NCBI RefSeq assembly: GCF_048403405.1 | Contig: NZ_CP183129.1 | Length of the DNA: 64,000 nt | From: Escherichia coli | GTDB lineage: Bacteria > Pseudomonadota > Gammaproteobacteria > Enterobacterales > Enterobacteriaceae | Strand: one strand, 5' to 3' | Part shown: positions 1-64,000 of the stretch, in pieces | How the letters are laid out: the number at the start of each line of letters is the position of its first letter | Position numbering within the stretch: the stretch's first letter is position 1 | Made by a program: the position numbers and the translations under genes | The notes under the pieces: generated by a model | Databases searched by the model: none | Told to the model about the DNA's origin: nothing | Seen by the model: the letters and a program-made list of their open reading frames with translations, nothing else

Positions 1-296
1 TTCACTGTATTGATGGCGGGTATGCGACGGAGTTATCCGCAGAGTTTGATACTCCGTGGGGGCCGCCGTCAGCAGCGGTTTTGTGTGCTCTGTCTGCGCG
101 TTTCCGCTGTCAGGTCCGTCATGTCTATGCCGAAGAAGGCTGTGGTTTCTGCGGATACAGCGAGTATGACCATGGCCGGTTAACCGACCATGAATCTGAT
201 GAGATTGAGTTCAGTGATGAAGAGAATGAGGACGGTTTCCAGGATGTGACGGGACCGGACTATATTCTTGATTCATTGCCACATTACGGAGGGTGA
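1..296 (+). CDS. 3' part of a hypothetical protein with a highly acidic C-terminus; the frame is open from the window edge (5'-truncated by the window)
   Basis: Frame 3 has no stop from nt 3 to TGA at 294-296; the six-frame track only reports it from an internal TTG at 81. No family recognised. Confidence 0.35.
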   Translation, partial: HCIDGGYATELSAEFDTPWGPPSAAVLCALSARFRCQVRHVYAEEGCGFCGYSEYDHGRLTDHESDEIEFSDEENEDGFQDVTGPDYILDSLPHYGG

Positions 297-326
297 GGTT
301 TCCGTACTGATTTAACTGACTGAAAA

Positions 327-357
327 CCCGGTAGTGATACCGGGTTTTTTTATTTTT
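327..357 (+). terminator. Rho-independent terminator (hairpin cccggta-gtga-taccggg followed by a T run)
   Basis: Perfect 7-bp stem with 4-nt loop, then TTTTTTTATTTTTTT; lies just downstream of the stop at 296. Confidence 0.7.
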
Positions 358-439
358 TTCGGAAAACTAATTTCGGCTTTTGTTTTATTCCCGCATTGTT
401 ATCGTGATGCCGTCATTGAATGAGATGGGGGAGAGTGTG

Positions 440-766
440 ATGAGATGTGAATTTGGGCAGGGTGTGAGGGAGTGGGCTCAGGATTTTTGGAATGAAATTC
501 TGTTTCCTTTTTTTGTCACAGCCGGACTTTTGTTGCCACTGATTCTGGTTGTGGGCGTTTTCCTGGTCTGGGATGAACAGCGCCAGGCTGAGTGGGGGCG
601 TTATTACCTGACGGAATGTCAGTTGGTGGAAAGAAACAGAAATGCGGGCTTCTGGTCAGGTCGGGAAAATATTCTGCAATGCGGAATGACCCGGGAGCAT
701 GTGAATGCGGACGCGTATGAAAAGGCCATCCGTGCCTGGCAGCAGAAACAGACAGAGACAGAATAA
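440..766 (+). CDS. Small hypothetical protein with one predicted transmembrane helix
   Basis: ORF 380-766; the ATG at 440 is preceded by GGGGGAGAG (Shine-Dalgarno-like). Hydrophobic stretch ILFPFFVTAGLLLPLILVVGVFLVW. Start choice is uncertain. Confidence 0.4.
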   Translation: MRCEFGQGVREWAQDFWNEILFPFFVTAGLLLPLILVVGVFLVWDEQRQAEWGRYYLTECQLVERNRNAGFWSGRENILQCGMTREHVNADAYEKAIRAWQQKQTETE

Positions 767-941
767 TAAAACATTATTCATGTAATCTTCTGTTTTGTTG
801 CCGGAATTATTTTTGTGGATGAGTTAACGTAATGAAAATAAGGTGCATTTATTATTTATTCTTATCCTGATATTAAAATAATTTATGTTTTATTTAATGT
901 TGCGTTGTTGTTTTTACCGAATTAAAGAGGCAGTAACACCG

Positions 942-2534
942 ATGTTACCGTGGTTTCGTAAATCGCTTTCCCGGAAAGCGGAAGAGAAAACATTGCGTGT
1001 TTCCCCGGGAAACACGCAGGAAAGGCCATTATTTATCCGTGACAGTGACGGCTTTTATTTACCGCAGGCAGCTGACGTATTGCTGACCACACCGCAGCGG
1101 CAAAACTGGTTACAGCAAATCAGCCGGGTGGTAGCGTTACCGGATAACCAGTACCGGGCACTTTGCCTGTCTCCTTTGCAGACGCTGGCAGAACGACTTC
1201 AGTGTGTGCCGGCATCAAAAACCGGGAAATATGCCGGCGAAGGGGGATTGCTGGATTTAACGCTGAATACGACAGCCTGGTGTATGCGGATGTCCCAGAA
1301 AGAGATGCTGCCCCGCGGGCTTCCGTCGGAAGAGCAGAGCCGTCAGTTCAGCGCCTGGAATGTGTGTGTTTTTTATACCGGACTGTTTTACTGGTTACCG
1401 TTAACGGCACAGTTTGAGGGACAACTGAACAGCCTGTCGGCGTGGCAGCCGGGGATGAGTGCGCCCACCGTACCGTATCGTTTTCGCTTTCATGAGCCGG
1501 TGCCGGATATGACGCATTTTCGCCGGACGACGGGGGCCATGATGGCTTTCCGGCTATTACCGGAGAAGGTAATCCACTGGTTGTCGGGTACACCAAAGGC
1601 GCTTCAGGCGTTGTCTGACGTGGTGACCGAGCCGGTAAACGGTGATAATGATTTACAGCGTGTGCTGAATGAGGCTCTGGCTGCGTTCCCCGCCGGTGCA
1701 TTGCCGGCATTTTCTTCCGTTGTTTCTATGTCAGCGCCTGATGCTTCGTCTTCAGTGCTATCAGGGCAGCCGGAGAATGATATCGCGTCATTGGCGCCTG
1801 CTGAATTGGCGCAAAAGCCACAACCTGAAACTCCGTCTGTAACATCTGTATTGCCTCCGGAGTCTGTTACTTCAGAAAAAACAGAGAACGGAATTCACTG
1901 CGATATACCGCTAATGGTAGTTGCAGAAGCAGAAGGTGCGGTTGTCCATGGGGCACTTGATTCTGCTGATGAAAAAACTGTCTCAGATATGTCTCCTCCG
2001 TTATCTGAGGATATGAAATATGCACTTGAATTATCAGGTTTAATGCCGGAAATCTTATCTGATACTCAGACGGGCAATCGTGATGAGAAGGATGAACAGC
2101 GCGAAAACTGTCTGAGTATAAAAAATGAAGGAGAGGCTTTCTGGGCGTGGTTTAAGTCCGGATTATTGGGCGGAAAACTGGCAATAAATACGCCGGATGC
2201 GAAGGTTCACTGTGTCATGGAGTATTTGTTTTGCCAGAGTCCGGCTGTTTTTTATCAGTACATACAGGAGGCGGGTAAAAATCCGGATGATATCGGCCAT
2301 ATTATTTCTTCTTTTGAATCCCTTAAATTGCACCGGATTATTCGTCATGATACCCGACAAACAGGGCATTTCAGGGCTCGAATTTATGGTGAAAAACTGA
2401 ATCCGCTGAGTGATAACAAAACATTAATTACGTTATCCCATAAAAAAATCAATGGTTACATGATTAAAGGACGTCAGATTTTTGGCATGAATATGCCGGA
2501 GGAATCATTGTTTATTCGTATTGTCGGAAGTTAA
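942..2534 (+). CDS. Hypothetical ~530-aa protein: N-terminal domain, Ser/Pro/acidic linker, Cys/His-rich C-terminal domain; function unknown
   Basis: Long ORF (track 885-2534); the ATG at 942 has AAAGAGG upstream. Ends 15 nt before the recombinase start, suggesting co-transcription. Confidence 0.6.
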   Translation: MLPWFRKSLSRKAEEKTLRVSPGNTQERPLFIRDSDGFYLPQAADVLLTTPQRQNWLQQISRVVALPDNQYRALCLSPLQTLAERLQCVPASKTGKYAGEGGLLDLTLNTTAWCMRMSQKEMLPRGLPSEEQSRQFSAWNVCVFYTGLFYWLPLTAQFEGQLNSLSAWQPGMSAPTVPYRFRFHEPVPDMTHFRRTTGAMMAFRLLPEKVIHWLSGTPKALQALSDVVTEPVNGDNDLQRVLNEALAAFPAGALPAFSSVVSMSAPDASSSVLSGQPENDIASLAPAELAQKPQPETPSVTSVLPPESVTSEKTENGIHCDIPLMVVAEAEGAVVHGALDSADEKTVSDMSPPLSEDMKYALELSGLMPEILSDTQTGNRDEKDEQRENCLSIKNEGEAFWAWFKSGLLGGKLAINTPDAKVHCVMEYLFCQSPAVFYQYIQEAGKNPDDIGHIISSFESLKLHRIIRHDTRQTGHFRARIYGEKLNPLSDNKTLITLSHKKINGYMIKGRQIFGMNMPEESLFIRIVGS

Positions 2535-2549
2535 AAGCAGGAGGTGTTT

Positions 2550-3620
2550 ATGAAAGATAATCACAGTTCTGATGAACATCAGCAGAAAGTGGATGTATGG
2601 GAGCAAATGCTGAGTAATTACTTTTACAATAAAGTATTACGGCCGGATACGGAGAAAACATACCGTAAGATGGTACGTCTTTTTCTGCGTTATTGCGGAG
2701 TTTGTGAAAATGCGTTACCGCTACCGGATGAAGTGACACATGAGCATGTGCTGAGATGGCGAAGAAATGAGCTGAATATTCAGAAAGTCCGGGAACGGAC
2801 ATGGAACACAAAAACCAGGCATATGCAGTCTCTGTATAATTATTGGATCAAAAAAGGGATTGTTTCACTTAAAGAAAACCCGTTCTCAGAAACACAAATT
2901 GAACCGGGTGAAAAACAGAAAAAAGTCTATACACAATCACAACTGAGAACGATTTATCGTATTCTGGAACAATTTCAGCAACAGGAAAATATGCTGCCAC
3001 CTGATCAGGCTCACTTTCAGGCATGTGCGGTTTATCCCACTCGATTCTGGTTTGCTGTGCTGGAAACGCTGAGGCTGACGGCTATTCGTTTTAACCAGCT
3101 GATTAACCTGCATATTGGCGATCTGGATTTTGAGGAGTGTACGATCACATTGCGCAGTGAAAGCAGTAAAAATCACCGGGAATATCAGATTGCTTTTGTT
3201 CAGCCACTACGTTGTTTACTGGCGCCCTTGGTTGAGGAAATGCGTTGTCACGGGGCGGATAAAAACGATATTTTGTTTGATGTTCATCGTCTTTATCATA
3301 AACGACTATCCCGCTCTGAAACTCCACTCAGTCAGACGATACGTTCTTTTTTCCGTCGTTTATCAAAGGAATGTGGATTTCATGTCAGTCCCCATCGTTT
3401 CAGACATACACTGGCGACGACATTAATGAAACATCCTGAACGTAATATGCAATTGACGAAACAGATGTTAGGACACCGTAGTCTCTCTTCAACTATGGAA
3501 TATATTGCTCTGGATGCATACAGTACAGTCAGGATCTTGGAGAATGAGTTAGGTGAGTTTTTAACAATGGGATTAGGTGGTGAACTTACAAGGCTAGCAT
3601 CAAAAAGACAGAGGATGTGA
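2550..3620 (+). CDS. Tyrosine site-specific recombinase (phage-integrase family, XerC/D/Cre-sized, 356 aa)
   Basis: C-terminal catalytic signature HRFRHTLATTL ... LGHRSLSSTMEYI (H-x-x-R and H...Y nucleophile), upstream Arg-containing box (ETLRLTAIRF). AGGAGG lies 5 nt before the ATG at 2550. Adjacent to the tRNA-Phe 3' end. Confidence 0.85.
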   Translation: MKDNHSSDEHQQKVDVWEQMLSNYFYNKVLRPDTEKTYRKMVRLFLRYCGVCENALPLPDEVTHEHVLRWRRNELNIQKVRERTWNTKTRHMQSLYNYWIKKGIVSLKENPFSETQIEPGEKQKKVYTQSQLRTIYRILEQFQQQENMLPPDQAHFQACAVYPTRFWFAVLETLRLTAIRFNQLINLHIGDLDFEECTITLRSESSKNHREYQIAFVQPLRCLLAPLVEEMRCHGADKNDILFDVHRLYHKRLSRSETPLSQTIRSFFRRLSKECGFHVSPHRFRHTLATTLMKHPERNMQLTKQMLGHRSLSSTMEYIALDAYSTVRILENELGEFLTMGLGGELTRLASKRQRM

Positions 3621-3637
3621 TATAAATAAAAAATATT

Positions 3638-3671
3638 TACACAAAGTTGACTATTTTATCAACTTTGTGTA
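3638..3671. repeat. Perfect 13-bp inverted repeat with 8-bp asymmetric spacer (TACACAAAGTTGA-ctatttta-TCAACTTTGTGTA)
   Basis: Read directly; begins 18 nt after the recombinase stop. No T tract follows. Confidence 0.8.
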
Positions 3672-3690
3672 TAAGCTGGATTTGATTGAG

Positions 3691-3715
3691 AAGGGTGTTC
3701 TAGGAAAACACCCTT
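3691..3715. repeat. 9-bp inverted repeat hairpin (AAGGGTGTT-ctaggaa-AACACCCTT)
   Basis: Read directly; lies between the recombinase gene and the tRNA. Confidence 0.6.
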
Positions 3716-3853
3716 ACTTGATAAATCATTGTCAACCACGTGAGAAGTCATGAACGTGATTACAACTGAAATTCAAGTTTTAACCGAGCGTTGGAGATCT
3801 CACTTCCAGCGACCGTGCTAGGGAAACGGTTACACCATTTCCGAAAGGAAAGA

Positions 3854-3929
3854 TGGTGCCCGGACTCGGAATCGAACCAAGGACACGGGGATTTTCAATC
3901 CCCTGCTCTACCGACTGAGCTATCCGGGC
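3854..3929 (-). tRNA. pheV: tRNA-Phe (GAA)
   Basis: Reverse complement matches the E. coli tRNA-Phe sequence over 76 nt including the CCA end; located next to yqgA as pheV is in K-12. Confidence 0.95.
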
Positions 3930-4034
3930 AACGGGGCGCATTAAACCTGATTCGCCTCGTCTCGTCAATCAAATTTCTTCAATTTAGTGCAGACTGCACA
4001 ATCTATCATCACTTTGCCGCTATTGCACGCATTG

Positions 4035-4742
4035 TCAGGCAAACCAGGCGGTCCAGGCGGCGGAAAGCGGCATTGCCAGAAGGAGTGCTGGAAGCATGTT
4101 GACCACCGGGAACATTTTAATGCCACAGATGCGTAATCCGGTTGCCAGCAGCAATAAACCGCCTACGGCGCTGAAGTCTGCCATCATCGACGGTGTGGTC
4201 AGCGGTAATATCAGCGCGGCAGCCCACGCCAGCGTTAACTGGATGATCAGTAATGGAATGCTAATCACCGACACCGCAATACCCAGCGAGCAGGCGAAGA
4301 TCATCGCCGTAAAGAAATCAAGAAATGACTTGGCGATTAAAATACTTGGATCGCCGGTCATCCCTTCGTTCATCGCCCCGAAGATTCCGGTGCCGCTGGC
4401 GCAAAACAGGACAATAATCGCGACAAAATTCTGAATAAAAGATTCATGCGCTGGCTTCTTACGCGAGTGGTGAAACAGATTATGCGCTTTGGCGACCACT
4501 GTATTGACGCCTTTTTCCAGCAGACAAATTTCGCCGATTAATGCTCCGAGTAAGGTTGCTAAAACCATCGCCGGAAGGTTGGCGCATTTCACCACCAGTA
4601 AAATACCAATCCCCAGCGATGCCAGACCAAAAATTGATGTCATGGAGACGCGGATACGTTCCGGTAAGCGTTGGCTAAGGAGTGCGCCGAAAACGCCACC
4701 CAGTAAGACTGCACTTGCGTTGATAAAAGGGCCGATGACCAC
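4035..4742 (-). CDS. yqgA: Inner-membrane protein YqgA (DUF554)
   Basis: 235-aa polytopic membrane ORF recognised as YqgA; conserved position between pheV and speC. Confidence 0.85.
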
Positions 4743-5140
4743 AAGAGTTCCTGTTAGCTGTATTGTTTGATTTTCTTATTATGAACTTTTGGCGCCATCG
4801 ATGGCTTGTTTGTTCGCAAAGTCCTGGCTTGCACGCTTTAGCGAAAGGTGCCATGATTGCGCGAATTTTCTCCTCTCTGTACGGAGTTTGCCCGATGCAC
4901 GCCACCTCCTTACATTCTCTCGCTTATCGCCGTTTCGCGCGAAACTCTTCTCTTTTTATGCTACTGCTCATGCGGTGAAGTTAACGTACGCTCACTGCAG
5001 GACAACAGTAAAATCAGAGCGTTTCTGCTTTTACTGATGTCTGGTGGTCGGAGCTGGTGACCAGTTTGACCCATATCTCATGGGGCAGGGTTTTCCACCT
5101 TGTCCGGTATTCTTACTTCCCCTAAACGGGTTTTGCGCTT

Positions 5141-7276
5141 ATGAAATCAATGAATATTGCCGCCAGTAGTGAACTGGTATCCCGACTTTCTACTCATCGC
5201 CGCGTGGTGGCGTTGGGAGATACTGATTTTACGGACGTCGCGGCAGTCGTCATTACCGTTGCGGATAGTCGCAGTGGCATTCTTGCGTTGCTTAAGCGCA
5301 CCGGTTTTCATCTACCGGTGTTTTTGTATTCCGAACATGCTGTTGAATTACCTGCGGGCGTTACGGCGGTAATCAACGGCAACGAGCAGCAGTGGCTGGA
5401 GCTGGAATCCGCAGCCTGTCAGTATGAAGAGAATTTGCTGCCACCGTTTTATGACACGCTGACGCAGTACGTTGAGATGGGTAATAGCACCTTTGCTTGC
5501 CCTGGACATCAACATGGTGCGTTCTTTAAAAAGCATCCTGCCGGACGCCATTTTTACGATTTCTTTGGCGAGAACATCTTTCGCGCCGATATGTGTAACG
5601 CTGACGTAAAATTGGGCGATCTGCTTATTCATGAAGGATCGGCGAAAGATGCGCAGAAATTTGCAGCCAAAGTCTTTCATGCCGATAAAACCTATTTTGT
5701 GCTGAACGGCACATCGGCAGCGAATAAAGTGGTGACGAATGCGCTGTTAACGCGTGGCGATCTGGTGCTCTTCGACCGTAACAACCATAAGTCGAATCAT
5801 CACGGCGCGTTGATTCAGGCGGGGGCGACGCCGGTTTATCTGGAAGCTTCACGTAACCCGTTTGGTTTCATTGGCGGTATTGATGCGCACTGTTTTAATG
5901 AAGAGTATCTGCGCCAGCAAATTCGCGACGTTGCGCCAGAAAAAGCCGACCTGCCGCGCCCGTTTCGCCTGGCGATTATTCAGCTGGGAACCTATGACGG
6001 CACTGTCTATAACGCCCGTCAGGTGATCGATACCGTTGGGCATCTGTGTGATTACATTCTGTTTGATTCCGCGTGGGTCGGTTACGAACAGTTTAACCCG
6101 ATGATGGCGGATATCTCGCCGCTGCTGTTAGAACTTAACGAAAACGATCCGGGGATCTTTGTGACCCAGTCGGTGCACAAACAGCAGGCGGGATTCTCAC
6201 AGACGTCGCAGATCCATAAAAAAGATAACCATATCCGTGGACAGGCGCGTTTTTGCCCGCATAAGCGGTTGAATAATGCCTTTATGCTCCATGCTTCTAC
6301 CAGCCCGTTCTATCCGCTGTTCGCCGCCCTGGACGTTAACGCCAAAATTCATGAAGGGGAGAGTGGGCGTCGGCTGTGGGCTGAGTGCGTTGAGTTGGGT
6401 ATTGAGTCGCGCAAGGCTATTCTTGCGCGCTGTAAGCTGTTCCGCCCGTTTATCCCGCCCGTTGTTGATGGCAAATTGTGGCAGGATTATCCGACGTCAG
6501 TGTTAGCCAGCGACCGCCGTTTTTTCAGTTTTGAGCCGGGGGCGAAGTGGCACGGCTTTGAAGGATATGCCGCGGATCAGTATTTTGTTGATCCGTGCAA
6601 GCTGTTACTCACCACGCCGGGTATCGATGCCGAAACCGGCGAATATAGCGATTTTGGCGTTCCAGCGACGATTCTGGCGCACTATCTGCGTGAGAACGGC
6701 ATTGTGCCGGAGAAGTGCGATCTCAATTCCATTCTGTTCTTATTAACGCCGGCGGAAAGCCACGAGAAGCTGGCGCAACTGGTGGCGATGCTGGCGCAGT
6801 TTGAACAGCATATTGAGGATGACTCGCCGCTGGCTGAGGTGTTGCCGAGCGTTTATAACAAATATCCGGTGCGCTATCGCGACTACACCCTGCGCCAGTT
6901 GTGTCAGGAGATGCACGATCTGTATGTCAGTTTCGACGTCAAAGACCTACAAAAAGCGATGTTCCGCCAGCAGAGTTTCCCGTCAGTGGTGATGAACCCC
7001 CAGGACGCGCATAGCGCTTATATTCGCGGTGAAGTGGAGTTGGTGCGGATTCGTGATGCCGAAGGGCGAATTGCGGCAGAAGGGGCGTTGCCTTATCCAC
7101 CAGGCGTGCTTTGCGTGGTGCCCGGGGAAGTCTGGGGTGGGGCGGTTCAACGTTATTTCCTTGCGCTGGAAGAAGGGGTGAATTTGTTGCCGGGATTTTC
7201 GCCGGAGCTGCAAGGTGTCTATAGCGAAACCGATGCAGATGGCATGAAACGATTGTACGGTTATGTGTTGAAGTAA
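5141..7276 (+). CDS. speC: Ornithine decarboxylase, constitutive isozyme
   Basis: 711-aa ORF recognised as SpeC; ATG start. Confidence 0.95.
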   Translation: MKSMNIAASSELVSRLSTHRRVVALGDTDFTDVAAVVITVADSRSGILALLKRTGFHLPVFLYSEHAVELPAGVTAVINGNEQQWLELESAACQYEENLLPPFYDTLTQYVEMGNSTFACPGHQHGAFFKKHPAGRHFYDFFGENIFRADMCNADVKLGDLLIHEGSAKDAQKFAAKVFHADKTYFVLNGTSAANKVVTNALLTRGDLVLFDRNNHKSNHHGALIQAGATPVYLEASRNPFGFIGGIDAHCFNEEYLRQQIRDVAPEKADLPRPFRLAIIQLGTYDGTVYNARQVIDTVGHLCDYILFDSAWVGYEQFNPMMADISPLLLELNENDPGIFVTQSVHKQQAGFSQTSQIHKKDNHIRGQARFCPHKRLNNAFMLHASTSPFYPLFAALDVNAKIHEGESGRRLWAECVELGIESRKAILARCKLFRPFIPPVVDGKLWQDYPTSVLASDRRFFSFEPGAKWHGFEGYAADQYFVDPCKLLLTTPGIDAETGEYSDFGVPATILAHYLRENGIVPEKCDLNSILFLLTPAESHEKLAQLVAMLAQFEQHIEDDSPLAEVLPSVYNKYPVRYRDYTLRQLCQEMHDLYVSFDVKDLQKAMFRQQSFPSVVMNPQDAHSAYIRGEVELVRIRDAEGRIAAEGALPYPPGVLCVVPGEVWGGAVQRYFLALEEGVNLLPGFSPELQGVYSETDADGMKRLYGYVLK

Positions 7277-7313
7277 GAAAAAAAGGGTCACCTTCTGGCG
7301 ACCCGTTTTTCTT
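7277..7313. terminator. Bidirectional intrinsic terminator between convergent speC and nupG
   Basis: A run, hairpin gggtcacc-ttct-ggcgaccc, then T run. Confidence 0.6.
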
Positions 7314-7320
7314 TGCGTAA

Positions 7321-8577
7321 TTAGTGGCTCACCGTCTGTGTGCCTGTCGGGACACGAACGTGTTTATATTTGAACATCGCCATGAACGCGAAGGCCAGAA
7401 CCACGGAGTAACCAGCGAAAATCAACCATACGGTCTGCCAGTCGGTAATGCCGTTTTGGGTGTACATCTCAACAACTTTACCGCTCACGATGCCGCCAAG
7501 GATACAGCCGAAGCCGTTAGTCATCATCAGGAACATCCCCTGCGCACTGGCGCGAATTGCCGGGCTAACTTCTTTTTCGACAAACACCGAACCAGAGATG
7601 TTGAAGAAGTCGAATGCGCAACCGTAAACGATCATCGACAGTACCAGCAGCACGGTACCGAACGGAGTCGGGTCGCCGTAAGCAAACAGCGCAAAACGCA
7701 GGATCCACGCCACAATACTGATCATCATTACGTTCTTAATACCGTAGCGGCTTAAGAAGAACGGGATAGTCAGAATGAACAGGGTTTCAGAGATCTGCGA
7801 AATCGACATGATGATTGACGCATGCTGCACAATAAAGCTGCTGGCAAACATCGGATCTTTGTCGAAGCTGTGCAGGAAGGTGTTACCGAACATGTTGGTA
7901 ATCTGCAGTTCCGCGCCCAGCAGCATTGAGAAGATGAAGAAGATTGCCATACGCTTGTTTTTAAACAGCGCGAATGCATCGAGGCCCAGCAGGGTTGTCC
8001 AGCTTTGATTCGCTTGCTGTTTAGCAACCGGAATGTGCGGCAGAGTCAGGGTAAACAGAACCAGAATGGCGGAAAGTGCTGCGCCAATATACAGCTGCAT
8101 GTGGCTTAATTCGAAGCCAGACAGGCTCACCACCCACATTGCCATGATAAAGCCGATGGTGCCCCAGATACGGATTGGCGGGAAGTCAGTAACGATATCC
8201 ATCCCGGCATTTTGCAGGCGATAGTAAGAGATGGTGTTGATTAACCCAAGCGTTGGCATATAAGCAAACGAGTTAATCAATATCACAAGGAACATCGCCT
8301 CCGGCGTCGTGACCTGTGCCGCCATGAACAGCGTGATAGCGCCAATGGTGTGGCAAATGGCATATACCCATTTCGCACTTAACCATTTGTCGGCCACAAT
8401 CCCCAGCAGCGCAGGCATAAAGACCGCGGCGATACCCAGTGAACTATAAACTGCGCCGATAGAAGCACCGTCAAACTTCAGGGTAACAAACATATAGGAG
8501 CCGAGGGTCGTCAGCCAACTTCCCCACAGACAGAACTGCAGAAAAGAGAGGATTTTCAGCTGCAGCTTAAGATTCAT
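7321..8577 (-). CDS. nupG: Nucleoside:H+ symporter NupG
   Basis: 418-aa product starting MNLKLQLK at the ATG at 8577 (GAGGAA upstream); the track ORF is N-terminally over-extended. Confidence 0.93.
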   Translation of the reverse strand: MNLKLQLKILSFLQFCLWGSWLTTLGSYMFVTLKFDGASIGAVYSSLGIAAVFMPALLGIVADKWLSAKWVYAICHTIGAITLFMAAQVTTPEAMFLVILINSFAYMPTLGLINTISYYRLQNAGMDIVTDFPPIRIWGTIGFIMAMWVVSLSGFELSHMQLYIGAALSAILVLFTLTLPHIPVAKQQANQSWTTLLGLDAFALFKNKRMAIFFIFSMLLGAELQITNMFGNTFLHSFDKDPMFASSFIVQHASIIMSISQISETLFILTIPFFLSRYGIKNVMMISIVAWILRFALFAYGDPTPFGTVLLVLSMIVYGCAFDFFNISGSVFVEKEVSPAIRASAQGMFLMMTNGFGCILGGIVSGKVVEMYTQNGITDWQTVWLIFAGYSVVLAFAFMAMFKYKHVRVPTGTQTVSH

Positions 8578-8778
8578 GTTAATTTCCTCACATCGTGATG
8601 CGGATGAGTGTTTGAAAAAGCACATTTGACCGTGCGAGATGATGCGATTCTATCAACTTCCCGGACTGGTTTTTTGTTACCTGTGGCAAATAATTGCAAA
8701 CATTCCCAATTTGCAAAACGAAATTGTGATGTGGATAACATTTTTACCCCTGAGCATCGTCAGGGGCGGTTAGTGGAA

Positions 8779-9885
<1,107 letters not shown>

Positions 9886-9922
9886 TTATGCAAGTTGCCG
9901 GAGGCGTGCTCCGGCACTGTTT

Positions 9923-10201
<279 letters not shown>

Positions 10202-10225
10202 TCATCCTCTTTATCGACTCACGCG

Positions 10226-32150: not shown

Positions 32151-34127
32151 ATGTCTGACGACATGTCTATGGGTTTGCCTTCGTCAGCGGGCGAACACGG
32201 TGTACTACGCTCCATGCAGGAGGTTGCAATGAGCTCCCAGGAAGCCAGCAAGATGCTGCGTACTTACAATATTGCCTGGTGGGGCAATAACTACTATGAC
32301 GTTAACGAGCTGGGCCACATTAGCGTGTGCCCGGACCCGGACGTCCCGGAAGCTCGCGTCGATCTCGCGCAGTTAGTGAAAACTCGTGAAGCACAGGGCC
32401 AGCGTCTGCCTGCACTGTTCTGTTTCCCGCAGATCCTGCAGCACCGTTTGCGTTCTATTAACGCCGCGTTCAAACGTGCGCGGGAATCCTACGGCTATAA
32501 CGGCGATTACTTCCTCGTTTATCCGATCAAAGTTAACCAGCACCGCCGCGTGATTGAGTCCCTGATTCATTCGGGCGAACCGCTGGGCCTGGAAGCCGGT
32601 TCCAAAGCGGAGTTGATGGCGGTGCTGGCACATGCTGGCATGACCCGTAGCGTCATCGTCTGCAACGGTTATAAGGACCGCGAATATATCCGTCTGGCAT
32701 TAATTGGCGAGAAGATGGGCCACAAGGTCTATCTGGTCATTGAGAAGATGTCAGAAATTGCCATTGTGCTGGATGAAGCAGAACGTCTGAATGTCGTTCC
32801 TCGTCTGGGCGTGCGTGCACGTCTGGCTTCGCAGGGCTCCGGTAAATGGCAGTCCTCCGGCGGGGAAAAATCGAAGTTCGGCCTGGCGGCGACTCAGGTA
32901 CTGCAACTGGTTGAAACCCTGCGTGAAGCCGGGCGTCTCGACAGCCTGCAACTGCTGCACTTCCACCTCGGTTCGCAGATGGCGAATATTCGCGATATCG
33001 CGACAGGCGTTCGTGAATCCGCGCGTTTCTATGTTGAGCTGCACAAGCTGGGCGTCAATATTCAGTGCTTCGACGTCGGCGGCGGTCTGGGCGTGGACTA
33101 TGAAGGCACCCGTTCGCAGTCCGACTGTTCGGTGAACTACGGCCTCAATGAATACGCTAACAACATCATCTGGGCGATTGGTGATGCGTGTGAAGAAAAT
33201 GGTCTGCCACATCCGACAGTAATCACCGAGTCGGGTCGCGCGGTGACTGCGCATCACACCGTGCTGGTGTCAAATATCATCGGCGTGGAACGTAACGAAT
33301 ACACGGTGCCGACCGCACCTGCAGAAGACGCACCGCGCGCCCTGCAAAGCATGTGGGAAACCTGGCAGGAGATGCACGAACCGGGAACTCGTCGTTCTCT
33401 GCGTGAATGGTTACACGACAGCCAGATGGATCTGCACGATATTCATATCGGCTACTCTTCCGGCACCTTTAGCCTGCAAGAACGTGCATGGGCAGAACAA
33501 CTCTATCTGAGCATGTGCCATGAAGTGCAGAAGCAACTGGATCCGCAAAACCGTGCGCATCGTCCGATTATCGATGAATTGCAGGAACGTATGGCTGACA
33601 AAATGTACGTAAACTTCTCGCTGTTCCAGTCGATGCCGGATGCGTGGGGGATCGACCAGTTGTTCCCGGTTCTGCCGCTGGAAGGGTTGGATCAAGTGCC
33701 GGAACGTCGCGCTGTGCTGCTGGATATTACCTGTGACTCTGACGGTGCTATTGATCACTATATTGATGGTGATGGTATTGCCACGACAATGCCAATGCCG
33801 GAGTACGATCCAGAGAATCCGCCGATGCTCGGTTTCTTTATGGTCGGCGCATATCAGGAGATCCTCGGCAATATGCACAACCTGTTCGGTGATACCGAAG
33901 CGGTTGACGTGTTCGTGTTCCCTGACGGTAGCGTAGAAGTAGAACTGTCTGACGAAGGCGATACCGTGGCGGACATGCTGCAATATGTACAGCTCGATCC
34001 GAAAACGCTGTTAACCCAGTTCCGCGATCAAGTGAAGAAAACCGATCTTGATGCTGAACTGCAACAACAGTTCCTTGAAGAGTTCGAGGCAGGTTTGTAC
34101 GGTTATACCTATCTTGAAGATGAATAA
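32151..34127 (+). CDS. speA: Biosynthetic arginine decarboxylase
   Basis: 658-aa product starting [12 protein letters not shown]; recognised as SpeA. Confidence 0.96.
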
Positions 34128-34272
34128 TTAAGATTATTCCGCTGGCGGGTCAATTTATTTACGTAAATCGGCCCGCTTTCTTTTTATATATTCTTAAAAA
34201 TAATTTAGCTGCTTTTCTTATTAAATAATCCCCCTACAATCGCTGCATTAATTAAATACAGAGGGAACGGTT

Positions 34273-35004
34273 ATGAAAAAAGGGAAAGTACGTAGCGCGT
34301 TGATAGCATTAGCCGTGCTGCTGGCCGGTTGTTCCAGTAATGCGCAGTATAATAGCAGTGCATCAGGCAATGTCGGCACCGCCTGGGGTGGGGATGTACA
34401 CTCATCGGTTCAGGGCGTATCTGCTGAGCGAGCCTGGCGCGATCCGGCAGAGATGATCGTTATTAGTTATTCGACTAATGTTCCTTCCGGCTATGACCGC
34501 GTTTATAGCATTCGTATTAACGAACTGGAATATGCTATTCGCGATGGTAATTTTAATTCTCTACCTATTACGCGTGTTTATGATTCATCCAATAATGAAC
34601 CACGCTATATTGTCCATGCCAGAGTCGGAATGAATTATCAATTATATGTCCGTAATTACAGTCGTAACACCAACTACGAGATCGTTGCTACGGTTGATGG
34701 CCTGGATGTGCTGAACGGCAAGCAAGGTTCGCTGAATAACAACGGCTATATTGTGAATGCCGGAGATTCGTTAGCGATTAAAGGATTCCGCAAAGATAAA
34801 CATACCGAAGCGGCTTTTCAGTTCGCCAACGTTGCTGATTCCTACGCAGCCAATTCGGCGCAAGGCGATGTGCGTAATACCGGGGTAATCGGCTTTGCCG
34901 CCTTTGAATTACAAGGCCCGGCGCAAAACGCGATGCCACCGTGCTCTGGACAAGCCTTTCCGGCAGATAACAATGGCTATGCACCGCCACCGTGCCGGAA
35001 ATAG
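34273..35004 (+). CDS. Hypothetical lipoprotein (243 aa), AT-rich, between speA and speB
   Basis: ATG at 34273 with GAGGGAA upstream; signal peptide plus lipobox LLAGC; strong terminator downstream; no family recognised. Confidence 0.7.
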   Translation: MKKGKVRSALIALAVLLAGCSSNAQYNSSASGNVGTAWGGDVHSSVQGVSAERAWRDPAEMIVISYSTNVPSGYDRVYSIRINELEYAIRDGNFNSLPITRVYDSSNNEPRYIVHARVGMNYQLYVRNYSRNTNYEIVATVDGLDVLNGKQGSLNNNGYIVNAGDSLAIKGFRKDKHTEAAFQFANVADSYAANSAQGDVRNTGVIGFAAFELQGPAQNAMPPCSGQAFPADNNGYAPPPCRK

Positions 35005-35071
35005 CAACCTCGCTTGATGCCTCGTCCATTTAAGGCGATAATTAGCGCAAACTTGTGTTTCGCAAATCCAA

Positions 35072-35111
35072 CCCTTCCTCGTCGGGCCTAACGACGCGGA
35101 AGGGTTTTTTT
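35072..35111 (+). terminator. Intrinsic terminator upstream of speB
   Basis: Hairpin cccttcctcgtcg-ggcctaa-cgacgcggaaggg (12/13 bp) followed by TTTTTTT. Confidence 0.8.
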
Positions 35112-35139
35112 ATATCGACTTTGTAATAGGAGTCCATCC

Positions 35140-36060
35140 ATGAGCACCTTAGGTCATCAATACGATAACTCACTGGTTTCCAACGCCTTTGGTTTTTTAC
35201 GCCTGCCGATGAACTTCCAGCCATATGACAGCGATGCTGACTGGGTGATTACTGGCGTGCCGTTCGATATGGCCACTTCTGGTCGTGCGGGGGGACGCCA
35301 CGGTCCGGCAGCGATCCGTCAGGTTTCGACGAATCTGGCCTGGGAACACAATCGCTTCCCGTGGAATTTCGACATGCGTGAGCGCCTGAATGTCGTGGAC
35401 TGCGGCGATCTGGTATATGCCTTCGGCGATGCCCGTGAGATGAGCGAGAAGCTGCAGGCGCACGCCGAGAAGCTGCTGGCTGCTGGTAAGCGTATGCTCT
35501 CCTTCGGTGGTGACCACTTTGTTACGCTGCCGCTGCTGCGTGCTCATGCGAAGCATTTCGGCAAAATGGCGCTGGTACACTTTGACGCCCACACCGACAC
35601 CTATGCGAACGGTTGTGAATTTGACCACGGCACCATGTTCTATACCGCGCCGAAAGAAGGTCTGATCGACCCGAATCATTCCGTGCAGATTGGTATTCGT
35701 ACTGAGTTCGATAAAGACAACGGCTTTACCGTGCTGGACGCCTGCCAGGTGAACGATCGCAGCGTGGATGACGTTATCGCCCAAGTGAAACAGATTGTGG
35801 GTGATATGCCGGTTTACCTGACCTTTGATATCGACTGCCTGGATCCTGCTTTCGCGCCGGGAACCGGTACGCCAGTAATTGGCGGCCTGACCTCCGATCG
35901 CGCTATTAAACTGGTACGCGGCCTGAAAGATCTCAACATTGTTGGGATGGACGTAGTGGAAGTGGCTCCGGCATACGATCAGTCGGAAATCACCGCTCTG
36001 GCTGCGGCGACGCTGGCGCTGGAGATGCTGTATATCCAGGCGGCGAAAAAGGGCGAGTAA
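35140..36060 (+). CDS. speB: Agmatinase
   Basis: 306-aa ORF recognised as SpeB. Confidence 0.96.
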
Positions 36061-36100
36061 GCGCCGGATAAGATGCGTTATGCGTCAAATCCGGCGTAAT
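36061..36100. repeat. REP-like palindrome between convergent speB and loiP
   Basis: cgccggat ... atccggcg inverted arms. Confidence 0.55.
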
Positions 36101-36107
36101 AAAATGC

Positions 36108-36866
36108 TTACTTAACTCCATCCGCGCTCATACGATCGCGAATATGCTGGGCGCGTTCGGCGGATGCTGGATGGTCGTCAAACATTGAGCTTTGACGGCC
36201 TTCTTCCAGCTTCGCCAGTTTTTCAAAGCTGGTGGCAAGACCTGCCGGGTTGATGCCGCGTTGGCGCAGAAGATCGTAAGAATAATCATCGGCTTCTGCT
36301 TCCTGGCGCTGGGAGAATTGCGAATTAACTAATTTCTCGCCCAGATCACCGAGTTGTGATTGAGATAAACTGCCGACAATCCCGCCCGCAGAGGCCGCAG
36401 CTACTCGCACGGCATTTGTACCAAGTGCCACCTGCATCCCTTTTTTCACATGGCCTAACGCCACGTGCCCCATCTCGTGACCGATCACCGCTTCGACTTC
36501 GTTATCCGTCATCATATCCATCAGCCCGCTATAGACGCGGATACAACCGTTAGCCATTGCAAAGGCGTTCACATCCTTCGCCATATACACTTTGTAATTC
36601 ACCGGCTGACCGTTGATATTGTTGCCTAGCGCATTGGCAATAGTTGTCAGACGTTTAGCGTATTCGCTATTGGCTGGCGCAATCGTCGCCTTGCTGTCCA
36701 TCTCCTGACATGCCTGATCGCTCAGGGTTTTCACCTGCGCATCACTCAAACTGTAAGCCTGAAAAGCTTCCGCTCCTGATGAGAGCAGTCCGTTGGAGTC
36801 CATATTCTGGCAACCGGTCAGTACCGTTGCCACGCTCATTGCTACCAATAAGGCGCGAATTTTCAT
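36108..36866 (-). CDS. loiP: Outer-membrane lipoprotein metalloprotease LoiP (YggG)
   Basis: 252-aa product starting MKIRALLVAMSVATVLTGC with HEMGH zinc motif; track ORF is over-extended by 73 codons. Confidence 0.92.
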   Translation of the reverse strand: MKIRALLVAMSVATVLTGCQNMDSNGLLSSGAEAFQAYSLSDAQVKTLSDQACQEMDSKATIAPANSEYAKRLTTIANALGNNINGQPVNYKVYMAKDVNAFAMANGCIRVYSGLMDMMTDNEVEAVIGHEMGHVALGHVKKGMQVALGTNAVRVAAASAGGIVGSLSQSQLGDLGEKLVNSQFSQRQEAEADDYSYDLLRQRGINPAGLATSFEKLAKLEEGRQSSMFDDHPASAERAQHIRDRMSADGVK

Positions 36867-37143
36867 GTTTTCTCTTCCGCACAAGGTCAGGATTATTCTA
36901 AAAATGCGCCGTTTGCAGGTGAATCGACGCTTAGTCTCAGTATAAGGAAAAGCGCAGCGGACGGGCGAGTAGATTGCGCAACATGCGAGCATGATCCAGA
37001 GATTTCTGAAGCGGCAAAAGGATGTTCCATGTACATGACGCGCGGCTTGCGGTAAATTGTTGGCAAATTTTCCGGCGTAGCCCAAAACGCGCTGTCGTCA
37101 AGTCGTTAAGGGCGTGCCCTTCATCATCCGATCTGGAGTCAAA

Positions 37144-39135
37144 ATGTCCTCACGTAAAGAGCTTGCCAATGCTATTCGTGCGCTGAGCATGGACGCAGTA
37201 CAGAAAGCCAAATCCGGTCACCCGGGTGCCCCTATGGGTATGGCTGACATTGCCGAAGTCCTGTGGCGTGATTTCCTGAAACACAACCCGCAGAATCCGT
37301 CCTGGGCTGACCGTGACCGCTTCGTGCTGTCCAACGGTCACGGCTCCATGCTGATCTACAGCCTGCTGCACCTCACCGGTTACGATCTGCCGATGGAAGA
37401 ACTGAAAAACTTCCGTCAGCTGCACTCTAAAACTCCGGGCCACCCGGAAGTGGGTTACACCGCTGGTGTGGAAACCACTACAGGTCCGCTGGGTCAGGGT
37501 ATTGCCAATGCAGTCGGTATGGCGATTGCAGAAAAAACGCTGGCGGCGCAGTTTAACCGTCCGGGCCACGACATCGTCGACCACTACACCTACGCCTTCA
37601 TGGGCGACGGCTGCATGATGGAAGGCATCTCTCACGAAGTTTGCTCTCTGGCGGGTACGCTGAAGCTGGGTAAACTGATTGCGTTCTACGATGACAACGG
37701 TATTTCTATCGATGGTCACGTTGAAGGCTGGTTCACCGACGACACCGCAATGCGTTTCGAAGCCTACGGCTGGCACGTTATTCGCGACATCGACGGTCAT
37801 GACGCAGCATCCATCAAACGCGCAGTAGAAGAAGCGCGCGCAGTGACCGACAAACCGTCCCTGCTGATGTGCAAAACCATCATCGGTTTCGGTTCCCCGA
37901 ACAAAGCCGGTACGCACGACTCCCACGGTGCGCCGCTGGGCGACGCTGAAATCGCCCTGACCCGCGAACAGCTGGGCTGGAAATATGCACCGTTCGAAAT
38001 CCCGTCTGAAATCTATGCTCAGTGGGATGCGAAAGAAGCAGGCCAGGCGAAAGAATCCGCATGGAACGAGAAATTCGCTGCTTACGCGAAAGCTTATCCG
38101 CAGGAAGCCGCTGAATTTACCCGCCGTATGAAAGGCGAAATGCCGTCTGACTTCGACGCCAAAGCGAAAGAGTTCATCGCTAAACTGCAGGCTAATCCGG
38201 CGAAAATCGCCAGCCGTAAAGCGTCTCAGAATGCTATCGAAGCTTTCGGTCCGCTGTTGCCGGAATTCCTCGGCGGCTCTGCTGACCTGGCACCGTCTAA
38301 CCTGACCCTGTGGTCTGGTTCTAAAGCAATCAACGAAGATGCTGCGGGTAACTACATCCACTACGGTGTTCGCGAGTTCGGTATGACCGCGATTGCTAAC
38401 GGTATCTCCCTGCACGGTGGTTTCCTGCCGTACACCTCCACCTTCCTGATGTTCGTGGAATACGCACGTAACGCCGTACGTATGGCTGCGCTGATGAAAC
38501 AGCGTCAGGTGATGGTTTACACCCACGACTCCATCGGTCTGGGCGAAGATGGCCCGACTCACCAGCCAGTAGAGCAGGTCGCTTCACTGCGCGTGACCCC
38601 GAACATGTCCACATGGCGTCCGTGTGACCAGGTTGAATCCGCGGTCGCGTGGAAATACGGCGTTGAGCGTCAGGACGGCCCGACTGCGCTTATCCTCTCC
38701 CGTCAGAACCTGGCGCAGCAGGAGCGTACTGAAGAGCAGCTGGCAAACATCGCGCGCGGTGGTTATGTGCTGAAAGACTGTGCCGGTCAGCCGGAACTGA
38801 TCTTCATCGCGACCGGTTCGGAAGTTGAACTGGCGGTTGCCGCCTACGAAAAACTGACAGCCGAAGGCGTGAAGGCGCGCGTGGTTTCCATGCCGTCTAC
38901 CGACGCGTTCGACAAGCAGGATGCGGCTTACCGTGAATCCGTCCTGCCGAAAGCGGTTACTGCACGCGTTGCGGTAGAAGCGGGTATTGCTGACTACTGG
39001 TACAAGTATGTTGGCCTGAACGGTGCTATCGTCGGCATGACCACCTTCGGTGAATCTGCTCCGGCAGAGCAACTGTTTGAAGAGTTTGGTTTCACCGTTG
39101 ACAACGTTGTTGCGAAAGCCAAAGCGCTGCTGTAA
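37144..39135 (+). CDS. tktA: Transketolase 1
   Basis: 663-aa product starting [20 protein letters not shown]; recognised as TktA. Confidence 0.96.
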
Positions 39136-39156
39136 TCAGTAAGACGTTTTGTGAGA

Positions 39157-39182
39157 AGGGCCGCGAAAGCGGCCCTTTTTTT
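39157..39182. terminator. Intrinsic terminator shared by tktA and the convergent SPFH gene
   Basis: Hairpin agggccgc-gaaa-gcggccct followed by TTTTTT. Confidence 0.8.
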
Positions 39183-40089
39183 ACTTAGTAGAGATAAACG
39201 GAACTGTACTGCCGGGGATCATGGTATCGGGTAGCTTACCGTCCCAACGCTCAGCAGTGGTGAGGGCAACAAGTCCGGGATTATCCCGCAGAGCTTCACC
39301 GCGCAGGCGGATAGCTTCTGCTTCAGCCGCACTTTTTAAACGAATAGTTTCAGCCTCTGCCGCGCCTCTTACGCGAATGGTCTCAGCTTCTGCTTTGGCC
39401 GCTGCAAGTTTACTGTCTGCTTCTGCCTGGGCCTGAGTTACCGCTATTTGCGCCTGGATTTTCTCTGTTTCCAGATTTTGCTTACGCGTGGCAATTGCAA
39501 CTTCCGCTTTCATTCGGTCTTCAATCGACTTTTCATAAGCGTCAGAAAAGTCAATATTTTCAATCTGGACCCCGTCAATCACCACCGGACCAACAACGGC
39601 TTTACGCATAGCATTTTGCAGATCCTGAACCAATTTTGTACGATCCTGTACGGCGCTGATGGCGGTATATTGGCCGAAAACGTTCTCCAGTTGAGTTGGC
39701 AACTGACGGACAATCAGACGATCTTTTAATGCTTCAATGGTGTTGTAGGTGGTATAAACCGCGCCTGCTTCTGAAGGTTTAATGTGGAAGCTGACTGATA
39801 CTGTCATTTGTGCCGGTTGCTGGTCGCGGCTGTAGGCCTGTAATCCTTGATAAACCACAGCCTGATTACGCGTGGAAATTTTCTCCACGCTTTCCATAAA
39901 AGGGATCTTAAAACCCAGACCCGGCTCGGCAACTTTTACGATTTTTCCGTAGCGCAGCAAAATGCCGCGTTCACCTTCATTAACGGTGTAATACGAGAGA
40001 AATGGCAGCACAACCACGGCAAGCACGCCAATGACGATAGCAATAGATTTTTGTGGGCGAAATGAGGTTATTGAAACAGGTGCTTTCAT
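39181..40089 (-). CDS. SPFH/band-7 (HflC-like) membrane protein with C-terminal Ala/Glu-rich repeats
   Basis: 302-aa; N-terminal TM helix then YTVNEGERGILLRYGKIV…EPGLGFKIPF, typical of an SPFH domain; not one of the K-12 SPFH proteins I recall (HflK, HflC, QmcA, YqiK). Confidence 0.8.
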   Translation of the reverse strand: MKAPVSITSFRPQKSIAIVIGVLAVVVLPFLSYYTVNEGERGILLRYGKIVKVAEPGLGFKIPFMESVEKISTRNQAVVYQGLQAYSRDQQPAQMTVSVSFHIKPSEAGAVYTTYNTIEALKDRLIVRQLPTQLENVFGQYTAISAVQDRTKLVQDLQNAMRKAVVGPVVIDGVQIENIDFSDAYEKSIEDRMKAEVAIATRKQNLETEKIQAQIAVTQAQAEADSKLAAAKAEAETIRVRGAAEAETIRLKSAAEAEAIRLRGEALRDNPGLVALTTAERWDGKLPDTMIPGSTVPFISTK

Positions 40090-40465
40090 GACAATCTTCC
40101 TTGAGTAAAGTGTGGGAATATGTCACATGAGGTGAGGAGAAAACAGCCGACAGGTGAGAATTCAGAATCTATAAAGGGGTATAGCGAAAAAACATTGCAT
40201 TAAAAAGTATGCTTTCGGACATTCAATAAATAAATAGAGACATGCATCACAAATACAATAACAAACAAAATGTTGATTTTGTGATAAACATAACAAATAC
40301 AAAGTTGACTTTGTAAGTATTTATTTCATGTTGTTGTTATTTAAAGTTTTATTATTTTTGTTCATGGGGTTTTTCTTCTCGCGTACCCAATTGCTTTCAT
40401 TAAACCGCACGAGTATTTTATTTTTACCGCCGGACGGTACCCTAAAAATAAAATAAGGATAATTT

Positions 40466-40909
40466 ATGCGGCTTAGTGATTATTTTCCAGAATCATCAAT
40501 CTCAGTTATACATTCAGCAAAAGATTGGCAGGAAGCTATCGATTTCTCGATGGCATCATTGCTGGATAAAAACTATATCAGCGAGAATTACATTCAGGCA
40601 ATTAAAGATTCCACCATTAACAATAGCCCTTATTATATTCTCGCGCCAGGTGTGGCAATGCCTCATGCGCGACCGGAATGTGGGGCGCTTAAAACCGGGA
40701 TGTCTTTGGCGTTACTTAAACAAGGCGTTTATTTTCCGGGGAATGACGAACCGATTAAATTACTCATCGGGCTTTCTGCTGCCGATGCCGATTCGCACAT
40801 TGGCGCTATTCAGGCGTTAAGTGAATTACTGTGCGAAGAAGAAATACTCGAACAACTCTTAACAGCATCATCAGAAAAACAATTAGCGGACATTATCAGC
40901 CGCGGATAA
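40466..40909 (+). CDS. cmtB: Cryptic mannitol-type PTS enzyme IIA
   Basis: 147-aa ORF recognised as CmtB. Confidence 0.9.
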   Translation: MRLSDYFPESSISVIHSAKDWQEAIDFSMASLLDKNYISENYIQAIKDSTINNSPYYILAPGVAMPHARPECGALKTGMSLALLKQGVYFPGNDEPIKLLIGLSAADADSHIGAIQALSELLCEEEILEQLLTASSEKQLADIISRG

Positions 40910-40936
40910 TTACTCTCTCCTCTACAGGATAATATT

Positions 40937-42325
40937 ATGGAAAACAAGTCTGCTCGTGCAAAGGTCCAGGCTTTTGGGGGTTTTTTGACGGCAATGGTCA
41001 TCCCCAATATCGGTGCTTTTATTGCCTGGGGCTTTATAACTGCGTTATTTATTCCCACCGGTTGGCTGCCGAATGAACATTTCGCCAAAATTGTCGGCCC
41101 GATGATTACCTATTTATTGCCCGTGATGATTGGTTCTACCGGTGGTCACCTGGTCGGCGGTAAACGCGGCGCGGTCATGGGCGGAATTGGTACGATTGGT
41201 GTGATCGTCGGCGCAGAGATCCCGATGTTCCTTGGCTCGATGATTATGGGGCCGCTCGGTGGTCTGGTGATTAAATATATCGACAAGGCGCTGGAAAAAC
41301 GCATACCTGCCGGTTTTGAGATGGTTATCAATAACTTCTCATTAGGTATCGCGGGGATGCTCCTTTGTCTGCTGGGTTTTGAAGTTATCGGCCCGGCGGT
41401 GTTAATTGCCAATACTTTCGTCAAAGAGTGTATCGAGGCGCTGGTACATGCGGGTTATCTGCCTCTGCTGTCAGTCATCAATGAACCGGCGAAAGTGCTT
41501 TTCCTCAATAATGCGATCGATCAGGGCGTCTATTATCCGCTGGGAATGCAACAGGCTTCGGTTAACGGTAAATCTATCTTCTTTATGGTGGCGTCCAATC
41601 CTGGGCCTGGCTTAGGGCTGCTGCTGGCGTTTACCTTGTTTGGTAAAGGGATGAGTAAACGTTCTGCGCCCGGGGCGATGATTATTCACTTCCTCGGTGG
41701 GATCCACGAACTGTATTTCCCGTATGTGCTGATGAAGCCGCTGACCATTATTGCCATGATTGCGGGCGGTATGTCTGGCACCTGGATGTTTAACTTACTG
41801 GACGGTGGTCTGGTGGCTGGCCCAAGTCCGGGGTCTATCTTTGCTTACCTGGCGCTGACGCCGAAAGGCTCATTCCTGGCGACAATTGCTGGTGTTACGG
41901 TAGGTACCCTGGTGTCCTTTGCTATCACTTCGCTGATACTGAAGATGGAAAAAACGGTGGAAACGGAGAACGAAGATGAGTTTGCTCAGTCAGCCAATGC
42001 GGTTAAGGCGATGAAACAAGAGGGTGCATTCTCGTTAAGCCGGGTTAAGCGTATCGCCTTTGTTTGCGATGCGGGGATGGGCTCCAGCGCGATGGGCGCG
42101 ACCACCTTCCGTAAACGCCTGGAAAAGGCGGGGCTGGCAATAGAAGTAAAACATTACGCGATAGAAAACGTGCCTGCGGATGCCGATATCGTCGTTACTC
42201 ATGCCAGTCTGGAAGGGCGCGTGAAACGTGTGACGGATAAACCGCTGATATTGATTAATAACTATATTGGCGATCCAAAACTCGACACTTTATTTAATCA
42301 ATTAACCGCCGAACATAAAAACTGA
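40937..42325 (+). CDS. cmtA: Cryptic mannitol-type PTS enzyme IICB
   Basis: 462-aa membrane ORF recognised as CmtA. Confidence 0.9.
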   Translation: MENKSARAKVQAFGGFLTAMVIPNIGAFIAWGFITALFIPTGWLPNEHFAKIVGPMITYLLPVMIGSTGGHLVGGKRGAVMGGIGTIGVIVGAEIPMFLGSMIMGPLGGLVIKYIDKALEKRIPAGFEMVINNFSLGIAGMLLCLLGFEVIGPAVLIANTFVKECIEALVHAGYLPLLSVINEPAKVLFLNNAIDQGVYYPLGMQQASVNGKSIFFMVASNPGPGLGLLLAFTLFGKGMSKRSAPGAMIIHFLGGIHELYFPYVLMKPLTIIAMIAGGMSGTWMFNLLDGGLVAGPSPGSIFAYLALTPKGSFLATIAGVTVGTLVSFAITSLILKMEKTVETENEDEFAQSANAVKAMKQEGAFSLSRVKRIAFVCDAGMGSSAMGATTFRKRLEKAGLAIEVKHYAIENVPADADIVVTHASLEGRVKRVTDKPLILINNYIGDPKLDTLFNQLTAEHKN

Positions 42326-42339
42326 TTGCCGAGGTAAAA

Positions 42340-43617
42340 ATGAAAACCAAAGTTGCTGCTATTTATGGCAAGCGGGATATCCGTCTGCGCGAATTTGAAC
42401 TGCCAGAAATTACCGATAATGAACTGCTGGTGAGTGTAATTTCTGACAGCGTCTGTTTATCGACCTGGAAAGCGGCGTTACTCGGTAGTGAACATAAACG
42501 CGTACCCGACGATTTAGAAAATCATCCGGTCATTACCGGGCATGAATGTGCCGGGGTTATTGTTGAAGTGGGTAAAAATCTCACTGGCAAATATAAAAAA
42601 GGCCAGCGTTTTGTATTGCAACCGGCGATGGGGTTACCAAGCGGATATTCAGCGGGCTACAGCTACGAATATTTTGGCGGCAATGCCACTTATATGATTA
42701 TTCCCGAAATCGCCATTAATTTGGGCTGCGTATTACCGTATCACGGCTCTTATTTTGCTGCGGCGTCGCTGGCAGAGCCTATGTGCTGCATTATTGGCGC
42801 TTATCATGCCAATTATCACACCACGCAATATGTTTATGAGCATCGCATGGGCGTTAAACCTGGCGGCAATATTGCGCTGCTGGCATGTGCTGGTCCGATG
42901 GGCATTGGCGCTATCGATTATGCTATTAACGGCGGCATACAACCGTCGCGGGTGGTGGTGGTCGATATCGACGACAAACGCCTGGCGCAGGTACAAAAGC
43001 TGCTGCCGGTGGAACTGGCGGCCAGTAAAGGCATTGAGCTGGTGTATATGAATACCAAAGGGATGAGCGATCCGGTCCAGACGCTGCGGGCGCTGACGGA
43101 TGATGCCGGATTTGATGACGTATTTGTCTATGCAGCGGTGCCTTCAGTCGTCGAGATGGCTGATGAATTACTGGCGGAAGATGGCTGCCTGAACTTCTTT
43201 GCCGGGCCGACGGATAAAAACTTCAAAGTGCCGTTTAATTTCTACAACGTCCATTACAACAGCACGCATGTCGTCGGTACGTCCGGCGGTTCAACGGACG
43301 ACATGAAAGAGGCGATTGCGCTTAGCGCCACAGGGCAGTTGCAGCCGTCGTTTATGGTGACCCATATCGGTGGGCTGGATGCGGTGCCTGATACCGTGCT
43401 CAATCTGCCGGATATCCCCGGCGGTAAAAAACTCATTTATAACGGCGTCACCATGCCGCTCACTGCCATTGCCGATTTTGCCGAAAAAGGCAAAACCGAT
43501 CCGCTGTTTAAAGAGCTGGCGCGGCTGGTTGAGGAAACGCACGGCATCTGGAATGAGCAGGCCGAGAAATATCTGCTGGCGCAATTTGGCGTTGATATCG
43601 GGGAGGCCGCACAATGA
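42340..43617 (+). CDS. yggP: Zinc-binding dehydrogenase YggP
   Basis: 425-aa ORF recognised as YggP. Confidence 0.88.
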   Translation: MKTKVAAIYGKRDIRLREFELPEITDNELLVSVISDSVCLSTWKAALLGSEHKRVPDDLENHPVITGHECAGVIVEVGKNLTGKYKKGQRFVLQPAMGLPSGYSAGYSYEYFGGNATYMIIPEIAINLGCVLPYHGSYFAAASLAEPMCCIIGAYHANYHTTQYVYEHRMGVKPGGNIALLACAGPMGIGAIDYAINGGIQPSRVVVVDIDDKRLAQVQKLLPVELAASKGIELVYMNTKGMSDPVQTLRALTDDAGFDDVFVYAAVPSVVEMADELLAEDGCLNFFAGPTDKNFKVPFNFYNVHYNSTHVVGTSGGSTDDMKEAIALSATGQLQPSFMVTHIGGLDAVPDTVLNLPDIPGGKKLIYNGVTMPLTAIADFAEKGKTDPLFKELARLVEETHGIWNEQAEKYLLAQFGVDIGEAAQ

Positions 43618-56643: not shown

Positions 56644-58780
56644 GATGCTGGCTTATCAGATTCAGTGCGTCGCGCACGCTGTCGAGCATAGGTGTACCTG
56701 GACCATAAATCGCCGCCACGCCGCGCTCTTGCAGGAAGGCGTAATCCTGCGGCGGAATGACGCCACCGGCGACTACGCAGATATCTTCGCGTCCCCATTT
56801 TTTCAGCGCTTCGACCAGTTCCGGGATCAGCGTTTTATGACCGGCAGCCAGTGAGGATGCGCCCACTACGTGAACGTCATTTTCTACTGCCAGGCGGGCG
56901 ATCTCTTCAGGTGTAGAGAACATCGGGCTTAAATCTACGTCGAAACCGAGGTCGGAATAGGCGCTGGCGATCACTTTCGCGCCGCGATCGTGCCCATCCT
57001 GACCCATTTTAGCGATCAGAATGCGCGGGCGACGACCATTGTCGGCAAGGAACAGCTCCGTTTGCGCAACAATGGCATCGAACTCGGAGGCCGATTTCTC
57101 AGACTGATGATAGCTTTGCGCAATCACGCCGGTAACACACTGGCTTGGCACCAGATAACGGTCGAAAGCGGCTTCCAGCGCATCGGAAATTTCACCCAGG
57201 GTGGCGCGAACGCGAGCGGCATTAACAGCGGCAGCCAGCAGGTTTTCGTTATGCTGTGCGGCGTGAGTCAGGGCGTTCAACGCGGCGGTTACGGCGGCAT
57301 CATCACGGGTGGCGCGAATGCGTTCCAGCGAAGCAATTTGCTCGTTACGCACCATCACGTTGTCGATCTCAAGGACGTCGGTTTCGTCTTCGTGATCCAG
57401 TTTGTACTTGTTGACACCAACGATGACACGCTTGCCCTGGTCGATCAGCGACTGTTCGCGCGCTGAGGCCTCTTCGATCATTCGTTTTGGCAGACCTGCT
57501 TCGATCGCTTTCGCCATACCACCGGCTTCGTCGATCTGTTGGATAATAGCTCTGGCTTGTTTGACGATTTGATCGGTCAGCGACTCAACGTAATAGGATC
57601 CGGCCAGTGGATCGACGGTGCGGCAGAGTTCTGATTCTTCCTGAATGATGATCTGGGTATTGCGGGCAATGCGTGCTGAGAAATCGGTAGGCAAACCAAG
57701 CGCTTCGTCAAAGGCGTTGGTATGCAGTGACTGAGTACCGCCCAGCGTTGCAGCCAGTGCTTCAATGGTGGTGCGGATAACGTTGTTATACGGATCCTGT
57801 TCAGTCAGGCTCCAGCCTGAGGTCTGGCAGTGGGTACGCAGCGCCAGTGATTTCGGATCCTGTGCGCCAAATCCACTGACCGCTTCGCTCCATAAATAAC
57901 GTGCCGCACGCAACATGGCGACGTTCATAAACAGATCCATGCCAATGCCGAAGAAGAACGACAGGCGAGGAGCGAAGTCATCAATTTTCAGCCCGGCGGA
58001 GATTGCTGCTTTGATGTACTCAATCCCATCAGCGAGCGTAAATGCTACCTGCTGCACGCAGTTGGCACCCGCTTCACCCATATGGTAACCGCTGATACTG
58101 ATGGTATTAAATCGCGGCATGTTGCCGGAACACCAGGCGATGATGTCTGCGATAATACGCATTGACGGTTTTGGCGGGTAAATATAGGTGTTGCGGCAAA
58201 GATACTCTTTGAGGATATCGTTTTGAATAGTGCCGGTCAGTTTATCGGGTGTAACACCTTGCTCTTCTGCGGCGACAATATAAAACGCCAGTACTGGTAG
58301 TACTGCGCCATTCATGGTCATCGAAACCGACATTTTATCCAGCGGGATCTGGTCGAACAGGACTTTCATATCTTCCACGGTGTCGATAGCAACGCCCGCT
58401 TTGCCGACGTCGCCCGCCACGCGCGGGTTATCGGAGTCGTAGCCTCGGTGGGTGGCAAGGTCAAACGCAACGGAAAGACCTTTTTGCCCGGCGGCCAGGT
58501 TACGGCGATAAAAAGCGTTGGACTCTTTTGCTGTTGAAAAACCAGCATACTGACGGATGGTCCACGGTTGGGCGGTATACATAGTGGCACGCGGGCCACG
58601 AACGTAGGGGGGCAAACCAGGAAGGGTACCTGTCACCTCCAGATTATCGAGATCGGCTTCGGTATACAGCGGCTTGATGGCGATCCCTTCCGCGGTTTGC
58701 TGAACCAGCGAGTCGACAGTTTTCTCCCGACGGCTCAATTCCTTGTTGGCAAGCTGTTGCCACTCCTGCACGTTAGACAT
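56636..58780 (-). CDS. scpA: Methylmalonyl-CoA mutase (B12-dependent)
   Basis: 714-aa product starting [14 protein letters not shown]; recognised as ScpA (Sbm). Confidence 0.95.
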
Positions 58781-58983
58781 TATTTGCTCCGTAAAACGCA
58801 ATCAAAATGAGGGTATTTGCGCTTACGGTGAGCTTTTTACGTGGGTTTGTCGCCAGCAAAAAAAATGCATTCAGACGTCGTTTTTTGCCGCCTGAGATTT
58901 GTCTATTTTGTGATGTGATTCAAGGAATACAAAAAGACGTGCGGATAATGCCTGATATGTGCTATCAGGCATTATTTGATGGA

Positions 58984-59877
58984 TTAATCCTGACGAAGGA
59001 CTTTGTGACCATAATCGAGTAACGCATCAGTGACTTTACGCATCATGCGGCTTTCAGGAGCAAAGCGGTGCCAGTAGAGCATCCGTCGTTGAAATAGCCC
59101 AGGCGTTAAGTCAATCAGTTCACCGCTGGCCAGCTCTTTCTCGATTTGCAGGTGCGGGATCATACAGCAGGTGGTGCCCTGGCGAGCAAGTTGCACGAAC
59201 GCTTCTGAAGAATTAACGATATGGCAGGGTACGCTGCCAGGAGGCAGATCGAAGTTTTGCTGCAAAAAGGCCTGGTGCATATCGTCAAGATGGTCAAAGG
59301 CGACCACTGGCGCTTTCAATAATGCCGAACGCGTTACGCCGTTAGGGAAATATTTTTCGGCAAACGGTTTTGAGCTGACGAACAGATAGTCGAGCGCACC
59401 AAGTTTATCGACAAGACAACTCGGCAGTGCCTGATGTTGAATACTCACCGCGCCGACCACTTCGCCGCGGCGCAGACGTTCCTGAGTGCGGGTTTCATCT
59501 TCTACCTGCAAGTTGAGGCGGATAGGCGAATCAGCCAACACAGGAGCCAGTGCCGGAAGCAACCACGTCGCCAGACTGTCGGCGTTGACCGCCAGTGAAA
59601 GCAGCAGCGGAGTCGAACCGGTTTGTTCATCGCCCAGCCACTCTTCTTCCAGCAACTCCACCTGGCGCAGCAGTGCCAGCAGTTTTTGCCCTTGTTCCGT
59701 CGGGCGCGGCGGTACGGTACGCACCAACAGCGGCTGCCCGAACATATTTTCCAGTTGCTTAATGCGCTGTGAGACGGCTGATTGTGTAATGCACAGCTTT
59801 TGTGCCGCGCGCTCAAATCCTCGTTCACGTATCACCGCATCCAGTGCCTGTAATGTTCTGTAGTCCGGGCGTTTCAT
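58984..59877 (-). CDS. argP: LysR-family regulator ArgP (IciA)
   Basis: 297-aa product starting [25 protein letters not shown]; recognised as ArgP. Confidence 0.95.
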
Positions 59878-60018
59878 TGCTGTTGTCTGCTCCTGGTAAA
59901 TGCTTTTTCCTGCACTATGACACAATTTTGTGTCAGGTTGCATATACCGAAGCCGTCGGCGGGTAACATTTGTATTCGTGGTTAAACGCGCAGCTTAAAA
60001 GATCAGGGATTTGCGCTA

Positions 60019-60249
60019 ATGCATTTCGCTCAGCGAGTTCGCGCCCTGGTTGTGTTGAATGGCGTGGCGTTATTGCCCCAATTTGCCTGTAAACAGGGGC
60101 TTGCGAACGGTGAACTGGTGCGCCTGTTTGCACCGTGGAGCGGCATACCCAGATTGTTGTATGCCTTATTTGCGGGGCGAAAGGGGATGCCTGCCATTGC
60201 GCGATATTTTATGGATGAGTTAACCACGCGGCTTGCCAACGGGGTCTGA
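60019..60249 (+). pseudogene. yqfE: Remnant of a LysR-family regulator (C-terminal fragment only), at the position of K-12 yqfE
   Basis: 76-aa ORF resembling only the C-terminal effector-domain end of LysR regulators; no HTH domain upstream. Confidence 0.55.
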
Positions 60250-60304
60250 ATCGCTTTTTTTGTATATAATGCGTGTGAAATTTCATACCATAGGCGAAAC
60301 GATC

Positions 60305-60964
60305 ATGACGCAGGATGAATTGAAAAAAGCAGTAGGATGGGCGGCACTTCAGTATGTTCAGCCCGGCACCATTGTTGGTGTAGGTACAGGTTCCACCGCC
60401 GCACACTTTATTGACGCGCTCGGTACAATGAAAGGCCAGATTGAAGGGGCCGTTTCCAGTTCAGATGCTTCCACTGAAAAACTGAAAAGCCTCGGCATTC
60501 ACGTTTTTGATCTCAACGAAGTCGACAGCCTTGGCATCTACGTTGATGGCGCAGATGAAATCAACGGCCACATGCAAATGATCAAAGGCGGCGGCGCGGC
60601 GCTGACCCGTGAAAAAATCATTGCTTCGGTTGCAGAAAAATTTATCTGTATTGCAGACGCTTCCAAGCAGGTTGATATTCTGGGTAAATTCCCGCTGCCA
60701 GTAGAAGTTATCCCGATGGCACGTAGTGCAGTGGCGCGCCAGCTGGTGAAACTGGGCGGTCGTCCGGAATACCGTCAGGGCGTGGTGACCGATAATGGCA
60801 ACGTGATCCTCGACGTCCACGGCATGGAAATCCTTGACCCGATAGCGATGGAAAACGCCATAAATGCGATTCCTGGCGTGGTGACTGTTGGCTTGTTTGC
60901 TAACCGTGGCGCGGACGTTGCGCTGATTGGCACACCTGACGGTGTCAAAACCATTGTGAAATGA
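60305..60964 (+). CDS. rpiA: Ribose-5-phosphate isomerase A
   Basis: 219-aa product starting [19 protein letters not shown]; recognised as RpiA. Confidence 0.96.
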
Positions 60965-61220
60965 TCTGACGGGGGAACCTCCCCCCGTTAAAAAAATTCT
61001 CTTCATTAAATTTGGTGACATGTGTCACGTTTTTACCTGGCTATTGTCGATTGCTCTAAATAAACCATCTAAACCAGCATATTCATCCAAGAAATACCTT
61101 TGCGTGATATTTCCTCAACATCGCGACGCAAACGTTCATATTGCCGCAATATTATTTTTTGATATGTTGAAAGGCGGATGCAAATCCGCACACAACATTT
61201 CAAAAGACAGGATTGGGTAA

Positions 61221-62453
61221 ATGGCAAAGGTATCGCTGGAGAAAGACAAGATTAAGTTTCTGCTGGTAGAAGGCGTGCACCAAAAGGCGCTTGAAAGCCT
61301 TCGTGCAGCTGGTTACACCAACATCGAATTTCACAAAGGCGCGCTGGATGATGAACAATTAAAAGAATCCATCCGCGATGCCCACTTCATCGGCCTGCGA
61401 TCCCGTACCCATCTGACTGAAGACGTGATCAACGCCGCAGAAAAACTGGTCGCTATTGGCTGTTTCTGTATCGGAACAAACCAGGTTGATCTGGATGCGG
61501 CGGCAAAACGCGGGATCCCGGTATTTAACGCACCGTTCTCAAATACGCGCTCTGTTGCGGAGCTGGTGATTGGCGAACTGCTGCTGCTATTGCGCGGCGT
61601 GCCGGAAGCCAATGCTAAAGCGCACCGTGGCGTGTGGAACAAACTGGCGGCGGGTTCTTTTGAAGCGCGCGGCAAAAAGCTGGGTATCATCGGCTACGGT
61701 CATATTGGTACGCAATTGGGCATTCTGGCTGAATCGCTGGGAATGTATGTTTACTTTTATGATATTGAAAACAAACTGCCGCTGGGCAACGCCACTCAGG
61801 TACAGCATCTTTCTGACCTGCTGAATATGAGCGATGTGGTGAGTCTGCATGTACCAGAGAATCCGTCCACCAAAAATATGATGGGTGCGAAAGAGATTTC
61901 GCTAATGAAGCCCGGCTCGCTGCTGATTAATGCTTCGCGCGGTACTGTGGTGGATATTCCGGCGCTGTGTGACGCGCTGGCGAGCAAACATCTGGCGGGG
62001 GCGGCAATCGACGTATTCCCGACGGAACCGGCAACCAATAGCGATCCATTTACCTCTCCGCTGTGTGAATTCGACAACGTCCTTCTGACGCCACACATTG
62101 GCGGTTCGACTCAGGAAGCGCAGGAGAATATCGGCCTGGAAGTTGCGGGTAAATTGATCAAGTATTCTGACAATGGCTCAACGCTCTCTGCGGTGAACTT
62201 CCCGGAAGTCTCGCTGCCACTGCACGGTGGGCGTCGTCTGATGCACATCCACGAAAACCGTCCGGGCGTGTTAACTGCGCTGAACAAAATCTTCGCCGAG
62301 CAGGGCGTCAACATCGCCGCGCAATATCTGCAAACTTCCGCCCAGATGGGTTATGTAGTTATTGATATTGAAGCCGACGAAGACGTTGCCGAAAAAGCTC
62401 TGCAGGCAATGAAAGCTATTCCGGGTACCATTCGCGCCCGTCTGCTGTACTAA
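61221..62453 (+). CDS. serA: D-3-phosphoglycerate dehydrogenase
   Basis: 410-aa ORF recognised as SerA. Confidence 0.96.
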   Translation: MAKVSLEKDKIKFLLVEGVHQKALESLRAAGYTNIEFHKGALDDEQLKESIRDAHFIGLRSRTHLTEDVINAAEKLVAIGCFCIGTNQVDLDAAAKRGIPVFNAPFSNTRSVAELVIGELLLLLRGVPEANAKAHRGVWNKLAAGSFEARGKKLGIIGYGHIGTQLGILAESLGMYVYFYDIENKLPLGNATQVQHLSDLLNMSDVVSLHVPENPSTKNMMGAKEISLMKPGSLLINASRGTVVDIPALCDALASKHLAGAAIDVFPTEPATNSDPFTSPLCEFDNVLLTPHIGGSTQEAQENIGLEVAGKLIKYSDNGSTLSAVNFPEVSLPLHGGRRLMHIHENRPGVLTALNKIFAEQGVNIAAQYLQTSAQMGYVVIDIEADEDVAEKALQAMKAIPGTIRARLLY

Positions 62454-62473
62454 TTCCCCTTCTCTGAAAATCA

Positions 62474-62505
62474 ACGGGCAGGTCACTGACTTGCCCGTTT
62501 TTTTT
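62474..62505 (+). terminator. serA intrinsic terminator
   Basis: Hairpin acgggca-ggtcactgact-tgcccgt followed by TTTTTTTT. Confidence 0.8.
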
Positions 62506-62614
62506 ATCCCTTCTCCACACCGTTGCCGCGTTGCGCATTCTACTTTGCGAGTCTGCTCCAGAAAATAAATCAAAGTCAGATCAATGCGTTGTGTTTATTT
62601 AATGGGGATTTACG

Positions 62615-62760
62615 ATGGCAGGACAGCATGGGGCTGTAACGGTAAAGCCCTCACCGAAGCGAGGGCTTAAAGGAGAAGGGTTATGATGCGACTTGTCATC
62701 ATACTGATTGTACTGTTACTCATAAGTTTGCCAGCTTATTAACAGTCAGTCACAGGGGAG
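62615..62760 (-). ncRNA. sibC: SibC (RygC) antisense sRNA, antitoxin to ibsC; boundaries approximate
   Basis: Inferred from the ibsC position (Sib RNAs are transcribed antisense across the whole ibs ORF); ends not determined. Confidence 0.45.
62683..62742 (+). CDS. ibsC: Type I toxin IbsC (19-aa hydrophobic peptide MMRLVIILIVLLLISLPAY)
   Basis: Strong Shine-Dalgarno (AAGGAGAAGGG) before the ATG; peptide closely resembles Ibs toxins; position between fau and serA matches the K-12 sibC/ibsC locus. Confidence 0.75.
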   Translation: MMRLVIILIVLLLISLPAY

Positions 62761-62842
62761 GAGTAATCCTCCCTTACCCTTACTCACTAAATTAGGTTAA
62801 AGAATCAACGATGTCAATCAGGGCGATGCAGGTGTGTCGCCC

Positions 62843-63391
62843 TCACCACTCCCAGACTTTCGACGGTGTAACCACCGCAGGAAGAGGGATATCCCACTCT
62901 TCAACGGGGAGTTTTTCCACCAACTGACAATCATGCGCATAACCCACCGGTTGCATTTTATAGTGCTGCCAGTTTTGTAAGGTCCGATCATAAAAACCAC
63001 CGCCCATTCCCAGGCGCTGGCCGTACTCATCAAAGGCGACCAGCGGTGTGATCAACACGTCTAATCGGGAAAGGGGGAGCACGTCACGCACATCCAGTTT
63101 TGGCTCATGGATCTTCAACCTGTTCATCACCAGTTCGCTTTGCGGATGGTAATTCAGGAACAGCAAATTACCGGCACTAAAGGGATGCAAAACTGGAAGA
63201 TATACGCGCTTACCGGCGCGCCAGAGTTGTTCTATGAGTGGCTGGGTGTCGAGTTCGCCATCAAAAGAGAGGAATACAGCAACCGTATGTGCCATCATCA
63301 CTGGGGGATAAGTCATCATCCGGGTAGCAGCTTGTTGACCCATTTTCAGCTGTTGTTCCGGCGTTAACGCACGACGACGTTGCCGAATCAT
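62843..63391 (-). CDS. fau: 5-formyltetrahydrofolate cyclo-ligase
   Basis: 182-aa product starting MIRQRRRALTPEQQ; the track ORF runs on through ssrS and is over-extended. Confidence 0.92.
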   Translation of the reverse strand: MIRQRRRALTPEQQLKMGQQAATRMMTYPPVMMAHTVAVFLSFDGELDTQPLIEQLWRAGKRVYLPVLHPFSAGNLLFLNYHPQSELVMNRLKIHEPKLDVRDVLPLSRLDVLITPLVAFDEYGQRLGMGGGFYDRTLQNWQHYKMQPVGYAHDCQLVEKLPVEEWDIPLPAVVTPSKVWEW

Positions 63392-63462
63392 TTTGCGGAT
63401 TTCTTGTCGAGATAATGTCAGTGGGAGTTCTGGTAGTTGCGTCATGGCTGGTGCCAGATAAG

Positions 63463-63648
63463 AAGGGAATCTCCGAGATGCCGCCGCAGGCTGTAACCCT
63501 TGAACCCTTGGTTCAAGGTGAATGTGTCGTCGCAGTTTTAAGGCTTCTCGGACGGACCGAGCATGCTCACCAACCGCGGAGCGCCACATTCTTGTGGTAT
63601 GAAATATCGGCTCAGGGGACTGGCCCGCTTGCGAACATCTCAGAGAAA
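63463..63648 (-). ncRNA. ssrS: 6S RNA
   Basis: Reverse complement reads ATTTCTCTGAGATGTTCGCAAGCGGGCCAGTCCCCTGAGCC…CGGAGATTCCCT, the E. coli 6S RNA; immediately upstream of fau as in K-12. Ends approximate to a few nt. Confidence 0.93.
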
Positions 63649-63690
63649 TTTTGTCTTCACGGTTACTCTACCACAGTAAACCGAAAAGTG

Positions 63691-64000
<310 letters not shown>

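Follow-up and report, generated by a model that had tools for sequence, protein, structure and literature searches.

The first 3,853 nucleotides of the window, the 64,000-nucleotide stretch of Escherichia coli DNA analyzed here, are very probably the attR-proximal integration and DNA-processing end of a ∼92.5-kb ICEPm1, an element of the PFGI-1/pKLC102/SPI-7 type, inserted at pheV. The element is real and already described, and the window adds no new biology to it. ICEPm1 is reported to be self-transmissible and was first described in Proteus mirabilis HI4320 (Flannery 2009, 2011). Its size is given as 92.6 kb (PMC11278526), and the extent from integrase to partitioning gene in Klebsiella is 92,220 bp (PMC5820359). 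As cited in PMC11278526 and PMC6736028, Flannery 2011 reports that it targets both pheV and pheU and that its transfer needs the integrase, the relaxase, and the T4SS. Escherichia copies that are >99% identical to ICEPm1 have been reported (PMC11278526). At pheV, ICEPm1 brings a siderophore cluster and an adhesin to E. coli, and the identical relatives of the copy described here are human isolates.

Window positions 1 to 3950 are 99.85% identical to P. mirabilis ATCC 29906 and 99.87% identical to Providencia stuartii NCTC11800, the two strains used for the comparison in place of HI4320 itself, and tRNA-Phe is adjacent in each. This is the near-identity to a Proteus, Providencia, or Morganella element expected of ICEPm1. 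The window holds 3.85 kb of the element, and the remainder is deduced from identical genomes. In E. coli GN02323, which is 100% identical, the element spans 92.5 kb (NZ_CP095514.1, 4050638-4143127). Upstream it carries conjugation genes of the TIGR03745-03759 families, TraD, TraG, a conjugative ATPase, and PilL, and its other genes include taaP, an nrp-type NRPS/PKS siderophore cluster, topoisomerase III, SPI-7-type DnaB, ParB, and ParA. The ∼92.6-kb size with the expected modules and nrp/taaP cargo is thus observed in GN02323 and probably holds for the genome of the window.

The sequence-only reading had proposed an unknown three-gene operon, on the understanding that its recombinase was not a known, characterized integrase. 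That proposal falls, as its recombinase is ICEPm1's own integrase, TraI belongs to a curated family, and the DNA is 99.85 to 99.87% identical to the published element in its ATCC 29906 and NCTC11800 copies. The features of this end are as follows.

1..296, plus strand: 3' part of a DUF1281-domain ICE gene, cut by the window start (RefSeq annotation of GN02323).
322..349, plus strand: terminator-like hairpin and T-run, a 12-bp stem followed by TTATTTTTTT, invariant between ICEPm1 and ICEPm2 types.
440..766, plus strand: 108-aa protein predicted to cross the membrane once, by a helix at residues ∼25-43 (indel pattern; hydropathy).
767..941, plus strand: AT-rich intergenic region 5' of traI (ICEPm1/ICEPm2-type alignment; imperfect inverted repeats).
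942..2534, plus strand: traI, 530-aa MOBH-family relaxase (TIGR03760; Pfam TraI_2 and TraI_2_C; PDB 2IPQ).
2550..3620, plus strand: int, 356-aa Xer-like (simple) tyrosine recombinase, the ICE integrase (Pfam; XerA/XerD alignment).
3638..3671, no strand: perfect 13-bp inverted repeat (TACACAAAGTTGA n8 TCAACTTTGTGTA) just 3' of the int stop codon (repeat search).
3691..3715, no strand: 9-bp hairpin (AAGGGTGTT n7 AACACCCTT), with invariant stems and only the loop differing between ICEPm1 and ICEPm2.
3731..3759, plus strand: two 13-nt direct repeats (GTCAACCACGTGA, GTCATGAACGTGA), invariant between ICEPm1 and ICEPm2 types.
3854..3904, no strand: 51-bp att core, the pheV 3' end, with a second copy at the element's other end (GN02323 comparison).
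3854..3929, minus strand: pheV, tRNA-Phe(GAA), the intact integration target (ARAGORN and Rfam; yqgA and speC flanks).

Both ARAGORN and Rfam place tRNA-Phe (GAA) at 3854-3929 on the minus strand. Its neighbors, yqgA (4035-4742, minus strand) and then speC (5141-7276, plus strand), identify the gene as pheV, on whose 3' side the island is located. The earlier view of an island end anchored at tRNA-Phe and continuing past the window start was correct; it had proposed seeking the distal junction as a repeat of the pheV 3' end. A second att copy (51/52) lies outside the window, at 4143076-4143127 of NZ_CP095514.1, 92.5 kb away and directly after ParA, while shuffled sequences gave 0 matches. The published ICEPm1 repeat is 52 bp, with 51 bp inside the tRNA (PMC11278526), and insertion at a tRNA-Phe 3' end between ∼52-bp direct repeats is what GN02323 displays.

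ORF calling confirmed three plus-strand ORFs in the same direction at 440-766, 942-2534, and 2550-3620, and the last ends 233 nt from the tRNA, close to the ∼230 bp first given. Their description as tightly spaced applies to traI and int, which are separated by 15 nt, but not to the small ORF, which lies 175 nt from traI. The hairpin and T-run at 322-349 stand between this set and the upstream DUF1281 gene, whose coding sequence in GN02323 corresponds to window positions -705..296 in the RefSeq annotation. The intergenic region at 767..941 contains several imperfect inverted repeats, is almost invariant between ICEPm1 and ICEPm2 types from ∼790 on, and may be a promoter/regulatory or oriT region. 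A promoter consensus scan found no match in this region or 5' of the genes, and fewer sites than in shuffled sequences. Because the scan gave none upstream of the genes, operon structure is judged from spacing, which suggests that traI and int are cotranscribed.

When the DNA is aligned with the ICEPm2-type copy of E. coli M19 (93% identical), the start codons originally chosen prove to be the conserved ones. Two indels, one of 1 nt on the 5' side of 440 and one of 2 nt in the interval 885 to 942, interrupt the longer ORF extensions and so rule out RefSeq-style ORFs that start at 885 (TraI) and at 380 or 533 (small protein). TraI is 530 aa long in other RefSeq records, and AGGAGG lies 5 nt 5' of the int ATG at 2550. 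The strong family matches of the two large ORFs show that these are not chance ORFs. Annotation pipelines are inconsistent in the start codons of this module, and their labels for the key genes are generic (“TraI domain-containing protein,” “tyrosine-type recombinase/integrase,” and “hypothetical protein”).

The integrase matches Pfam Phage_integrase (5e-20) and Phage_int_SAM_4, and its closest solved relatives are XerA and XerD. Alignment to these two proteins revealed a complete R-K-H-R-H-Y catalytic set (R180, K207, H282, R285, H309, and Y318). Its scores are below the equivalog cutoffs for XerC (65.3 versus 335) and XerD (56.7 versus 330), and by sequence it is classed as Xer-like and not as a chromosome-dimer resolvase. 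The initial observation that it is not a ∼420-aa P4-type enzyme was also borne out. At 356 aa, with only SAM-like N-domain matches besides Phage_integrase, it has neither the ∼420-aa length nor the N-terminal DUF4102-type arm-binding domain of that type. From the element family, it probably belongs to the IntKX subgroup of simple tyrosine recombinases, which is reported to cluster with the integrases of PAPI-1, ICEEc2, and ICESb2 (Roche 2010; PMC8138268). The exact sequence occurs in at least 1,000 Enterobacterales contigs. No excision factor was identified within the window.

Several elements of the int-to-tRNA spacer are conserved. The 13-bp inverted repeat at 3638..3671 differs from its ICEPm2-type counterpart at a single loop base, and as a probe against one genome per species it matched only P. 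mirabilis and P. stuartii. It may serve as a terminator or be bound by a protein within the attP arm. The direct repeats at 3731..3759 are candidate arm-type binding sites, although two such short copies may have arisen by chance.

The small protein and the 530-aa protein were both said to match nothing, which holds for the former and fails for the latter. The 108-aa protein had no match in Pfam, NCBIfam, PHROGs, or PADLOC, so no function is assigned to it, and it is the only uncharacterized gene of the three. Its frame and ATG at 440 are backed by the indel pattern, and its Kyte-Doolittle maximum (2.77, 19-residue window) lies at FVTAGLLLPLILVVGVFLV. The exact sequence is present in at least 1,000 Enterobacterales contigs, and 107/108 residues are identical in a mosaic variant at pheV. 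It is a conserved companion gene of the ICE. A defense system was rejected as an identity for the locus (0/3 proteins matched in PADLOC), as was a prophage (the only PHROGs match was to the integrase).

The 530-aa protein is the TraI relaxase. It scored 184.4 bits against TIGR03760 (ICE_TraI_Pfluor; curated cutoff, 161.4) and matched Pfam TraI_2 (1e-22) and TraI_2_C (6e-15), and it is identical at 548/549 positions to a protein labeled as Proteus mirabilis and “MULTISPECIES Enterobacterales.” A look-up of the genomic surroundings of a Xenorhabdus TraI homologue returned nothing. It has the MOBH architecture of an N-terminal TraI_2 domain (PF07514, residues 56-264), a Ser/Glu/Ala/Pro-rich linker, and a C-terminal TraI_2_C domain (PF07515, residues 415-503; numbering of the 549-aa form). 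The C-domain matched PDB 2IPQ (STY4665 of SPI-7) at 3e-11. Against the MobH equivalog NF041494, TraI scored 91.8 bits, below the cutoff of 200. The metal-binding 3H (HHH) and HD phosphohydrolase motifs of MOBH1 and MOBH2 are absent from TraI. In 40 of 112 representatives the positions concerned read HHH, H, and HD, whereas TraI has G95-K96-Y97, L106, and Y150-W151. The motif residues are missing from TraI and its ∼55 nearest representatives, while ∼40 more distant ones keep them. Deep search and alignment confirmed the loss, which was discarded as a novelty because it is the known state of MOBH3 (PMC6736028), and the motif-less sequence fits the description of that clade given there. TraI of the gonococcal genetic island (GGI), the MOBH2 prototype and the sole MOBH relaxase studied biochemically, likewise has TraI_2, a disordered linker, TraI_2_C, and a short basic N terminus, but it has alternative 3H and HD motifs, which are essential for its Mn/Co-dependent cleavage (PMC6736028).

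Could a MOBH3 TraI without these motifs be something other than the nicking enzyme, such as a relaxosome or coupling adaptor, with another protein cutting oriT? The loss of H95-97, H106, and H150-D151 throughout the nearest representatives agrees with this, as does the statement that neither motif is present in MOBH3, “suggesting an alternative function” (PMC6736028), given that HD and 3H are essential for cleavage by GGI TraI. We nonetheless think it unlikely, since the P. mirabilis ICE is listed among those whose transfer needs their MOBH relaxase (PMC6736028), TIGR03760 is curated as an ICE relaxase, and TraI is the sole relaxase family gene annotated in the GN02323 copy. Furthermore, conservation of the N-domain is very strong and extends to Y179-R-F-R and W139, as would be expected for an active site. 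How MOBH3 relaxases act without the HD and 3H motifs is a general question rather than one specific to this window. We suggest only speculatively, and with low probability, that ICEPm1 TraI processes DNA by a non-HD/3H route or jointly with the integrase, perhaps with the 108-aa protein as a third component of the module. If so, ICEPm1, which is genetically tractable for transfer, would be a test bed for MOBH3 protein action.

With TraI taken as the relaxase, family membership and published genetics suggest how the element would move. The Xer-like 356-aa integrase would recombine the 51-bp pheV 3'-end repeats with each other, giving an excised circle and a restored attB. TraI would process the circle at a putative oriT, and TraD and the ICE-type (TIGR0374x-0375x) T4SS, encoded deeper in the element, would deliver the DNA to a recipient. 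There the integrase would insert the circle at the pheV or pheU 3' end, with the element supplying a replacement tRNA 3' end. Excision and transfer may be active in this strain.

Alternatively, the locus could be an ICEPm1-derived island that is now fixed, having lost excision and transfer in this E. coli lineage. We regard this as quite unlikely. The GN02323 cargo is partly pseudogenes or IS disrupted (a second ArdC, a DUF2857 fragment, and IS remnants), and the element is in tandem with another island. However, int, traI, traD, traG, the ATPase gene, and all TIGR0374x-5x genes are annotated as intact, and the att repeat is perfect (51/51). The module of small ORF, traI, and int was found in 23 of 5,426 complete E. 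coli genomes, at pheV or pheU, and the occupation of both sites in different E. coli, together with the 99.85% identity across three genera, argues for recent, repeated transfer.

It is very improbable that the element is another pKLC102/PAGI-2 member, such as ICEEc2, rather than ICEPm1. ICEEc2 does insert 3' of E. coli phe tRNA genes by means of a Xer-like IntKX integrase (PMC11537424, PMC8138268), and a mosaic relative whose integrase is 54% identical is likewise found at pheV. The ICEEc2/pKLC102-PAGI-2/PAPI-1/SPI-7 family also shares a Xer-like, probably IntKX-type integrase at a tRNA, a TraI_2 relaxase, a TIGR0374x-5x (GI-type) T4SS, SPI-7-type DnaB, and ParA/ParB with the element. However, cargo and sequence differ (ICEEc2 and PAPI-1 were compared by description only), the DNA is 99.85% identical to Proteus/Providencia copies, and the nrp siderophore, taaP, and 92.5-kb size fit ICEPm1. 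The reading as a new operon of three genes, terminating a pheV island not described before, is hardly tenable. Although no library gave a family match for the small ORF, the other two genes belong to curated families and the DNA is essentially that of the published element (PMC11278526).

Compared with ICEPm1 of HI4320, the element shares the ∼52-bp tRNA-Phe repeat, the ∼92.5-kb size, integrase and ParA at opposite ends, a MOBH relaxase adjoining the integrase, the ICE-type T4SS, the nrp siderophore, and taaP. It differs in its host, E. coli, and the GN02323 copy forms a tandem with a classical hly/pap island that has a P4-type integrase. ICEPm2 and ICEPm3 share the backbone and the small ORF-traI-int-tRNA layout but carry phenazine and CDI operons as cargo (PMC11278526). 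Their small ORF has a 9-nt indel, in frame and interior in the M19 copy, and a longer C terminus. ICEPm2 is 93.1% identical to window positions 1-4100 and is found at pheV in mouse E. coli strains M6, M9, M11, M15, and M19. In a mosaic variant at pheV, the TraI_2_C domain is exchanged along with the integrase, a covariation that adjacency alone explains unless many independent recombinants are examined. P4-type pheV/pheU islands (UPEC PAIs and the LEE) use the same tRNA target and tRNA side, but their ∼420-aa integrase is transcribed away from the tRNA, whereas the 356-aa Xer-like integrase here is transcribed toward it. Both integrase types occur in GN02323, where a 421-aa P4-type integrase and the hly/pap island lie beyond the ICE, displaced 92.5 kb by it.

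The genes yqgA and speC beside the tRNA-Phe, which was the only tRNA that ARAGORN called in the window, place it in the pheV neighborhood. This agrees with the sequence-only reading, which had anchored an island to the 3' side of pheV. Left of the tRNA lie three ORFs, all on the plus strand, with gaps of 175 nt between the small ORF and traI and 15 nt between traI and int.

Features at the pheV end of the element
322-349, hairpin and T-run closing the upstream DUF1281 gene
440-766, plus, small ORF, 108 aa, frame from indels relative to E. coli M19
942-2534, plus, traI, 530 aa, frame from indels relative to M19
2550-3620, plus, int, 356 aa, AGGAGG 5 nt upstream
3638-3671, perfect 13-bp palindrome in the int-pheV spacer
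3691-3715, 9-bp hairpin, varying only in its loop between the ICEPm1 and ICEPm2 types
3731-3759, two 13-nt direct repeats in the int-pheV spacer
3854-3929, minus, tRNA-Phe(GAA), pheV (ARAGORN; Rfam agrees)
4035-4742, minus, yqgA, right of the tRNA
5141-7276, plus, speC, right of the tRNA

Start codons were checked by alignment with E. coli M19, whose copy of the region is 93% identical. The alignment shows an indel of 1 nt upstream of position 440, another of 2 nt in the interval 885-942, and a third, of 9 nt and in frame, inside the small ORF; the conserved frames therefore give a 108-aa protein from 440 and a 530-aa protein from 942. TraI is also 530 aa in further RefSeq records. Together with the AGGAGG before 2550, these results uphold the ORF coordinates first read from the sequence. 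RefSeq starts conflict on identical or near-identical DNA (window 380-766 and 885-2534): TraI is 549 aa in E. coli GN02323 and 530 aa in M19 and HM670, and the small protein is 77, 108, or 134 aa, the 77-aa version having a TTG start at 533 that truncates its transmembrane helix. The indels between variants support 530 aa for TraI and 108 aa for the small protein.

The 530-aa protein scored 184.4 bits (cutoff, 161.4) on NCBIfam TIGR03760, “integrating conjugative element relaxase, PFGI-1 class.” It consists of a Pfam TraI_2 domain, a Ser/Pro/Glu-rich linker, and a TraI_2_C domain that matches PDB 2IPQ, STY4665 of Salmonella Typhi, and it is identical at 548/549 positions to a protein labeled P. 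mirabilis and “MULTISPECIES Enterobacterales.” The 356-aa protein has a Phage_integrase catalytic domain with residues R180, K207, H282, R285, H309, and Y318 present, and a SAM-like N-domain. Xer recombinases are its nearest relatives, with scores far under their equivalog cutoffs. This length, architecture, and Xer-like affinity bear out the earlier view that the recombinase is not P4-type, unlike those of P4-type pheV islands. The 108-aa protein has a single strongly hydrophobic helix and matched no family in the four libraries searched, and PADLOC gave no match for any of the three proteins. The claim that the two other proteins match nothing recognizable thus holds for the 108-aa protein and fails for the relaxase. 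Identical copies of the integrase and of the small protein are present on at least 1000 contigs, which come from Proteus, Klebsiella, Salmonella, and E. coli.

The TraI N-domain (window 942-1751) reads PASKTGKYAGEGGLLDLTLN and VFYTGLFYWLPL at positions where histidines are expected, with G95-K96-Y97, L106, and Y150-W151 in place of HHH, H, and HD. A deep search with this domain yielded 441 representatives at E ≤ 0.001, 112 of which were aligned. The query lacks the signature, as do 63 others, the ∼55 nearest among them; 40 more distant representatives keep PASE.HHH...GGMLDH.LE and ALLHDIG. Both TraI types conserve Q87, P90, G101-G102, D105, W139, and Y179-R-F-R. A MOBH3 clade without the alternative 3H and HD motifs, including 2IPQ and 3KQ5, has been described (PMC6736028). 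TraI therefore shows a known MOBH3 state, and we rejected the motif loss as a new oddity. How a MOBH3-type protein processes oriT is a general question, not one particular to this window.

The pheV flank was compared by megablast of window 1-4100 against 5426 complete E. coli genomes. At least 80% coverage was found in 23, with a 100% match in GN02323 (NZ_CP095514.1). Farther upstream, the island of that genome holds DUF1281, CbtA, and ArdC genes and carries a full ICE-type conjugation set (TIGR03745-03759 families, TraD, TraG, conjugative ATPase, and PilL), the trimeric autotransporter gene taaP, an NRPS/PKS siderophore cluster with TonB receptors, and genes for topoisomerase III, SPI-7-type DnaB, ParB, and ParA. 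Between the T4SS genes and the ArdC/CbtA block sits a second gene for an “integrase domain-containing protein” of 302 aa (L001, a GN02323 region, 12882-13790), followed by an SGNH hydrolase gene. The att repeat is the pheV 3' end (TGGTGCCCGGACTCGGAATCGAACCAAGGACACGGGGATTTTCAATCCCCT). A search for a distal copy, as the sequence-only reading had proposed, found a 51/52 match directly after ParA, 92.5 kb from the tRNA, and shuffled sequence gave no match. In GN02323 the island thus extends past the window start, as supposed, to a second att copy. The bases beside each copy are in the arrangement that a crossover within the 51-bp core would give attL and attR.

GN02323 also holds a classical pheV island in tandem with the ICE (L003, another of its regions, 19077-20591 onward; NZ_CP095514.1 4143076-4168000). 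The distal att copy is directly followed by a gene for a P4-sized integrase of 421 aa, after which come hlyCABD and pap genes, giving the order pheV / ICEPm1 / pheV' / hly/pap PAI. The older hly/pap island is displaced by the ICE and left with only a partial tRNA copy.

ICEPm1 of P. mirabilis HI4320 is 92.6 kb, has 52-bp repeats that overlap tRNA-Phe by 51 bp, prefers pheV but can use pheU, and comprises integration, conjugation, and replication modules (PMC11278526). The GN02323 element agrees with it in size, att repeats, target, and modules, and also agrees with a Klebsiella element of 92,220 bp from integrase to partitioning gene (PMC5820359). As a direct test, the palindrome after int was scanned against one genome per species. 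It matched only Proteus mirabilis ATCC 29906 and Providencia stuartii NCTC11800, in which window 1-3950 is 99.85% and 99.87% identical, respectively, beside tRNA-Phe in both. We identify the element as ICEPm1, with a sequence of the ICEPm1 type and not of the ICEPm2 type; it is a member of the PFGI-1/pKLC102/SPI-7 group of ICEs. The proposal of an unknown operon in an undescribed island did not survive: this is a published island at pheV with its known integrase and curated family matches.

Comparison of the ICEPm1 and ICEPm2 types gives 97% conservation for the 233-nt int-tRNA spacer (3621-3853), a higher value than for the adjacent end of the int coding sequence. The palindrome, hairpin, and direct repeats of this spacer are candidate arm or regulatory sites.

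The 93%-identical matches were mouse E. coli M6, M9, M11, M15, and M19, reported as ICEPm2 carriers (PMC11278526). The tRNA-Phe beside the ICEPm2-type element in M19 (L004 5370-5445) has A in place of G at one position of the 3' acceptor strand (TGGTGCCCGAAC), which would convert an acceptor-stem G-C pair into G-U; this altered 3' end was presumably supplied by the ICE. In 16 of the 23 E. coli genomes the match continues across the flank of pheV that holds yqgA, and in 7 it ends 48 nt beyond the tRNA. One of these, HM670 (NZ_CP082772.1 631461-635437), has a 99.8%-identical ICEPm1-type end at pheU, bordered by dicD, dsbD, and cutA, which suggests from this one examined flank that the 7 are pheU insertions.

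A mosaic relative lies at pheV in E. coli GCA_000779995.1 (L007 3499-7180). Its small ORF is identical at 107/108 positions and its TraI N-domain nearly so, but the TraI C-domain is of a different type and the 349-aa integrase is only 54% identical; most of the ∼45 nt adjoining the tRNA is conserved. Because the breakpoint is in the linker of TraI, the exchange took TraI_2_C and Int together as one block. The collection lists this mosaic TraI in 131 blocks.

The protein families and published genetics suggest the following cycle: the Xer-like integrase would recombine the two att cores into an excised circle, TraI, acting with TraD and the ICE-type T4SS, would transfer the circle, and the integrase would reinsert the element into the 3' end of either pheV or pheU. 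ICEPm1 transfer reportedly needs the integrase, the relaxase, and the T4SS (Flannery 2011, as cited in PMC11278526), and P. mirabilis is among the hosts of ICEs whose MOBH relaxase is essential (PMC6736028). The identity, architecture, and att repeats of the element are observed directly; intact genes and near-identity across genera suggest that it may be active in the strain of origin.

Otherwise the window consists of ordinary core chromosome (speC, nupG, mltC, mutY, and onward). Two RNAs lie near its far end.

62667-62817, minus, Sib antitoxin RNA (138 bits)
63466-63649, minus, 6S RNA, ssrS (140 bits)

Follow-up and report, generated by a model that had tools for sequence, protein, structure and literature searches.

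A DUF1281-family gene and its probable terminator at the integrase-proximal end of ICEPm1 in Escherichia coli

We found that the window (the whole stretch of Escherichia coli DNA analyzed here, 64,000 nucleotides long) most probably opens on the 3' third of a DUF1281-family gene of ICEPm1, followed by the gene's own Rho-independent terminator, a reading to which we give a probability of about 0.8. ICEPm1 sits at pheV, and its integrase-proximal end makes up the first 3.9 kb of the window, which begin with the truncated frame of a gene that is known and conserved. Although real, the finding is an ordinary one: the gene had been annotated previously, it lies on a published ICE, and it belongs to a structurally characterized family. 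The window itself matters little, and what interest remains is in the family rather than in the window. The gene and the sequence directly behind it comprise the following features.

3 to 296, plus strand: last 97 codons and TGA of a DUF1281/Api92/YubB-family gene (translation, Pfam, and identity to L001, the corresponding locus in strain 005008)
186 to 254, plus strand: acidic segment, residues 298 to 320 of the protein (DHESDEIEFSDEENEDGFQDVTG), 48% D/E (11 D/E in 23 residues)
282 to 293, plus strand: C-terminal HYGG motif, the last four residues of the protein (homolog alignment)
322 to 357, plus strand: intrinsic (Rho-independent) terminator-type hairpin with a stem of 11 to 12 bp, a GTGA loop, and a T7-A-T7 tract

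Translation confirmed that frame 3 has no stop between the window edge and the TGA at 294-296, as the initial annotation had claimed. From the codon at position 3 onward, the fragment encodes 97 residues ending in ...DHESDEIEFSDEENEDGFQDVTGPDYILDSLPHYGG (...LTDHESDEIEFSDEENEDGFQDVTGPDYILDSLPHYGG), and even when searched alone it matches the Pfam family PF18406 (DUF1281_C) with 61.9 bits (E = 5.7e-17; cut-off, 22.8), which identifies it as genuine coding sequence and not a chance open frame. Positions 1-900 of the window are 100% identical in ten complete E. coli chromosomes and 99.8% identical in three more, all of which have a "DUF1281 domain-containing protein" annotated at the place of the window start. 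The first 236 codons lie outside the window and were read from proxies that are 99.8-100% identical to it over positions 1-900. In strain 005008 the full gene of 333 codons occupies L001:11295-12296 (position 1 of the window is L001 12001); the last 97 residues of its product are the translation of the window fragment, and its ATG start is found seven bases after an AGAGGA. An in-frame stop immediately outside the window, with neither start codon nor ribosome-binding site upstream, would have spoken against a gene at this place, and it was looked for in L001 (100% identity) and in L008 (99.8%). In both, the frame runs 236 codons further upstream, with no in-frame stop, to an ATG with AGAGGA before it. 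The suggestion that the fragment is the 3' end of an island gene was thus borne out by the upstream extension and by a search with the full-length protein. The genome nearest to the window overall, GN02323 (99.4% over 9 kb, in a set of 5,426 genomes), has a layout that matches L001. We regard the identity of gene and family as DUF1281/Api92/YubB as virtually certain.

Downstream of the gene, the window continues through the end of the ICE into its integration site.

440 to 766, plus strand: small ORF of 108 aa from the ATG at 440, with one hydrophobic stretch; the terminator stands between it and the DUF1281 gene
885 to 2534, plus strand: traI, a TraI_2-type relaxase gene (Pfam PF07514 and PF07515), annotated as TraI domain-containing protein
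2544 to 3620, plus strand: tyrosine recombinase (integrase) gene of the ICE (Pfam PF00589, annotation)
3854 to 3929, minus strand: tRNA-Phe (pheV), the integration site (ARAGORN, Rfam)

The 3' 52 nt of the tRNA-Phe gene (3854-3905) are one copy of the direct repeat of the ICE, and therefore the ICE ends there; yqgA and speC follow the tRNA gene, as the pheV locus. The second copy of the repeat, with one mismatch, lies 92.7 kb away in strain 005008, next to genes for SPI-7-type ParA, DnaB, and ParB, and this far end of the element is outside the window. Published ICEPm1 has a size of 92.6 kb, 52-bp repeats, and a tRNA-Phe site (PMC11278526), and the island matches it in its tRNA-Phe site, its 52-bp repeats, and its size of approximately 92.7 kb. 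The G+C content is 45.2% in the first 3.85 kb of the window versus 50.8% in the remainder. The local gene order is ArdC, CbtA-like, DUF1281, small membrane ORF, TraI, Int, tRNA-Phe, and going upstream in L001 one meets the CbtA-like gene, ArdC (with ArdcN and metallopeptidase domains), unannotated ORFs, and T4SS genes. The DUF1281 gene is found two genes downstream of ArdC and approximately 590 bp upstream of traI, in the same orientation as both. The small ORF is annotated as hypothetical, with 78 aa in L001, 111 aa in L004, and 109 aa in L005, and had no match in Pfam, PHROG, or PADLOC; its hydrophobic stretch, read by eye, may be a putative membrane helix. The region was found in 40 of the 5,426 complete E. 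coli genomes, in 13 of them in near-identical form. The exact DUF1281 protein carries a multispecies Enterobacterales label and is found on at least 1000 contigs, with relatives in its protein cluster from Proteus, Providencia, Morganella, and Klebsiella. Several mouse E. coli accessions (H15-H17, H22, and H23), approximately 90% identical in this region, have been published as ICEPm2 carriers (PMC11278526).

A terminator had been placed by the initial annotation at 327-357, which is essentially right except that the stem begins at 322/323. It has perfect 11-nt arms (323-333 and 338-348) around the 4-nt loop GTGA, or 12 pairs if it is taken from 322 to 349, and directly 3' of the stem comes TTATTTTTTT, with the T7-A-T7 tract reaching position 357. 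The stem starts 26 nt past the TGA, on the sense strand. A context of 69 nt folds at -22.5 kcal/mol (z = -4.2), and 0 of 200 shuffles fold as well; hairpin and T-run are invariant in two aligned E. coli alleles of 87-91% identity, while the positions just upstream vary. A pattern scan over 4.2 kb returned 11 terminator-like sites where 3.7 would be expected, which makes any single pattern match weak evidence, but the 322-357 site is among the strongest of them and is correctly placed. We also considered a known RNA at the hairpin and rejected it, as the Rfam matches (rseX, STnc430, Trp leader, and others) are terminator-shaped and, with 22-30 bits, fall short of their cut-offs of 41-55; at 322-357 nothing in Rfam scores above its gathering threshold. 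The simplest reading of the sequence is that the hairpin is very probably an ordinary transcription terminator. This putative terminator would end the DUF1281 transcript ahead of the small membrane-protein gene and traI.

Alternatively, the inverted repeat at 323-348 could be part of the oriT of the ICE, a relaxase-binding repeat beside the nick site, and not, or not only, a terminator. The repeat lies approximately 540 bp upstream of traI, and oriT is found less than 5 kb from the relaxase gene in more than 99% of elements, known exceptions apart (bioRxiv 10.64898/2026.01.13.699239). Moreover, the repeat and the next 100 nt or so are invariant between alleles with differing flanks, and the neighboring final 97 codons have a synonymous divergence of 0.05, down from 0.23, although a recombination patch can account for the low divergence. 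A GC-rich stem, a 4-nt loop, and a long T-run 26 nt after a stop codon are, however, the exact form of an intrinsic terminator, and a very similar hairpin with a T-run is also found after the upstream CbtA-like gene. We consider an oriT function of the repeat very improbable and keep to the terminator.

The full protein, as read from L001, matches Pfam PF06924 (DUF1281) over residues 32-230, outside the window (136.1 bits; cut-off, 27.3; E = 1.2e-39), and PF18406 over residues 245-315 (58.1 bits; cut-off, 22.8). The sole solved relative is PDB 2IJR, the "hypothetical protein api92" of Yersinia pseudotuberculosis (E = 2e-41; 1.2e-76 with a profile), with which the full protein shares its three-dimensional fold. 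The protein is predicted by modeling to be soluble and strongly acidic, with a helical middle packed on a ferredoxin-like sheet; its net charge is -21 and its pI is 4.8. In 127 full-length homologs (median identity, 32%), the best-conserved parts are MPNWCxN, AGCAG, GFNG, DFDTPW, the GP at 320-321, and the terminal [HN][YF]GG. The N-terminal MPNWCxN strand, GFNG, and DFDTPW are all present in our protein and are kept in 85-96% of the 127 homologs, with conservation per position of 85% for P2, 90% for N3, 92% for C5, 94% for N7, 91% for D143, 85% for D176, 85% for N193, and 88% for T253. In a smaller set of 28 sequences, H276, C286, and G282 are invariant and E280 nearly so. The homologs are acidic overall as well (median net charge, -21), and the dN/dS between the ICEPm1-type gene and the 87-91%-identical alleles is approximately 0.15.

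A profile search of 1.84 billion representatives found 5260 clusters at E <= 1e-3, of which 99 were at E <= 1e-30. No NCBIfam model was matched by the DUF1281 protein, its PHROGs matches were only to families of unknown function, and PADLOC recognized none of DUF1281, ArdC, the CbtA-like protein, and the small ORF. A phage origin was rejected, with 2 matches in 50,697 phage records, one of them a fragment of 1.9 kb. To judge by its sequence matches, DUF1281/YubB is a family of conjugative elements. A YubB ferredoxin-like domain is predicted in phage and giant-virus proteins (BFVD). Fusions of DUF1281 to PsiB, DUF1380, or TrbC were seen in one or two sequences each and are likely gene-call or assembly artifacts, hence uninformative. 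We found no functional or experimental study on any DUF1281/Api92/YubB member in the literature.

The C-terminus had initially been described as an extremely acidic tail. The acidity was confirmed, with 15 D/E and a single K/R among the last 45 residues (net charge, -14), but the segment is not loose: AlphaFold2 places strands at residues 295-303, 305-310, and 316-320, within the C-terminal domain, with block-mean pLDDT values of 81-96 over residues 291-320, and only about the last 10 residues are uncertain. The acidic stretch is thus predicted to form a beta-hairpin and a further strand, a charged face of the C-terminal domain. Negative charge is kept in the homologs (median of -9.5 over the last 45 residues in 126 proteins). 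After the acidic stretch comes a short conserved end, GPxYIxD..HYGG; the terminus is [HNDS][YF]GG in approximately 80 of the 126 full-length homologs, and a final GG is found in 72-73% of the 127-sequence alignment. P0090, of the Api92-like subfamily, is without the acidic HYGG tail, and the tail is therefore not essential to the fold or to the function of every member.

Homologs of the protein, at 33-40% identity, were found in at least 5000 plasmids, 3934 of those listed being conjugative; most are conjugative plasmids of the IncF and IncI groups from E. coli, Salmonella, and Shigella. On IncI1, IncF, Pantoea, and Klebsiella plasmids, the DUF1281 gene is the first of a codirectional array, situated just past the divergent umuDC or partition genes and followed by small ORFs, an orphan DNA methylase, YubE/DUF1380, KlcA/ArdA, ssb, a ParB-like gene, psiB, and psiA. 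Samuel et al. 2024 (Nature 635:186, PMC11541004) give YubB/YccB/YfdA/YfaB/YafB as the leading-region family of rank 27, "Uncharacterized; DUF1281", with 1949 members, an FDR p of 0, a median position of ORF 22 from oriT, and a strand value of 1, like other codirectional leading-region families; in their screens, 0 of the 1949 members had a sequence or structure match to known anti-CRISPR/anti-restriction proteins. On the plasmids, the homologs thus mark the far border, as seen from oriT, of a leading region taken to span approximately 30 ORFs. According to a published report, a unique fragment of a Pantoea pPATH plasmid codes for DUF1281 as well as for an ArdC-type antirestriction protein and TraI (PMC10425158). 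In betaproteobacterial ICEs, the DUF1281 gene comes after genes for a DUF6094 protein and an SNF2-type helicase and before the T4SS genes.

Upstream of four plasmid copies we found a hairpin of 165-240 nt that ends within approximately 30 nt of the start codon (z from -2.5 to -5.1). These hairpins fold equally well on both strands and could be candidate single-strand promoters. Folding revealed no long hairpin upstream of the ICE copy, where a terminator and a hairpin predicted to cover the ribosome-binding site are found. In new transconjugants, leading-region genes are induced from single-strand promoters, by as much as approximately 500-fold for those of pESBL and F (PMC12672017). Wen et al. 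2025 state that not every leading gene is induced, and induction of a DUF1281 gene is not reported in the portion of the text available. In MOBH elements the leading region is awkward to define (bioRxiv 10.64898/2026.01.13.699239), and for the ICE copy a leading-region placement is only inferred, from its proximity to traI and the general oriT rule. The ICE gene and the plasmid genes are each followed by a small ORF, but these two ORFs are not homologous (E = 15).

Considering where the gene and its relatives are found, the label of cargo gene that it had initially received was not borne out, given its position in a conserved block and its leading-region homologs. ICEPm1 and the two 87-91%-identical E. 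coli variants, which are of the ICEPm2 type, keep the block ArdC, CbtA-like, DUF1281, small ORF, TraI, Int in one gene order, whereas these ICEs differ greatly in their accessory modules (PMC11278526). The kept block, the low dN/dS, and the plasmid leading-region homologs point to transfer or establishment equipment, which the gene looks like on this sequence evidence, and not to a variable trait. A variable cargo gene giving the host a trait unrelated to transfer (virulence, metabolism, or resistance) would fit the location on a pathogenicity-type island and the lack of an assigned function, and Api92, the solved relative, bears a name that derives from the Yersinia adhesion pathogenicity island. 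We nevertheless find this very unlikely, as the place beside ArdC and traI is kept while accessory modules differ (PMC11278526), the family is statistically enriched in the leading regions of thousands of plasmids with very different cargo, and it is present in betaproteobacterial ICE backbones too.

As to what such transfer or establishment equipment might do, our best proposal, drawn from genomic context and held at somewhat less than even odds, is an early establishment or anti-defense protein of conjugative elements. Synthesis of the DUF1281 protein would begin shortly after entry of the element into a new cell, together with that of ArdC, anti-restriction proteins, orphan methylases, SSB, and PsiB. 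The protein would use its conserved acidic C-terminal face and its invariant N-terminal MPNWCxN strand to bind a host protein, probably one that acts in defense or DNA processing; the acidic face of the predicted structure as the binder is a doubtful part of the mechanism. No sequence or structure similarity of the DUF1281 protein to any known anti-CRISPR or anti-restriction protein was found, either in the screens of Samuel et al. or with PADLOC. In a wider and more speculative form, against which we would still bet, DUF1281/YubB/Api92 would be an unrecognized class of establishment effectors common to IncF and IncI plasmids and to ICEs of the ICEclc, PAPI, and ICEPm1 types, with one site that disables a host factor. 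The Pro-Asn-Trp-Cys strand and the acidic beta-hairpin, with the free ...HYGG carboxy-terminus, would form this single functional site, and the protein might be, for instance, a decoy or inhibitor of a defense system that recognizes termini which are acidic or consist of Gly-Gly, or else a small enzyme that relies on Cys5 or Pro2.

Three other views of the protein have to be set against early establishment or anti-defense. It might be an enzyme, for example, a cysteine- or N-terminal-proline-dependent hydrolase or modifier of a host molecule, with Pro2, Asn3, Cys5, and Asn7 together with D143, D176, GFNG, and DFDTPW as a putative active site and the acidic hairpin incidental. The most conserved positions among the 127 sequences are indeed polar or of catalytic type, H276, C286, G282, and E280 stand out in the 28-sequence set, and the conserved Pro after the initiator Met recalls the catalytic Pro1 of the tautomerase superfamily, which is a lead and not a test; we judge an enzyme unlikely. 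A DNA-mimic anti-restriction protein of the ArdA/Ocr kind, with the acidic hairpin imitating the DNA backbone and blocking type I restriction enzymes, seems quite improbable. The net charge of -21, the pI of 4.8, and the patch of 11 D/E in 23 residues would suit it, as would the charge conserved across the family and a gene placed beside the anti-restriction genes ArdC, ArdA, and KlcA. The patch, however, is short and is missing from the Api92-like subfamily, the protein resembles neither ArdA nor ArdB/KlcA nor Ocr in sequence or fold, and the carrier elements already encode ArdA, KlcA, or ArdC. True DNA mimics, besides, carry a charge far denser than -21 over 333 residues. Finally, the acidic C-terminus could be a secretion signal by which the protein is exported from donor to recipient by the conjugative T4SS, like the Dot/Icm substrates with their glutamate-rich E-block. 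The last 15-35 residues do hold an acidic cluster, the very C-terminus is conserved and is modeled with less confidence, and the type IV secretion system of IncI1 plasmids is related to Dot/Icm. But one and the same tail is kept on F-type, I-type, and ICE (GI-type) elements, whose coupling proteins recognize different signals, the acidic stretch is predicted as folded strands and not as a free signal, and leading-region placement points to synthesis in the recipient; we take secretion to be highly improbable.

Of the gene families enriched in plasmid leading regions, DUF1281 is one of the 30 largest. Its crystal structure dates from 2006, and its genes are carried by thousands of resistance plasmids as well as by an ICE that spreads broadly. 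Should the family help mobile elements to establish themselves in new hosts, it would become a candidate target in efforts to curb resistance plasmids. Concrete sites for mutagenesis are offered by the conserved N-terminal motif, the acidic hairpin, and the HYGG end.

Among the closest known systems are the plasmid proteins YubB/YccB/YfdA/YfaB/YafB, which are 33-40% identical to the ICE protein over their full length and share with it MPNWCxN, the acidic tail, and HYGG; most of them are without an insertion of 20-25 residues that the ICE protein has at about residues 196-217. They too are on conjugative elements, codirectional with anti-restriction, methylase, ssb, and psiB genes. The plasmid copies, however, are approximately 22 ORFs from oriT with a long hairpin upstream, whereas the ICE copy, approximately 590 bp from traI, has a terminator and a hairpin over its ribosome-binding site. 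In Api92, encoded by the YAPI island of Y. pseudotuberculosis and solved as a structural-genomics entry (PDB 2IJR), the C286 of the GCGFCG motif is replaced. ArdA and Ocr are acidic and encoded by mobile elements near establishment genes, as is the DUF1281 protein, but there is no relationship in sequence or fold, the charge density of the DUF1281 protein is much lower, and early expression has been shown for leading-region genes in general and not for the DUF1281 gene. The element as a whole resembles ICEPm1 of Proteus mirabilis (Flannery et al. 2009, 2011, via PMC11278526), with the integrase, relaxase, GI-type T4SS, and SPI-7-type ParA/DnaB/ParB found here as well; the difference is the host, which here is E. 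coli, where the element is rare.

Between the end of the DUF1281 gene and the relaxase gene traI, we found two features:

Window 440-766, a small ORF with the terminator on its 5' side and traI on its 3' side
Window 767-884, an AT-rich intergenic stretch immediately 5' of traI

The small ORF has no family match in Pfam, PHROG, or PADLOC, and its annotation varies. In strain 005008 it is called as 78 amino acids from a start at 530, inside a single hydrophobic stretch that, read by eye, looks like a membrane helix, while in two variant genomes it is given 109 to 111 amino acids. Judging from the sequence, the better start looks to be the ATG at 440, preceded by GGAG. The intergenic stretch is a candidate oriT region, since an oriT usually adjoins the relaxase gene; weak inverted repeats lie around it (758-768/783-793 and 846-857/876-887). 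When ICEPm1-type copies are compared with the 87 to 91% alleles, synonymous divergence falls from approximately 0.23 in codons 1 to 236 of the DUF1281 gene to 0.05 in codons 237 to 333, and the terminator and approximately 100 nt downstream of it are invariant (within window 3-460). This low divergence across 3-460 could reflect either a recombination patch or constraint at the nucleotide level near the presumptive oriT.

Thirteen E. coli genomes match the ICE part of the window (1-3850) at 99.8 to 100% identity, a figure that covers positions 1-900 at a minimum; none of the 5,426 genomes in the set is the window's own. The chromosomal flank of these genomes (yqgA, speC, nupG) diverges more from the window than the ICE part does; hence, their match over the full 9 kb (1-9000) is only 98.5 to 99.4%. 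Near-identical ICEs next to diverged flanks fit with these genomes having acquired one and the same element recently and independently. At the other end of the island, one region of strain 005008 stands out:

L011:18532-20569, ICE far end, features just past the second 52-bp repeat

Here, a truncated Arm-DNA-binding gene (an integrase fragment), IS26, and a 5'-truncated mlaE follow the repeat, an IS26-associated rearrangement at the far junction of the island.

The YubB ferredoxin-like domain is also predicted in viral proteins (BFVD matches and PMC12220804), from tailed phages, from giant viruses (Moumouvirus, Aureococcus virus, Mimiviridae), and from polinton-like viruses of cryptophytes. 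The paper treats the domain as though it were an electron-carrier ferredoxin, a reading that finds no support in the sequence because "ferredoxin-like" names the fold only.

The regions upstream of the DUF1281 genes contain the following features in plasmid loci (L002, L003, L009, L010), strain 005008 (L001), and two beta-proteobacterial ICEs (L006, L007):

L002:9002-9927 and L003:9002-9927, plasmid DUF1281 genes, start ATG 9002
L002:8780-9001, and likewise in L003, L009, and L010, a long imperfect hairpin (165-240 nt) directly upstream of the DUF1281 start
L001:10911-11210, CbtA-family toxin-like gene (99 residues), approximately 0.8 to 1.1 kb upstream of the window start
L001:11228-11286 (outside the window, just upstream of its DUF1281 gene), L006:9970-10000, and L007:9960-10000, hairpins 5' of ICE-borne DUF1281 copies

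In L002 and L003, the ATG at 9002 has a GAGGAG ribosome-binding site and encodes the invariant MPNWCSNR N-terminus. The RefSeq start (9025) lies eight codons 3' of it, and therefore the annotated proteins lack the most conserved motif of the family. The hairpins of the four plasmid homologs end within approximately 30 nt of the DUF1281 ATG and, folded as single-stranded DNA, give z values of -2.5 to -5.1; their sequence is not the same from one plasmid group to another. They could be a single-strand promoter at the head of an operon of DUF1281, a small ORF, and a methylase, perhaps the one that Wen et al. 2025 describe as the "class 3" M.EcoGIX promoter.

The CbtA-like gene of strain 005008 begins 9 nt past ArdC, with no CbeA-type antitoxin gene beside it in this neighborhood. 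Upstream of the ICE-borne DUF1281 copies, a strong hairpin 3' of the preceding gene is followed by a second one in which the Shine-Dalgarno pairs with a U-rich stretch, and which may exert translational control. For ICEPm1, GAGGGCUU can instead pair with AAGCCCUC and, together with a U-run, form a terminator. The Shine-Dalgarno pairing is CCUCUUUUUU/AAAAGAGG in ICEPm1 and CUCCUUA/UAAGGAG in the two beta-proteobacterial ICEs, a hairpin design common to these elements but unlike in sequence.

What the first reader, a model, noticed from the sequence alone, without database searches (positions are those of the whole stretch)
380..766. Small single-TM protein at the head of the recombinase operon
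A 108-128-aa ORF with one hydrophobic helix and a charged C-terminal tail is the first gene of the putative operon; it has a good RBS before the ATG at 440. Function unknown.
Basis: seen in the sequence. Interest (0 to 1): 0.3.

Follow-up and report, generated by a model that had tools for sequence, protein, structure and literature searches.

The report
Unnamed small membrane protein of conjugative elements
The small ORF is a real, conserved gene for a membrane-anchored protein of unknown function, lying just upstream of the DNA-transfer (relaxase) and integrase genes of the mobile element ICEPm1, and it belongs to an unnamed family also found in the transfer operons of thousands of conjugative plasmids.

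Summary
Window 440-766 (+) encodes a 108-aa protein with a good RBS and one transmembrane helix (I20-W44). The 380 TTG extension is not conserved.

The reading frame is kept in seven diverged copies from E. coli, Proteus and Morganella. Indels are in frame, and omega is 0.2-0.6 in the C-terminal half.

The "recombinase operon" is the attR end of ICEPm1 at tRNA-Phe (pheV). The 530-aa protein is the MOBH/PFGI-1-class relaxase TraI, and the recombinase is the ICE integrase.

The "charged tail" is a conserved ~50-aa domain with invariant G53, C60, C81 and Y93. AlphaFold models it as beta-beta-beta-alpha (pLDDT 87).

A profile search found about 30 remote clusters. tblastn finds the domain on about 2,555 PLSDB plasmids, 96% of them conjugative, mostly Klebsiella IncF. 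There it sits inside tra operons between traB, traV and traC. One member follows virD4 in a VirB-type locus. No member matches Pfam, NCBIfam, PHROGs, PADLOC or the PDB.

Within ICEPm elements the N-terminal/TM half is the most divergent coding segment of the shared core backbone.

Function is unproven. My best guess is a transfer-associated inner-membrane accessory or specificity factor; entry exclusion is the main rival. This is an ordinary-looking but undescribed, widespread family of modest interest.

The parts
1..296 (+). 3' end of the upstream DUF1281 (Api92-like) gene; not part of the unit, marks its upstream limit
   Evidence: PF18406 DUF1281_C, E 4.5e-11; annotated as a DUF1281 protein in identical E. 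coli loci
322..349 (+). Intrinsic-terminator-like hairpin (12-bp stem plus T-run) that closes the upstream transcription unit
   Evidence: perfect 11-nt inverted repeat; conserved in all 7 related loci, with one compensated stem change
350..426 (+). Nearly invariant non-coding leader or regulatory region upstream of the small gene; function unexplained
   Evidence: Only scattered single-base differences among 7 elements whose traI dS averages 0.245. No sigma-70 match, no Rfam family, and RNA fold z = 0.01
427..435 (+). Ribosome-binding site GGGGGAGAG (GGAG 6 nt before the ATG)
   Evidence: a purine-rich AGGAG-like block is kept at the same position in all related loci
440..766 (+). CDS of the 108-aa bitopic membrane protein (stop codon 764-766)
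   Evidence: Conserved frame and in-frame indels; 13 close clusters; about 30 remote clusters; synteny
440..583 (+). Hypervariable N-terminal segment plus TM helix (residues 1-48; TM is I20-W44, nt 497-571)
   Evidence: 55-78% nt identity against 90-100% in the flanks. dN 0.05-0.63 and dS 0.07-1.08, against a traI baseline of dN 0.032 and dS 0.245. Most divergent coding segment of the shared core backbone
596..751 (+). Conserved C-terminal domain (G53-Q104) with invariant G53, C60 (617-619), C81 (680-682) and Y93. Predicted strands 61-68, 75-81, 84-89 and helix 90-107
   Evidence: Alignment A4 of 30 sequences; AF2 pLDDT 86.9; hhalign 99.5% to the Klebsiella plasmid protein WP_004152596
767..941 (+). 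AT-rich (27% GC) conserved spacer between the small gene and traI; possible traI promoter or regulatory region
   Evidence: No + strand terminator. Only a weak promoter-like site, TTTATT-16-AATAAT at 855/877
942..2534 (+). traI, MOBH / PFGI-1-class ICE relaxase (530 aa)
   Evidence: PF07514 and PF07515; TIGR03760 at 184.5 bits, above the 161.4 cut-off
2544..3620 (+). XerC/D-like tyrosine recombinase, the ICE integrase (358 aa)
   Evidence: PF00589, E 3.8e-20
3854..3929 (-). tRNA-Phe (pheV), the integration site; the ICE ends at the tRNA 3' end
   Evidence: yqgA and speC flank it. ICEPm1 integrates at tRNA-Phe with 52-bp repeats (PMC11278526, read)

Best explanation
**What it is**
- Window 440-766 is a genuine gene of ICEPm1.
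- It encodes a 108-aa bitopic inner-membrane protein with three parts:
  - a short N-terminus;
  - one transmembrane anchor (I20-W44);
  - a conserved ~50-aa beta-beta-beta-alpha domain carrying two invariant cysteines.
- It belongs to an unnamed protein family that is carried almost only by conjugative elements, embedded in or next to their transfer genes.

**How I think it works**
- It is made together with the transfer functions. Transcription would start from the conserved region after the terminator at 322-349 and may read through into traI-int.
- It sits in the inner membrane with the conserved domain facing the periplasm, where C60 and C81 would form a disulfide.
- It acts there as a non-structural accessory or specificity factor of mating, independent of T4SS type.
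- The conserved domain would contact a common envelope or transfer component. The hypervariable N-terminus and TM segment would give element-specific contacts within the membrane.

**Shown**
- The gene is real.
- The family and its conserved residues.
- The association with conjugation.
- The local hypervariability.

**Inferred**
- Topology.
- The disulfide.
- Co-transcription with traI-int.
- Any role in transfer.
For: **The gene is real**
- Frame, start codon and RBS are conserved in 7 diverged loci, with in-frame indels.
- C-terminal half omega is 0.2-0.6.

**Synteny**
- The order DUF1281 - small ORF - TraI_2 - integrase - tRNA-Phe holds at pheV or pheU in E. coli, Proteus and Morganella.
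- 27 E. coli genomes carry traI-int and 27 carry the small ORF.

**The family**
- A profile search gave 34 clusters at E <= 1e-3.
- All 30 aligned members have 1-2 N-terminal TM helices plus the domain, with invariant G53, C60, C81 and Y93.
- AF2 model has pLDDT 86.9.

**Link to conjugation**
- tblastn with P0021 finds the domain on 2,555 of 72,556 PLSDB plasmids. Of these, 2,454 are typed conjugative.
- The window protein itself hits 97 plasmids, with E down to 6e-8.
- Members lie co-oriented and tightly packed inside F-type tra operons between traB, traV and traC.
- One member follows virD4 in a VirB-type locus.

**Specificity hint**
- The N-terminal/TM half is the most divergent coding segment of the core backbone shared by the ICEPm-type elements compared.
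- Its dN exceeds the neutral divergence of neighbouring traI.
- Its allele types are incongruent with the traI tree.
Against: - There is no experimental or homology-based functional anchor. No member matches Pfam, NCBIfam, PHROGs, PADLOC, PDB sequences or PDB/BFVD folds.
- Topology is unresolved. K/R counts flanking the last TM are 37 upstream against 41 downstream across the family.
- A 175-nt spacer separates the gene from traI, so co-expression is unproven.
- The gene looks dispensable:
  - it is frameshifted in E. coli GON1437 and in a few metagenomic variants, P0011-P0013;
  - it stays intact in the ICE copy of CEC15, where the 50 kb fetched shows no T4SS genes.
- Occurrence with three different T4SS types argues against a structural T4SS role. 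It is equally compatible with cargo unrelated to transfer.
Confidence: 0.4

Rival explanations
1. It is an entry-exclusion (immunity-to-self) factor. The protein would sit in the inner membrane of ICE-bearing cells and block entry of a second copy of the same ICE type by recognising a donor T4SS membrane component. The hypervariable N-terminal/TM segment would define exclusion groups for ICEPm1, ICEPm2 and ICEPm3.
For: - It is a small inner-membrane protein on a conjugative element. To my knowledge no exclusion gene has been described for ICEPm1 or its T4SS class; I did not check this.
- The N-terminal/TM half forms discrete allele types and is the strongest divergence hotspot in the backbone. 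Its dN is up to 0.63, against traI dS of about 0.25.
- The alleles are shuffled relative to the traI tree.
- ICEPm1 and ICEPm3 co-reside in eight Proteus isolates (PMC11278526, read), as different exclusion groups would allow.
- From background knowledge, membrane-tethered periplasm-facing small proteins are the usual form of exclusion factors in VirB-type systems (TrbK, Eex). One family member follows virD4 in such a locus.
Against: - E. coli strain 2547 carries two ICEPm1 copies, at pheU and pheV, with identical alleles of this gene. This is weak evidence, because intracellular re-integration is possible.
- F-type plasmids already use TraS and TraT for exclusion (background knowledge; I did not check that these Klebsiella plasmids carry them). 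They nevertheless hold two paralogues of this family between traV and traC.
- The ectodomain is conserved across three T4SS types. Known exclusion proteins are specific to one T4SS type.
- There is no similarity to any known exclusion family.
Confidence: 0.22
2. It is cargo that protects the host envelope against other invaders. In this reading it acts like a superinfection-exclusion protein and blocks entry of phage DNA, for example from pilus-specific phages, or of foreign DNA. It would be co-expressed with the pilus or T4SS, when the cell is most exposed.
For: - The architecture (TM anchor plus small extracytoplasmic domain) matches phage Sie/Sp-type proteins (background knowledge).
- Tandem paralogues and local hypervariability look like an arms race.
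- Independence of T4SS type fits a target outside the T4SS.
Against: - No PHROGs or PADLOC match for any of the 30 members.
- No viral structural match.
- The family is found almost only on conjugative elements and inside tra operons, not in defence islands.
Confidence: 0.1
3. It is a relaxosome accessory protein, like MobI of SXT or IncC, or a membrane tether for TraI, and is needed for oriT processing by the adjacent MOBH relaxase.
For: - It lies immediately upstream of traI and is strictly syntenic with it in ICEPm elements.
- Conserved non-coding DNA on both sides could hold oriT.
Against: - Remote family members sit among mating-pair-formation genes, or next to unrelated genes, not next to relaxases.
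- The protein has a TM helix and no DNA-binding motif.
- The conserved cysteine pair suggests a periplasmic domain (inference).
Confidence: 0.05
4. It is a chance ORF or pseudogene over functional non-coding DNA such as a promoter or oriT, and not a protein-coding gene.
For: - ORFs of this size are common by chance.
- PGAP start calls are inconsistent.
- Some copies are frameshifted.
Against: - In-frame indels, omega below 1 in the C-terminal half, a conserved start and RBS.
- Protein-level homologues at 21-29% identity with invariant residues, and E-values down to 1e-21.
- A confident AF2 fold once the deeper alignment was used.
Confidence: 0.02

Closest known systems
ICEPm1 / ICEPm2 / ICEPm3 of Proteus mirabilis (SPI-7 / PFGI-1 / ICEHin1056-class ICEs at tRNA-Phe)
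   Same: - The surrounding element is ICEPm1.
- It has the same gene order, with proteins carrying Proteus accession numbers.
- It has a PFGI-1-class relaxase.
- It is integrated at pheV.
- The M19-type relative carries the CDI and phenazine cargo described for ICEPm2 (PMC11278526, read).
   Different: Nothing differs at the element level. This small gene is only annotated as a hypothetical protein, and I found no paper that mentions it.
Hypothetical proteins WP_004152596 (96 aa) and WP_004152594 (134 aa) between traV and traC of Klebsiella IncFII(K)/IncFIB(K) plasmids
   Same: - Same architecture, TM plus C-terminal domain.
- Same motif, C-x-L-x-E-x-N...G-F...N-x-L-x-C.
- hhalign probability is 99.5% for WP_004152596.
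   Different: - Only about 25-35% identity.
- They sit inside an F-type mating-pair-formation operon rather than upstream of a MOBH relaxase.
- They occur as two paralogues.
- WP_004152594 has two TM helices.
Entry-exclusion proteins (SXT/R391 Eex, F TraS, RP4 TrbK)
   Same: They are small inner-membrane or membrane-tethered proteins on conjugative elements, with allelic variation that defines specificity groups.
   Different: - No sequence or profile similarity.
- The ectodomain is conserved across T4SS types.
- Identical alleles co-reside in one genome.
- No functional test exists.
Small accessory inner-membrane proteins of the F tra operon (TraP, TraQ, TrbD, TrbG, TrbI)
   Same: - Same genomic slot in F-type plasmids, between traB, traV and traC.
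- Small bitopic proteins of the pilus-assembly operon, several of them non-essential (background knowledge).
   Different: - No Pfam or NCBIfam match to any of those families.
- The Klebsiella plasmids encode an annotated TraP in addition.
- The family also occurs with non-F T4SS types.

Membership tests
The unnamed family defined here (TM anchor plus G-x6-C-x20-C...Y domain) | 1-2 N-terminal TM helices followed by a ~50-aa domain with invariant Gly, two Cys 21 positions apart, and Tyr | tested here: met
   G53, C60, C81 and Y93 are invariant in 30 sequences. hmmsearch E-values 1e-21 to 1e-4. tblastn E 6e-8 to plasmid members.
The unnamed family defined here | Encoded on conjugative elements, within or next to transfer genes | tested here: met
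   Here it lies upstream of traI of ICEPm1. 96% of 2,555 plasmid hits are conjugative. Gene contexts.
ICEPm1-type ICE (the surrounding element) | PFGI-1-class MOBH relaxase plus tyrosine integrase next to tRNA-Phe, with the ICEPm1 backbone | tested here: met
   TIGR03760 at 184.5 bits against a cut-off of 161.4. tRNA-Phe. Full T4SS, nrp and taaP backbone in the identical E. coli ICE. 100% match to E. coli GN02323.
Entry-exclusion proteins | Homology to a known Eex, TraS or TrbK family | tested here: not met
   No Pfam or NCBIfam hit for any of the 30 members.
Entry-exclusion proteins | Variable specificity region that defines groups among otherwise similar elements | tested here: inconclusive
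   The hypervariable N-terminal/TM half has discrete alleles. No co-varying donor partner could be identified from three complete ICEs.
Entry-exclusion proteins | Elements with the same allele do not co-reside | tested here: not met
   Strain 2547 has ICEPm1 at both pheU and pheV with identical alleles. The weight is weak, because intracellular duplication is possible.
Entry-exclusion proteins | Expression in the recipient lowers acquisition of the cognate element | not testable with these tools
   This needs mating assays.
Type IV pilin-like proteins | Class III signal peptide (Gly at -1, Glu at +5, then a hydrophobic stretch) and the pilin fold | tested here: not met
Named F-type accessory proteins (TraP, TraQ, TrbI and others) | Match to the curated Pfam or NCBIfam model | tested here: not met
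   No hits. An annotated TraP is present separately in the same plasmids.
Holins | Small TM protein with a charged C-terminus next to an endolysin, in a phage family | tested here: not met
   No PHROGs hit. No adjacent lysin gene. The C-terminus is a conserved folded domain.

The most novel reading that the evidence does not exclude
The family is the specificity subunit of an unrecognised exclusion or self-recognition system. The system would be shared by ICEPm-type ICEs and by the IncFII(K)/IncFIB(K) resistance plasmids of Klebsiella. The conserved disulfide-stapled ectodomain would be the effector.
Probability: 0.18. Interest if true: 0.6.

Novelty: new member of a known kind. Interest (0 to 1): 0.35.

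Why it matters
The gene itself is a routine hypothetical protein of a known ICE. The family behind it is widespread but has no entry in Pfam, NCBIfam, PHROGs or PADLOC.

- About 3.5% of PLSDB plasmids carry it, mostly conjugative Klebsiella IncF plasmids, often as two copies inside the tra operon.
- It also occurs in ICEPm1, ICEPm2 and ICEPm3.
- No function, structure or literature was found.

A transfer-linked membrane protein with a hypervariable specificity-like segment is a cheap target for knock-out and exclusion assays. If it controls which elements can enter or leave a cell, it would bear on the spread of resistance plasmids.

A practical point also follows. The PGAP start call in some genomes (TTG at window 530) truncates the transmembrane helix.

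Tried and rejected
**Searches that found nothing**
- Curated-family searches on the window protein and on all 30 family members found nothing: Pfam, NCBIfam, PHROGs and PADLOC.
- A PDB sequence profile search gave only noise.
- The first AF2 run, on 9 close sequences, gave a poor all-helix model with pLDDT 64. I replaced it with the 30-sequence run, pLDDT 87.
- The AFDB libraries were unavailable.
- A literature search for the protein accessions and for the traV-traC ORFs of pKpQIL found nothing relevant.
- The Flannery 2011 ICEPm1 paper is not held.

**Tests that gave no clear answer**
- A positive-inside charge count for topology was inconclusive.
- A third Klebsiella paralogue, WP_004152597 (annotated "lipase chaperone"), is not supported: hhalign probability 5%.
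- I looked for a T4SS gene that co-varies with the hypervariable half. Only three complete ICEs were usable.
  - In CEC15 the 50 kb fetched shows no T4SS genes.
  - DUF2913 and the TIGR03745 membrane protein are also unusually divergent, but no conclusion is possible.
- The invariant upstream region has no Rfam family, no special RNA fold and no sigma-70 promoter.

**Readings considered and rejected**
- Holin, type IV pilin and MobI-like relaxosome factor (see the membership tests).

Full report
**1. The observation**

The ORF 380-766 (+) exists. An ORF of about 110-130 codons is not remarkable here, because one search lists many spurious ORFs of similar size. The case rests on conservation.

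Seven diverged copies were compared: the window, E. coli M19, two other E. coli loci, and Morganella, Proteus and metagenomic loci. Four results stand out.
- ATG 440 and the purine-rich RBS before it are conserved. A 1-bp indel just upstream breaks the longer TTG-380 frame.
- Indels inside the gene are in frame, at 9 bp and 12 bp.
- The C-terminal half has dN 0.02-0.10 and dS 0.03-0.27.
- PGAP starts the identical sequence at TTG 530 (78 aa) in strain 005008, which would bisect the hydrophobic helix. In M19 it uses the ATG equivalent to 440.

The product is therefore 108 aa, with one TM helix at I20-W44.

**2. The setting**

The 530-aa neighbour is a TraI_2/MOBH relaxase. It scores above the curated cut-off of TIGR03760, "ICE relaxase, PFGI-1 class". 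The next gene is a XerC/D-like tyrosine recombinase. tRNA-Phe lies at 3854-3929, followed by yqgA and speC, so this is the pheV locus.

The identical region in E. coli 005008 continues into a full ICEPm1 backbone. That backbone carries the TIGR037xx T4SS genes, TraD, taaP and the nrp NRPS/PKS cargo, with proteins bearing Proteus accession numbers. The window matches E. coli GN02323 at 100%.

The M19 relative carries the CDI and phenazine cargo described for ICEPm2 (PMC11278526, read).

The "recombinase operon" is therefore the relaxase-integrase module at the attR end of ICEPm1.
- A conserved terminator at 322-349 closes the upstream DUF1281 gene.
- A 175-nt spacer of 27% GC separates the small gene from traI, with no predicted terminator and only a weak promoter-like site.
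- Co-transcription is possible but not shown.

**3. Conservation and synteny**

Close homologues form only 13 clusters, from Proteus, Morganella and E. coli, all labelled hypothetical. In every locus fetched the order is DUF1281 - small ORF - TraI_2, followed by the integrase and tRNA-Phe wherever the contig reaches that far (L008 ends in an IS21 gene after traI). Insertions are at pheV or pheU.

Among 5,426 complete E. coli genomes, 27 carry traI-int and 27 carry the small ORF.

The gene is occasionally broken. It is frameshifted in GON1437 and in three metagenomic variants. It stays intact in CEC15, where the 50 kb fetched shows no T4SS genes.

**4. A wider family**

A profile of nine close sequences, searched against 1.84 billion representatives, found 34 clusters at E <= 1e-3. 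The aligned members share two features.
- They have one or two N-terminal TM helices that cannot be aligned with each other.
- They have a C-terminal domain of about 50 aa, with invariant G53, C60, C81 and Y93 and nearly invariant L62, E64, N66, G70, N77 and V88.

With this alignment AlphaFold2 gives a confident model (pLDDT 86.9). It has a helix at 5-59, strands at 61-68, 75-81 and 84-89, and a helix at 90-107. The two cysteines sit at the base of the first hairpin. I infer a periplasmic disulfide. Charge bias does not settle the topology.

No member matches Pfam, NCBIfam, PHROGs or PADLOC. Neither the PDB by sequence nor the PDB and BFVD by fold gives a specific hit.

**5. Where the family lives**

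| Context | Evidence |
|---|---|
| 2,555 of 72,556 PLSDB plasmids by tblastn with a remote member; 2,454 typed conjugative; 2,338 Klebsiella | |
| 97 plasmids hit directly by the window protein, E down to 6e-8 | |
| Klebsiella IncFII(K)/IncFIB(K) plasmids: two paralogues, WP_004152596 (hhalign 99.5%) and WP_004152594, in a block of small ORFs between traV and traC, co-oriented with gaps of a few bases | |
| Providencia and Morganella plasmids and metagenomic F-type loci: between traB and traV or traC | |
| A VirB-type locus: after virD4, near a DUF459 hydrolase and topoisomerase III | |
| Overlapping the start of a tyrosine integrase gene; another before a UvrD-like helicase | |

The family therefore travels with conjugative elements of three T4SS types: F-type, the ICE type of ICEPm1, and VirB-type. 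That argues for a function linked to transfer but independent of T4SS type.

**6. A local hypervariable segment**

Along the backbone compared between the ICEPm-type elements, identity is mostly 90-100%. Window 440-585, which covers the N-terminus and the TM helix, falls to 55-78%.

| Segment | dN | dS |
|---|---|---|
| Small ORF, N-terminal half | 0.05-0.63 | 0.07-1.08 |
| Small ORF, C-terminal half | 0.02-0.10 | 0.03-0.27 |
| traI, first 240 codons (mean) | 0.032 | 0.245 |

Non-synonymous divergence in the N-terminal half exceeds the neutral divergence of the neighbouring gene.

The segment forms discrete types.
- Type A: the window and L012.
- Type B: M19.
- Type C: L003, L006 and L010, with a 4-residue insertion.
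- Type D: L008.

The types do not follow the traI tree. L006 groups with M19 and L008 in traI but carries type C. Recombination of old alleles is therefore likely.

Across three complete ICEs this is the most divergent coding segment of the shared core backbone, at 79.9% and 66.7% identity. DUF2913 and the TIGR03745 membrane protein come next.

In contrast, the 77 nt upstream (350-426) are almost invariant. They have no Rfam match, no special fold and no sigma-70 promoter. This remains unexplained.

**7. Mechanism**

Shown:
- a real membrane-anchored protein;
- a conserved two-cysteine domain;
- an almost exclusive association with conjugative transfer regions;
- a hypervariable anchor segment.

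Inferred:
- a periplasmic, disulfide-stapled domain;
- expression together with the transfer genes.

My best reading (about 0.4) is an inner-membrane accessory or specificity factor of mating. It would not be part of the core T4SS.

The main rival (about 0.2) is entry exclusion, with the hypervariable segment defining exclusion groups. The allele pattern and the reported co-residence of ICEPm1 with ICEPm3 support it (PMC11278526, read). Three observations count against it.
- Strain 2547 holds two ICEPm1 copies with identical alleles. This is weak evidence, because intracellular re-integration is possible.
- F-type plasmids already use TraS and TraT for exclusion (background knowledge, not checked in these plasmids).
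- The ectodomain is conserved across T4SS types.

A superinfection-exclusion or anti-phage role gets about 0.1. A relaxosome accessory role is unlikely (0.05). A non-coding or chance ORF is excluded.

**8. Comparison and novelty**

The element is ICEPm1, which is already known. The gene is present in databases only as a hypothetical protein. I found no paper that mentions it or its plasmid relatives.

It does not belong to any named exclusion, pilin, holin or F-accessory family; see the membership tests. It is best described as a member of an undescribed family within a familiar class: small accessory membrane proteins of conjugative elements.

**9. Verdict**

Interest is modest (0.35). The gene itself is ordinary. 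The family's spread in clinically important Klebsiella plasmids and its hypervariable segment make it a reasonable target for a simple genetic test.

Noticed in passing
window 350-426: This 77-nt non-coding stretch lies between the terminator and the RBS. It is almost invariant among 7 elements whose neighbouring genes have dS of about 0.25. It has no sigma-70 promoter, no Rfam family and no special RNA fold. It is a candidate regulator-dependent promoter, operator or oriT component.
   Followed up: partly
window 440-585: The 5' half of the gene is the most divergent coding segment of the core backbone shared by the ICEPm-type elements compared. It forms discrete allele types that are incongruent with the traI tree, which suggests recombination of old alleles or diversifying selection.
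   Followed up: yes
window 530-766 (PGAP CDS in NZ_CP058661.1) and window 885 vs 942: RefSeq start calls look wrong or inconsistent. The small gene is started at TTG 530 (78 aa, inside the TM helix) in some genomes. traI is called at 549 aa from ATG 885 in 005008 but from the conserved ATG 942 equivalent (530 aa) in M19.
   Followed up: partly
L012 (Proteus mirabilis), equivalent to window ~1660-3620: This element has the type A small gene and a 90%-identical traI relaxase domain. Its traI C-terminal half and integrase are a different module at only 28-70% identity. The breakpoint falls near the end of the TraI_2 N-terminal domain. E. coli GON1437, MSI001 and 774 show the same pattern, with only the first 746 nt of traI matching.
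   Followed up: partly
L030 and NZ_CP072980.1 (E. coli strain 2547): One genome holds two ICEPm1 copies, at pheU and pheV. Their small-gene alleles are identical. The pheV copy has several T4SS genes annotated as frameshifted.
   Followed up: partly
L019 6523-8953 and L020 5468-7898 (Klebsiella IncF plasmids): A block of six small, mostly membrane-protein ORFs of unknown function lies between traV and traC. Two of them belong to this family. WP_004152597, annotated "lipase chaperone", has a similar Cys spacing, but homology is not supported.
   Followed up: partly
L025 29070-29678, L024 32813-33421, L032 49133-49732: A DUF2913 gene sits in opposite orientation inside the ICE T4SS cluster. It is the second most divergent backbone gene (83.6% and 72.9% identity), with a variable C-terminal half. 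Its divergence ranks the two ICE comparisons in the same order as the small gene's N-terminal half.
   Followed up: partly
L031 (E. coli CEC15) and L032 3715-4371 (E. coli GON1437): In CEC15 the 50 kb fetched shows only CDI cargo and the end module bounded by IS66 copies, with no T4SS genes, yet the small gene is intact. GON1437 has a full T4SS but a frameshift near the start of the small gene, and no CDS is annotated there.
   Followed up: partly
window 3638-3671: A 14-bp-stem inverted repeat (TACACAAAGTTGA...TCAACTTTGTGTA) lies between the integrase stop codon and tRNA-Phe. The scan flagged it as terminator-like on the minus strand. It could be an integrase arm-type site or a terminator.
   Followed up: no
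L001 3628-5997 (upstream of the window) and L029 8700-9245: ArdC, a CbtA-family toxin with no annotated adjacent antitoxin, and DUF1281 precede the small gene. An SGNH/DUF459 hydrolase lies about 6 kb upstream in ICEPm1. A DUF459 gene also neighbours the family member in the VirB-type locus L029.
   Followed up: no

Follow-up and report, generated by a model that had tools for sequence, protein, structure and literature searches.

The traI gene and the end of the integrative element

The DNA analysed here, called the window in the following, is a stretch of 64,000 nucleotides from Escherichia coli (contig NZ_CP183129.1). From about position 4,000 onward it is core chromosome of E. coli, with yqgA, speC, nupG and further genes, and everything to the left of a tRNA-Phe gene belongs to the right end of an inserted element. 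In this end lies a gene for a protein of 530 amino acids at positions 942-2534 of the plus strand, with the ATG at 942 and the stop codon TAA at 2532-2534, as given by the listing of open reading frames and by direct reading of the sequence. RefSeq has a gene with the very same coordinates in E. coli DNA of identical sequence and names its product, WP_000938200.1, a "TraI domain-containing protein". The enclosing long open reading frame on the plus strand extends from 885 to 2534; its in-frame ATG at 885, which would lead to a protein of 549 amino acids, was set aside because the homologues all begin with the 'ML.W' of the 942 type, the start that RefSeq uses as well. The features of the gene and its surroundings are:

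925-930, plus strand: Shine-Dalgarno-like AAGAGG, 11 nt before the traI ATG, read from the sequence
942-2534, plus strand: traI, coding for a 530-residue TraI_2/TraI_2_C protein, a MOBH-family relaxase homologue of the motif-less clade (open reading frame, RefSeq, TIGR03760, Pfam)
2539-2544, plus strand: AGGAGG, the Shine-Dalgarno sequence of int, inside the 15-nt spacer between traI and int, read from the sequence
2550-3620, plus strand: int, coding for a 356-residue XerC/XerD-like tyrosine recombinase, the integrase of the ICE (open reading frame, NCBIfam Xer-type matches, RefSeq)
3638-3671, minus strand: perfect inverted repeat of 13 bp followed by a T-run, a terminator-like hairpin facing pheV, found at the same position in Proteus and Xenorhabdus with compensatory changes
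3854-3929, minus strand: tRNA-Phe (pheV), the integration target (ARAGORN and Rfam)
3854-3904, minus strand: attR, a 51-nt direct repeat that is the 3' part of tRNA-Phe, with the other copy (attL) 93.8 kb upstream in strain S12

Early on, a note made from the letters of this DNA had recorded a large reading frame ending 15 nt before the start of a recombinase, and this is borne out, with the ATG of int at 2550 following the stop codon of traI at precisely that distance. The short spacer from traI to int shows no terminator-like site, and the DUF1281 gene before them ends in a strong plus-strand terminator at 322-349; traI and int are therefore taken to form one transcription unit, to which a small open reading frame at 533-766 possibly belongs as well. 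The order traI-int is conserved from Xenorhabdus to pUM505, with gaps of 3 to 21 nt, or an overlap of 4 nt, in the relatives. The earlier note had called the two genes translationally coupled, which is an over-reading in the strict sense of re-initiation: int carries a strong ribosome-binding site of its own, and what the arrangement establishes is close operon linkage. Downstream of int, the inverted repeat at 3638-3671 was considered as a protein site or as an oriT hairpin. Both readings were set aside in favour of a minus-strand intrinsic terminator directed against read-through from pheV, since a T-run follows on that strand and the compensatory changes preserve the stem. An Rfam scan of positions 1-4200 found the tRNA alone.

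The extent of the element is apparent from E. coli S12, whose DNA agrees with window positions 1-4000 at 100% identity, and in which it spans from an exact 51-nt copy at 880,067-880,117 to the copy inside pheV, about 93.8 kb. Its genes in S12 code for ParA, an SPI-7-type DnaB, ParB, proteins of the STY4528 and STY4534 families and topoisomerase III, for a siderophore-like NRPS/PKS cluster as cargo, for a conjugation machinery with PilL2, the full TIGR037xx (MPF_G) set, TraD, TraG and a conjugative ATPase, and furthermore for the adhesin TaaP, ArdC, CbtA and the DUF1281 protein, after which follow traI and the integrase gene; no second relaxase is annotated among the genes of this ~94-kb element. 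Positions 1-3947 of the window are 99.9% nucleotide-identical in Proteus mirabilis ATCC 29906 and Providencia stuartii NCTC11800, the identity across genera ending 18 nt beyond the tRNA, and it is this identity of the right end that marks the island as one of the ICEPm1 type. Along these lines, insertion at the 3' end of tRNA-Phe, flanking repeats of ~52 nt (51 here), a size of ~94 kb, an MPF_G type IV secretion system and the taaP plus nrp cargo were all found, and the published account of ICEPm1 (PMC11278526) agrees in target, repeat length, size and cargo. Thus, the element is an ICEPm1-type ICE of the SPI-7/PAPI-1/PFGI-1 superfamily with an MPF_G type IV secretion system, integrated at pheV. 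Judging from the near-identity of the DNA, it has evidently been transferred between genera recently. An island end of this type is carried by 23 of 5,426 complete E. coli genomes, and a scan of a genome collection with narrow peptide patterns returned 7 loci.

Domain architecture and the degenerate active site

The model TIGR03760 (integrating conjugative element relaxase, PFGI-1 class) matches the N-terminal part of the protein (residues 37-247) with 184.5 bits, compared with a cut-off of 161.4, over model positions 2-211 of 218. Pfam assigns residues 37-245 to TraI_2 (PF07514, E 1e-22) and residues 396-484 to TraI_2_C (E 6e-15), and phmmer links the protein to canonical MobH proteins at about E 1e-23. 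The NCBIfam MobH equivalog (NF041494) yields 92 bits, below its cut-off of 200, and covers model positions 6-217 of 340 only. The earlier suspicion of a relaxase-type factor of an integrative element is confirmed by the TIGR03760 score and by the two Pfam domains. The searches gave no match to an unrelated family, and homologues reside in traI-int-tRNA-Phe arrangements in Proteus, Providencia and Xenorhabdus. Relaxase and HD-domain models had both been proposed as tests; the relaxase models match, the N-terminal domain has the helical fold of the HD superfamily, and the HD motif itself is absent. The gene is already known and annotated, and its product is otherwise an ordinary member of the TraI_2/TraI_2_C family and of TIGR03760. 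On the DNA, the parts of the protein are arranged as follows:

1050-1682, plus strand: N-terminal TraI_2 domain, residues 37-247, HD-hydrolase fold with degenerate active site
1707-2108, plus strand: disordered acidic, Ser/Pro-rich linker, residues 256-389 (pLDDT mostly <50, composition)
2007-2039, plus strand: conserved short helix within the linker, residues 356-366 (EDMKYALELSG), a candidate partner-binding motif
2109-2531, plus strand: C-terminal TraI_2_C domain, residues 390-530, winged-helix-like

An AlphaFold2 model built with an alignment of 124 sequences shows two confident domains, residues 33-250 and 390-530 with pLDDT above 90, joined by a disordered segment at about 260-385, so that the two-domain layout with a linker rich in Ser, Pro and acidic residues, described before from the translation, stands. 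The linker contains 14% Ser, 9% Pro and 19% Asp+Glu, carries a net charge of -18, and differs in length and sequence among homologues. Its predicted helix at residues 356-364 lies in a stretch where the clade hardly varies at D357, Y360, A361, L362, L364, S365 and G366. The sequence TraI_2, disordered middle, TraI_2_C is the architecture of MOBH relaxases (Heilers et al. 2019, PMC6736028), and the layout of the query is the same. The description of the C-terminal domain as Cys/His-rich was not upheld, because neither of its two cysteines is conserved and among its six histidines only H423 and H464 are, which argues against a Cys/His metal-binding module; it is instead a winged-helix-like TraI_2_C domain and superposes on 2IPQ, a structure for which no metal site has been described.

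The state of the active site was read from an alignment of the query with canonical MobH relaxases of pUM505, of an Aeromonas plasmid and of a Vibrio plasmid, the columns being firmly anchored by the shared residues Q87, P90, G101-G102, D105, L108, W139 and L148. In the place of the alternative 3H motif S-E-x-H-H-H the query has S-K-T-G-K-Y (residues 92-97), the histidine of the canonical 'DHGLE' is replaced by L106, the HD motif by Y150-W151, the late aspartate (D267 in the gonococcal enzyme) by L246, and the equivalent of the gonococcal Y212 is F183. In the TraI protein of the gonococcal genetic island (GGI), the 3H and HD motifs are essential for cleavage of oriT, D162 and D267 are required for the binding of metal, and Y212 is important for cleavage (PMC6736028). 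A survey of the 148 best-aligned proteins from a library of 1.84 billion representative proteins gave 78 with none of the scored motif residues, 25 with some, and 45 with the invariant SEHHHH..E..HD..Y..D; the full motif set occurs in none of the roughly 60 cluster representatives nearest to the query. Column statistics further revealed that the scaffold residues common to the canonical and motif-less groups are strongly conserved, that all 16 of the 16 residues invariant in the canonical enzymes alone are unconserved in the motif-less group, and that no conserved tyrosine can be found in the motif-less clade. The ratio dN/dS amounts to 0.13-0.16 for the N-terminal domain, 0.23 for the C-terminal domain and 0.64 for the linker; the reading frame is intact, and the protein is 100% identical across three genera. 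Every known catalytic residue is lost while strong purifying selection persists. For motif-less MOBH3 proteins it was suggested that they may 'have an alternative function' (Heilers et al. 2019, PMC6736028), and by motif and structure criteria, not by phylogeny, the query fits the motif-less 'MOBH3' clade (Heilers et al. 2019, citing Garcillan-Barcia 2009); among solved structures, the MOBH3 members 3KQ5 and 2IPQ come closest to it.

Probable role in transfer and alternative explanations

Very probably, the traI product is the relaxosome and DNA-processing protein of the ICE, a MOBH-relaxase-like homologue belonging to an ICEPm1-type element. This role is favoured because no relaxase homologue other than TraI is annotated in this MPF_G ICE, which is complete and evidently mobile, and because traI occupies the backbone position of mobH in pUM505, directly before int. 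One may envisage that, once the integrase has cut the ICE out at the 51-nt repeats, TraI would assemble on the origin of transfer, and that it would process or present a DNA strand and pass this strand to the coupling protein TraD and the type IV secretion system. By analogy to the MOBH12 TraI proteins, the TraI_2_C domain probably mediates the recognition of DNA or partners, and the conserved linker helix (residues 356-366) may take part in it. The balance tips somewhat against TraI itself cutting the DNA, because every residue needed for cleavage in the prototype is absent. The ICEPm1 relaxase is essential for transfer according to a statement made at second hand in Heilers et al. 2019 (PMC6736028), from Flannery 2011, which applies here on the assumption that the relaxase meant is the present traI; since traI lies immediately upstream of int, the loss of transfer in an insertion mutant could reflect polarity on int. 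As to an oriT next to traI, the intergenic region 767-941 holds only weak AT-rich inverted repeats. A motif, CTACGGGTGA, common to 45-bp repeats of the ICE and to the region upstream of mobH in pUM505, was dismissed as chance, given that 113 of 200 shuffles match as well.

The position of traI 15 nt upstream of int and in one operon with it could also mean that TraI works as an accessory to the integrase, such as a directionality or excision factor, and not as a conjugation protein. In this context one should consider that the type of the C-terminal domain co-varies with the type of integrase, and that of the N-terminal domain does not: between the window and one relative locus (L018) the C-terminal domains are 67% and the integrases 77% identical, and between the window and either of two others (L014 or L016) these values are 28% and 54-55%, with N-terminal domains 91-93% identical. 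Such co-variation is, however, what simple linkage at the island end would give, in that recombination inside traI to the conserved tRNA end swaps the C-terminal domain and int together; the fall in GC from 0.54 to 0.40 across traI fits this picture, and the co-variation was judged insufficient as proof of a functional TraI-Int pair. Furthermore, motif-less TraI is found on MPF_G plasmids without an adjacent integrase (Pantoea P4), and an obligate association is contradicted by plasmids of Pantoea and E. coli on which traI has no annotated integrase gene beside it. With the full-length homology to conjugative relaxases added, the integrase reading is very unlikely; compared with the relaxase-type accessory factors of the earlier note, traI codes for the relaxase homologue of the element itself. 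Slighter still is the probability that TraI acts as an HD-type phosphohydrolase or nuclease, or that its C-terminal domain is a Cys/His metal-binding module. The N-terminal domain does have the HD-superfamily fold and the C-terminal domain several histidines, but the H...HD...D metal ligands are all replaced by residues that are no ligands, and the conservation pattern and the superposition on 2IPQ speak against the module. Hardest of all to credit is the view of traI as a remnant in decay, derived from an active relaxase and now without function: the catalytic motifs are gone, but both domains show low dN/dS, the reading frame is intact and identical in three genera, the motif-less proteins form a large and deep clade with a strongly conserved scaffold, and the element evidently moved between genera in recent times.

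A catalytically dead TraI that binds oriT or the coupling protein as an adaptor, with the nick made by another enzyme of the ICE, is a weightier alternative, although it, too, is considered unlikely. It would account for a domain that has lost all known catalytic residues yet is under strong purifying selection. The best candidate for the nicking enzyme is WP_004252296.1, a second tyrosine recombinase of the ICE backbone, of the Integrase_1/Phage_int_SAM_2 type, which on inspection of its sequence keeps R, K, HxxR, H and Y. Close homologues are present in 21 of 23 enterobacterial plasmid records with a motif-less TraI, and in 0 of roughly 30 records with an annotated or canonical-looking MobH match. 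Upstream of the Integrase_1 gene, the ICE and a Pantoea plasmid share a non-coding stretch of 400 nt with 68% conservation, which includes the inverted repeat GCGTCACTTT-N19-AAAGTGACGC, located at about 962,423-962,469 of NZ_CP107120.1. Relaxases of the tyrosine recombinase type have precedent in MpsA of SGI1 and TcpM of pCW3 (PMC6414798). On the other hand, the co-occurrence is confounded by shared ancestry, all of these elements belonging to one enterobacterial backbone lineage, and Integrase_1 homologues also reside on many plasmids without TraI, including some of 4 kb. This fits the resolution of multimers, the simpler role on those small plasmids that have no TraI. The repeat GCGTCACTTT-N19-AAAGTGACGC could equally be a promoter or operator, or a resolution site, and nicking, whether attributed to the Integrase_1 protein or to TraI, is putative. 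The most specific version holds that the 'relaxase' of ICEPm1 and SPI-7 is a pseudo-enzyme binding oriT and the coupling protein, and that the Integrase_1 recombinase nicks at the inverted repeat upstream of its own gene; it is improbable, clearly more so than the adaptor proposal in general. If true, it would amount to a two-protein relaxosome, a MOBH scaffold plus a tyrosine recombinase, of a kind not yet described. Alternatively, TraI may cut DNA with a chemistry that has no relation to HD or HUH sites.

Taken by itself, the gene brings nothing new, being the annotated traI of a described ICE. Among Proteus, Providencia and E. coli, this ICE moves virulence cargo, namely an adhesin and the siderophore-like NRPS/PKS cluster. 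The tension lies in the fact that MOBH relaxases are said to cut by an HD/3H two-metal site, whereas the ICEPm1 'relaxase', cited as essential, has no such residues and belongs to a large clade under purifying selection. How a large ICE family is nicked when its sole relaxase homologue lacks the active site typical of the enzyme family is a question apparently not raised in the literature found. Identification of the nicking enzyme would fill a real gap in the picture of how a widespread family of pathogenicity-island ICEs moves.

Comparison with known systems

ICEPm1 was reportedly described by Flannery and co-workers in 2009 and 2011 from Proteus mirabilis, Providencia stuartii and Morganella morganii. 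The comparison covers the copies in P. mirabilis ATCC 29906 and in P. stuartii NCTC11800, where TraI is 100% identical to the query and at least 9 kb of DNA match at 99.9% identity. The pheV target, repeats of about 51-52 nt, the size of about 94 kb and the taaP plus nrp-like NRPS/PKS cargo are common to both; the host differs, being E. coli here.

The two-domain architecture of the query recurs in the proteins of Coxiella burnetii (3KQ5) and of Salmonella Typhi (STY4665 of SPI-7, 2IPQ), both of which are without the alternative-3H and HD motifs (Heilers et al. 2019, PMC6736028). The loss of the motifs is thus common to them and the query, at a low sequence identity of 12-31%. The TraI of the gonococcal genetic island, the MOBH2 prototype, likewise combines TraI_2, a disordered middle and TraI_2_C in an island relaxase linked to a type IV secretion system. 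Mn2+-dependent cleavage by that enzyme requires S103, E104, H106-108, H161, D162 and D267, and Y212 plays an important part (PMC6736028), whereas the query has no equivalent of any of these cleavage residues. The gonococcal protein also has an N-terminal amphipathic helix and, with 850 amino acids, is considerably longer than the 530 residues found here.

In Pseudomonas elements of the pUM505/pKLC102 type, MobH is encoded at the same position of the backbone (TraG - DUF3742 - ... - mobH - int), the relaxase gene being followed by the integrase gene; mobH and int overlap by 4 nt there, compared with the 15-nt spacer in the window. The N-terminal domains are about 30% identical, but MobH shows the complete SEHHHH..E..HD..Y..D signature and is longer than the query by about 110 residues. 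For the MOBH12 TraI proteins of IncA/C plasmids and SXT/R391 elements, the C-terminal domain sets oriT selectivity via a partner protein, and a swap of this domain changes the selectivity (bioRxiv 10.1101/2025.04.21.649884). This domain (MIBD) has a fold different from that of the query and binds MobI, no homologue of which is annotated in the present ICE. Common to the MOBH12 TraI proteins and the query is the overall arrangement, in which an HD-type TraI_2 N-terminal domain is connected through disordered sequence to a C-terminal domain, the specificity domain in the MOBH12 enzymes.

Architecture of the traI transcription unit

On the basis of nucleotide comparisons, traI is a mosaic. Two relatives, L014 (the E. 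coli 'type B' variant) and L016 (another locus from the set of relatives), share 88-96% nucleotide identity with the window as far as a breakpoint within traI; in one of them this breakpoint coincides with the end of the N-domain, in the other with that of the linker. The regions concerned are window 1687-3778 against L014 and window 2038-3348 against L016. Past the breakpoint, both relatives carry a divergent module, composed of the TraI C-domain (28% amino acid identity) and the integrase (54-55%), and tRNA-Phe remains the target of both variants. Across traI in the window, the GC content falls from 0.54 to 0.40. The disordered linker, elsewhere unconserved, contains at its middle a short, nearly invariant helix, EDMKYALELSG (residues 356-366, window 2007-2039), which may serve as a partner-binding motif.

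The start boundary of the traI and int transcription unit is marked by the following feature:

Window 322-349, + strand: strong intrinsic terminator (12-bp stem and T-run), downstream of the DUF1281 gene

Directly upstream of traI, several relatives carry a UvrD-like helicase gene (L018 2111-3607, L020 7470-8909, L021 7413-8918), the end of which overlaps the traI start in two of these three loci. No such helicase gene is found upstream of traI in the window, its place being taken by a 77-aa ORF (window 533-766) with an apparent transmembrane segment.

The ICE end at pheV

Between int and pheV lies an inverted repeat, with counterparts in three relatives:

Window 3638-3671: 13-bp perfect inverted repeat, starting 18 nt past the int stop codon
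L016 7683-7716, L010 8074-8107 and L013 6566-6599: counterparts of this repeat

Proteus and Xenorhabdus have it at the same position, and compensatory changes there preserve the stem; it is absent from the 'type B' variant L014. Because a T-run follows the repeat when read on the minus strand, the repeat looks like an intrinsic terminator that would stop read-through from pheV into the ICE.

The ICE end (window 1-3947) is 99.9% nucleotide-identical among E. coli, Proteus mirabilis and Providencia stuartii (L007, L008), and this identity stops 18 nt beyond the tRNA gene, which points to recent movement of the ICE between genera. In E. coli S12, a second pheV island, which carries pap genes, aerobactin genes and an integrase of the P4 type, lies in tandem with the ICE directly past the attL repeat (L003 13570-15083; 878.6-880.1 kb).

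A second tyrosine recombinase

The same ICE in E. coli S12 encodes a further recombinase ≈ 8 kb before traI:

L001 12825-13733: second tyrosine recombinase (Pfam Integrase_1 and Phage_int_SAM_2)
L001 11970-12436: its upstream region

It is preceded by 1 kb of non-coding DNA, in which a perfect inverted repeat of 14 bp occurs along with three direct repeats of ≈ 45 bp each. Possible roles for this stretch are those of an operator, a resolution site or an oriT. About 400 nt of this non-coding region are 68% conserved in a Pantoea plasmid, where the same inverted repeat occurs (L022 3136-3175), and the Integrase_1-type recombinase itself is conserved together with motif-less TraI, the relaxase homologue without canonical MOBH catalytic residues, on enterobacterial plasmids.

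Follow-up and report, generated by a model that had tools for sequence, protein, structure and literature searches.

Comparison of homologous junctions indicates that the hairpin at positions 3691–3715 of the window (the whole 64,000-nucleotide stretch of Escherichia coli DNA that was analysed) is a selected base-paired structure, which most likely acts as a transcription boundary element at the end of an integrated ICE. The best single explanation, held tentatively, is that it serves as an intrinsic terminator or insulator against read-through from tRNA-Phe on the minus strand. It immediately follows a conserved outward-facing promoter motif (P_out), and a role on both strands is plausible.

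By its gene content, the locus is E. coli pheV carrying an ICEPm1-type ICE of the SPI-7/PAPI-1 family. The order at the junction is traI, int, a 233-bp spacer and tRNA-Phe (Table 1), and the presence of yqgA and speC downstream of tRNA-Phe identifies the locus as pheV. TraI scores 184 bits against TIGR03760 (cut-off 161) and Int matches the ICEPm1-type integrase of Proteus mirabilis at 100% identity, which marks the element as ICEPm1-like. The features of the family are all present: a PFGI-1-class TraI, a XerC/D-like Int beside a tRNA, MPF-G genes and a direct repeat of the tRNA 3' end. ICEPm1 itself is reported to be a 92.6-kb element that integrates in tRNA-Phe and has 52-bp direct repeats (PMC11278526). 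The window segment is 100% identical to E. coli GN02323, where the genes of the element include those for MPF-G-type transfer, an nrp/pks cluster, taaP, dnaB-PI, parB and parA; at its far end 51 bp of the tRNA 3' end are repeated, and parA comes next, encoded on the int strand. The element has taaP, the nrp/pks cargo and the MPF-G transfer genes in common with ICEPm1, SPI-7, YAPI, HAI2 and SGI4, as well as the 51-bp tRNA-Phe repeat and the use of pheV or pheU as a target. It differs from ICEPm1 of P. mirabilis in its host, E. coli, and in lying in tandem with an older pheV pathogenicity island. In GN02323 this older island (L085 23129–23400 and beyond) carries a P4-type integrase, hlyCABD and pap.

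Table 1. Features of the traI–int–tRNA-Phe junction (window coordinates).
Feature	Position	Strand	Basis or remark
TraI relaxase, MOBH, PFGI-1 class	885–2534	+	Pfam TraI_2, TraI_2_C; TIGR03760
XerC/D-like tyrosine recombinase (Int)	2544–3620	+	Pfam Phage_integrase
T-run AAATATTTTTTATT after 13-bp hairpin	3624–3637	-	Terminator-like pair on minus strand
13-bp inverted repeat	arms 3638–3650 and 3659–3671	.	Repeat finder; encloses P_out hexamers
P_out -35 hexamer TTGACT	3647–3652	+	Family alignment and promoter scan of relatives
P_out -10 hexamer TATAAG	3670–3675	+	17 nt after -35; predicted start ~3680–3685
Tail after hairpin, 5'-(TT)CTCAATCAAATCCAG	3676–3690	-	U-poor here; TTTTCTCGAT in most relatives
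Possible extended helix	3685–3722	+	Flanks TTGAG/CTTGA pair via G.U; family equivalent CGAG/CTTG
Hairpin, arms AAGGGTGTT and AACACCCTT	arms 3691–3699 and 3707–3715; loop 3700–3706	.	Repeat finder, homologues
Attachment-arm conserved block with small inverted repeat	3782–3822	.	Family form CCGCCCGTTAAGG-N8-CCTTAACCAGCGTGC
attR core	3854–3904	-	51 bp of tRNA-Phe 3' end, repeated at far end of element
tRNA-Phe (pheV)	3854–3929	-	Host transcription unit reading into element

The initial annotation described a 9-bp perfect inverted repeat with a 7-nt loop lying between the recombinase gene and the tRNA 3' end. Direct reading of the sequence and a repeat finder reproduce this exactly, coordinates included: arms of 9 nt each, 100% complementary, enclose the loop CTAGGAA, four of the nine perfect pairs are G–C and the repeat lies within the 233-bp spacer between the int stop (3620) and tRNA-Phe (3854). 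The window sequence over 3689–3717 is gaAAGGGTGTTctaggaaAACACCCTTac. A mismatch between G3690 and A3716 bounds the perfect repeat, whereas an RNA helix on the + strand could be lengthened through G.U pairs and one bulge. This extension is tentative, since the outer flanking helix is 71.8% paired across the family with only weak covariation; it would begin close to or at the site where the outward transcript is predicted to start. Of 3000 dinucleotide shuffles of the 233-nt spacer, 26 contain a perfect inverted repeat of 9 bp or more with a 3–10 nt loop, and none contains two, the number observed here. A 40-nt segment containing the hairpin folds as RNA with -14.3 kcal/mol on the + strand and -13.9 kcal/mol on the - strand (z of about -4), and as DNA with about -8 kcal/mol. 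The whole window contains 17 perfect inverted repeats of this kind, compared with 2.2 expected from shuffles (others are at 323–348, 994–1018, 13402–13426, 15748–15780 and 19610–19632, for example), and the majority of the 17 are probably terminators. An Rfam search of 3400–4100 returned the tRNA as its sole match, with no hit over 3691–3715 even at E values up to 1. When a covariance model of 42 junctions was searched against the whole ~93-kb element and the window, a single copy was identified (next best E = 0.14), which argues against a multi-site operator or a dual oriT.

The decisive evidence for a non-chance origin of the hairpin is comparative. Among E. coli variants of 92–94% identity the 9-bp and 13-bp stems are both invariant, and the loops read CTAGGAA, CGGCAAA and CTGCAA. 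A scan by Int alignment using one genome per species gave 80 loci with Int 34–100% identical, from genera including Proteus, Providencia, Xenorhabdus, Photorhabdus, Serratia, Pectobacterium, Brenneria, Erwinia, Pantoea, Klebsiella, Citrobacter, Edwardsiella and Morganella; ARAGORN located a tRNA downstream of int in 48 of the 80, in every case tRNA-Phe on the opposite strand. A stem-loop is found at the equivalent site in 42 distinct homologous junctions (Int 37–100% identical), which made up the covariation alignment, and its start is mostly 138–167 nt from the tRNA 3' end. The stem sequence differs among junctions (AAGGGTGTT in the window; ACAGGGCATTT, AAGGATGCCTGTG, GGGAACCTG, AGGGAATCTG, AGGGAGCTTG, AGGGAGTCTG, GGAGGATG and AAGGTGTTTGCTG in relatives), and the centre of 4–8 nt varies in both length and sequence. 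RNAalifold predicts the helix from the 42 junctions, with double-sided changes in seven of the nine pairs. Paired cells amount to 93.1%, compared with 35–42% when the partner column is slid. The covariation score of 0.658 (0.26 in shuffles) is reached in none of 500 shuffles, a control that overstates the significance because the junction sequences are related; the slid controls and the many distinct pair types are independent of this bias. Conservation across homologous junctions, which the initial annotation had named as the check to make, is thus strong, extending from invariant stems in close variants to compensatory changes in relatives with only 37–45% Int identity. The combination of a covarying stem and a varying loop identifies the hairpin as a selected base-paired nucleic acid structure, as opposed to chance or a fixed protein-binding sequence. 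Directly 5' of the stem the family alignment reads GAT(C/T)GAGAAA and directly 3' (A)TCTTGAG on the + strand; the most divergent members retain only the A-run of the 5' flank.

A sigma-70-like motif, TTGACA-17-TGn-nAnnAT, occupies the + strand between int and the tRNA at 33 of the 38 distinct loci, and a promoter scan also lists it in relatives. Its equivalents in two relatives lie at L086 3979–4007 and L047 3482–3510. The scan missed the window copy because its -10 hexamer lacks the usual T at -7. The -10 hexamer ends 14–18 nt before the hairpin stem, a far tighter spacing than that from the hairpin to the tRNA or to the int stop. The 13-bp repeat, which had been linked to the hairpin from the outset, is indeed part of the same module: the -35 and -10 hexamers of this conserved outward motif lie within it. 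In Xenorhabdus the 13-bp repeat shows compensatory changes (TACATAGAGTTGA/TCAACTCTATGTA); in the E. coli GON1437 lineage the repeat is lost and the promoter motif kept, and across the family a hairpin of this type around the -35 hexamer is not general. Of the suggestion of structured recombination or regulatory DNA at the junction, the regulatory part is a fair description; the recombination part is not supported, as it is the pairing and not the sequence that is conserved.

P_out faces outward from the element; in circular forms this direction leads across attP into parA. In the circular forms observed in Salmonella (pSGI4) and Citrobacter (pRHBSTW-00903_3), one strand carries traI, int, the motif, the hairpin, ~150 bp, the tRNA-Phe core, 60–100 bp and parA in that order. 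parA is likewise the first gene across attP, on the same strand, on the attL side of GN02323 and in pKLC102, where the gene order is unchanged and TTGACA-17-TAATGT precedes a tRNA-Lys core. An inverted repeat lies just before the parA start in pSGI4, GTTTGTACGTT-N9-AACGTACAAAC (L086 4270–4301), and in the GN02323 element, TTCTCAC-N14-GTGAGAA (L085 22990–23030, minus strand); the two are alike in position and different in sequence. The junction resembles those of the PAPI-1 soj promoter and ICEclc Pcirc in element family, in the order relaxase, integrase, att and parA/soj, and in that a conserved sigma-70-like motif leaves the int end toward parA across attP. Unlike these promoters, P_out in the window is predicted from sequence and has an atypical -10 hexamer, TATAAG. 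To our knowledge, this hairpin has not been described for the outward promoters of PAPI-1 or ICEclc. The arrangement in the circular forms agrees with PAPI-1, in which circularisation reportedly joins a promoter at the 3' end to soj (Qiu et al., 2006, as cited in PMC2654960).

In the tentatively preferred explanation, RNA polymerase leaving the host tRNA-Phe gene would run through the ~140-bp attachment arm into element DNA, where the hairpin and the U-rich stretch beyond it would constitute a factor-independent terminator on the minus strand, positioned at the border between the attachment arm and the transcription signals of the element. The rebuilt tRNA gene would regain a terminator, and tRNA-driven antisense transcription through P_out, int and traI would be prevented. 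In the window lineage the U-tract is eroded (UUCUCAAUC), so that termination at this hairpin is probably weak, and the 13-bp hairpin with its U-run, 20 nt further on, would likely work in tandem with it. The structure and its covariation, its fixed position relative to the -10 hexamer, the U-rich tail of most relatives and the synteny traI–int–P_out–hairpin–attP–parA are features of the sequences themselves; transcription of the region, the strand concerned and the termination event are what we infer.

Several observations point to the minus strand. There the hairpin begins 139 nt downstream of the tRNA-Phe 3' end, occurs once per element and in most loci combines a GC-anchored stem with the tail TTTTCTCGAT; the minus-strand tail has a mean of 4.65 T in 8, compared with 3.58 for the + strand tail. 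About 70% of junctions have a UUUUCUCG tail on the minus strand, and in these it is the only terminator-like hairpin beyond tRNA-Phe. Under a permissive terminator rule, the minus strand between tRNA and int gives a match in 35 of 49 distinct junctions; in 33 of these the match is this hairpin or a positional equivalent of it, and in 31 of the 33 there is no further match. Stem positions that are not Watson–Crick are mostly G.U pairs on the minus strand (17 versus 5 counted by hairpin, 39 versus 5 by cell), although shared phylogeny makes these counts non-independent and the loop-closing pair contributes 16 of the 39 cells. In 29 of the 42 loci the core hairpin folds more stably on the minus strand than on the + strand, but inclusion of 16-nt flanks makes the strands equal, and in the ICEPm1 clade of the window it is the + strand that folds better. 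In the distant relative pKLC102, a terminator-like hairpin with UUUUCUGUUUCU is present on the minus strand in the interval from attP to int. The older neighbouring island of GN02323 has a canonical terminator, AAACGGACCTCC..GGAGGTCCGTTTTT, directly behind its tRNA repeat, showing that the need for one is general.

The hairpin also shares with intrinsic terminators a GC-containing stem of 9–13 bp, a free loop of 4–8 nt, pairing kept by compensatory change and, in most relatives, a UUUUCUCG tail on the tRNA strand, and it is the first such structure downstream of tRNA-Phe. It differs from the tRNA terminators of islands in lying ~140–165 nt beyond the tRNA and not directly behind it, and in the poor U-tract of the window; it differs from usual terminators in that both flanks are more conserved and that it adjoins the start of a convergent promoter motif. 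Evidence against termination comes from the window itself: only four of eight positions in its minus-strand tail, TTCTCAAT, are T, the + strand tail reads TTACTTGA, and the hairpin is called neither by a terminator scan nor by the permissive rule. In the ICEPm1 clade, compensatory change nevertheless maintains the hairpin, which shows selection on the stem even where the U-tract is poor. In addition, the conserved flanks CGAG/CTTG can pair on the + strand only, termination leaves the conserved 5' flank CTCAAG unexplained, and the tight spacing to the -10 hexamer fits a role in the outward transcript at least equally well. Wobble pairs, fold energies and flank pairing thus conflict as indicators of the strand.

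The most serious alternative, possible but rather doubtful, is that the hairpin is a 5'-proximal stem-loop of the P_out transcript that stabilizes or regulates a leader of ~300 nt, with P_out firing toward the tRNA and, after excision, across attP into parA-dnaB-parB. The high conservation of the promoter motif among the distinct loci is consistent with this, as is the 14–18 nt between the -10 hexamer and the stem, which places the beginning of the outer helix at about +1. Pairs that can form in the flanks on the + strand alone (CGAG/CTTG in the family, TTGAG/CTTGA in the window, TTGGG/CCTGA in GON1437) are present, although the outer helix shows little covariation. The clade of the window folds better on the + strand and retains its hairpin despite the poor minus-strand U-tract, but several lineages have recurrent C.A mismatches within the stem on that strand. 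The arrangement of int, motif, hairpin, tRNA core and parA on one strand in the two circular forms, repeated in GN02323 and pKLC102, favours an outward transcript, as does the location of the PAPI-1 soj promoter at the opposite end (cited in PMC2654960); on the other side, the window -10 hexamer has no T at -7 and the + strand leader of pKLC102 is not significantly structured (fold z = -0.76). A leader stem-loop is compatible with a terminator on the opposite strand, and the hairpin may be a dual-use element.

An origin of transfer is an unlikely alternative. The hairpin would then be the relaxase-recognition hairpin of the element, with TraI, encoded 1.1 kb upstream, nicking single-stranded DNA a few nucleotides 5' of it, and the hairpin with its conserved 5' flank would be the oriT recognition element of the SPI-7/ICEPm1/ICEKp2 MOBH (PFGI-1-class) group, a proposal to which equally little probability is attached. 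The minimal oriT of the gonococcal island MOBH relaxase needs an inverted repeat 3' of nic, in which structure matters over sequence, the loop is irrelevant and a few specific adjacent nucleotides are required (PMC6736028). A pattern compatible with this, of a covarying stem, a free loop and a conserved flank, GAT(C/T)GAGA, is seen here with a relaxase of the same superfamily, except that the gonococcal repeat is much larger, with 43–47 nt needed 3' of nic. The flank conservation is explained equally well by the start region of a promoter or by a U-tract, and the most divergent members have no nic-like motif beside their A-run. The single copy per element is consistent with an oriT, and the authors of the ICEKp2 study could not find an oriT for that ICE (PMC6761156). 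traI lies directly upstream of int at every locus with enough upstream sequence; this linkage, however, is inseparable from that of int and att. Most conserved GC-rich hairpins downstream of genes are terminators. We know of no nic site for PFGI-1-class relaxases.

Less likely still is a double-stranded palindrome bound by a dimeric protein, whether as an operator of P_out, a site for an excision-directionality factor or a parS-like ParB site. The hairpin does overlap ~+5 to +35 of the promoter motif, the classic position of an operator, its outer half-sites AGGG...CCCT are fairly conserved and in the circular form it lies ~290 bp upstream of parA. The inner arms, however, change freely while staying complementary, which is a signature of base pairing and not of protein contacts, transition-type (wobble-compatible) mismatches far outnumber others and each element has a single copy. 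ParB-type sites such as bisS are palindromes with a 0–1 nt centre that occur in more than one copy (PMC12409273); a parS/bisS-type site (a palindrome of ~16–23 bp) was rejected on account of the variable 4–8 nt centre, the covarying arms and the single copy. A check by eye against the IHF consensus WATCAANNNNTTR gave no consistent match. The least probable reading, a + strand terminator of int, is rejected: the distance from the int stop to the hairpin is 70 nt here and ~30 nt in most relatives, but the + strand tail (ACTTGATA here, ATCTTGAGG in relatives) has no U-tract, in Xenorhabdus and Photorhabdus the distance to the int stop grows to 120–290 nt while those to the tRNA and the -10 hexamer are kept, and a terminator so close behind a conserved promoter of the same strand would cut short the transcripts of P_out.

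The recombination role first envisaged for the hairpin finds no support, as the hairpin ends 138 bp from the 51-bp crossover repeat (3854–3904) and the conservation of pairing in place of sequence favours a single-stranded RNA or DNA structure over a site for the recombinase or an accessory protein; an accessory role in attP is formally conceivable. The conserved attachment-arm block, 15–60 bp from the tRNA in the family alignment, may be an accessory recombination site. An insertion of ~25 nt specific to the ICEPm1 clade, at 3824–3853, adjoins the tRNA 3' end, and its minus strand base-pairs with the CCA end of the tRNA (GCACCAUCUUUCC...GGAAAUGGUGU). In ICE variants from mouse E. coli (L002 3458–3475, L003 and L004, equivalent to window 3854–3871) the 3' acceptor strand of tRNA-Phe reads CCCGAACTCGG in place of CCCGGACTCGG, indicating that integration rewrites the host tRNA and converts an acceptor-stem G-C pair to G.U. 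A 23-codon open reading frame at 3750–3821 (MNVITTEIQVLTERWRSHFQRPC) was discarded as a gene candidate, since its frame is disrupted by a 1-nt indel in close variants.

The hairpin is most probably a new and well-supported conserved element of a familiar kind; no published description of it was found, in line with the absence of an Rfam match. It overturns no current idea and amounts to a testable annotation, one that provides a covariation-supported non-coding element for a clinically important ICE family (ICEPm1, SGI4, SPI-7, YAPI and HAI2) and narrows the region in which the oriT of the family might be sought; were the oriT reading correct, the signals for nicking, transfer and re-integration would be packed into the ~300-bp int–parA junction beside attP. 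The int–attP–parA junction, hitherto treated as plain spacer, holds an outward promoter motif, a hairpin and conserved arm blocks, an arrangement that suggests insulation of the element from the strong host tRNA promoter and a way in which parA expression could be coupled to excision.

Follow-up and report, generated by a model that had tools for sequence, protein, structure and literature searches.

RESULTS

A lipoprotein gene lies between speA and speB

In the window, by which we mean the whole 64,000-nucleotide stretch of Escherichia coli DNA that was analysed, speA and speB lie on the plus strand and are separated by 1012 bp (34128-35139) that hold a third gene in the same orientation (Table 1). 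Upstream of speA is metK on the minus strand, and downstream of speB are loiP (minus strand) and tktA (plus strand). The original prediction gave a gap of roughly 135 bp in K-12 against about 1 kb here and took the gene to be missing from K-12, and both statements were confirmed: the distance from the speA stop to the speB start is 137 bp in K-12 AB1157 and in HS, and in both genomes the gap holds no annotated gene. Pairwise alignments confined the difference to a single variable segment that begins directly after the speA stop codon. The last 1628 bp of speA were 96.4% identical to the K-12 gene.

The additional ORF starts with MKKGKVRSALIALAVLLAGC followed by SS and thus encodes the lipoprotein with the lipobox LLAGC that had been read from the DNA. 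In strain IAI1 the protein is WP_000758915.1, and across thousands of genomes RefSeq labels the gene 'hypothetical protein', 'lipoprotein' or 'membrane protein'. Annotation of the gene goes back to the first O157 genomes, in which it was reportedly counted as strain-specific DNA relative to K-12. Its product is an uncharacterised accessory envelope lipoprotein, and we found no published account of the gene in the literature searched.

Table 1. Features of the speA-speB region and parts of the encoded lipoprotein
Feature	Position	Strand	GC / GC3	Basis and remarks
speA, biosynthetic arginine decarboxylase, 658 aa	32151..34127	+	54.2% / 60.8%	ORF; annotated speA under nucleotide matches
Variable segment, 935 bp	34128..35062	none		pairwise alignments; K-12-type genomes have a unique 60-bp sequence instead
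Motif TAAGATTATTCCGC	34129..34142	+		right after the speA stop codon; conserved across genera (alignment)
speA intrinsic terminator (predicted)	34144..34185	+		hairpin with 14 predicted pairs, then TTTCTTTTT; fold z = -3.4
Spacer 5' of the lipoprotein ORF, 145 bp			33% (GC)
Candidate -10 of the lipoprotein promoter, TACAAT	34235..34240	+		about 35 nt 5' of the ATG; TACAAT/TACTAT/TACACT conserved across genera
Shine-Dalgarno of the lipoprotein gene, GAGGG	34261-34265	+
Lipoprotein gene, 243 aa	34273..35004	+	48.6% / 45.9%	ORF; ECs3813 (ECs_3813) / NP_311840.1 of O157:H7 Sakai
Promoter-like site TTGATG, 17 nt, GATAAT	35014..35042	+		consensus scan; downstream of the lipoprotein stop
speB-leader hairpin and T7, terminator-like	35070..35111	+		fold; inverted repeat; 14 predicted pairs
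Shine-Dalgarno of speB, AGGAG	35128-35132	+
speB, agmatinase, 306 aa	35140..36060	+	55.7% / 63.8%	ORF; annotated speB under matches
Lipoprotein signal peptide	residues 1-19
Lipidated cysteine (predicted)	residue 20
Tether	residues ~21-32
All-beta domain	residues ~33-214

The ORF is selectively maintained and, like the orthologues compared, AT-rich

The possibility that the ORF might be a frame artefact without homologues was contradicted by 290 homologues in a collection at 90% identity and by the pattern of substitutions. When calculated by the Nei-Gojobori method against other Escherichia alleles, dN/dS was 0.07-0.21, and between genera (Salmonella, Klebsiella, Kluyvera) it ranged from 0.055 (Salmonella) to 0.13 where dS could be estimated. 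The low ratios among the Escherichia alleles show that the gene is functional, and it is genuine and selectively maintained. Its dS was 0.06 among E. coli alleles, rose to about 0.32-0.35 when E. whittamii or two Escherichia sp. isolates were compared, and had reached saturation in the other genera. The gene changes far more quickly than its neighbours do, with a dN against Salmonella of 0.18 compared to 0.012 for speA.

The gene had also been described as visibly AT-richer than its neighbours, and the difference from both spe genes is real, though its GC content of 48.6% is near the window mean of 50.5%. Orthologues in Salmonella, C. freundii and Klebsiella had 48.6-50.6% GC compared to 55.5-58.7% for their own speA genes, and since these orthologues are likewise AT-rich, the low GC content is no sign of recent transfer. 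There were no mobility genes or flanking direct repeats at the gene. With the same site occupied in at least ten genera and orthologues that are equally AT-rich, the locus lacks the marks of a horizontally acquired islet.

The long interval is the ancestral arrangement

The distribution of the two arrangements was determined by a megablast search with positions 34000-35250 against 5426 complete E. coli genomes. The full interval was present in 3542 genomes (~65%) at full length and at least 97% identity, and the short interval of the K-12 type was found in 1867 (~34%). The few remaining genomes include rearranged ones, such as 23CRST038 with an IS1-associated truncation and HT-948 with a rearrangement. 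Among reference strains, the gene was present in Sakai, IAI1 and JJ1886, of phylogroups E, B1 and B2, and absent from K-12 and HS, of phylogroup A.

Outside E. coli, orthologues with 57-75% identity were located directly 3' of speA in eight named genera (Salmonella, Citrobacter, Klebsiella, Kluyvera, Phytobacter, Kosakonia, Entomohabitans and Intestinirhabdus) and, within Escherichia, in E. albertii, E. whittamii and two unnamed isolates (Escherichia sp.). E. fergusonii has a near-identical protein that falls into the same 90%-identity cluster. In total, the position after speA was shared by at least ten enterobacterial genera and by the other Escherichia species sampled. The order speA, lipoprotein gene, speB was seen in Citrobacter and Klebsiella, and in Salmonella an unrelated sugar-alcohol island follows the lipoprotein gene before speB. 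Clustering of neighbouring ORFs placed speA, speB, metK and loiP beside the gene in nine genus groups. Because the gene adjoins speA across genera and in the other Escherichia species, the comparison shows the lipoprotein gene to be the ancestral neighbour of speA in Enterobacteriaceae and the short K-12 arrangement to be derived. The idea that extra DNA interrupts a speA-speB arrangement therefore has to be reversed: the gene's presence is ancestral and not an addition.

The short allele carries 60 bp that diverge from the putative speB promoter region

In pairwise alignments, the 935 bp of the long allele corresponded to 60 bp in K-12. This 60-mer occurred once per genome, at this locus only, in 1867 genomes (at least 95% identity), and no origin for it was found elsewhere in E. 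coli genomes. The boundaries between the alleles were sharp, and the flanks of K-12 and O157 differed by only 1.6% in speA and 2.8% in speB. Between the 60-mer and the final 58 bp of the variable segment the similarity was only ~60%, with a local alignment score of 12 compared to 7.7 +/- 1.5 for shuffled sequences, and the match to the spacer 5' of the lipoprotein gene was of similar weakness (the two spacers scored 11.5 and 12). The 60-mer retains hexamers that resemble -35 and -10 elements (TTGAAT, 17 nt, GATAAT), and the spacing from this site to the downstream hairpin equals that in the long allele. The K-12 locus thus agrees with the long allele in speA, in speB and in the 77 bp immediately 5' of speB, hairpin included, but it has no counterpart of the predicted speA terminator, of the lipoprotein gene or of the putative lipoprotein promoter. 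In K-12 the 60 bp after the speA stop codon are a divergent form of the putative speB promoter region. We considered a clean deletion as the origin of the K-12 allele and rejected it, as the 60 bp aligned only weakly to either spacer and no direct repeats suited the K-12 junction. We read the short allele as one replacement event, in which K-12-like strains exchanged 935 bp for 60 bp, although to speak of a single loss simplifies what happened.

Predicted transcription signals separate the three genes

The predicted speA terminator lies within the variable segment and is absent from K-12. In alignments across genera, the hairpin was kept while the stem sequence varied on both arms, as expected of a working terminator. 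The motif between the stop codon and this hairpin, TAAGATTATTCCGC, may resemble an RcsAB box, which is a lead only. Upstream of the lipoprotein gene the consensus scan called no full promoter, and there was no good -35 element. The conserved TACAAT is a candidate -10 element of a promoter that the gene would have to itself.

Downstream of the lipoprotein gene, a counterpart of the promoter-like site (TTGAAG or TTGAAT, 17 nt, GATAAT) was found in K-12 and in most of the genera sampled. The leader hairpin begins ~27 nt past this site, and its T-run ends 28 nt 5' of the speB ATG. A 103-nt region containing the hairpin folded at -35.9 kcal/mol, with z = -5.25 relative to shuffled sequences. The hairpin is present in a single copy within the window and is identical in K-12. 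Including its loop, it was near-invariant in seven genera (Escherichia, Citrobacter, Klebsiella, Kluyvera, Intestinirhabdus, Entomohabitans and an isolate named 'Enterobacter sp.'), with compensatory change at two stem pairs, and Phytobacter and Kosakonia had a different hairpin. A search of Rfam with positions 31300-36200 on either strand gave no match to the hairpin at E<=1. The strong terminator that had been reported after the gene thus exists as a hairpin with a T-run, but it is not part of the extra DNA since it is shared with K-12. It is better described as a putative shared speB-leader element 3' of a conserved promoter-like site.

Because the 77 bp upstream of speB are shared, speB keeps its proximal signals in both alleles. 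A terminator-like hairpin between a putative speB promoter and speB would be an awkward design, and the promoter assignment may be wrong. The predicted terminator at 34144-34185 and the promoter-like site at 35014-35042 argue for separate transcription units for speA, the lipoprotein gene and speB. In K-12, speB was reportedly found in 1990 to be transcribed from its own promoter and also from speA. Transcripts reading through from speA to speB would meet two predicted terminators and a 732-bp gene in the long allele, compared to the leader hairpin only in K-12, and it is plausible that cotranscription of speB with speA, which the original prediction thought the gene might affect, differs between the alleles.

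The protein is a predicted outer-membrane lipoprotein with an all-beta domain

In the segment MKKGKVRSALIALAVLLAGC the n-region is positively charged, the core is hydrophobic and the lipobox is L-A-G-C, which agrees with the [LVI][ASTVI][GAS]C pattern of bacterial lipoproteins. The cysteine at position 20 was shared by all of 40 homologues, and among 55 others that are more distant its conservation was at least 90%. The mature N-terminus would be C-S-S-N, without an Asp at +2, and the enterobacterial orthologues have S or A at this position. Asp at +2 retains a lipoprotein from outer-membrane sorting (the Lol-avoidance rule). Because this protein has Ser at +2 and no Lol-avoidance Asp, it should be sorted to the outer membrane. 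At the other end, the protein has a conserved tail, AFPAD..GYAPPPCRK.

The statement that the protein belongs to no recognisable family held up, in that neither Pfam nor NCBIfam matched it and the family is uncurated. Pfam gave no match even at E<=10, and none of 40 relatives matched at E<=0.001. NCBIfam gave only weak matches in the signal-peptide region, the best with 14.5 bits compared to a cut-off of 375. PADLOC gave no match, PHROGs gave weak matches that were nearly all in the signal-peptide region, and a sequence profile search of the PDB gave no usable match. When a family profile built from 40 homologues was searched against 1.84 billion representatives, 4196 clusters at 50% identity were recovered with E<=1e-3, and 3252 of them had E<=1e-10. 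Members were found in Gamma-, Beta- and Alphaproteobacteria, in Chondromyces and in Roseibacillus, all of which are diderms. The best 150 of the 4196 matches were all single-domain proteins of 160-385 aa, with no domain fusions among them. In longer members the lipobox and the domain are joined by low-complexity sequence rich in Pro and Ala, which can reach ~150 residues, where the tether here has ~12 residues.

An AlphaFold2 model built with an alignment had a pLDDT of 82.9 and a pTM of 0.80. In the model, residues 6-30 were disordered, residues 33-214 formed ~13 beta strands, and the C-terminal tail was less confident. Among members with 30-43% identity, T36, G39, R53, Y66, Y122, N128, D142, G143, D145, V146, G149, G158, G171, R173, A180, F182, F184, Y191 and G204 were invariant, and W38, E136, N202, F229-P230 and P240 were nearly so. 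The motifs of the family are LGTxWGE, YE[IV]VATVDGLDV, GFR, AAFRF, SYAA, NxGVIGxAxF and FPxx..YAxPP.

The homology and structure searches found homologues but no named family and no convincing relative among solved structures. The best 50 Foldseek matches in AFDB50 were members of the family only, named 'lipoprotein' or 'uncharacterized'. When the fold was compared with a sample of the AlphaFold database, the best matches outside the family were uncharacterised proteins with Z values of 4.7-10.6, mostly fungal and several of them DUF7918. The fungal DUF7918 models differ from the protein in having only 9-20% sequence identity, and DUF7918 is eukaryotic. Membership in DUF7918 was rejected, as the Pfam HMM gave no match even at E<=10. 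DUF7918 is not mentioned in the literature searched, and because this family is itself uncharacterised, the match is uninformative on function. Solved beta-sandwiches of the MATH/TRAF-like, MSP and ZP types shared the general topology over ~90-105 residues. In its layout, with a lipobox, an invariant Cys, no Asp at +2 and a disordered tether of variable length before a folded domain, the protein resembles tethered outer-membrane lipoproteins of the LpoB type, but neither its sequence nor its fold relates it to LpoB or any other lipoprotein family that has a name.

The gene has no conserved neighbour outside Enterobacteriaceae

Neighbouring genes were clustered for 80 loci, and no conserved neighbour was found outside Enterobacteriaceae. 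The gene was next to hisD and hisC in Variovorax and other Comamonadaceae, to metJ and an OmpX-like gene in Providencia, to thrS and recO in Gilliamella, and to mltG in Neisseria. One neighbour cluster that seemed to be widespread was discarded because it reflected an antisense ORF that overlaps the gene in genomes of high GC content.

DISCUSSION

The explanation that we consider moderately likely as a whole is that a real, ancestral gene was lost in K-12-like strains, that the ancestral layout comprises three transcription units, and that the product is an accessory lipoprotein of the outer membrane. Transcription of speA would stop at its own terminator, the lipoprotein gene would start from its own AT-rich promoter region, and transcription of speB would begin at the promoter-like site and pass the leader hairpin and T-run, which must be read through. 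The lipoprotein gene would thus leave the proximal control of speB undisturbed. Its loss in K-12 would have removed the speA terminator and set speA directly against the speB leader. Sec would export the protein, Cys20 would receive the lipid and signal peptidase II would remove the signal peptide, so that an all-beta domain of ~180 residues is presented on a flexible tether at the outer membrane. The ~20 invariant residues, T36, R53, Y66, Y122, N128, D142, D145, R173 and Y191 among them, may form a conserved binding site for some component that diderm envelopes have in common, and the protein would then be an outer-membrane-anchored, tethered beta-sandwich that binds this component. The role that we favour is a non-essential one in the envelope, in binding or as an accessory, and unconnected with polyamine synthesis; no fold match points to a specific ligand.

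The original prediction implied that horizontal transfer had recently brought an islet in between speA and speB in lineages other than K-12. The absence of the gene from K-12 and a GC3 of 45.9% compared to 61-64% in the neighbours, behind a spacer with 33% GC, are what such an islet would leave. We nevertheless regard it as extremely improbable, because orthologues adjoin speA in at least ten genera and in the sampled Escherichia species other than E. coli, because they are as AT-rich compared to their speA genes, because neither mobility genes nor flanking direct repeats occur at the gene in the window, and because the divergence of the gene tracks that of the species, with dS rising from 0.06 to about 0.32-0.35 and then to saturation. 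Very improbable as well, though a little less so, is a decaying or non-functional remnant that is heading for loss in E. coli. The gene is gone from 34% of the complete genomes, and truncated variants exist (the IS1 allele of 23CRST038, a form of 174 aa that has 448 member sequences, and Shigella entries), but for the allele in the window the reading is contradicted: 3542 genomes keep it at full length and at least 97% identity, dN/dS is well below 1, and the lipobox and motifs are intact across phyla.

Two readings concern the function of the protein. It could act in the polyamine pathway, on agmatine or putrescine in the envelope or in the localisation of SpeA, and be expressed from a speA-lipoprotein-speB operon. 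The same-strand position between speA and speB is strictly conserved in Enterobacteriaceae, and a strictly conserved position beside speA could still mean a functional link; SpeA itself is said, in old biochemical reports, to be located in the cell envelope. A role in polyamine synthesis is argued against by the conserved terminator between speA and the gene and the promoter-like site between the gene and speB, by the unrelated island that parts the gene from speB in Salmonella, by the unrelated neighbourhoods of homologues outside Enterobacteriaceae, and by its loss in one third of E. coli genomes, in which speA and speB are intact. Rare IS1-truncated copies and truncated Shigella dysenteriae entries in the AlphaFold database point in the same direction, and we judge this reading quite unlikely. 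A somewhat better case, though still an unlikely one, can be made for enzymatic activity of the domain, or for inhibition of an enzyme of the envelope or the host, instead of passive binding. Enterobacteria have several small beta-rich lipoproteins that inhibit enzymes, and the ~19 residues that are invariant at 30-43% identity include D142, D145, R53, R173, N128 and three Tyr; so many invariant polar residues would suit an enzyme equally well. Against this, the protein has neither sequence nor fold similarity to a known enzyme or inhibitor family, and there is no conserved partner gene nearby.

A more far-reaching combination of these elements is tentative and, taken together, rather doubtful. 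It would make the 'speAB operon' of K-12 atypical and derived, with separate units in most E. coli and across Enterobacteriaceae in general and speB under an attenuator formed by the conserved, undescribed leader hairpin, and the replacement of 935 bp by 60 bp in phylogroup A would have removed the speA terminator and rewired the coupling of the two genes. The lipoprotein would be the founding member of a large envelope family specific to diderms, comprising more than 4000 clusters at 50% identity, whose fold has no counterpart in the PDB and whose conserved Asp/Arg/Tyr site would have a specific envelope ligand or activity.

With respect to the original prediction, the presence of the gene is the ancestral state, the terminator is common to K-12, and the K-12 locus is the rearranged one. 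The findings suggest no new principle, and the gene is an ordinary accessory envelope gene. As a widespread diderm lipoprotein family that has neither a curated model nor a solved relative, it is a reasonable target for structural and envelope biology. The K-12 layout, on which the work on speA and speB regulation is based, is a minority derived allele, and two thirds of E. coli as well as the neighbouring genera would have one more transcription unit and one more terminator between speA and speB. Polyamine regulation as described in K-12 should be re-checked in the ancestral layout before it is applied to pathogenic and commensal E. coli, Salmonella and Klebsiella.

Two alleles between speA and speB

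In the K-12-type short allele, the 935 bp of window positions 34128-35062, which carry the lipoprotein gene in the long allele, were replaced by a unique 60-bp segment (positions 1629-1688 of the K-12-type comparison locus L001). Compared with the stretch that it matches in the long allele, this segment showed only about 60% similarity, against 97-98% identity in the flanks, and it was present in 1867 genomes, at the speA-speB locus only. Only 66 of the 5425 genomes matching the window over 34000-35250 were at least 99% identical to it, with strain TUM14771 as the best match at 100%, and nearly all of the others were 95-99% identical. Together with a speA divergence of 3.6% from K-12, this low count places the window in an E. 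coli lineage that is sequenced less often than others.

The spacer between speB and loiP was 47 bp in the window (36061-36107) compared to 203 bp in K-12, which is longer by about 156 bp. In IAI1 and in strain 23CRST038, dagR was found downstream of speB instead of loiP, and thus the downstream side of speB is polymorphic as well.

A hairpin in the speB leader

A promoter-like site and a hairpin were found in the speB leader.

Features of the speB leader
Feature	Position in window	Description
Promoter-like site	within 35014-35111	TTGATG, 17 nt, GATAAT; upstream of the hairpin
Hairpin	within 35014-35111, ~27 nt 3′ of the promoter-like site	14 predicted pairs followed by T7

The T-run of the hairpin ended 28 nt upstream of the speB ATG. 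The hairpin was near-invariant in seven enterobacterial genera and K-12, including the loop GGGCCTAA, and a search of Rfam over 31300-36200 on either strand gave no match to it at E ≤ 1. It looks like a candidate for an undescribed leader attenuator or terminator through which speB transcripts must read.

The lipoprotein gene in other genomes

In Salmonella enterica (L003/L004 5733-10732), a gene for a GntR-family regulator was located 3′ of the lipoprotein gene, where speB was expected, together with mannitol dehydrogenase, Zn-alcohol dehydrogenase and Ldh_2 genes. An insertion of an island has thus separated the lipoprotein gene from speB. In Variovorax and Comamonas, a homologous lipoprotein gene was found between hisD and hisC (L044 4476-8124 and other Comamonadaceae loci), a setting that resembles the enterobacterial one in that both neighbours flanking the gene belong to a single biosynthetic pathway. 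Psychrobacter immobilis (L045 5998-7655) carried two paralogues in tandem, of 251 and 279 aa.

Disrupted copies were also found. In E. coli 23CRST038 (L094 2248-3434), an IS1-associated rearrangement left the lipoprotein gene without its 5′ part and fused it to the actS region. Separate from this rearrangement is P0025, a C-terminally truncated variant of 174 aa that represents 448 member sequences. Truncated entries from Shigella dysenteriae were present in AlphaFold DB.

A motif after the speA stop codon

Immediately 3′ of the speA stop codon lies TAAGATTATTCCGC (34129-34142), a motif that was kept across genera and that we take to be similar to the RcsAB-box consensus. Based on this presumed likeness, the lipoprotein gene might be a member of the Rcs envelope-stress regulon.

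Follow-up and report, generated by a model that had tools for sequence, protein, structure and literature searches.

SPFH proteins of known structure form cages in which CC1 makes the wall and CC2 together with the CT region makes the lid (PMC12478178, PMC12624060). In the flotillin cage the wall was described as a right-handed single-layer helical barrel, whose side-by-side helices carry a repeating A/G,E,A/G,E pattern with heptads absent and expose charged residues on both the inner and the outer face (PMC11260169). Escherichia coli K-12 has four SPFH proteins (PMC10434171). Here we analyzed a stretch of 64,000 nucleotides of another E. coli genome (the window; contig NZ_CP183129.1, to whose positions all coordinates refer unless another sequence is named), which encodes an SPFH protein that K-12 lacks. 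The gene was found in 1830 of 5426 complete E. coli genomes, meaning that about one third of the genomes of this species carry a fifth SPFH protein, and the work done on the quadruple SPFH mutant of K-12 therefore does not cover the species.

The SPFH/Band 7 gene, an accessory one, lies on the minus strand at 39181..40089 (909 bp, 302 aa, according to the ORF list, Pfam and RefSeq), convergent with tktA (37114..39135) and divergent from cmtB and cmtA. RefSeq gives the product of a 100% identical locus the name 'prohibitin family protein' (WP_000646927.1). Positions 39137-40387 of the window (1251 bp) are absent from MG1655, which has 234 bp of unrelated DNA in their place. The last 100 nt of tktA are 91% identical to K-12 and the cmtB side is 99.4% identical, which suggests an old recombination boundary at the 3' end of tktA. 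A GC-rich hairpin followed by a T run, GGGCCGC-GAAA-GCGGCCC plus T7 (39158..39182, no strand assigned), can be read from the sequence in the gap between tktA and the SPFH gene, which converge, and its T run overlaps the SPFH stop codon. A scan for consensus promoters and terminators did not list this hairpin and returned nothing useful, and an Rfam scan of 38900-40600 gave solely a sub-threshold Trp_leader match on the terminator hairpin (23 bits against 41). The site is longer by about 175 bp in E. coli 536 and in E. albertii (L010 1034-1252), and in strain 536 the extra DNA reads as a REP/BIME-like insert with a copy of the hairpin on either side. Of the 1842 places in E. coli genomes that match the SPFH gene, one lies on a plasmid, and a homologue at 67% identity (P0057) is annotated on a Kosakonia plasmid, so that the gene is occasionally mobile.

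Concerning the family of the product, the Pfam Band_7/SPFH profile PF01145 matched residues 35-210 over profile positions 2-176 of 176, with 111.6 bits against a cut-off of 23.6 (E 5.6e-32). Matches to known proteins and structures by sequence were HflC, HflK, QmcA and prohibitins, and the N-terminus resembles that of HflC. The protein is not HflC by the equivalog cut-offs of TIGR01932 and NF008259 (60.5 bits against 134.4 and 53.3 against 427, respectively), nor HflK by those of TIGR01933 and NF008181 (37.4 against 159.4 and 34.6 against 660), nor FloT by the NCBIfam cut-off (17.3 against 700). In E. coli and E. albertii the flanking genes are tkt and cmtB, and in other genera tkt together with either a GH38 glycosidase gene or the gap-pgk genes; no NfeD-family neighbour was found at any of the loci examined in E. 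coli, E. albertii or these other genera.

The AlphaFold2 (AF2) monomer model of the 302-aa protein has a mean pLDDT of 87.5 and shows the order of parts of the cage-forming SPFH proteins, as also supported by Foldseek. A transmembrane helix at residues 12-32 (39994..40056, minus strand) is followed by the SPFH1/SPFH2 globular domain at residues 33-182 (39544..39993, minus strand; E33-E181 in the model, in agreement with Pfam and Foldseek), and then by CC1, one continuous alpha-helix of 87 residues spanning 183-269 (39283..39543, minus strand). Along CC1 the means of 10-residue pLDDT blocks are 89-96 for residues 181-250, 83 for 251-260 and 67 for 261-270. After an NPG break comes CC2, a short helix of residues 271-279 (39253..39279, minus strand), and finally a C-terminal tail of residues 280-302 (39184..39252, minus strand), which carries W-x-G-x-LP...P motifs and is disordered in the monomer model (pLDDT about 50); its residues W282, G284, L286, P287, P292 and P297 are invariant in 51 homologues. 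The top Foldseek matches were the full-length cage subunits HflC, erlin1/2, PHB1/2, HflK and QmcA, all with probability 1.0, and the matches also included the stomatin and flotillin cages. Since K2, R11 and K14 precede the transmembrane helix, the positive-inside rule and the HflC-like N-terminus suggest an N-in orientation, with the remainder of the protein in the periplasm. By analogy with the solved relatives, the protein would assemble into a closed cage with its CC1 helices side by side, presumably as a homo-oligomer, as it comes from a single bacterial gene.

[quoted passage not shown] Unit 0 is AEAETIRVRGA (residues 233-243, 39361..39393), unit 1 is AEAETIRLKSA (residues 244-254, 39328..39360) and unit 2 is AEAEAIRLRGE (residues 255-265, 39295..39327), all on the minus strand. 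Directly upstream, in the same 11-residue register, lies a degenerate unit with an AEA start, AEADSKLAAAK (residues 222-232, 39394..39426, minus strand), which shares 3/11 residues and 15-17/33 nucleotides with the other units. In the AF2 model the array occupies the C-terminal third of CC1, that is its lid-proximal end, right before the NPG break into CC2. On the opposite strand an antisense ORF of 71 aa, rich in S and A (39221-39436, plus strand), overlaps the repeat; we rejected it as a gene, as nothing supports it and it is a by-product of the GCN/GAN codon periodicity.

The units share 7-8 of their 11 residues with one another. As A, E, Q, K and R abound throughout the helix, we considered whether a helix of Ala/Glu/Arg-rich composition could look repetitive by chance. 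At lag 11 the best 22-residue window contains 15 identities, a value that none of 5000 shuffles of the helix region equalled at any lag from 3 to 30, and the BLOSUM62 score at lag 11 is 71, where the null scores average 20.5 and do not exceed 38. Moreover, the unit is conserved position by position in 51 homologues, with a family-wide consensus A-E-A-E/D-(A/S/T)-I-R-(L/A/V)-(R/K)-(G/A)-x. A compositional artefact therefore has practically negligible probability.

The earlier note had also proposed that such repeats are prone to slippage and could vary in copy number between strains, and had named a lack of periodicity at the DNA level as the result that would speak against this; such a tract would resemble a contingency locus or VNTR. 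The periodicity is present: DNA identity reaches 0.67 for lag 33 and 0.61 for lag 66, and stays at 0.17-0.38 for other lags. An array that is in frame and periodic at 33 bp speaks for slippage, but slippage is not supported, as the units have diverged as DNA. Pairwise, they are identical at 25, 20 and 19 of 33 nt (58-76%), and this identity is concentrated in codon positions 1 and 2 (15-19/22), with 6, 2 and 3 of 11 matches at position 3. Exact in-register matches between units reach at most 8 nt, namely GCAGAAGC (33 bp spacing) and GAAGCAGA (99 bp spacing), and Tandem Repeats Finder with a minimum score of 30 returned an 11-nt fragment at 39353-39375 but no array of period 33.

We then looked at copy number in the complete E. 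coli genomes with a probe of 139 bp (20 + 99 + 20 nt). An allele with two units would cover at most 76% of this probe as split pieces, or show about 76% identity as one gapped piece, and one with four units would split into two matching places or drop to about 81% identity. Results showed that all 1829 probe-matching genomes (1829/1829) have exactly one matching place, which covers no less than 80% of the probe at 90% identity or more, and that the full-length rows sampled all span exactly 139 nt (59/59); the single partial row is an IS1-truncated gene. Likewise, every full-length whole-gene row sampled spans 909 nt (29/29). Thus, with this probe, no copy-number variant of the units was found in 1829 complete E. 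coli genomes, and the proposed variation between strains did not hold. Neither of the two features that define a hypervariable coding repeat, near-identical DNA units and copy-number polymorphism between strains of the species, was found here. The tract is genetically stable in present-day E. coli, neither hypermutable nor phase-variable, and because the strains are equal in unit number it can serve neither as a marker for typing nor as a phase-variation switch.

An insertion has cut the gene in E. coli FDAARGOS_1259 (L011 1739-2716), where IS1A leaves only its last 74 codons, with the repeats retained; next to the IS1A lies a truncated dehydrogenase gene, and both cmtA and cmtB are missing.

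An E. coli-type protein with exactly one unit missing (P0011) is encoded on a metagenome scaffold, which taken at face value would favour slippage. We rejected it as a case of strain variation because the scaffold is unreliable: it also contains a run of N, its tkt gene is split and the SPFH domain has lost 18 bp. Other singletons, P0002, P0003, P0007 and P0008 from ENA metagenome assemblies and P0006 from the NCBI third-party annotation (TPA), likewise show odd small in-frame deletions. Together, the singleton E. coli-type proteins (P0002, P0003, P0006-P0008, P0011; L016) have deletions of 3-11 residues scattered in CC1, and from the one scaffold examined these look like assembly artefacts and not alleles.

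Unit number does change over evolutionary time. Two units, AEAETIRLKGA and AEAEAIRLRGE, are present in homologues at 57-88% identity from Klebsiella, Kluyvera, Phytobacter, Kosakonia, Mixta, Erwinia, Salmonella and Pseudomonas, and three units in E. coli, Shigella and E. albertii, with 88% DNA identity between their genes. The two-unit genes of a Kluyvera (L005) and of an enterobacterium (L002) are also convergent with tkt-loiP, and this shared synteny indicates that they are syntenic orthologues and that the Escherichia lineage has gained the third unit. Unit 2 is orthologous to the last unit of the two-unit proteins. Units 0 and 1 are each identical at 27/33 nt (counted by hand) to the single corresponding unit of the enterobacterial gene (L002), and, judged from sequence, the extra Escherichia unit would be either unit 0 or unit 1.

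A loss was found in E. albertii, where an allele of 280 aa, 98.8% identical to the three-unit E. albertii allele, lacks exactly 22 residues (66 bp) in register. Two separate assemblies contain this allele, one from NCBI and one from a Logan read set. In the three-unit E. albertii allele the lost 66 bp lie between two copies of GGCAGAAGC, a 9-nt direct repeat whose copies lie at the starts of the degenerate unit and of unit 1, and the loss is just what would be left by a rare deletion event between direct repeats of short length. The AF2 model of the 280-aa allele has a continuous but shorter helix at residues 183-247, followed by the same CC2. The claim of variable unit number thus holds between genera and for this one 66-bp deletion in E. 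albertii, and fails within E. coli. Both the differences between genera and the in-register deletion flanked by a 9-nt direct repeat are points in favour of a slippage-prone tract with strain-variable copy number; set against the 1829 E. coli genomes free of length variants, the divergence of the units as DNA and the changes at synonymous sites with the protein unchanged, they leave this explanation very improbable.

Those synonymous changes were counted over CC1 and the units only, aligned from the C-terminus, because an N-terminal indel invalidates whole-gene and SPFH-domain counts between E. coli and E. albertii. Between these species no non-synonymous codon change was seen, against 11 synonymous ones in the units and 26 over CC1; two divergent E. 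coli alleles differ in the units by 3-4 synonymous codons and no non-synonymous one. The repeats are kept by protein-level selection. We also considered a recent tandem duplication, or homogenisation of the units by gene conversion (concerted evolution), in place of an old selected array. Units 0 and 1, with 25/33 nt and 6/11 third positions in common, are somewhat closer than the other pairs, and Escherichia has one unit more than its neighbours, as a recent duplication would have it. Third positions of the other pairs, by contrast, match at the level of chance (2-3/11), the three-unit state is common to E. coli, Shigella and E. albertii in spite of the divergence of their genes noted above, and orthologous units of E. 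coli and E. albertii are identical at 29-30/33 nt while paralogous units share 19-25/33. As orthologues are closer than paralogues, the units are old and have not been homogenised, making recent duplication or concerted evolution highly improbable. The array would have arisen by old in-frame duplications, followed by purifying selection on the protein while synonymous sites were randomised.

What selection keeps can be read from the columns of the unit in the 51 homologues. Small or apolar residues occupy positions 1 (A), 3 (A), 5 (A/S), 6 (I), 8 (L/A) and 10 (G/A), and charged residues positions 2 (E), 4 (E/D), 7 (R), 9 (R/K) and 11 (K/E/A). On the helix the small and apolar residues form two opposite stripes, 1/5/8 and 3/6/10. 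By its lag-11 self-similarity and its conservation position by position in the 51 homologues, the array shows the 11-residue periodicity along a helix that defines a hendecad. The classical hendecad of right-handed coiled coils has a single hydrophobic a/d/e/h core stripe; instead, two opposite stripes of small residues are seen here, and power at 3.67 is absent with only the second harmonic present. Accordingly, the hydropathy spectrum lacks power at 3.5-3.7 and has a strong peak at 2.2, the alias of the second harmonic that a pair of opposite stripes would produce. The best period of the whole helix is about 3.63 residues per turn, nearer to 3.63 than to 3.67.

We also tried a hydropathy Fourier test of the idea that deletions of 11 residues alone keep the phase, and we do not use it as support because it proved non-discriminating. 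In the deletion simulation, losses of 2, 7, 9 and 11 residues all preserved the 2.2-2.23 peak, since the second harmonic is blind to 180-degree flips; furthermore, at exactly 2.2 the native power (57) is not above the shuffle mean, the true peak being at 2.23.

The two stripes also bear on the possibility that these E/R-rich units form an isolated single alpha-helix (an ER/K spacer), or a docking site for a partner such as a protease, and not a wall. The spacings E4-R7 (i+3) and R9-E2' (i+4) could form intrahelical salt bridges, and cages of the HflK/C type do hold a protease. An isolated charged helix, however, has no need of 6/11 positions conserved as small or apolar in two stripes, every solved SPFH cage has its wall formed by the homologous region, and the adjacent genes are tkt and cmtB, with no partner gene among them. 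We therefore regard a single helix or a docking site as improbable.

Considering all these results, the three units are quite probably the best-conserved stretch of an 11-residue structural periodicity in CC1 of an HflC/prohibitin-like SPFH membrane protein. As 11 residues make about three helical turns (about 16 A), each unit would return the same residues to the same faces of the helix. By analogy with the solved cages, stripes 1/5/8 and 3/6/10 would pack against the two neighbouring CC1 helices of a single-layer wall, and the charged positions 2, 4, 7, 9 and 11 would face the lumen and the outside as they do in flotillin, where the A/G-E-A/G-E wall has been described with inter-subunit ionic bonds of a kind that these positions could also make. 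The number of units would then set the height of the wall, by about 16 A per unit, and because 11 residues are almost exactly three turns, gain or loss of a whole unit would alter the height without rotating the faces.

We asked whether the length of the wall helix in relatives follows the same step. Among close homologues the anchor-to-anchor distance is 87 in 95 clusters, 98 in Escherichia and 76 in the 280-aa E. albertii allele; a distance of 97 (+11 -1) occurs in one unrelated lineage, which has an extra unit of independent origin. Widening the sample to 110 representatives at 36-63% identity gave main length classes spaced by 11, at 75 (13 representatives), 86 (56), 97 (18) and 108 (2), accompanied by a series offset by 7, at 79 (7), 90 (1) and 101 (4). 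Mapped on a neighbour-joining (NJ) tree, 32 of 52 inferred length steps are multiples of 11 and 10 are steps of 4, 7 or 15; this is a rough tree of the SPFH domain alone, whose errors inflate transitions between classes already 11 apart. It may be that the SPFH wall helix evolves in length by 11 residues (three turns), with a minor offset-7 series, as the only steps that keep the packing faces in register, a proposal that we make tentatively and rate slightly short of an even chance. Whole units leaving the packing faces unrotated would explain why natural length changes come in elevens.

Length change in steps of 11 is the only mildly new point of this analysis; as originally posed, the finding is of little weight, the repeats being a normal SPFH wall motif. 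In the literature collection searched, which is incomplete, we found no paper pairing SPFH proteins with 'hendecad' or '11-residue'. If the proposal is true, Escherichia offers a natural allele series around the common enterobacterial array length, with one unit more in the 302-aa protein of E. coli and E. albertii, an equal number in the closest orthologues of 288-291 aa, and one unit fewer in the 280-aa protein of E. albertii. These alleles should then build cages differing in height by about 16 A per unit, giving a ready-made ruler for how wall length sets cage geometry and subunit number. The length classes of CC1 spaced by 11, with the natural alleles of differing unit number in Escherichia and its neighbours, are a simple handle on the relation between CC1 length and cage geometry.

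Among known systems, HflC and HflK (PDB 7vhp, 7wi3) are the best matches by sequence and fold (E 1.8e-13 and 3e-17) and have the same architecture, their N-terminal transmembrane helix and first strands aligning well with the 302-aa protein. These modulators of FtsH are encoded as the hflK-hflC pair, whereas here there is a single gene that does not adjoin hflX. Lags that are multiples of 11 are the two best in HflC and in YqiK (22, then 11) and the second-best in HflK (22), none of them individually significant.

The cages of prohibitin PHB1/PHB2 and of erlin1/2, matched by Foldseek with probability 1.0, also have a CC1 wall with a CC2/CT lid. The length of CC1 differs between these families and tracks cage height, the erlin CC1 having 101 residues in a cage of about 165 A and the PHB cage measuring about 110 A. 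They differ from the 302-aa protein in being eukaryotic hetero-oligomers, at 17-20% identity, compared with a single bacterial gene here.

The closest likeness in the repeat itself is with QmcA of E. coli, known from the QmcA-YbbJ SPFH-NfeD complex (PDB 8z5g), which has a like order of transmembrane helix, SPFH domain, long helix and short helix. In its long helix we found three to four tandem 11-residue A-E-G/A-E units, of the form ILxAEGExQxx in 3-4 copies, with a lag-11 score of 74 (null maximum 38) compared with 71 here. In K-12 qmcA (L014 2857-3774) these are ILEAEGIRQAE, ILKAEGEKQSQ, ILKAEGERQSA and FLQAEARERSA, at residues 186-229. QmcA differs in other respects: the identity is 25%, it is predicted to face the cytoplasm, while the N-terminus of the 302-aa protein suggests a periplasmic location, and it has the NfeD gene ybbJ as partner, while the 302-aa protein is without an NfeD neighbour.

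Finally, the flotillin wall shares with the units of the 302-aa protein the alternating small and acidic motif, although its wall helix is 186 residues long and the FloT family match here is negligible. As a flotillin-like motif lies at the lid-proximal end of CC1 and QmcA carries an equally strong tandem, the repeat is a hallmark of the family. The three units are thus an ordinary feature of the SPFH wall helix, and not a slippage-prone variable tract.

Follow-up and report, generated by a model that had tools for sequence, protein, structure and literature searches.

The closest described counterpart of the locus reported here is the pseudogene yqfE (b2915) of Escherichia coli K-12 MG1655, a 231 bp feature between rpiA and argP (NC_000913.3, positions 3059381-3059611). 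Its RefSeq record carries no product and no note, and leaves both an azoreductase remnant and the origin of the first 13 codons unannotated. A search of the literature on yqfE, b2915 and the start sites of rpiA returned a single mention of yqfE, in a list of deleted genes, and no transcript or proteomic data. The LysR-type regulators YafC, AaeR, GcvA and ArgP of E. coli belong to the same superfamily, but are paralogues only: the sequence described below aligns weakly to their C-termini and scores far under the family cut-offs, and argP, which lies beside it on the opposite strand, is a separate, intact LysR gene. The orthologue is a 298-aa LysR-type protein, WP_022646093.1, encoded at the same place beside rpiA in a small fraction of E. 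coli strains. Orthologous DNA extends over the last 63 codons of its gene, the stop codon and the downstream spacer. Residues 1-235 (HTH_1 and most of LysR_substrate), the divergent promoter and the target operon, by contrast, are missing from the sequence studied here.

In the window, i.e. the whole stretch of 64,000 nucleotides that was analysed, argP and rpiA are both intact and are separated by 427 bp, in which one noteworthy ORF of 76 codons is found (Table 1). This ORF shares with K-12 yqfE the locus, the orientation toward rpiA, the 231 bp extent, the 55 bp spacing to rpiA and 75 of 76 amino acids; it differs by leucine instead of proline at residue 46 and by a few silent changes. The original prediction, which had equated it with the yqfE pseudogene of K-12, is thus confirmed in position, extent and sequence. 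Over 2.9 kb the window is 98.96% identical to K-12, from which we conclude that the strain is an E. coli other than K-12. A 431 bp query covering the interval has matches in 5425 of 5426 complete E. coli genomes and is 100% identical in strain TUM14771. We regard the ORF with high confidence as a gene remnant that has no function, namely the yqfE pseudogene of E. coli.

Table 1. Features of the argP-rpiA interval and its flanks, in window positions.
Feature	Position	Strand	Basis
argP, flanking, intact	58984..59877	-	100% aa identity to ArgP WP_000828351.1
Putative scar of a second, left-hand deletion	59934..59977		no detectable DNA homologue in intact islands
FMN-dependent NADH-azoreductase-like 3' remnant, residues 182-207 of 209, unannotated	59978..60055	-	tblastn, DNA
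yqfE ORF/pseudogene, 76 codons and stop, chimeric frame across the deletion junction	60019..60249	+	K-12 b2915 match
Deletion junction	60056..60057		joins positions 2654 and 4001 of L001
LysR-family gene 3' remnant, residues 236-298 of 298 and native stop	60058..60249	+	tblastn, Pfam
rpiA spacer, from remnant stop to rpiA ATG at 60305	60250..60304	+	sequence; variant counts
rpiA, flanking, intact	60305..60964	+	100% aa identity to RpiA WP_000189743.1

A chimeric reading frame across a deletion junction

The LysR-derived part of the ORF is confined to codons 14-76 (60058-60246). A tblastn search of the 64-kb window with full-length WP_022646093.1 gave this segment as its sole match, covering residues 236-298 with 62 of 63 positions identical (98.4%, E 1.8e-36), and residues 1-235 were absent. 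At the DNA level the remnant is about 97% identical to the WP_022646093.1 genes adjoining rpiA, and it is collinear with intact lysR through the stop codon into rpiA. Profile searches recover the same relationship: ORF residues 15-72 correspond to positions 151-208 of the 209 positions of Pfam LysR_substrate (E 7.8e-6), with a score of 25.9 bits that falls just under the gathering score of 28 bits, and the NCBIfam matches are weak and confined to the far C-terminal ends of LysR-family models. From profile evidence alone the LysR assignment would be marginal. A Pfam search of the ORF found no HTH_1 domain. The reading frame is closed upstream by a TAA at 59983-59985, and everything left of 60057 belongs to another gene on the other strand.

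These results bear out the earlier claims that the encoded LysR effector domain is limited to its C-terminal part and that no HTH domain lies upstream. The check proposed at the time, a TBLASTN search with a full-length homologue, was carried out with the orthologue itself and revealed no in-frame N-terminal domain. The extent given originally, 60019-60249, holds for the ORF, but only 60058-60249 is derived from LysR. A functional LysR regulator has an HTH_1 domain and a complete LysR_substrate domain of about 209 positions, both of which are missing from the remnant; by descent it belongs to the LysR family, as indicated by the full-length orthologue at the same locus.

The 5' part of the ORF has a different source. 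The junction joins the antisense 3' end of an azoreductase gene to codon 236 of lysR, and the sequence 60019-60056 supplies the ATG and approximately the first 13 codons, with codon 13 spanning the junction. These codons are not LysR because they stem from antisense azoreductase sequence, and the 76-codon ORF exists because an antisense azoreductase ATG happens to be in frame with the junction. The azoreductase tail is recognisable both by tblastn (80.8% identity over 26 aa, E 2e-9) and by its DNA, of which 59999-60056 is 91% identical to positions 2597-2654 of L001, a sequence that carries the intact genes.

The junction marks the loss of 1346 bp: 542 nt from the 5' end of the azoreductase gene, the 100 bp between the two divergent genes and 704 nt from the start of lysR. 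The ends share a short GG(T)TGGG-type microhomology, so that the breakpoint can be placed only to within 1-2 nt. The same junction is found in all remnant alleles in which this position is still present.

Further to the left, 59823-59933 of the window corresponds to positions 1-111 of L001 (the 5' end of argP and the sequence immediately upstream), and the next match is reached only at the azoreductase tail. For the stretch in between, 59934-59977, blastn-short searches and alignment found no counterpart in the intact islands. We interpret this stretch as the scar of a second deletion that removed the BhsA-like and NOX-like genes described below. The rest of the 64-kb window yielded no further pieces of the regulator, the azoreductase or the remaining operon genes.

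A separate deletion has occurred in the lysR gene of L021, a metagenomic E. coli contig (437-1237, minus strand), in which 96 bp are lost in frame (residues 204-235). Its right end, between cttggtgg and gaatggcg, lies no more than about 2 nt from the main junction of yqfE, so that two independent deletions end at the same GGTGGG site, inside a near-Chi sequence (GCTtGGTGG). This site may be a deletion hotspot, or the agreement may be a coincidence.

The intact gene and its divergent operon

The intact state was first flagged in strain EC11, in which the interval query matched only over its right-hand 59% and a full-length LysR regulator is annotated beside rpiA. In EC11 and MS6198 the interval contains, counted from argP, genes for a FAD-binding oxidoreductase, an IS1 element, and genes for a ferric-reductase-like transmembrane protein, a DUF1471/BhsA-like protein and an FMN-dependent NADH-azoreductase. 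The latter is followed by the divergently oriented gene of WP_022646093.1, which ends 55 bp before rpiA. This regulator is complete in its domains (HTH_1 at residues 4-63; LysR_substrate at residues 88-294, profile positions 2-208), and no named NCBIfam equivalog reaches its cut-off, the best being PRK14997 with 168 against 380 bits.

In two metagenomic E. coli contigs that lack the IS1 element (L021 and L069), both reductase pieces are joined in one ORF of 441 aa with Ferric_reduct, FAD_binding_8 and NAD_binding_1 domains, i.e. with a NOX/ferric-reductase-like architecture. The azoreductase-like protein of the operon is a Flavodoxin_2 protein, and the BhsA-like protein is of the YdgH/BhsA-like periplasmic type.

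Of 5426 complete E. coli genomes, 247 (~4.6%) retain the azoreductase-lysR segment in undeleted form, a count that is based on at least 80% coverage of a 1434 bp query and reflects coverage, not ORF integrity. A scan with one genome per species recovered the arrangement argP-operon-lysR-rpiA-serA in four genomes: Escherichia whittamii (LysR with 96% aa identity), Escherichia sp. E1V33 (94%), Escherichia sp. MOD1-EC7003, in which lysR is frameshifted, and a metagenome-assembled genome of Pseudocitrobacter (72%). Since the same synteny occurs in outgroup lineages of Escherichia and in Pseudocitrobacter, the full gene is ancestral and the state of the window is derived by deletion. Relative to an intact orthologue, and with the outgroups giving the direction of change, the remnant is a truncated gene, i.e. 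a pseudogene.

We therefore propose the following course of events as the one most consistent with these comparisons. The ancestral interval held a 298-aa LysR-type regulator with HTH_1 and LysR_substrate domains, transcribed toward rpiA, and divergent from it an operon of azoreductase-like, YdgH/BhsA-like and 441-aa NOX-like reductase genes. The 1346 bp deletion, which has short microhomology at its ends, took the 5' halves of both divergent genes together with their shared promoter region and brought codon 236 of lysR directly next to the antisense 3' end of the azoreductase gene. A second deletion took the rest of the operon, and the remnant is now drifting. The "old gene decay event" of the original prediction consequently stands as gene decay, and is refined to a deletion of defined size that is still polymorphic within the species, as ~4.6% of the genomes keep the segment. 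With no HTH domain, about a quarter of the effector domain, and its own promoter and target operon lost, the remnant cannot act as a LysR regulator; judged from its sequence, it is probably neither expressed nor functional.

The intact islands show lesions of their own, and the NOX-like reductase gene has been inactivated independently in several lineages. It is split by IS1 in E. coli EC11 and MS6198 (L001, 884-1581; L006, 2818-3515), carries an internal deletion and a frameshift in E. whittamii (L007, 4383-4933) and multiple frameshifts in Escherichia sp. E1V33 (L008, 3931-4941). In MOD1-EC7003, where lysR is likewise frameshifted, a deletion fuses the DUF1471 gene to the 3' end of the reductase gene (L010, 4642-5254 and 6001-6895). 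The whole island appears to be decaying across the genus Escherichia. The island is also heterogeneous in nucleotide composition: in L069 (2435-5725) lysR has a G+C content of 55.7% and the divergent operon, from the azoreductase to the NOX-like gene, one of 44.2%. This is a sharp contrast to the flanking serA-rpiA and argP-scpA genes with 51-53%, and may stem from an ancient horizontal acquisition of the operon.

Variation of the remnant and its interpretation

The variation of the remnant was assessed in 73 alleles (45 haplotypes), drawn from complete genomes and from a metagenome scan for a conserved 18-mer, which yielded 97 stretches, 14 of them unrelated chance matches. The sample includes low-coverage metagenome contigs, whose errors would look like neutral singletons and 1-bp indels. 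The ORF is broken in 15 of the 44 haplotypes that were scored. A TAG at codon 5 occurs in 10 haplotypes, usually together with a change of the ATG to TTG; four deletions shift the frame (10 bp, 1 bp in two cases, and 89 bp), the longest of which, in strain N96, spans the junction, and one haplotype has a TGA nonsense codon. In-frame deletions comprise two different ones of 45 bp and one of 21 bp, each flanked by repeats of 4-5 nt. By megablast, which can miss copies with scattered mismatches, the 48 bp segment 60079-60126 is present in 2882 of 5426 complete genomes and absent from 2543 of the 5425 that carry the locus (~47%).

The two 45 bp deletions over the 60079-60126 region (L002, L015, L016, L017 and L040) are bounded by GCCT in one case and by TTTGC microhomology in the other, and the GCCT-bounded deletion is found in strains labelled O157:H7 and in many others. 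An assignment of a 45 bp deletion and an early TAG to K-12 was rejected: NC_000913.3 has the full 231 bp ORF, and it is strain BHUCD01 (L002) that carries these lesions. In the group with TTG start and TAG at codon 5, a G to A substitution has produced another ATG immediately ahead of the LysR-derived part, and the resulting ORF of 50 aa is called as a protein in some annotations. Recombination among alleles is indicated by haplotype h43, whose body is undeleted although its upstream markers are those of the 45-bp-deleted group.

In the 55 bp spacer upstream of rpiA, which contains a TATAAT at 60265-60270 and has the same sequence in strains carrying intact lysR, variation is much lower than in the remnant: 3 variants in 60250-60305 (56 bp, including one base of the rpiA ATG) against 39 in the 189 bp of the remnant, or 5.4 per 100 bp (the minimum of the interval) against 20.6 (the maximum). 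The spacer 60250-60304 presumably comprises the promoter and 5' UTR of rpiA. A consensus promoter and terminator scan of both strands of the interval found none, and likewise misses the real argP and rpiA promoters; an Rfam scan of the interval at E<=1 found no RNA family. In E. coli N96 a 123 bp repeat of the ERIC/IRU type lies directly before the TATAAT box (L004, ~4300-4418), and an element of the same type is inserted at the same site, between the lysR stop codon and rpiA, in the island-bearing contig L021. The insertion point corresponds to the position between 60264 and 60265 of the window, which lacks the element.

The position of the remnant directly upstream of rpiA, the strong conservation of the TATAAT-bearing spacer and the fact that ancestral lysR was read toward rpiA across the same 55 bp could be taken as indications that the remnant is kept not for a protein product but for the expression of rpiA, to which it might contribute, e.g., a translated leader or a portion of the promoter or UP region upstream. 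We consider this very unlikely. The conservation ends at the stop codon, and the body of the remnant is the most variable stretch of the interval. Natural strains with identical RpiA commonly carry premature stop codons or large deletions within the remnant (45, 21, 10 and 89 bp), and N96 tolerates the ERIC insertion between the remnant and the TATAAT box.

The substitution pattern in the LysR-derived bases bears on a possible role of the encoded peptide. The 39 variants fall into two groups. Singletons that are absent from intact alleles comprise 7 synonymous and 10 non-synonymous changes (5, 5 and 7 at the three codon positions) and fit the neutral expectation of a non-synonymous fraction of 0.69-0.75 (p 0.10-0.26). 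The shared, older variants comprise 15 synonymous and 7 non-synonymous changes and deviate from neutrality (p<0.001), which taken alone would suggest purifying selection on the reading frame. However, the intact lysR alleles of E. coli and other Escherichia are polymorphic for many of the same variants (60081G, 60111G, 60129C, 60104T, 60156A, 60174C, 60192T, 60201A and 60231A), and for this reason the synonymous bias is no sign of constraint on the remnant. The simplest reading is that the shared variation arose in functional copies and would have reached the remnants by common descent or recombination. An earlier interpretation as purifying selection, based on 12 alleles with 18 synonymous and 6 non-synonymous changes and with deletions that were all taken for multiples of 3, was dropped with the sample of 73 alleles, in which frameshifts, a nonsense mutation, neutral-looking singletons and the sharing of synonymous-biased variants with intact alleles speak against it. 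In this modest sample no purifying selection on the remaining frame is apparent.

The same observations weigh against a role of the 76-aa ORF as a small protein in its own right, in which the C-terminal piece of the LysR effector domain would stand alone, be maintained by selection and, e.g., interact with other LysR-type regulators. Such a protein could be suspected from the integrity of the ORF, which the window shares with K-12 and most long-form haplotypes, from the synonymous bias of shared polymorphisms, from a plausible if weak ribosome-binding site (a Shine-Dalgarno-like AGGGA 9 nt 5' of the ATG) and from the CDS calls made by PGAP in many genomes. Against it, the ORF is destroyed or truncated in a third of the scored haplotypes (15/44), about half of the E. 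coli genomes have lost a further 45 bp, and a common haplotype group has lost the start and acquired the TAG at codon 5. The singletons look neutral and the synonymous-biased variants are those shared with intact alleles. Furthermore, the ORF covers only about 58 of the 209 effector-domain positions and would be unlikely to fold alone, and no promoter of its own was detected by the insensitive scan mentioned above. We judge this explanation to be even less probable than a role in rpiA expression.

Equally improbable is a more restricted version, in which only the long 231 bp allele, as found in the window and in K-12, would be translated as a chimeric micro-protein of 76 aa with a lineage-specific role. 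Such a product could consist of 13 residues of antisense-azoreductase origin and the last 63 residues of the LysR effector domain. If this were true, it might modulate other LysR-type regulators or couple translation to the transcription of rpiA, and the synonymous bias of the shared polymorphisms would be due partly to selection and not to inheritance alone.

A chance resemblance of an arbitrary intergenic ORF to LysR, for which only the Pfam score under the gathering threshold could be cited, is dismissed given the near-identity to the C-terminus of a full-length LysR protein at the same chromosomal position and the collinearity of the DNA into rpiA.

The interpretation as a drifting, non-functional remnant is thus retained. 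Its ancestry, its junction, the missing N-terminal part and its further decay in the population are direct observations. The remnant probably persists as nothing selects for its removal and small neutral remnants are lost slowly; in addition, deletions extending rightward would damage the conserved region upstream of rpiA, which may aid its persistence.

Significance of the locus

The yqfE pseudogene itself is already known. The present analysis adds the exact junction, the azoreductase remnant, the origin of the 5' end of the chimeric ORF and a catalogue of secondary lesions, and likewise shows that the intact LysR gene and its divergent operon survive in approximately 5% of E. coli.

The names given to the remnant by PGAP vary between "hypothetical protein", "LysR substrate-binding domain-containing protein" and "type 2 periplasmic-binding domain-containing protein", or the remnant is not called at all, and the label pseudogene is attached to it only in the curated K-12 record. 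This inconsistent naming is a warning for annotation pipelines, and the locus is an example of a domain-fragment pseudogene that is recognisable from raw sequence, although it has little weight for biology at large.

Within E. coli the locus provides a resolved case of gene decay in one species, with a junction defined at base level and later lesions in graded stages, and is convenient as a marker for population structure. The independent inactivation of the operon in several Escherichia lineages is a hint that members of this genus can do without it or that it is costly to them.

What the first reader, a model, noticed from the sequence alone, without database searches (positions are those of the whole stretch)
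62600..62780. Type I toxin-antitoxin locus ibsC/sibC missed by the ORF track
A 19-codon ORF with a near-ideal RBS encodes a hydrophobic peptide closely resembling Ibs toxins, at the K-12 sibC position between fau and serA. The antisense SibC sRNA should be encoded on the opposite strand. The peptide appears to differ from my recollection of K-12 IbsC near its C-terminus.
Basis: partly seen in the sequence, partly recalled or inferred. Interest (0 to 1): 0.4.

Follow-up and report, generated by a model that had tools for sequence, protein, structure and literature searches.

The report
Known ibsC/sibC toxin-antitoxin locus, natural allele
This is the well-known E. coli ibsC/sibC type I toxin-antitoxin pair (a 19-residue membrane toxin gene overlapped by an antisense RNA that silences it), present here as a natural, already annotated allele whose peptide ends LPAY instead of K-12's FSAY, so it is real but ordinary.

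Summary
A 19-codon ORF (62683-62742, +; MMRLVIILIVLLLISLPAY) lies 7 nt after an AAGGAG Shine-Dalgarno. It sits inside a full-length Rfam SIB_RNA match on the opposite strand (138.4 bits against a gathering score of 56, E 1.6e-29), between serA and fau. That is the K-12 sibC position. K-12's curated 141-nt sibC maps without indels to 62641-62781 (-), 134/141 identical.

The peptide differs from K-12 IbsC at two residues, F16L and S17P. These come from four adjacent bases (62730-62733) in SibC nt 49-52. Those bases lie in the loop of target-recognition domain 1, which Han et al. 2010 showed sets Sib/ibs specificity.

The allele is not new. RefSeq annotates the identical protein (WP_100635201.1, "Ibs family toxin"). 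The exact patch occurs in 345 of 5,426 complete E. coli genomes. Most of these are O157:H7, where it is the fau-proximal copy of a tandem pair. It also occurs at the same locus in a divergent Escherichia species. Leu16 is common across the Ibs family.

No transcript, toxicity or repression was tested here. Function is inferred by orthology. Interest is low: already known.

The parts
62683..62742 (+). ibsC-type toxin ORF, 19 codons plus stop: MMRLVIILIVLLLISLPAY
   Evidence: Translation. Identical to RefSeq WP_100635201.1, 'type I toxin-antitoxin system Ibs family toxin', in strain 144 and in O157:H7. 17/19 identical to K-12 IbsC.
62670..62675 (+). Shine-Dalgarno AAGGAG, 7 nt before the ATG
   Evidence: Read from the sequence. 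Conserved in all alleles aligned.
62623..62781 (+). Inferred ibsC mRNA (159 nt)
   Evidence: Han et al. 2010 (PMC2943612) report a 159-nt ibsC mRNA with an 18-nt 5' overhang beyond the SibC duplex. I mapped this onto the window through the gap-free alignment to K-12. It folds at -63.8 kcal/mol, z -6.19. Not measured in this strain.
62589..62616 (+). Putative ibsC promoter: TTGTGT (62589-62594), 16-nt spacer, TACGAT (62611-62616)
   Evidence: My own reading of the sequence upstream of the inferred +1. The hexamers are identical in K-12. The site falls below the consensus scanner's threshold and was not reported. Inference only.
62641..62781 (-). SibC antitoxin sRNA (141 nt)
   Evidence: K-12 curated sibC (b4446) aligns without indels, 134/141 identical. 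Rfam SIB_RNA 138.4 bits. Folds at -53.8 kcal/mol, z -5.63.
62789..62817 (-). SibC promoter: -35 TTGACA (62817-62812), 17-nt spacer, -10 TAATTT (62794-62789), +1 at 62781
   Evidence: Read from the sequence. The Rfam model's first positions are this conserved TTGACA. The +1 is taken from the K-12 annotation. The -10 matches only 3 of 6, so the scanner did not report it.
62645..62668 (-). SibC 3' terminator hairpin (AAGCCCTCGC-TTCG-GTGAGGGCTT), followed by TTACC
   Evidence: MFE structure. The K-12 sibC 3' end lies just after it. The scanner did not report it because the U-run is short.
62714..62736 (-). TRD1 (SibC nt 46-68), the apical loop of the long hairpin, complementary to ibsC codons 11-18
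   Evidence: Domain limits from Han et al. 2010, mapped. The loop position is seen in the fold.
62667..62683 (-). TRD2 (SibC nt 99-115), complementary to the ibsC Shine-Dalgarno and the first base of the start codon
   Evidence: Domain limits from Han et al. 2010, mapped. One difference from K-12 at nt 113 (window 62669).
62730..62733 (.). Four-base variable patch (ibs strand GCCA, SibC nt 52-49). It makes codons 16-17 TTG CCA (Leu-Pro), where K-12 has TTC AGC (Phe-Ser).
   Evidence: Alignments. It is the most variable spot among the K-12 paralogs sibA-E. It overlaps G49CU51, the bases Han et al. swapped to retarget SibC to ibsD.

Best explanation
This is the E. coli ibsC/sibC type I toxin-antitoxin module, present as a single copy and as a natural allele.

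The + strand encodes a ~159-nt mRNA for a 19-residue, very hydrophobic peptide. When made in excess, the peptide inserts into the inner membrane and depolarises it. The - strand encodes the 141-nt SibC RNA from a promoter with a consensus -35. SibC is fully complementary to the mRNA.

SibC first contacts the mRNA through two single-stranded recognition domains. TRD1 is a hairpin loop that pairs with codons 11-18. TRD2 pairs with the ribosome-binding site. Pairing then spreads, translation is blocked, and the mRNA is degraded.

The two amino-acid differences from K-12 (F16L, S17P) come from four bases in the TRD1 loop. The two genes are exact complements, so the toxin mRNA and antitoxin change together and stay matched.

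What was shown here: sequence membership, anatomy, synteny, folding and population distribution. What is inferred from K-12 experiments: transcription, toxicity and repression.
For: - Rfam SIB_RNA full-length match, 138.4 bits against a gathering score of 56.
- Gap-free 134/141 identity to the curated K-12 sibC.
- The ORF is 17/19 identical to K-12 IbsC and identical to RefSeq WP_100635201.1 'Ibs family toxin'.
- Same serA / fau / ssrS / zapA neighbourhood as K-12.
- Both transcripts fold much better than shuffles, z -5.6 and -6.2, with the variable patch in the apical loop.
- The mechanism and the TRD1/TRD2 limits are from Han et al. 2010 (PMC2943612). Toxicity and membrane depolarisation of IbsC are from the review PMC8309996.
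- Coding constraint: summed entropy by codon position is 8.45 / 4.84 / 13.47 over 35 distinct family ORFs. Escherichia sp. E1V33 and O157:H7 copy 2 keep the identical peptide despite synonymous changes.
- Leu16 is a normal family state, seen in 10 of 35 distinct ORFs. Hydrophobicity is unchanged: GRAVY 2.45 against 2.44.
- The window's SibC keeps only 7-14-nt uninterrupted matches through the TRDs to non-cognate ibs mRNAs, including the ibsD/E-position genes of the 100%-matching strain. K-12 SibC against ibsD gives 12-13 nt, and that pair does not cross-react experimentally.
Against: - Nothing was measured in this strain: no transcript, toxicity or repression data.
- The consensus promoter/terminator scanner reported neither promoter nor either terminator of the module. 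Those assignments rest on orthology with mapped K-12 ends.
- Residues 6-19, including the C-terminus, are reported as needed for IbsC toxicity. I could not read the primary mutagenesis paper (Mok 2010), so the effect of F16L and S17P specifically is unknown.
Confidence: 0.93

Rival explanations
1. The module is present, but this toxin allele is attenuated or non-toxic because Phe16, which is invariant in the five K-12 Ibs peptides, is replaced by Leu. The locus would then be a decaying TA pair, or would survive only for the sRNA.
For: F16 is invariant among K-12 IbsA-E. The C-terminal and central residues (6-19) are reported as required for toxicity.
Against: Leu16 occurs in 10 of 35 distinct Ibs ORFs across Escherichia, Citrobacter, Kluyvera and Pseudocitrobacter. 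The identical peptide is kept in 345 E. coli genomes and in a lineage about 94% identical in flanking DNA, with only synonymous changes in the ORF. IbsC is reported to tolerate extensive mutation without loss of toxicity (PMC7192591). Phe to Leu is conservative, and hydrophobicity is unchanged.
Confidence: 0.04
2. The short ORF is an untranslated by-product of a structured non-coding repeat (the QUAD/SIB repeat). Only the sRNA would be functional.
For: A 19-codon ORF alone is weak evidence, and translation was not tested here.
Against: There is three-base periodicity of variation across family ORFs. The start MM[KR], the stop position, Ser15 and Tyr19 are invariant, or nearly so, in 35 distinct ORFs from several genera. 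A strong Shine-Dalgarno at the correct spacing is conserved. Published work shows that Ibs peptides are toxic when expressed and that Sib deletion is lethal if the cognate ibs is expressed.
Confidence: 0.02
3. This concerns origin, not function. The window's single module may be a collapse recombinant of a tandem pair like the one in O157:H7. The part from the ibs promoter through TRD2 would come from the serA-proximal copy. The part from the TRD1 patch to fau would come from the fau-proximal copy.
For: SibC nt 113 (A on the ibs strand, 62669) and the upstream flank match O157 copy 1. The GCCA patch and the downstream flank match O157 copy 2. Copy number at this locus varies between 0, 1 and 2 among E. 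coli.
Against: Only a handful of informative sites are available. Escherichia sp. E1V33 has a single module with the same patch and the same nt-30 state. So an old single-copy LP allele plus one point change at nt 113 explains the data equally well. The AR_0067 single-copy FP allele differs from the window at only 5 of 283 positions.
Confidence: 0.3

Closest known systems
E. coli K-12 ibsC/sibC (b4665/b4446), type I toxin-antitoxin
   Same: Same chromosomal position (serA / fau / ssrS / zapA). Same 141-nt antisense RNA without indels, 134/141 identical. Same 19-codon ORF length, Shine-Dalgarno and start. Same hexamers in my promoter assignments on both strands, and the same terminator hairpin.
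   Different: Seven substitutions in the SibC/ibsC overlap. Four of them are adjacent in the TRD1 loop (SibC nt 49-52), changing Phe16-Ser17 to Leu16-Pro17. One is in TRD2 (nt 113). The others are at nt 18 and nt 30.
E. coli O157:H7 fau-proximal Ibs gene (RefSeq WP_100635201.1)
   Same: Identical peptide and identical TRD1 patch. 137/141 identical over the SibC region.
   Different: In O157:H7 it is the second of two tandem modules, 393 bp apart. The first encodes ...SFGAY. The window has a single module, and its upstream flank and nt 113 resemble the O157 first copy.
Most frequent patch class at this locus, ...ISFPAY (WP_071525914.1, e.g. strain AR_0067)
   Same: 138/141 identical over SibC and 278/283 over the module with flanks. 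The FP patch is found in 2,791 genomes.
   Different: One base in the patch (TTC to TTG, F16L), plus nt 30 and nt 113.
Paralogs sibA/ibsA, sibB/ibsB, sibD/ibsD and sibE/ibsE, and Ibs/Sib modules of other Enterobacteriaceae
   Same: Same architecture and the same Rfam family. Several (E. albertii IbsB-like, Citrobacter, Kluyvera, Pseudocitrobacter) also end ...ISLPAY.
   Different: Different loci. 63-79% peptide identity for the K-12 paralogs. Divergent TRD1 and TRD2 sequences, with only 5-14-nt uninterrupted matches to the window's SibC.

Membership tests
Sib RNA (Rfam RF00113 SIB_RNA) | Covariance-model score at or above the curated gathering threshold over the full model | tested here: met
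   138.4 bits against 56, E 1.6e-29, model positions 1-147 of 147, at 62667-62817 (-) (seen again in the whole-window scan).
Sib RNA (Rfam RF00113 SIB_RNA) | Stable multi-hairpin fold with a closing P1 stem, a long hairpin whose loop carries TRD1, and a 3' terminator hairpin | tested here: met
   MFE -53.8 kcal/mol, z -5.63, and 0 of 200 shuffles fold as well. The patch bases lie in the apical loop. The layout agrees with the description in Han et al. 2010.
Sib RNA (Rfam RF00113 SIB_RNA) | Expressed as an abundant ~140-nt transcript | not testable with these tools
   There are no expression data for this strain. The ends are inferred from the K-12 annotation.
Ibs toxin family (type I TA) | 18-19-residue hydrophobic peptide with the family pattern MM[KR]..II..LL..S..AY, encoded wholly inside the Sib gene on the opposite strand and preceded by a Shine-Dalgarno | tested here: met
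   Peptide. Alignment to IbsA-E, with the invariant M1, M2, I6, I7, L11, L12, S15 and Y19 all present. The ORF 62683-62742 lies inside SibC 62641-62781. AAGGAG is at 62670-62675.
Ibs toxin family (type I TA) | Match to a curated protein-family model (NCBIfam or Pfam) | not testable with these tools
   The peptide has 19 residues. search_protein_families needs at least 20 and profile_search at least 30. As a substitute, NCBI's own pipeline names the identical protein WP_100635201.1 'type I toxin-antitoxin system Ibs family toxin'.
Ibs toxin family (type I TA) | Toxic on overexpression (membrane depolarisation) and repressed by the cognate Sib RNA | not testable with these tools
   Known for K-12 IbsC/SibC from the literature. 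Not measured for this allele.
ibsC/sibC ortholog specifically (as opposed to another Ibs/Sib paralog) | Location between serA and fau, and closest similarity to K-12 sibC among the five paralogs | tested here: met
   Synteny. 134/141 identity to sibC, against clearly lower identity to sibA, B, D and E. Peptide identity is 89% to IbsC and 63-79% to the others.
ibsC/sibC ortholog specifically (as opposed to another Ibs/Sib paralog) | Same target specificity as K-12 SibC, i.e. identical TRD1 and TRD2 recognition sequences | tested here: not met
   TRD1 differs at 4 of 23 nt (nt 49-52) and TRD2 at 1 of 17 nt (nt 113). A 60-nt uninterrupted match (nt 53-112) remains between K-12 SibC and the window's ibs mRNA. 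Cross-repression is therefore likely but untested. This is an allelic difference and does not exclude orthology.

The most novel reading that the evidence does not exclude
The four-base TRD1 patch (SibC nt 49-52, Ibs codons 16-17) may act as a fast-evolving specificity barcode. It may be kept diverse among alleles and tandem copies of one locus, not only among paralogs. At the serA-fau locus E. coli carries at least four patch versions (FS, FP, LP, FG) on otherwise about 97-98% identical modules, in 0, 1 or 2 copies. The window's allele may be a recombinant of two copies. On this reading, selection for non-cross-reacting RNA pairs would drive the C-terminal amino-acid variation of the toxin, rather than the reverse.
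Probability: 0.25. Interest if true: 0.3.

Novelty: already known. Interest (0 to 1): 0.1.

Why it matters
It matters little beyond annotation hygiene. The case shows that sub-20-codon toxin genes are dropped by length-filtered ORF tracks. It also shows that the K-12 sequence is only one of several common alleles at this locus.

One point has mild general interest. All allelic amino-acid variation in this toxin maps to the bases that experiments identified as the antisense RNA's specificity determinant. Copy number at the locus also varies between 0, 1 and 2 among strains. Together these make the locus a convenient natural series for testing how cis-antisense pairs diverge without cross-talk.

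Tried and rejected
1. My first translation was one base out of frame. It was corrected.

2. I first read the difference from K-12 as a single four-base event, or as a compensated +2/-2 frameshift. I dropped this after finding the ...SFPAY allele, which differs from the window by one base in the patch.

3. From identity bands of an 86-nt query I first estimated the window's allele at about 0.6% of genomes, and I called ...SFPAY the majority. Haplotype counts did not add up. I therefore redid the count with 40-nt patch-centred queries in which every megablast seed must span the patch: LP 345, FP 2,791 and FS 2,165 genomes. The extra LP genomes are O157:H7.

4. The consensus promoter/terminator scan found none of the module's own signals. 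It found only the serA terminator and one promoter-like site inside the ORF at chance frequency. Promoter assignments therefore rest on K-12 mapping.

5. The primary papers Mok et al. 2010 (PMC3009890) and Fozo et al. 2008 (PMC2597788) are not held. I used secondary summaries instead.

6. Two of the three differences from the FP allele fall in TRD1 or TRD2. By my own back-of-envelope estimate this is not significant: the TRDs make up 40 of 141 nt, which gives P of about 0.2.

7. My first guess at the position of sibD/E in strain 144 landed in the capsule and type II secretion island. The second guess found it.

8. Protein-family HMM tools could not be used on a 19-residue peptide.

Full report
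**What is in the sequence**

The spacer between serA (61221-62453, +) and fau (from 62843, -) is 389 bp. It holds a 19-codon ORF at 62683-62742 (+) that translates to MMRLVIILIVLLLISLPAY. An AAGGAG lies at 62670-62675, 7 nt upstream of the ATG. The ORF lister cannot show the ORF, because its floor is 20 aa.

On the opposite strand, Rfam's SIB_RNA model (RF00113) matches 62667-62817 over its full length. The score is 138.4 bits against a gathering score of 56, with E 1.6e-29 (repeated). The next features are 6S RNA (63466-63649, -) and zapA. This gives the K-12 order zapA, ssrS, fau, sibC/ibsC, serA, rpiA.

**Identity of the locus**

The spacer matches 5,425 of 5,426 complete E. coli genomes. 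It is 100% identical to strain 144 (NZ_CP023364.1), where RefSeq annotates the same 60-bp CDS as WP_100635201.1, 'type I toxin-antitoxin system Ibs family toxin'. Over 4 kb the window is 99.25% identical to strain 144, so it is a close relative and not necessarily that strain.

In K-12 MG1655 the curated features are sibC (b4446, 141 nt) and ibsC (b4665). K-12 sibC aligns to the window without any indel. This places SibC at 62641-62781 (-), 134/141 identical.

Han et al. 2010 report a 159-nt ibsC mRNA whose 5' end overhangs the SibC duplex by 18 nt. That puts the window's ibsC mRNA at about 62623-62781 (+).

Both RNAs fold far better than dinucleotide shuffles. SibC folds at -53.8 kcal/mol, z -5.63. 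The ibsC mRNA folds at -63.8 kcal/mol, z -6.19.

The SibC promoter reads TTGACA, 17 nt, TAATTT, with +1 at 62781. A candidate ibsC promoter reads TTGTGT, 16 nt, TACGAT. Both are below the threshold of the consensus scanner, which reported neither. They are therefore inferences from the K-12 ends.

**The difference from K-12**

K-12 IbsC is MMRLVIILIVLLLISFSAY. The window has F16L and S17P. At the DNA level this is TTC AGC changed to TTG CCA, four adjacent bases at 62730-62733.

I first considered a single multi-base event or a compensated frameshift. That reading does not hold up. A frequent E. coli allele...ISFPAY (TTC CCA; WP_071525914.1), differs from the window by one base in the patch. 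Over the whole 141-nt SibC region it differs at only three positions: nt 30, nt 52 and nt 113.

**Where the variable bases sit**

Han et al. 2010 (PMC2943612) defined two independent target-recognition domains in SibC. TRD1 is nt 46-68, the loop of hairpin P5, and it pairs inside the ibsC ORF. TRD2 is nt 99-115, and it pairs with the translation-initiation region. They also showed that changing G49CU51 to the SibD bases, together with the TRD2 swap, retargets SibC to ibsD.

In window coordinates TRD1 is 62714-62736 and TRD2 is 62667-62683. The four variable bases are SibC nt 49-52, in the apical loop of the predicted hairpin. The same spot is the most variable among K-12 sibA-E. The window also differs from K-12 at nt 113, in TRD2.

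The two genes are exact complements, so toxin mRNA and antitoxin change together.

I checked whether the window's SibC would still be distinct from the other Sib/ibs pairs of its own lineage. In strain 144 the hldE-yqiK spacer carries ibsE and an ibsD-position gene. Uninterrupted complementarity through TRD1 or TRD2 between the window's SibC and these or the K-12 paralogs is only 5-14 nt. K-12 SibC against ibsD gives 12-13 nt, and that pair does not cross-react in experiments. K-12 SibC and the window's ibs mRNA still share a 60-nt perfect stretch. Cross-repression between these two alleles is therefore likely.

**How common the allele is**

I used 40-nt queries with the patch in the centre, so that every 28-nt megablast seed must span it. 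The counts among 5,426 complete genomes were:

| Patch (codons 16-17) | Peptide ending | Genomes |
|---|---|---|
| LP (window) | ...SLPAY | 345 |
| FP | ...SFPAY | 2,791 |
| FS (K-12) | ...SFSAY | 2,165 |

Genomes with two copies can appear in more than one class.

Of the 345 LP genomes, 34 are identical to the window over all 40 nt. The listed members of this group have a single copy of the module. The sampled members of the other 311 are O157:H7 and close relatives.

In O157:H7 BB24-1 the locus holds two tandem modules 393 bp apart. The serA-proximal one encodes ...SFGAY (WP_071524576.1). The fau-proximal one encodes WP_100635201.1, which is exactly the window's peptide.

About 7,290 places were found in 5,422 genomes, so roughly a third of E. 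coli genomes carry two modules here. O157:H16 Santai (FP plus FS) and the divergent Escherichia record L019 (FG plus FP) are further examples. O157:H7 TR01 has lost the modules altogether. Compared with the window, the missing segment corresponds to 62630-62810.

**Family context**

A scan of species-representative genomes with a conserved Sib core pattern returned 30 loci from Escherichia, Citrobacter, Salmonella, Kluyvera, Pseudocitrobacter, Phytobacter and others.

- Residue 16 is Phe in 23, Leu in 10, Ser in 1 and Tyr in 1.
- Residue 17 is the most variable, with seven different amino acids.
- M1, M2, I6, I7, L8, L12, S15 and Y19 are invariant.
- Summed entropy by codon position is 8.45, 4.84 and 13.47, the pattern expected of a translated sequence.

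Escherichia sp. E1V33 is only about 94% identical to the window in this region. It has a single module at the same serA-fau position with the identical peptide, the same GCCA patch, and two synonymous changes in the ORF. So Leu16-Pro17 is an old or recurrent state and not a lesion.

**Possible origin**

The window's module shares nt 113 and its upstream flank with O157 copy 1. It shares the patch and downstream flank with O157 copy 2. This is compatible with collapse of a tandem pair by unequal recombination. However, too few sites are informative, and the E1V33 single-copy allele offers an equally simple explanation. I rate this at about 0.3.

**Mechanism and its basis**

Shown here: family membership of the RNA, the anatomy of both genes, synteny, folding, coding-type constraint, and preserved distinctness from paralogs.

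Taken from K-12 literature:
- SibC pairs with ibsC mRNA through TRD1 and TRD2, and repression results in ibsC mRNA degradation. The SibC-ibsC duplex is cut by RNase III in vitro.
- IbsC overexpression depolarises the membrane and kills cells. Residues 6-19 matter for this.
- The gene tolerates extensive mutation without loss of toxicity.

Not tested: transcription, toxicity and repression for this allele.

**Verdict**

The locus and this very allele are already annotated in public genomes, so the finding is 'already known'. The only mildly interesting residue is that the allelic amino-acid variation coincides with the experimentally defined RNA specificity determinant, and that copy number varies. 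This extends to alleles an idea that Han et al. 2010 proposed for paralogs.

Noticed in passing
L042:479-931, L009:294-686, L019 (both copies); window 62454-62842 has one copy: The serA-fau spacer holds two tandem sib/ibs modules (393-bp period) in roughly a third of complete E. coli genomes: about 7,290 places in 5,422 genomes. The two copies always carry different TRD1 patches (FG+LP in O157:H7, FP+FS in O157:H16 Santai, FG+FP in L019).
   Followed up: partly
L003:2501-2707 (O157:H7 strain TR01); equivalent to window 62630-62810: This O157:H7 strain has a 207-bp serA-fau spacer that lacks the sib/ibs modules entirely. Other O157:H7 genomes carry two. Relative to the window, the missing segment runs from 7 nt inside the ibsC mRNA to just short of the SibC -35 box.
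   Followed up: partly
L041:14860-14919 (strain 144, hldE-yqiK spacer): The ibsD-position gene of strain 144 encodes MMKLVIILIVLLLVSFATY, and its TRD1 patch differs from K-12 sibD (Sib strand GTGGCG against GCTGCG). The same patch therefore also varies between strains at a second Sib locus.
   Followed up: partly
window 62843-63589 (-): The mechanical ORF list shows a 248-aa ORF for fau that runs upstream into the 6S RNA gene (63466-63649). RefSeq annotates a 200-aa fau (603 nt), and K-12's curated record a shorter one (549 nt). The long ORF is an upstream-extension artefact.
   Followed up: partly
window 3854-3929 (-): This is a tRNA-Phe (GAA) gene, probably pheV judging by its distance from sibC. 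pheV is a known island integration site, to my knowledge. In strain 144 the corresponding side of the chromosome carries capsule (kps), type II secretion, Ag43 and CbtA/YeeU island genes (L040). I did not examine the window sequence beyond the tRNA.
   Followed up: no
window 62707-62734 (-): There is a sigma-70-like match (CTGGCA, 16 nt, TACAAT) inside the ORF on the Sib strand, and it includes the variable patch. It is the only promoter-like site the scanner found in the spacer, at chance frequency (1 found, 0.9 expected). It is probably meaningless.
   Followed up: no
RefSeq annotation of L001, L007, L042: NCBI's pipeline names the FS, FP and FG peptides 'IbsC', but gives the LP peptide only the generic name 'Ibs family toxin' with no gene symbol, although it sits at the same locus. 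This is a naming inconsistency and not a biological difference.
   Followed up: yes
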